A stretch of 10,487 bases of DNA from the NCBI GenBank assembly GCA_031372065.1, contig JANMKN010000159.1:1-10487 (forward strand), in the 5' to 3' direction. The notes under the pieces were generated by a model, which made no database searches, was not told where the DNA came from, and was given only the letters and a program-made list of their open reading frames with translations. How positions within the stretch are numbered: position 1 is the first letter of the stretch; the number at the start of each line of letters is the position of its first letter. Origin of the DNA: Abditibacteriaceae bacterium (GTDB lineage: Bacteria > Armatimonadota > Abditibacteriia > Abditibacteriales > Abditibacteriaceae). A program made the position numbers and the translations under genes. This document shows, in pieces, positions 1 to 10,487 of this stretch.

Positions 1-79
1 AGCGGGCGCCCGCCCAAAGGGGGAGGAACTACGCTCTCAAACGCCTTAACTTAATGCCATTGGGTTGGGGGTTTCCTGC

Positions 80-106
80 GAGCCGCAGCGCGGCTCTTTT
101 ATCTTT
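80..106 (+). terminator. GC-rich hairpin; intrinsic-terminator-like on + strand, or 3' stabilising hairpin for the transglutaminase mRNA
   Basis: GAGCCGC(80-86)-AGC-GCGGCTC(90-96) followed by TTTTATCTTT on +. It lies 8 nt past the TAA of the minus-strand CDS but has no U-tract in that direction. Confidence 0.5.
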
Positions 107-953
107 ACGCCAGAGAAATAGCTTGCGTGGTGTATTGCGGCGGGAGGTTCCGCGTTTGCATGGTGATCTCCATGTCTTGAAATTCTATGCCGCCAAACAT
201 GGTGGCGAACGAAACATCGGCGGCATCGCGTCCGCTGCCAATCAAAACATAGCCGGTTTGCGGTGTCATTCGCGTGGCGTCGAAGAAATACCACGCGCCG
301 CCCCTTTCATTGCCCAAATAGGCTTCAAAACAAGCATGAAAATCCGGCGGATTCAAGCCATAAGCGTAGCCTGAAACAAAACGTGCCGGAACGTTGAGGG
401 CGCGGCACAAAGTTATGCCCAAATGAGCGAAATCGCGACACACACCAGCGCGCTCTGTGATGGTGTCGAAGGCCGATGTGTGCGTGCCGCTGCTGCCGTA
501 TTCGTAAGTTATGTTCTGGTGAATATAATTGCAAATCGCCGTCACGCGCGGGAAGCCCGGCGAAAAGTAGCGGAACTCATTGTTCGCCAAGCGCACCAAG
601 CGGTCACTTTCGCAGTAGCGACTCGGATACAAAAAAGGCACCACGTTAAAGGGCAGCGCCGCCGATTGAATCTCACCAATGGAAGTGACATCTACAAGGC
701 GCGGACGGCTTTCGATCTCGGCGCCGTAATTGACTTCCAGTGGCCCCGATTTGGCATTCACGCGCACAAAACGGTTTTGCGTTGCCGGATCAATCCATTC
801 TTCACACAAAGCGGTGCTCTGCGCGCCTTGCGTGGCGCGAAAGTTTTCGCTGAGAACCTGCTGATTGCCACAATGAATGGCATGGACGTTAAAAATAATG
901 GTGCCCGGCGCGTTTAAAGAGTAACGCAGTCGGCACCCGACAGAAAAATGCAT
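105..953 (-). CDS. Transglutaminase-like (cysteine protease superfamily) protein, 282 aa
   Basis: Triad motifs GVCRDFAH (Cys), PPDFHA (His) and FFDAT (Asp), plus family motifs LYPSRYCESD and GRDAADV. Start moved from 1094 to ATG 953 (AAGGA at 958-962), which avoids overlap with the upstream gene. Confidence 0.92.
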   Translation of the reverse strand: MHFSVGCRLRYSLNAPGTIIFNVHAIHCGNQQVLSENFRATQGAQSTALCEEWIDPATQNRFVRVNAKSGPLEVNYGAEIESRPRLVDVTSIGEIQSAALPFNVVPFLYPSRYCESDRLVRLANNEFRYFSPGFPRVTAICNYIHQNITYEYGSSGTHTSAFDTITERAGVCRDFAHLGITLCRALNVPARFVSGYAYGLNPPDFHACFEAYLGNERGGAWYFFDATRMTPQTGYVLIGSGRDAADVSFATMFGGIEFQDMEITMQTRNLPPQYTTQAISLA

Positions 954-978
954 AAATTCCTTCGCGTAAAATTGAATT

Positions 979-1947
979 TTAGGAGACAGGCGGTGGAAAA
1001 GTGGCCGAGCCGGCATCCGGTGGCGGCGGATTGCCCCCCGGTGGCGGCGGATTTGGGGCCGCTGAAGTCGGCGCCGCGCCAGTGGCCGCCGCATCTTGCG
1101 AACTCGTGGGCGCCCTTGGCGGCTCCGCTGTTTCGCCGGGTTTGAGAGGATTCACGGGCGGATTGGCAGATGGATTTACCGGCGTTGTTGTTTGGTCTAC
1201 GGGAGCCGGTTGCGGCAGCGTTGCGACTTTGGCTTGCCAGAATTGATCAATGGGCGCTTTGAGGGCTTGCCGCACCGTGCCATCGGCGAAGACTACATTG
1301 TTGCCGCGCGAGTGGGCGGGCGGATTTAGCCACATCAGTTGCGTGCCGCTCAGATTTTTTTCGTCGCCCGTTTCAAAAAACGCGATCAGCGAGCCGGAAT
1401 TATTGAGATGAGAAAGCGGTGCCTCGCTCATGCCCAAATTGAAGGCATAACCGATGTGGCCGGGGCGCGACGGGCATTCCAAAGCTTTGCGGTCGGGCAC
1501 ATAACGCAGTAGGAGTGTCGGCCAATCGTCGGCTGTGGGAGCGTGTCCCTCGTTGTCCTGCGCGTAAGCCTGCATCGCCATCGCGAGATTCTTGAGATTG
1601 CTTTGGCATCCGGTGAATTGTGCCCGCTTTTTCAGCGTCAGAAAGATGGGAATCCACACTATAACCAACACGCCAAGGGCAACGCCCAACATTCCCGTGG
1701 AAAGCGTGGGACGCTTTTTAAGAACTGCTGGGATAAAGTCTGTGTCCGGCTCGACGCGAATGCCCGCGATGCGTTCGTGACCGCGATCGGGGTGCAATTC
1801 CAGCCCACAATCGCTGCAATGCTCGGCATCGCTGGGATTATCGGCATTGCAACGCGGACAAATAGTGCGCAATTCGGCGCCGCACTTCTTGCAGTAAGTC
1901 AGTTGCTCTTCGGGAGGATTATTTGTTCCGCAATTGGGGCACCGCAC
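979..1947 (-). CDS. Double zinc ribbon + single TM + DUF1559-like/H-X9-DG pilin-associated domain protein with Pro-rich tail, 322 aa
   Basis: GTG start with GGAG at 1956-1959. Four CxxC pairs (CPNC, CKKC, CPRC, CSDC), TM MLGVALGVLVIVWIPIFL, then CQSNLKNLAMAMQAYAQD, ECPS, YAFN and HSRGNNVVFADG (H-X9-DG). Confidence 0.85.
   Translation of the reverse strand: MRCPNCGTNNPPEEQLTYCKKCGAELRTICPRCNADNPSDAEHCSDCGLELHPDRGHERIAGIRVEPDTDFIPAVLKKRPTLSTGMLGVALGVLVIVWIPIFLTLKKRAQFTGCQSNLKNLAMAMQAYAQDNEGHAPTADDWPTLLLRYVPDRKALECPSRPGHIGYAFNLGMSEAPLSHLNNSGSLIAFFETGDEKNLSGTQLMWLNPPAHSRGNNVVFADGTVRQALKAPIDQFWQAKVATLPQPAPVDQTTTPVNPSANPPVNPLKPGETAEPPRAPTSSQDAAATGAAPTSAAPNPPPPGGNPPPPDAGSATFPPPVS
1017..1053. repeat. 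16-bp direct repeat (CCGGTGGCGGCGGATT x2, 21-nt period) encoding NPPPP units
   Basis: Identical copies at 1017-1032 and 1038-1053. Confidence 0.8.
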
Positions 1948-2065
1948 TGGTCGCTCTCCATTTCTTTCACGTCAGTTTGCACCGGCACTTGTGGCCTATG
2001 TGCAGTTATAAGGCCATGTTAGCGTGCGATAAGCACGCTCGACCTCACATTTACGCTCCTGATTT

Positions 2066-2074
2066 ACCATATCA
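2066..2074 (-). promoter_or_regulatory. Possible extended -10 promoter element for the zinc ribbon/pilin-like gene
   Basis: TGaTATGGT on the minus strand about 120 nt upstream of the GTG; no convincing -35. Confidence 0.25.
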
Positions 2075-2109
2075 GAATTGCTCTTTGCGCGACCTTTGCG
2101 AATTTAATT

Positions 2110-2224
2110 CCTCTCCCCTCCGGGGAGAGGTTAGGTGAGGGGCACGAGGTCGCTTGCGACCTCTTCCGATGCGAGAAACCCCTCACCCCAACCCTCTCCC
2201 CCAACCGCTGCGCTGGGGAGAGGG
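2110..2224. repeat. Composite REP-like palindromic element: two inverted units around a central hairpin
   Basis: CCTCTCCCC-TCC-GGGGAGAGG-TTAGGTGAGGGG (2110-2142); GAGGTCGC-TT-GCGACCTC (2146-2163); CCCCTCACCCCAA-CCCTCTCCCC-13 nt-GGGGAGAGGG (2179-2224). Confidence 0.85.
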
Positions 2225-3571
2225 AGGACTTGCCAAACTGATTCTTAGAATCATAGGCGATGCCGTTCCCAAAGCGCGCTGCAATTGATCGTCGGCATTA
2301 TTCCAATCGAACAAAGCACGCACGCGGTTGCCTTGGGCGCGGGTCAGAGCAGCCAAAGCGTCCAATACCTCGGCATTAGTGCCGCGCCCCGATTCGTAGC
2401 GCAATCCGGCCAGATGATAATTCTCCTGCGCGGCCTTTTGCGCCGCCTCTGCCGTGGCGATGTTCTTTTCGGCGGCTTGCTTTGTCGTCAATGCGGTTTG
2501 CACTTCGCGTTCGATTTGCAAATGGAGGCGTTCTATTTCGGCCTGCGCGCGATTTTGCGCGGCGCGGGCTTCGCTTTCCTGTGCGCGACGCAAACCTCCC
2601 GTCGAAAGCGGAATGCCGATGACCACGCCGGCCATCGCGCCACCCATCGAACTGCTGCGTTGCACTCCCAAATCGCCCATCGCCATCGCCGCGATTTGCG
2701 GGCGATAACTGCCGCGCGTAGCTTGCAGATTCTGTCCCGCGCTGGCGATGCGTTGTTGTGCCGCCTGCAATTCCGGGCGCTGATTTTTGGCTTGAGTCAG
2801 CAGATCGTTCAACTCCGGCGCGCTTTGCGGCGTGAAACTTAACGTATCCGCCACCGTAATTTGCGATTGCGGCGCGAGTCCCAAGGTGGCGCGCAATTGA
2901 ATCAAGGCGATGTCCACATCACGCTGCGCATCGGTAACGTTTTGCGCGGCATCGGCGTCTTCGGCTTCGTCACGCAACACATAAAGCTGCGGAATGCGGC
3001 CCGCTTCCAACGCGGCCCGGTCAATGCGCAGTCGTTCGGTTGTGGACTTCTGGCGTTCCTCGGCCACGCGCCGCATTTCTTGCGCGAGCAGCGCCTGCCG
3101 GTAAATGTTTTTCGTTTCCAACACCAAATCTTGCCGCACCGTTTGCTTGTCAGCTTCCGAGGCACCGCGCGCGGCTTGCGCTTGTTTCACCAATGCCGAA
3201 AGGCGCCCGCCCGTTTTCAGCGGCAACATCAGCATGACGTTCTGCCCGGCAAAGGCGCCGCGCGGGAGCAGCGTGATATTCGTCGGCATGACCGGCGCGG
3301 GCGTGGTCAGAATCGCGCCTTCGCTGCCTGCGGAAAGAAATGTCGTCGCTGAAACTTGCGGCTTCTTCGCCGCTTTTGCCGCCTGCACTTGCGCCTGCGC
3401 CATTTCCACTTCGGCCTGCGCGCCGCGCACAACGGGGCTTTCCCGCAAACCAATTTCAATCGCTTCATTTAGCGTCAACGCGCGATTGATAACCGGGCGC
3501 GTTTCATCGGCTTTTGCGCTCCCTAAGGTCGCGGCAAGCAAGCCGCAAAATACAAAGTTAAATCGTTTCAT
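2183..3571 (-). CDS. TolC-family outer membrane efflux protein, 462 aa
   Basis: Signal peptide MKRFNFVFCGLLAATLGSAKA, LTLNEAIEIGLRESP N-terminal motif, two OEP-like helical halves (LEAGRIPQLYVL; RYESGRGTNAEVLDA). Overlaps the RND gene end by 14 nt. Confidence 0.93.
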   Translation of the reverse strand: MKRFNFVFCGLLAATLGSAKADETRPVINRALTLNEAIEIGLRESPVVRGAQAEVEMAQAQVQAAKAAKKPQVSATTFLSAGSEGAILTTPAPVMPTNITLLPRGAFAGQNVMLMLPLKTGGRLSALVKQAQAARGASEADKQTVRQDLVLETKNIYRQALLAQEMRRVAEERQKSTTERLRIDRAALEAGRIPQLYVLRDEAEDADAAQNVTDAQRDVDIALIQLRATLGLAPQSQITVADTLSFTPQSAPELNDLLTQAKNQRPELQAAQQRIASAGQNLQATRGSYRPQIAAMAMGDLGVQRSSSMGGAMAGVVIGIPLSTGGLRRAQESEARAAQNRAQAEIERLHLQIEREVQTALTTKQAAEKNIATAEAAQKAAQENYHLAGLRYESGRGTNAEVLDALAALTRAQGNRVRALFDWNNADDQLQRALGTASPMILRISLASPPSPQRSGWGRGLG

Positions 3572-6500
3572 GAGTGCCTTCCACTTCGTCCGGCGCCTGC
3601 CATTGCCAATCGCGCTTGAGGAATGTTTTGTTCAGCCAACGGATGAAATCGTCCACATAGGTGTGCATGATGGGAATGTCAATGAGGCTCAAAATTGTGC
3701 CCACCAAAAGGCCGCCCAAAATGGTTGTGCCCAGCGGTTGATAAGCATCGAGGCCGGTTTTCGGAAAAAACGCGACGGGAATCATCACGATAATCGTGAT
3801 AAGGCTGGTCATCAAAATCGGGCGCAAGCGTTGCGGGCAGGCGCGGCGAATCGCTTCATCGCGTGGCACACCTTTATCACGCTGGCGCATGATGTTATCA
3901 ATCATCAAAATCGCTGCCGTGATGTCCATGCCGGTTAAAACAATGATCGCCATGATGGAAACCGTCGAAAACGCTTGTCCTGTCAGCCACAATGCGGTAA
4001 AAACGCCCGCCAATTCCAAAGGCAAACTGGCGATCATTTGCAGCGGCTGCAAGAAGCCGCGAAATTGCGCGACCAGAACTAAATACATGAAAATAATCGC
4101 CAGCAGCAAACCGTAAAGCAGGCGCCGAAACGAATCCATCATCTGCGTCATGTCGCCGCGCATTTCGATGCCATAGCCGGGCGGAAAATTCAGCTTTCCC
4201 ATCGCTTTCATCATCACTTCCATGCCGACATCCATCGAAGGCAAATGCCCTTGCCGGTAGTAGCCCGCGACGCCGATAACACGCCGCAAATTATCGTGTT
4301 CGATGACCGAGGGCGCGTGGCGAAATTCGATGTGTGCCACGCTTTTCAAGGGAATTTGCTGGCCGCTTTTGGTGGTGATGAAGAGGTTTTGCAAGTCTTC
4401 TTCGGTGCGCCGGTCACGCGGTTCATAGCGCAGCGAAATGGTATTTTGCCGCAAGTTCGGCAAGCGATAAAATTCGTCGGTGAGGCCACCACGCAGGGCA
4501 TAATAGGCTTGCCCCGAAATCTCTTCGGGCGTGAGGCCCACTTCCTGTGCGCGGCGCCCGTCCACTTTGATAATGTAATTCGGCACGCCCATCGTCGAAG
4601 TCAAAGCGGGCTGGAAAAAGTTACCCTGAATCGTCGCGTCGGTGCGCGCCAATTCCATTGTTTGCTGACCGAGTTGGTTCAGCACGTTCAAGTCTTTGCC
4701 ATAAATAACCAAGTGAATCGGCGCGGCGGCTGTCGCCATCACATCGCTGCCCATTTCTTTGATTTGCAAGCGCCGCAAGCCCGGAATGGTGGCTTTGGCT
4801 TCGGTTTGGATGGCATCAATCACTTGCCAGATGGTGCGCCCTCTCATTTCCTTGTCGGAAAACGTCAGCATCATGCTGGCGGCAAACGGGCTGGGCATTT
4901 GGTAGCCGGTGAAATACGGATTCCACGACTCCATCATGGTTTCCTGTCCGATTTCCAGCGAAGCGCGTTCGAGTTCGGAATGCTTCAGCATGATTTTTTC
5001 GAGGCGCTGCGCGGCGCGTTCGGTTTCCGAAAACGAGGTGCCCGGTTGCATTTCCATAAAACCGTTTGCTTGCCCCACATCGGCGAGCGGCATCATTTCA
5101 CTGCCGATGAACCAATAAAACGTAAAGCCGATTATCAGCGTTGCCAGCACGCGTGTGAAGTTGGCGAAACGATGCTTTAGCAGCCAACCAATCAAGTGAG
5201 CGTAACGATTTTCAAGTCGCACAAGGCCGCGCTGAAACGGGTCAACAAGCACATAAATCCATTTCAAAAACGGATGTTTTCTGTCGGCGTCGCGGGCACT
5301 TTCGGGGCGCAACCATTTGGCGCAAAGCAGGGCGGTCAGCGTGAAGGAAACTAACATCGAAGCCAACAAAGCGAAGATAATCGGCCACACCAATTCGACG
5401 AACATCAGTTGCGTGATGCCGCCGCAAAAGAGCAGTGGCGACAAGGCCAAAACCAGCATCAGCGTGGACGAAATCACCGCCAAACGCACTTCGGCAATGC
5501 CGTCAATGGTGGCGCTTTTCGGGTCTTTACCGAGGCGCAGATGATGTTCAACCGAGTGAATATCTATGATGGTGTCGTCTACAAGGCGCCCAATGGAAAG
5601 CAAGAGGCCAATCAGCGTGCCGGAATTAAACGTCATGCCAAACGGCACCATTGCGACAATCGCTAAGGCCAGCGAAGCGGGAATGGTAATCAGGCAAATA
5701 AGCGTGCCGCGCCATTCGCCGAGAAAGAATAAAACCGCAAGGCCGCACAGCACAATCGCCACGCCGAGTTCGTGCCAGACGTTTTCAAAAAGAATGTCCA
5801 CAAACTTTTTGTTGTCATAAGCTGCCTCGAATTTGACGCCGGGATTTTCGCGCTCTAAAGCGCGCGCTACTTTCATCACGGCGGGCACCACATAAGCCGA
5901 ACTGGCGCCCGGATTTTGAATAATCGAAACCTCAACGGCGCTTTTACTTTCGCCTTTTGTGCCCGGCTGATGGTTCAAAAAACGATAGGCGCTGCGCCGC
6001 TCCCAATAGCCATCCAGCACGCGCGCCACATCGCGGATATAAAGGACTTTTGGGGATTGAATGTTGGGTGTTGGGGTCTGAGAATTGGTCGTCGCAAGCG
6101 GATAATCCAAAATGTCTTCGGCGCGCAGAGCGCGATTGTCCACGCGCACGATGGCTTCGCGGTCACTGGTGGTGAGATTGCCCGCCGGACGGCTAACATT
6201 CTGTTCATCAAGGGCCTTTTTCACATCAAGAATCGAAAGATTGTAAGCCGCCAATTTTTCGCGGTCAACAATCACTTGCATTTGCCGCCGGAAGCCACCA
6301 AAAGGCACCACAGAATACACATTAGGCACGGTTTTGAGGCGGTTTTGCACTTCGTTGTCGGCAAACTCCCGCAAGCGTGCCGGAGTCCAACCTTGCGCCG
6401 CATCGCCGGTTAAGGCAAACGACAGCACCGGCAAATTTAGAGAATCAATCGGCACCACCCACGATGGCTTTAAGTTGGCGCCTGTAGACGGCAAATTCGC

Positions 6501-6884
6501 CTGCGCGACATTCAAAAGCGCCTGCACATCAAAGATCGCTTTTTTCATGTCGGTGCCATAGGGAAATTCCAGCGCCACGAGCGAAAAACCATCTTGCGAG
6601 GTTGAGCGAATGGTGCGCAAATTCATTACATTCACCATTTGTTCTTCGATGGGTTTCGAGACTTGCAATTCCATTTCTTCGGCGGATAATCCCGGCATCA
6701 TCGTCACCACGCCGACAATCGGGCTTTCCACATAAGGCGCAAAACGGCGCGGCAGAATTGAAGTGACGGCGATGATGGCCAGCACCACCGCCGCGACGTA
6801 AAACGCGATGACAACATAAGGATGTTCGATGCTCCATTGATGAATTAGATGAAGCGGATTGCGTTTGGGCGAGGCCGGTTTCAT
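3558..6884 (-). CDS. RND efflux permease (AcrB/CusA superfamily), Met-rich, probable Cu/Ag exporter, 1108 aa
   Basis: PGLSAEEMELQVSKPIEEQM, TM4 IGRLVDD, RLRPILMTS and typical RND TM layout. Start set at ATG 6884, which forms an ATGA overlap with the MFP stop. Substrate is inferred, not shown. Confidence 0.95.
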   Translation of the reverse strand: MKPASPKRNPLHLIHQWSIEHPYVVIAFYVAAVVLAIIAVTSILPRRFAPYVESPIVGVVTMMPGLSAEEMELQVSKPIEEQMVNVMNLRTIRSTSQDGFSLVALEFPYGTDMKKAIFDVQALLNVAQANLPSTGANLKPSWVVPIDSLNLPVLSFALTGDAAQGWTPARLREFADNEVQNRLKTVPNVYSVVPFGGFRRQMQVIVDREKLAAYNLSILDVKKALDEQNVSRPAGNLTTSDREAIVRVDNRALRAEDILDYPLATTNSQTPTPNIQSPKVLYIRDVARVLDGYWERRSAYRFLNHQPGTKGESKSAVEVSIIQNPGASSAYVVPAVMKVARALERENPGVKFEAAYDNKKFVDILFENVWHELGVAIVLCGLAVLFFLGEWRGTLICLITIPASLALAIVAMVPFGMTFNSGTLIGLLLSIGRLVDDTIIDIHSVEHHLRLGKDPKSATIDGIAEVRLAVISSTLMLVLALSPLLFCGGITQLMFVELVWPIIFALLASMLVSFTLTALLCAKWLRPESARDADRKHPFLKWIYVLVDPFQRGLVRLENRYAHLIGWLLKHRFANFTRVLATLIIGFTFYWFIGSEMMPLADVGQANGFMEMQPGTSFSETERAAQRLEKIMLKHSELERASLEIGQETMMESWNPYFTGYQMPSPFAASMMLTFSDKEMRGRTIWQVIDAIQTEAKATIPGLRRLQIKEMGSDVMATAAAPIHLVIYGKDLNVLNQLGQQTMELARTDATIQGNFFQPALTSTMGVPNYIIKVDGRRAQEVGLTPEEISGQAYYALRGGLTDEFYRLPNLRQNTISLRYEPRDRRTEEDLQNLFITTKSGQQIPLKSVAHIEFRHAPSVIEHDNLRRVIGVAGYYRQGHLPSMDVGMEVMMKAMGKLNFPPGYGIEMRGDMTQMMDSFRRLLYGLLLAIIFMYLVLVAQFRGFLQPLQMIASLPLELAGVFTALWLTGQAFSTVSIMAIIVLTGMDITAAILMIDNIMRQRDKGVPRDEAIRRACPQRLRPILMTSLITIIVMIPVAFFPKTGLDAYQPLGTTILGGLLVGTILSLIDIPIMHTYVDDFIRWLNKTFLKRDWQWQAPDEVEGTHETI
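6047..6088. repeat. Degenerate heptamer tandem array (6 x 7 nt), in frame inside the RND gene
   Basis: + strand CTTTTGG GGATTGA ATGTTGG GTGTTGG GGTCTGA GAATTGG; all units end in TG(G/A). Confidence 0.55.
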
Positions 6885-9313
6885 CGCACGACCACCTGCC
6901 CTTTCATCATGTCCATGCCGCACGCGAACGAAAGCGTTTTTCCACTTTGCGGCGTGAACTCTACCGCTACCGGTTGATTAAGCGGCAATGCTTTTCTGAT
7001 TTTTAAGTCGGGAAAAACCACTTCGGTGCCACAGCCTTCGGCGGCGATGCGCGTGAAGATTAAACGCGCCGGAACGCCCGCTTTTAGCGTGATATTGGGC
7101 AGTGAAAAACCTTGCGCGCTGACGCTGATTTTGATAGTTTGCACGCCACTGCTTGGCGGGCTTCCAGCCCGCTGTTTTGCAGGCTGATTTTCTGCGCTCC
7201 ATAGTGGCTTATCGGGCATCACCGAATCGTGTTCTTTAAGGTTTTCATAACCGCGATAAATCACGCGCGCACCGTCTTTGAGGCCGCTGATTATTTCGGT
7301 GTAATCTCCGTTGGTGACGCCGGTTTTTATGGGCGCTTGATGCGCGCGATAGTGGCCACCCGCCATTAGCGGCGTGAGTTTCATGTGACAGATCGGGCAC
7401 AATCCCGGATGATTTTGCCTGATTTGCGGGTGCATGGTGCAGGTGTAAATGGGGTTTTCCGGTGGCGCGTCTTCCATTGTCCAAACCGTGGCTGTTTGCT
7501 GGGAAGCAATGACTTCGCGGCTTGTATCGGCGCGCCGCACAATCGCAGCGGAAGGCACTTTAAGCGCGCCGAAATTTCGTGACTTGGCGATGTCCATCAC
7601 AATGGCTTCGCCCGGTTTGAAACGATTCTTTTCGTTGGGCGCGACGGCCTCCACAATGCCAAGGCGACTTTGCGCATCGGCGGAGGGAAAAACCGCGCTG
7701 ACGGTGGTTTGCAGGCGCTTTTTCGGGTCGGAAGGCGAGCGCACTTCGACGCTGGCGCCGATTTGAATTTGATCAAGATCGCTTTGCGCCACATTCGCTT
7801 GCAATCGAATCAGGTTGACCTGCTGAATCTTTAAAATCATGCTGCCCGCATTGACAAGTGAACCGGGCGCAACCAGACGCTGCGCCACAATGCCATCGGT
7901 AGCGGCGCGGATTTCGGTGTAGCCACGAATGACGTGCGCTGTTGAAAGCGAGGCTTGCGCTTGCTGGGCCAGCAGCGCGGCGCGGCCTTGTGCCAAGCGC
8001 GCTTTTTCGGCGCCGTGCGAGGCGCCTTGTGCGGCTTGACGGGCGCCCTGTGCAGCAGCGGCGGCTTGTTGGGTTTTGGCCGCCGCCGTGGTAATATCGG
8101 CTTGCATTCGCCGCACGCGTTGCACGGCCATGTCGAGTTCGGCTTTGCGGCCTTGCACTCCCGCTTTGGCGCGTCCGATTTCGGCCTGCATTTGCGTTAC
8201 TTTGGCTTGGGCGCTTTGCACGCGGGCTAAGGCCGCTTCGCGATTGCCTTGCGCCACGCGAATTTTGGCTTGCATTTGCCGCACGCCAGCTTCGCTTTTT
8301 TGCACGCTTGCTTGGGCCGCACGCACATCGTTACTCACTTCGGCCACACGCGAGAGCGCCTGCTTTACTTTGGCATCGGCGCTTTTGGCTGCCGCTTCGT
8401 CCTGCTGAAATTCCTCGCGCGAAATGGCGCCTTGTTTTACAAGTTCTGCCGAGCGCTTGACTTTTTCGCGCGCGAAACTTGCGTCGGCACGCAAGGCTTC
8501 GACTTCCGCCTGCGCCTGTGGCAAGCGCGCTTTGGCGGCGTCCAGCGCGGCGCGTGCATTTTCGACATCGCTGCGCGCATCGTCCAAAGCGGCTCCGGCG
8601 TCTTCGATTTCGGCACTGCGCGTTTGCGCTTCGCGCTCTGCGGCCTGAGCCTCGGCCTGCGCGCCAGTCACGCCGCGCGTTGCCGCGTCTTGTGCGGCCT
8701 GCGCGTCTCGTATGCTGGCGCGGGCCACTTCGATACCGCTGGCCGCTTCGCTCTGCGCCGCTTTGGCAGAGGCCAATTCGCCTTGTGCGACGGGCAAACC
8801 GCCCGCTTCGCGTTTGGCTTCTGTGGCTACGCGCCGCGCTTCGGCTTGTGCCTGTTGTGCTTCGGCGCCTGCCATGAGGCGCTCTTGCGCGGCAGCGGCT
8901 CCCGCGAAGCGCGCTTCGTTTTCGCGCTGGCGCAATTCATCACTATCGAGGCGCGCCAGCAACTGGCCGCGCCGCACTTTGGTGCCGGGATAAACCGGCA
9001 TTTCCACAAGACGCCCTGTTACGCGCGCCGCTATGTCTTGCTCTGTCCAGGCGATAGCCGTGCCGGGATAAGTCACGCGGGCTTCCAAAGTGCCGCGCCG
9101 CGCCGTGACAACTGCAACGGGCAGGGCGCCAATAGGCGGCTTCATCACCGACATATCCATCGCTTGCGCCTCAATGACACTCATTGCGCCCGGACGCCGG
9201 TAATTTTGCACGACATAACGCGCTCCGAAAAAGACTAAAACTAACAGCGCCAAAGTGCCGATAGTGCCCCAGGGCACGCGGCGCGGCGATTCTTCGTGTA
9301 AATCAACGGACAT
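6881..9313 (-). CDS. RND periplasmic adaptor (membrane fusion protein) with very long helical hairpin, heavy-metal-binding domain and C-terminal cupredoxin domain, 810 aa
   Basis: ATG 9313 with SD GGGAGGGG (9320-9327); N-terminal TM; lipoyl halves VYPGTKVRRGQLLARLD and YTEIRAATDGIV; YTCTMHPQI...PGLCPICHMKL; C-terminal GCGTEVVFP...FACGMDMMKG. Confidence 0.93.
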   Translation of the reverse strand: MSVDLHEESPRRVPWGTIGTLALLVLVFFGARYVVQNYRRPGAMSVIEAQAMDMSVMKPPIGALPVAVVTARRGTLEARVTYPGTAIAWTEQDIAARVTGRLVEMPVYPGTKVRRGQLLARLDSDELRQRENEARFAGAAAAQERLMAGAEAQQAQAEARRVATEAKREAGGLPVAQGELASAKAAQSEAASGIEVARASIRDAQAAQDAATRGVTGAQAEAQAAEREAQTRSAEIEDAGAALDDARSDVENARAALDAAKARLPQAQAEVEALRADASFAREKVKRSAELVKQGAISREEFQQDEAAAKSADAKVKQALSRVAEVSNDVRAAQASVQKSEAGVRQMQAKIRVAQGNREAALARVQSAQAKVTQMQAEIGRAKAGVQGRKAELDMAVQRVRRMQADITTAAAKTQQAAAAAQGARQAAQGASHGAEKARLAQGRAALLAQQAQASLSTAHVIRGYTEIRAATDGIVAQRLVAPGSLVNAGSMILKIQQVNLIRLQANVAQSDLDQIQIGASVEVRSPSDPKKRLQTTVSAVFPSADAQSRLGIVEAVAPNEKNRFKPGEAIVMDIAKSRNFGALKVPSAAIVRRADTSREVIASQQTATVWTMEDAPPENPIYTCTMHPQIRQNHPGLCPICHMKLTPLMAGGHYRAHQAPIKTGVTNGDYTEIISGLKDGARVIYRGYENLKEHDSVMPDKPLWSAENQPAKQRAGSPPSSGVQTIKISVSAQGFSLPNITLKAGVPARLIFTRIAAEGCGTEVVFPDLKIRKALPLNQPVAVEFTPQSGKTLSFACGMDMMKGQVVVR

Positions 9314-9319
9314 AGAAGT

Positions 9320-9420
9320 CCCCTCCCAAACAAATACGCAAAAGGCGCGCGACAACAAGCCAGCACGAAAAATAGTGCCGCCTGAACCTTCAGGAAACGA
9401 GCGATTTGTTAAGCGAGAGG
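9320..9420 (-). promoter_or_regulatory. Predicted SD-sequestering mRNA structure between the leader and the MFP gene
   Basis: mRNA CCUCUC-G-CU-U-AACAAAU-CGC (9420-9401) can pair with GCG-U-AUUUGUU-U-GG-GAGGGG (9339-9320), enclosing two small hairpins at 9381-9394 and 9361-9380. Confidence 0.65.
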
Positions 9421-9912
9421 CGGAGCGCGGCCCAGCAAAGTGGGCGGCTCAAGGAGCGAACGAGGCGGAAGAAATAAAGGAGTTGAATAGTCACTTTGGA
9501 CAAAGCCAAGCAAAGGCGATGGCGTTTCAAACGCGGGCAGTGGCCCGCTGGCAACGCTGTGCGCGGCAGCTAAAGAAAGCAGCGACGAAGCGGTTTGACC
9601 ATTGGGCGTTACGGTTTCGCCCGTCAAGCGCACCAATTTGCAACAAGTGCCACCAATATGGGCGCAAACGGGCTTGGGTGAGGCAGTTTGAACTACTTTT
9701 GGACAGCAACAAGAGCGTGGCGCGGCAGTTTTTGTTTTGTCGCATCTGCTACAACGCGGTTTGACGGATGTTTTTGAAGGCGCCGCGCACACGGTGGCGG
9801 CGCTCCCGACGCGCCCTGTCATCGGACACGACCATGCCAATTGCGGTAGTAGCGAAGCTAACATCGCTAACAAAGCCCACAGGGCAATTCTGGGTCGGCG
9901 CCAACGTTTCAT
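9409..9912 (-). CDS. Secreted Cys-rich leader protein with C-terminal RAPP ribosome-arrest motif (DUF2946/CutF/CruR-like architecture), 167 aa
   Basis: ATG 9912 gives a signal peptide (MKRWRRPR, hydrophobic core, AWS/C), 10 Cys (CSRC, CCC, CC and singles), a Pro-rich tail and the ending LLGRAPPLA*. The longer start at 10032 would cross a terminator. Confidence 0.82.
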   Translation of the reverse strand: MKRWRRPRIALWALLAMLASLLPQLAWSCPMTGRVGSAATVCAAPSKTSVKPRCSRCDKTKTAAPRSCCCPKVVQTASPKPVCAHIGGTCCKLVRLTGETVTPNGQTASSLLSLAAAHSVASGPLPAFETPSPLLGFVQSDYSTPLFLPPRSLLEPPTLLGRAPPLA

Positions 9913-9924
9913 GTTTGGTTTAGC

Positions 9925-9948
9925 ACGCCTGCTGTGCAAAGAAGTTCC
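9925..9948 (-). promoter_or_regulatory. Possible ECF-sigma-type promoter upstream of the leader gene
   Basis: GGAAC (9948-9944)-N16-CGT (9927-9925), 12 nt before the ATG; no clear SD. Confidence 0.3.
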
Positions 9949-9951
9949 AGT

Positions 9952-9992
9952 AGAAACAACACAGGCGACGCTTTTAGCATAGCGTCGCCTGT
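9952..9992 (-). terminator. Intrinsic terminator downstream of the DUF1080 gene
   Basis: Perfect 12-bp stem ACAGGCGACGCT (9961-9972)/AGCGTCGCCTGT (9981-9992), 8-nt loop, followed by GTTGTTTCT on the minus strand, about 30 nt after the stop. Confidence 0.75.
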
Positions 9993-10021
9993 AAAAAGAA
10001 GCATCCCTTAATCGGGTGATT

Positions 10022-10487
10022 TTATTTTTCAATCAGCCAGATATTGCGGAAGAAAATTGGGTTGCCATGGTTTTGTAGCACAATCGGCGCGGGCGCGGCG
10101 CCTTCGGGCTTTCCAGCCCCGGTTTTAGCGGTGATTTCGTATTTGTCATGCACTACGACGCCGTTGTGCTTTAAGGTAATCACGGCGTTTTTGATTTTCT
10201 TGTCGCCCTCAAACTGCGCGGCTTGGAAATCAATATCGTAGGTTTGCCACGAAAGCGGCGGGTAATTCATGCTGACAAGGGGCACCTGCTGCTTGTAAAT
10301 TTCGCCGCACAAATCGCCAACGGCGTGTTTGTCGTCGAGTTTGAAGCCAAAGGAATCGAGAATTTGCACTTCGTAGCGGCCTTGAATATAAACGCCGCTG
10401 TTGCCGCGACTTTGACCGCGCGCGGCGGGCTTAAACGGCTCGATAAATTCCAAGTGCAGCGTGAAATTCTTCACATCGCGCTTGGTT
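10022..10487 (-). CDS. DUF1080 (3-keto-disaccharide hydrolase family) protein, 5'-partial
   Basis: Motifs FTLHLEF, RGNSGVY, YEVQILDS, WQTYDI and LQNHGNPIFFRNIW; the frame stays open to the window edge. Confidence 0.92.
   Translation of the reverse strand, partial: TKRDVKNFTLHLEFIEPFKPAARGQSRGNSGVYIQGRYEVQILDSFGFKLDDKHAVGDLCGEIYKQQVPLVSMNYPPLSWQTYDIDFQAAQFEGDKKIKNAVITLKHNGVVVHDKYEITAKTGAGKPEGAAPAPIVLQNHGNPIFFRNIWLIEK

Follow-up and report, generated by a model that had tools for sequence, protein, structure and literature searches.

Gating of a Shine-Dalgarno (SD) sequence by an arrest peptide is already published for CutF-cutO of Rhodobacter capsulatus, a DUF2946/CutF-like system for which an anti-SD mutation and Cu-induced stalling have been reported (PMC9973294; bioRxiv 10.1101/2025.02.05.636593). 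In the CruR (Bp2923)-bfrG system of Bordetella pertussis, also of the DUF2946 type (PMC9426467), where arrest has been demonstrated (PMC12992588), an importer is the gene under control, the output is Rho-dependent termination over a gap of 162 nt, and Cu relieves the arrest. SecM-secA and the RAPP peptides ApdA and ApdP monitor protein export and precede sec genes, and the accessible part of the account of them (PMC10951233) describes no Cys-rich sensor of the kind proposed for the leader considered here. A survey of CutF-like leaders (PMC9973294) was confined to proteins under 150 aa, is dominated by Pseudomonadota and Bacteroidota, and in its accessible part contains no test of SD pairing at those loci; it reports OEP, ACR_tran and CusB/CzcB neighbours, OEP most frequently, and neighbours of these types are also present at our locus. 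No paper on RAPP leaders in Armatimonadota was found in a literature search that left aside File S1 of PMC9973294 and the source data of PMC12992588, either of which may include members; the accessible text supplements of PMC9973294 do not name the phylum.

The window, by which we mean the whole analysed stretch of 10,487 nt from an Abditibacteriaceae bacterium of the Armatimonadota, carries a leader ORF at the head of a co-directional operon MFP-RND-OMF, with 95 nt between the leader stop and the ATG of the periplasmic adaptor gene (MFP). The last codons and the stop of this leader are predicted to pair with the MFP SD, so that arrest of the ribosome at RAPP would probably keep the SD open. 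We consider it somewhat likely that arrest at RAPP opens the MFP SD and thereby switches the pump operon ON, probably upon binding of metal by the exported part of the leader. The locus reads as follows.

9960..9993, minus strand: terminator-like hairpin 3' of the upstream gene, 13 pairs (8 G-C) with a T-rich tail
9924..9948, minus strand: promoter-like element GGAAC-N16-CGTG with conserved boxes, directly 5' of the leader
9409..9912, minus strand: leader ORF, 167 aa, with a basic then hydrophobic N-terminus, 10 Cys, a Pro-rich spacer and RAPP-L-A-stop; homologues found
9640..9828, minus strand: Cys cluster, residues 29-91 (WxC after the putative signal, CxxC 54-57, CCC 68-70, CC 90-91)
9418..9429, minus strand: RAPP, the candidate arrest motif, with predicted P site 9423-9421 and A site 9420-9418
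6881..9313, minus strand: RND periplasmic adaptor (MFP), 810 aa, above the TIGR01730 cut-off
3558..6884, minus strand: RND permease, 1108 aa, Met-rich, PF00873
2183..3571, minus strand: TolC-like outer-membrane factor (OMF), PF02321

Features of the CutF-like/CruR-like class found at this locus are the small ORF at the operon head, the Cys motifs, the C-terminal RAPP (residues 162-165 of 167, inside the last 15 residues) and metal-homeostasis genes downstream, namely the HMBD and cupredoxin-like domains in the MFP and HMA, HMBD/YHS, YtkA and MerB-like genes in relatives; an SD-hiding stem within reach of the stalled ribosome, as in CutF-cutO, is predicted. With CutF-cutO the locus would share an exported Cys-containing leader, a C-terminal Pro arrest motif, the SD-hiding stem, stall = ON and a target of the metal-defence type. 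CutF, however, has an EF-P-dependent PPP motif and a stem described as intergenic. The present leader carries RAPP instead, has the anti-SD within its final codons and stop, is longer, with 167 aa and 10 Cys, gives no score against DUF2946, and precedes an RND operon that is not of the CusA type. With CruR it shares RAPP near the C-terminus, CxxC, the operon-head position and, as predicted, an arrest that keeps downstream genes expressed, but SD occlusion is predicted here in place of Rho termination and the target is an exporter. The register of the P and A sites was taken from published RAPP stalls (PMC10951233, PMC12992588).

The leader stands outside Pfam DUF2946. It matches no Pfam or NCBIfam family; against DUF2946 (PF11162) itself it gave no match, and one of 44 relatives matched only at E 0.039. 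Among Atlas clusters, the closest one in which DUF2946 occurs (in 23% of members) has a score of 0.91 and is outranked by 30 clusters that have no family, and a profile search returned 13 proteins only, none with a Pfam family and one named (as 'hypothetical protein'). Annotation probably overlooks leaders of this kind, as they match no Pfam family, and at 167 aa the present one would fail the under-150-aa filter of the survey cited above. Its N-terminus, basic and then hydrophobic by inspection, would be a putative signal peptide; hydrophobicity was itself among the filters used to collect leaders. A start at TTG 10032 (207 aa) was rejected, as relatives align from ATG 9912 and the terminator-like hairpin lies at 9993-9960. 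This hairpin likely separates the leader operon from the upstream gene, a 3-keto-disaccharide hydrolase (PF06439).

The element at 9924..9948 resembles ECF-sigma promoters, and its position would predict a very short 5' leader before ATG 9912. One relative (G002/L046) retains the two boxes at the same 16-nt distance, with different letters in the spacer, and GGAAC occurs at -55..-21 of 21 of 54 leaders, the figures for random windows and own-genome ORFs being 3.8% and 41 of 2302. No ECF sigma gene adjoining the loci turned up in a crude motif search. The earlier note had held that a separate promoter inside the gap would speak against its reading; a scan restricted to the sigma-70 type found none in 9200-10200, gap included.

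RND-MFP-OMF systems are exporters. The MFP contains a heavy-metal-binding domain (PF19335, E 3e-8) and a cupredoxin-like domain (PF13473, E 3e-12); a start at TTG 9358 was rejected for it, as a strong SD precedes ATG 9313. The permease scores 333 bits against the 701-bit cut-off of TIGR00914 (CusA/CzcA heavy-metal RND), its best solved match is MdtB and there is no CusA among 15 matches at E<=1e-60; a CusA identity is thus unsupported on both counts. Since the permease falls below the CusA/CzcA cut-off, metal export is inferred from the adaptor domains and the neighbours. Control might instead have the opposite sign, as in CruR: the ribosome would be arrested by default, ligand binding would lift the arrest and let the stem refold, perhaps with termination by Rho, and the operon would be ON when metal is scarce. 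That the CruR motif is RAPP and not PPP, with Cu relieving its arrest, speaks for this scheme, as do the non-canonical RND and the possibility that YtkA and cupredoxin-like domains serve cofactor delivery; against it stand the exporter nature of such systems and neighbours in relatives that include HMA, MerB-like, a MerR regulator and an HMBD/YHS P-type ATPase. In a crude composition check, moreover, third-position G content near RAPP (0.29) was close to that upstream (0.31-0.36), so there is no clear G-poor Rho loading tract. We regard the opposite sign as unlikely.

The Cys cluster may serve as a sensor of metal or thiols. Of 117 related loci, mostly of Armatimonadota, that have at least 5 kb upstream of the orthologous RND, 66 show such a leader in front of it; the reverse strand of all 166 upstream regions gave six matches under the same filter. 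Related leaders are 132-184 aa long, with a mean column identity of about 16%; in an alignment of 44, C29, C42 and C68 are nearly invariant and C91 invariant, four Cys columns being at least 90% conserved, while R and both P of the motif are invariant, partly by selection. CC is far more constant (52 of 55 leaders) than CxxC (24 of 55), which would suit a SecM-like monitor that senses export or the thiol/disulfide status of the envelope rather than metal, again with stall = ON. The ECF-type element upstream, the occurrence of RAPP leaders before DsbA and thioredoxin genes (PMC12992588) and the disulfide-based working of the CutF model lean the same way, but the genes downstream are metal-handling, not Sec or Dsb, and we find such a monitor distinctly unlikely here.

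The stem that joins the leader end to the MFP start comprises the following parts.

9414..9420, minus strand: anti-SD arm (second Pro, Leu, first base of Ala), pairing with 9322-9328 at probability 0.72-0.79
9401..9410, minus strand: inner closing helix, 5' strand (stop-codon end and next 8 nt), pairing with 9329-9339 at 0.94-1.0
9344..9394, minus strand: three inner hairpins (9394-9381, 9379-9362, 9361-9344)
9329..9339, minus strand: inner closing helix, 3' strand, by pair probabilities
9320..9327, minus strand: MFP Shine-Dalgarno block GGGAGGGG, with GGAGG 8 nt 5' of the ATG; CCUCC is present in the 16S tail of this genome
9308..9321, minus strand: local hairpin on the SD 3' end and start codon (GGAC 9321-9318 with GUCC 9311-9308)

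RNA folding of 9440-9300 gave this stem in both the MFE and the centroid structure, and it recurs in at least three longer segments with SD-helix pair probabilities of 0.6-0.8. The earlier note had described it at 9311..9429, and its coordinates all check: RAPP is 9429-9418, CCU CUC (second Pro and Leu) 9420-9415, the stop 9411-9409 and the ATG 9313-9311. The helices of AACAAAU (9410-9404) with AUUUGUU (9335-9329) and of CGC with GCG are those predicted at 0.94-1.0. The proposed match of CCU CUC with GAGGGG does form pairs, with one G-U, but the model prefers the register GGGAGG (9327-9322), and in place of two internal hairpins three are predicted, the third at a probability of about 0.5. In L046, the sole alignable relative, 8 of 10 inner-helix pairs are unchanged and the first two inner hairpins kept; no double changes were found against it. 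The local hairpin over the MFP start codon had been missed earlier; it stays, at a pair probability of 0.97-0.98, once the leader arm is masked.

Masking the RAPP footprint breaks the SD helix and lowers the cost of opening the SD from 11.8 to 6.3-8.4 kcal/mol, depending on footprint length. The claim that a stalled ribosome frees the SD thus holds in part: the release is incomplete, and even at best (11.8 to 6.3 kcal/mol) merely halves the cost, because the local hairpin covers the AUG. For the 6-nt SD the cost after masking is 5.3, where controls have a median of 3.0. With the stop codon in the A site, the ribosome gives an opening cost of 8.1-8.3, nearly as good, so folding cannot separate arrest from ordinary coupling, in which the stem is opened by every ribosome that completes the leader, RAPP does no more than slow that ribosome and control is transcriptional at the ECF-type promoter. 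The conservation of the promoter-like element would also fit such coupling. It sits badly, however, with the fact that 54 of 61 leaders, despite their low overall identity, have RAPP 2-3 codons ahead of the stop, and with the finding that proteomes avoid RAPP and that its arrest is robust (PMC12992588); we hold ordinary coupling to be improbable.

Taken by itself, the window makes a suggestive case for SD gating. When the initiation region was kept and only the sequence upstream of it randomised, 44 of 300 shuffles reached an opening cost of at least 11.8 kcal/mol and 4 of 300 a drop of at least 5.5 on masking; the fold as a whole has no unusual stability (z -0.60, with 48 of 200 shuffles equally good), and the codon choice is not better than that of synonymous recodings (rank 0.215). 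Fold stability, codon choice and the shuffled opening costs are all that might be expected if C-rich Pro codons simply match any G-rich SD by chance. The weight of the case rests instead on the family comparison. In 31 of 53 related junctions folding predicts pairing between the RAPP-stop arm and the SD of the gene that follows, as against 2 of 86 own-genome control junctions, so that the geometry claimed in the earlier note, a leader end sequestering the SD, recurs. Pairing is present in 28 of 39 junctions with spacing up to 135 nt and absent in 22 of the 53, including 11 of 14 with longer spacing; counted by crude lineage clusters, the figures are 11 of 25 and, with short spacing, 10 of 16. 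Masking lowers the opening cost by more than 2 kcal/mol in 35 of 53 junctions (controls 2 of 86). Native arms pair at a mean of -20.0 kcal/mol, against -14.8 for arms swapped between loci, which likewise carry RAPP codons and SDs; 16 of 53 native pairs fall in the best 5% of the swap test (controls 6 of 120), and 27 of 53 junctions in the best 5% of synonymous recodings. Moreover, the paired region lies mostly beyond the Pro codons. Chance pairing we therefore consider very improbable, a functional stem very likely, and stall = ON quite likely.

The position profile modifies one part of the picture. Across the family, pairing is most frequent in the tail codons and stop, +8 to +18 from the P-site Pro, and the two Pro codons pair at a probability of only 0.07-0.28. 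The idea that the arrest-site Pro codons are the anti-SD accordingly stands for the window and a few relatives (e.g. L189, L203, L036, L125) and was dropped as a family rule. Classical covariation across junctions is weak: among 15 Fimbriimonad-type junctions double changes occur in 2 of 8 closing pairs, a score reached by 30 of 500 shuffles, and RNAalifold gave CCUC/GAGG as the sole consensus helix (-0.16 kcal/mol), the closing helix not being recovered from that alignment.

We propose the following scenario. Transcription likely starts at the ECF-type element just 5' of the leader, and the leader would be exported during its translation. On mRNA free of ribosomes the stem would hide the SD, as predicted here and in the 31 relatives. 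When inducer is lacking, the pull of export perhaps releases the arrest, by analogy with SecM and CutF, the ribosome finishes and the stem refolds. When inducer is present, the Cys cluster might bind metal, most likely copper, and weaken the pull; the ribosome would then stall longer with 9423-9421 in its P site, and by the computed geometry its footprint, taken to about +14, would remove the SD helix while weaker helices remain. That metal lengthens the stall is suggested by the likeness to CutF, CruR running the opposite way, and we lean only slightly towards it.

A wider reading, which we offer as a doubtful one, is that Armatimonadota have an arrest-switch module of their own, portable and distinct from DUF2946, made up of a promoter of the ECF type, an exported Cys-rich leader that is itself nearly leaderless, a RAPP motif in which CCU is selected for the P site, a leading-edge anti-SD (+8 to +18) re-fitted to whichever gene comes first, and AUC/AUU starts tightening the gated gene in one lineage, the whole controlling an uncharacterised Met-rich RND subfamily and possibly answering a non-copper signal. 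If this were true, dozens of natural variants would be available to test the sign, CutF-like or CruR-like, of RAPP sensors. The locus also makes it testable why metal should lengthen RAPP arrest in one case and relieve it in another. Arrest-peptide metal sensing, tested so far in Rhodobacter and Bordetella, would be extended to a poorly studied phylum and an uncharacterised RND subfamily, and the comparison of native with swapped arms, together with the position profile, supports SD occlusion at the leading edge of the ribosome as a conserved output. The first gene downstream of the leader varies among the related loci (MFP, OMF, YtkA-MFP, HMA, HMBD/YHS, DUF2231, MerB-like), and the SD pairing stays.

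Folding of 9440-9300 with ViennaRNA places the membrane fusion protein (MFP) gene's Shine-Dalgarno (SD) sequence in a multibranch stem whose 5' arm is the end of the leader ORF (...LLGRAPPLA-stop, at 9409, minus strand), with the strong SD block at 9327-9320 preceding the ATG at 9313 of the 810-aa MFP. The coordinates of the earlier note were all correct, and its idea that inner hairpins bring the stem arms together agrees with the prediction, apart from their number, which is three and not two. The predicted elements are:

9420-9414 with 9322-9328, minus strand: SD helix, pair probability 0.72-0.79
9410-9401 with 9329-9339, minus strand: inner closing helix enclosing the three hairpins, pair probability 0.94-1.0
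9321-9308: fourth, local hairpin over the SD end and AUG

The whole fold is no more stable than its shuffles (z -0.60), and its SD opening cost was matched in 44 of 300 cases when the upstream part was shuffled; its distinctive property is reliance on the 5' arm. A ribosome footprint reaches +11 to +16. When it was masked with the first Pro of RAPP in the P site, a register that follows PMC10951233 and PMC12992588, the opening cost of the 8-nt SD fell from 11.8 to 7.3, 6.3 or 8.4 kcal/mol, and a fall of at least 5.5 kcal/mol occurred in 4 of 300 upstream-part shuffles. The proposal that a stalled ribosome frees the SD holds in direction, but the predicted release is only partial. A ribosome placed at the stop codon also lowers the cost, to 8.1-8.3 kcal/mol, as plain translational coupling would have it, a reading that we consider improbable.

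For comparison, some match to the RND permease was present in all 61 genomes searched (60 relatives and the window's own), with a close orthologue in about 25, and 14 of 25 fetched regions upstream of the RND orthologue contained a RAPP leader. Scans of two collections brought in a further 157 loci, mostly from named Armatimonadota, and the window too therefore probably comes from this phylum. The N-terminus of the RND was present in 140 of the 157; adding the window and the 25 regions fetched before gave 166 upstream regions, 117 of them with at least 5 kb upstream. A fixed filter found a leader in 66 of these 117, against 6 matches when all 166 were read on their reverse strand, both locus counts containing some genomes twice. 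The same-genus locus L046 was a manual addition, since the assembly has a frameshift in its leader (genome G002, contig C9, where leader, MFP and RND each appear frameshifted, probably by assembly indels). Removal of duplicates left 61 distinct leaders; the next-gene start was set for 53, 38 by hand from a candidate list prior to folding with those starts and 15 via a fixed rule, and 8 leaders were omitted.

The predicted folds pair the next-gene SD with the RAPP-to-stop arm at 31 of the 53 junctions, versus 2 of 86 own-genome junctions defined by crude gene calls, and masking makes the SD more than 2 kcal/mol cheaper to open at 35 of 53 versus 2 of 86. Pairing is found at 28 of 39 junctions with gaps of up to 135 nt and at 3 of 14 with longer gaps; by crude lineage clusters it is found in 11 of 25, or 10 of 16 for short gaps. 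Because Pro codons are C-rich, arms were also exchanged between loci: the mean duplex energy was -20.0 kcal/mol for native versus -14.8 for swapped arms, and native arms ranked in the best 5% of swaps at 16 of 53 junctions versus 6 of 120 controls (window rank 0.041 among the 38 hand-assigned junctions). Against synonymous recodings, 27 of 53 native arms fell in the best 5%, the window (0.215) and L046 (0.26) lying outside. The first downstream gene differs among loci (MFP, OMF, YtkA-MFP, HMA, HMBD/YHS, DUF2231, MerB-like and unnamed proteins), and since pairing is kept while this gene varies, it seems that the arm was adapted to a new first gene more than once. By this comparison an SD-occlusion switch is well supported as real, and chance pairing is very improbable. 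Of all native duplexes that of locus L189 is the strongest (-35.4 kcal/mol); the gap behind its leader (3706-3927) folds into a nested inverted repeat that is very long and almost perfect.

Covariation across orthologous junctions, a check proposed in the earlier note, is modest. Five Abditibacterium-type junctions share a closing helix of 12 pairs, in which one double change occurs. Among 15 Fimbriimonad-type junctions, 81% of cells are kept in a helix drawn from their own folds; its weak covariation score was reached by 30 of 500 shuffles, and RNAalifold did not recover this helix unaided from the 15. Between the window and L046, whose own SD helix folds with probability 1.0, the stem has no double change. 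In the contig of run X4 (~91% identity) the closing helices are unchanged among the 40 differences listed (42 further), which include a single switch from G-U to G-C within an inner hairpin.

ATG 9912 is the most likely start of the leader, which then has 167 aa with a basic and then hydrophobic N-terminus, 10 Cys within residues 29-91, a spacer rich in Pro, and RAPP at 162-165; neither Pfam nor NCBIfam has a match to it. Downstream lie the MFP, which carries HMBD and cupredoxin-like domains, the RND permease and a TolC-like factor. We lean towards a stem-gated, metal-responsive arrest switch for the pump operon, of the CutF type; the analysis establishes the sequences, the conserved arrangement and the predicted pairing, while export, arrest, sensing and sign are what we infer. 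The stem would conceal the SD in ribosome-free mRNA; arrest would ordinarily be released by export pulling; metal bound by the exported Cys cluster would prolong arrest at RAPP, keep the SD open and so raise translation of the pump operon. The CutF-cutO reports describe Cu-induced stalling that unmasks an SD (bioRxiv 10.1101/2025.02.05.636593; PMC9973294) and list RND genes among neighbours of CutF-like leaders (PMC9973294); PMC9426467, PMC10951233 and PMC12992588 cover other known leaders. The window's leader may work in the same way as CutF but is not DUF2946 by HMM, with 1 of 44 relatives matching (E 0.039). The opposite sign, as in CruR, where metal relieves arrest, is unlikely, and sensing of export or thiols by the leader is somewhat less likely still. 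Our literature search turned up no publication dealing with these leaders in Armatimonadota, though large supplementary lists may include them.

Within the family, pairing is maximal between +8 and +18, counted from the P-site Pro (0.56-0.73), RAPP lying 2-3 codons ahead of the stop in 54 of 61 leaders. The last Pro codon, earlier proposed as part of an anti-SD, is paired in the window, but across the family pairing on the Pro codons is low (0.07-0.28). The P-site Pro codon is CCT in 46 of 61 leaders, and in the majority in 16 of 25 lineage clusters, versus 163 of 2402 (7%) PP pairs in own-genome long ORFs, 21 of 136 in downstream genes and, elsewhere within leaders, 35 of 115; the A-site codon is CCC or CCT in 47 of 61, and the window has CCG CCT. 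P-site CCT creates CCUCC, whose bases rarely pair with the SD in predicted folds, so that predicted SD pairing does not account for the preference. Such a codon might provide another anti-SD register, influence arrest, or keep the site free of structure.

Two elements lie upstream of the leader:

9993-9960: terminator-like hairpin
9948-9924: GGAAC-N16-CGTG element

We take the latter to resemble ECF-sigma promoters. Both boxes and their spacing are kept in G002, while the spacer sequence differs. GGAAC occurs at -55 to -21 of the leader start in 21 of 54 leaders versus 3.8% of random windows and 41 of 2302 own-genome ORFs, lying ~38 nt before the start in the window and 20 other leaders. This suggests a second, transcriptional tier of control and, by its position, near-leaderless mRNAs; an SD-like word precedes the leaders' own start in only 9 of 55.

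The RND (3558-6884, minus strand) belongs to a Met-rich subfamily with 60-94% identity across the phylum that scores under every NCBIfam RND cut-off; against the CusA/CzcA model it reaches 333 bits (cut-off 701), and among solved structures MdtB matches it best. Downstream of the operon lie a double zinc-ribbon protein with a DUF1559-like segment (979-1947, minus strand) and a transglutaminase-like gene (105-1094, minus strand).

At 15 loci, mostly Fimbriimonadaceae-type (L076, L081, L083, L086, L090, L096, L098, L100, L101, L105, L106, L107, L127, L147 and L148), the gated gene carries GAGG, or in one case GAGAG, and 5-8 nt further on an in-frame ATC or ATT, a putative start 54-66 nt past the leader stop. 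No in-frame ATG, GTG or TTG lies upstream in 12 of the 15, or within the next 17 codons in 14, and judging from these sequences the genes likely start at non-canonical AUC/AUU. Many of their proteins open with a CGxxxCxC motif.

Three further leaders rich in Cys/His and bearing RAPP or RGPP occur in the window's own genome (G000):

Contig C329, stop at 30031, minus strand: predicted SD-arm pairing 0.14
Contig C147, stop at 942, plus strand: 24-nt gap before a 169-aa gene, predicted SD-arm pairing 0.59
Contig C393, stop at 13275, plus strand: before a 1036-aa RND-permease-like protein, predicted SD-arm pairing 0.88

Follow-up and report, generated by a model that had tools for sequence, protein, structure and literature searches.

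A RAPP-ended, Cys-rich leader at the head of a probable RND metal-pump operon in Abditibacteriaceae: a likely stall-dependent on-switch

The leader and the pump operon

The window, by which we mean the whole 10,487-nucleotide stretch of Abditibacteriaceae DNA that was analyzed (contig JANMKN010000159.1 of assembly GCA_031372065.1), carries on its minus strand, in this order, a fragment of a sugar-hydrolase-family gene, a small leader ORF, and genes for a membrane-fusion protein (MFP), an RND permease and a TolC-family protein. The principal features are these:

9960..9993, minus strand: 13-bp terminator-like hairpin; the promoter motif comes just after it
9925..9948, minus strand: GGAAC-N16-CGT, a promoter sequence of ECF-sigma type, 12 nt ahead of the leader's ATG
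9409..9912, minus strand: leader ORF, 167 aa by translation, C-terminus LLGRAPPLA followed by the stop
Leader residues 1-28: signal-like N-terminus (judged from sequence)
Leader residues 29-91: Cys region, followed by a Pro/Ser-rich spacer and the terminal RAPP-L-A
9418..9429, minus strand: RAPP codons CGC GCT CCG CCT, two codons ahead of the stop
6881..9313, minus strand: RND membrane-fusion protein, 810 aa (PF16576, PF19335, PF13473, TIGR01730)
3558..6884, minus strand: RND permease, 1108 aa, Met-rich (PF00873)
2183..3571, minus strand: TolC-family outer membrane factor (PF02321)

The leader ends in a TAA stop codon at 9409-9411 and the MFP ATG sits at 9313, which leaves a gap of 95 nt. Its N-terminus consists of a basic stretch, a hydrophobic helix (residues 7-21 in an AlphaFold model) and an A-W-S site just before Cys29, at which the signal peptide is presumably cleaved; all ten of its Cys lie within residues 29 to 91. 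An earlier note on this DNA had described just this anatomy (signal-like start, 10-Cys region, Pro-rich spacer, RAPP and short gap), and the sequence confirms it throughout. Two other readings of the ORF were considered and dropped: a 207-aa version beginning at an in-frame TTG (10032), because all 8 aligned homologues keep Met1; and, by eye, a lipoprotein, the Trp at -2 of Cys29 being at odds with the lipobox rule.

The leader has no match among Pfam and NCBIfam profiles. Its nearest clusters in the ESM Atlas (0.95) are without names; DUF8199, DUF6769 and a cluster with 23% DUF2946 come up at 0.91-0.92 with low shared-feature counts, as leads only. The AlphaFold model is weak (mean pLDDT 66.6, pTM 0.39), and a Foldseek comparison of it with the PDB returned nothing at E 0.001.

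The pump is more talkative. Its MFP carries an HMBD heavy-metal-binding domain (PF19335, 33.8 bits; cut-off 23.6) and a C-terminal cupredoxin-like domain (PF13473, 47.1 bits; cut-off 27), both above the Pfam cut-off. The permease falls short of the CusA/CzcA profile (TIGR00914, 332.6 bits against a cut-off of 701.45), and its best PDB match is MdtB; 21 of its 47 Met are shared by 12 or more of 13 orthologues, a count made without a control. Among annotated plasmid relatives, cyanobacterial pumps come closest (43-47% identity). Two of these loci (45-47% identity) were inspected: they adjoin genes for a heavy-metal ATPase, cupredoxin, FixH and multicopper oxidase, and no RAPP-ended ORF was found in them, MerR-type or two-component regulators being there instead. 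The MFP domains and the metal-gene context of these cyanobacterial relatives make it likely that the window pump exports copper.

The leader family and the genes that follow it

A single-sequence search with the leader finds two relatives (68% and 42% identity), both ending in GRAPP. A profile built from 8 homologues gathers 79 representatives at a threshold of E 0.001, and 75 of these end in R[A/G/S]PP (RAPP 66, RSPP 8, RGPP 1); conservation of the terminal RAPP among homologues, which the earlier note had proposed for checking, is thereby borne out. The four matches without the motif are two short ones, one of 141 aa and one 925-aa protein. Because the full profile contained RAPP itself, matches were rescored with an N-terminal-only profile: the motif is kept in 61 of the 65 that also pass this one.

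Seven positions (P23, C29, C90, C91, R162, P164, P165) are invariant in 60 aligned near-full-length members, and W27, G33, C42, C83 and G161 are nearly so. Only five Cys (C29, C42, C83, C90, C91) are therefore conserved, and the ten noted earlier, while true of the window protein, are no family trait. CxxC is present in only 5 of the 79 matches; the window's own C54/C57 pair is not conserved and lies more than 100 residues away from RAPP. The spacer before RAPP is poorly conserved, and AlphaFold models it with low confidence. Family members occur in 18 of 26 other Abditibacteriaceae genomes and in none of 4 genomes from other families of the class. The leader gene is genuine and conserved, and belongs to an Abditibacteriaceae family that has not been described before and matches nothing in Pfam.

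What do these leaders precede? Linkage to the pump was sampled in the 18 loci with the best MFP matches, drawn from 40 relatives. A RAPP-ended Cys-rich leader heads the co-oriented run to the pump in 13 of these orthologous loci, which upholds the linkage to efflux genes that had been suggested for examination; three loci (L005, L043, L047) have no leader, and two (L035, L038) are cut by contig ends. Pump leaders in distant genomes have the same anatomy but are not alignable to the window leader.

A separate survey took the next gene after 27 distinct family leaders with a readable downstream gene, with start codons curated manually; five loci had been dropped before this count, four for truncated or broken frames and one for a deleted RBS. 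The MFP follows directly in 5 of the 27. A small secreted protein comes next in about 11 (with the pump further on in L033, L036 and L037), 10 head ORFs of 38-56 aa with 6-12 Cys that resemble secreted metallothioneins, and the remaining one precedes another gene. The metallothionein-like ORFs, most of them with a signal-like start and with CCK(K)-like ends, are located as follows:

L057:6520-6681, plus strand: metallothionein-like ORF
L095:221-388, minus strand: metallothionein-like ORF
L053, L059, L082, L083, L085, L086, L087, L088: further metallothionein-like ORFs after leaders

Two of these ORFs were compared with Pfam and NCBIfam, with zero matches. By their sequences, these peptides behind paralogous leaders look like undescribed ones, and a full-text search of a limited library found no literature joining arrest peptide, metallothionein and RAPP.

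Some observations on individual loci may be added. The first gene after many leaders encodes a secreted protein of 100-117 aa with a four-Cys motif at its end (L056:6544-6858, plus strand, and relatives); Pfam holds no match for it. The leader, MFP and permease of genome G002 (L031/L051) are all broken by frameshifts, likely assembly errors because P0002 is intact. Compared with L036, L039 (L039/L060) lacks both the start of the first gene downstream and its RBS.

The window's own genome has 63,946 stop-ended frames, 45 of which finish in a RAPP-like motif. Picking from these by eye yields four with a signal-like start and Cys, all before metal-handling genes; an additional candidate (C62) led nowhere. 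The three besides the window leader are:

G000:C147:430-942, plus strand: leader before HMA proteins
C329:30031-30519, minus strand: leader before a P1B-ATPase/YHS/cupredoxin/CsoR cluster
C393:12742-13275, plus strand: leader before a CusA/CzcA-like RND; carries both RGPP and RAPP

A predicted helix over the pump's ribosome-binding site

Minimum-free-energy (MFE) folds pair the end of the leader with the start of the pump operon:

9401..9420, minus strand: 5' arm of the predicted helix (last Pro, Leu and Ala codons, stop, next bases)
9322..9339, minus strand: 3' arm of the predicted helix, containing the MFP Shine-Dalgarno sequence

For the window, folding gives about 7.8 expected base pairs linking the stall footprint to the RBS, and with that footprint blocked the calculated cost of opening the RBS falls from 16.3 to 10.8 kcal/mol. 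Pairing of at least 5 expected pairs is predicted in 16 of the 27 loci; in 14, blocking the footprint makes the RBS cheaper to open by 3 kcal/mol or more, a drop that control footprints placed 30 and 60 nt upstream reach in 1 and 0 loci, respectively. Cognate leader-end/RBS duplexes average -13.5 kcal/mol, as against -10.1 for non-cognate ones (0 of 20000 permutations, over 27 loci that as kin are not independent). Pro codons pair with Shine-Dalgarno sequences by nature. Measured against synonymous recoding, 14 of the 27 cognate duplexes stand out at 5%, the window duplex at the 10% level only, and the window fold is not unusually stable (z -0.70).

RNAalifold was applied to nine loci picked for alignability, kin that are not independent and that exclude the window, whose register is different: it finds a 12-bp helix, 92.6% paired and with two compensatory columns, as against 34-58% in slid controls, and 13-23 of 500 shuffles equal the best measures of this alignment. 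A TGA/TAA change of stop codon is compensated on the opposite arm of the helix in the same alignment. The predicted effect of the stall in G002 varies with the flank (15.1 to 7.6 in one case, 11.0 to 10.6 in the other), and footprint-RBS pairing is absent in all six members with spacers of at least 180 nt. The leader's last codons and stop, then, are predicted to mask the MFP ribosome-binding site, and because of this the leader is likely to be a translational on-switch.

How might such a switch work? In the absence of a stall, the last codons and stop would pair with the MFP Shine-Dalgarno sequence and the RBS would be closed. By analogy with RAPP peptides that have been tested, arrest should place Pro164 in the P site, Pro165 occupying the A site (PMC10951233 and PMC12992588 describe this register for such motifs, the P site holding the first Pro of PP; the latter paper also reports RGPP to support arrest and RSPP to be partly permissive); the stalled ribosome would cover most of the helix 5' arm, thus opening the MFP RBS. 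At low metal, Sec pulling and folding of the Cys region would free the stall; periplasmic Cu(I) or a similar soft metal, once bound, would slow its release. The data on which this draws are the family-wide conservation of the N-terminal hydrophobic segment, the five Cys and the terminal RAPP, and the head-of-operon position. Its parts deserve different degrees of trust. Arrest at RAPP is, by analogy, very probable; that the stall opens the MFP RBS is probable; metal as the modulating signal is somewhat favored; and the complete proposal, a CutF-like stall that opens the MFP RBS and is prolonged by metal on the five conserved Cys, is one toward which we lean slightly.

Promoter, known relatives and other readings

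A lone match to GGAAC-N16-CGT in the window is at chance level (0.93 expected); the evidence is the fixed position of the motif family-wide. Of 31 family leaders, 17 have GGAAC-N16/17-(C/T)GT 8-16 nt ahead of their start codon; none of 1000 shuffles yields more than one such leader, and a control region yields 1 of 31. Since the leader ATG has no Shine-Dalgarno sequence before it, the leader mRNA is likely leaderless or endowed with a very short 5' UTR. The hairpin at 9960..9993 likely terminates the upstream sugar-hydrolase-family gene, and a scan of 9200-10200 for sigma-70 promoters found none. If transcription begins at the ECF-type promoter, as it probably does, the operon is under two control layers, and the promoter could even supply all of the signal dependence. 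The earlier note's remark that the window holds no regulator is true of its genes, but overlooks this promoter sequence at 9925-9948. The idea that the leader acts in place of transcriptional control is not supported: the conserved ECF-type promoter and the regulators elsewhere in the genome (one CsoR-family match, three MerR-family matches and Rho) mean that the leader does not replace all such control.

The motif resembles the SigH consensus, given as GGAAYR-N17-GTT in PMC4803200, and a SigH-like ECF sigma adjoins an RsrA-like anti-sigma in the genome, both scoring below cut-off:

G000:C178:10407-11320 (L100:908-1820): SigH-like sigma and RsrA-like anti-sigma, then a thioredoxin-like ORF

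This sigma is a candidate reader of the leader promoter; visual inspection of 13 ECF-like sigmas brought out none with a Cys-rich tail of the CorE type. The motif also lies before the gene of a CopZ-like chaperone, before ORFs read by eye as a putative cysteine synthase and HesB/IscA, and before the RAPP leader of C329 (G000:C83:1458, C369, C262, C329:30540); a shared copper/thiol-stress regulon is possible. These same findings would suit a leader that stalls and gates the RBS while monitoring not metal but periplasmic disulfide folding or Sec export capacity, the stress response coming from the ECF sigma: the conserved, spaced Cys and the want of a CxxC befit disulfides. The genes behind the leaders, however, are for metal handling and not for Sec or Dsb functions, the motif turns up at 260 sites in the genome, a noisy list, and the sigma is a candidate only; we consider this reading unlikely.

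The preferred reading, a stall prolonged by metal, can be extended, doubtfully, to a metal regulon of the whole family: a CxxC-free, copper-sensing leader, with a five-Cys knot directly behind its signal peptide and transcribed near-leaderless from a thiol-stress ECF promoter, would gate an unusual Met-rich RND pump at some loci and undescribed secreted metallothionein-like peptides at others, so that cytoplasmic stress and periplasmic metal would both be needed, as in an AND gate.

Among the nearest described counterparts is CutF of Rhodobacter capsulatus (bioRxiv 2022.11.11.516240 / PMC9973294; bioRxiv 2025.02.05.636593). As described there, CutF shares with the leader its small size, a Sec-type signal, a Cys region, a C-terminal Pro motif and a short spacer with a structure (here predicted) that hides the next RBS, and CutF-like genes most often precede the OEP, ACR_tran and HlyD_D23 genes of RND systems (bioRxiv 2022.11.11.516240). 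The window leader has the signal peptide (judged from sequence), the PP within the last 15 residues and the co-oriented gene less than 1000 nt away by which CutF-like genes are recognized; an RBS-shielding mRNA structure is predicted for it and for 16 of the 27 loci, weakly for the window alone. The differences are that CutF ends in PPP and the leader in RAPP, with no conserved CxxxC or CxxC; that the leader's helix is built from its own last codons and stop; and that the leader has 167 aa where the published survey filtered at 150 aa, several orthologues having 146-149 aa.

CruR (Bp2923) of Bordetella pertussis has, in the accounts of it consulted, the same RAPP a few residues from the stop, an export signal and the first place in a metal operon; it belongs to Pfam DUF2946/PF11162 (PMC9426467), and its arrest is demonstrated in PMC12992588. 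Membership of DUF2946, which the earlier note had invited by way of an HMM search, is not found: the window leader has no match to PF11162 (gathering cut-off 23.7 bits), nor do any of 60 family members or anything in the window's own genome above cut-off, and the spaced CxxC is absent; one of 15 orthologues gives a full-length match at 11.2 bits (E 0.63). CruR has its CxxC 45 residues before RAPP where the family has a conserved CC 70 residues before it, and since the family has no CxxC the sensing site would differ from those of CruR and CutF. CruR is also described as acting on a TonB-dependent importer through Rho termination, whereas the window leader precedes an efflux pump and is predicted to be an RBS switch. 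What stands from the earlier note is a conserved, exported, CruR/CutF-like RAPP leader linked to metal-homeostasis genes (75 of 79 motif ends, 13 of 18 pump loci).

Could the polarity nevertheless be that of CruR (PMC9426467), stalling by default, with metal freeing the stall and the helix and/or Rho then shutting an operon of low-metal genes, for example for cuproprotein supply? CruR, with the same RAPP end, behaves in this way, the genome contains Rho, the helix is missing in long-spacer members, and the helix is compatible with a metal effect in either direction. The targets, however, suit metal excess (a tripartite efflux pump, metallothionein-like peptides and clusters with a P1B-ATPase), which makes this polarity distinctly improbable. 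Least probable is that the leader product, Cys-rich and exported and with its arrest a prediction only, is a plain secreted metal-binding protein, its RAPP and helix reflecting ordinary translational coupling: the terminal RAPP is invariant behind a poorly conserved, low-confidence spacer, the leader is always first in its operon, and RAPP is reported to be depleted from proteomes and to arrest in several contexts (PMC12992588).

The proposed metal-modulated switch would join a class that already exists. SecM, ApdA and ApdP share the RAP/P arrest motif and an export signal, according to PMC10951233, but they precede protein-localisation genes, and no Cys-rich region is described for them there. 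For the target class the earlier note did not know of a characterised example, but the class is not new, since RND-linked RAPP or CutF-like uORFs are already catalogued (PMC12992588, bioRxiv 2022.11.11.516240). The source data of PMC12992588 count 620 RAPP against 148 AAPP uORFs before RND adaptors (16.4-fold), 50 against 7 before CusA/CzcA and 530 against 380 before TolC. These RAPP uORFs have the same architecture and target class; among the rows listed they are mostly His-rich, many of them DUF6769, and neither the leader-family motif nor the name Abditibacterium was found among the uORF rows listed. A limited library yielded no bench-tested RND-linked RAPP leader in the parts of the literature that it covers.

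The leader is, then, likely a lineage-specific, stall-dependent on-switch for a metal pump, of the CutF/CruR type. It opens no new category of regulation; what is new in the family is the predicted stop-spanning anti-RBS helix, the ECF-type promoter and the metallothionein-like targets, together with a Cys signature unlike that of CruR or CutF. With hundreds of RAPP uORFs catalogued before RND pumps, the Abditibacteriaceae leaders offer a compact test case: the spacer is short, the predicted helix shows compensatory changes between relatives, and RSPP/RGPP variants occur naturally. Should they prove metal-dependent, the range of metal sensing by nascent peptides would grow to take in efflux pumps as well as metallothionein-like peptides, in a phylum that has been little studied.

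Minor observations concern the pump's own sequence and its surroundings. The permease has GRLVDD-x-IIDIH in TM4 and GMDIT in a later helix, the latter at a place where the multidrug RNDs of PDB alignments have a Lys; the features are conserved in 13 orthologues, and the subfamily possibly has a distinct proton relay. Downstream of the pump, on the same strand, lie a double zinc-ribbon membrane protein with a DUF1559-like segment (979-1947, minus strand) and a transglutaminase-like gene (105-947, minus strand).
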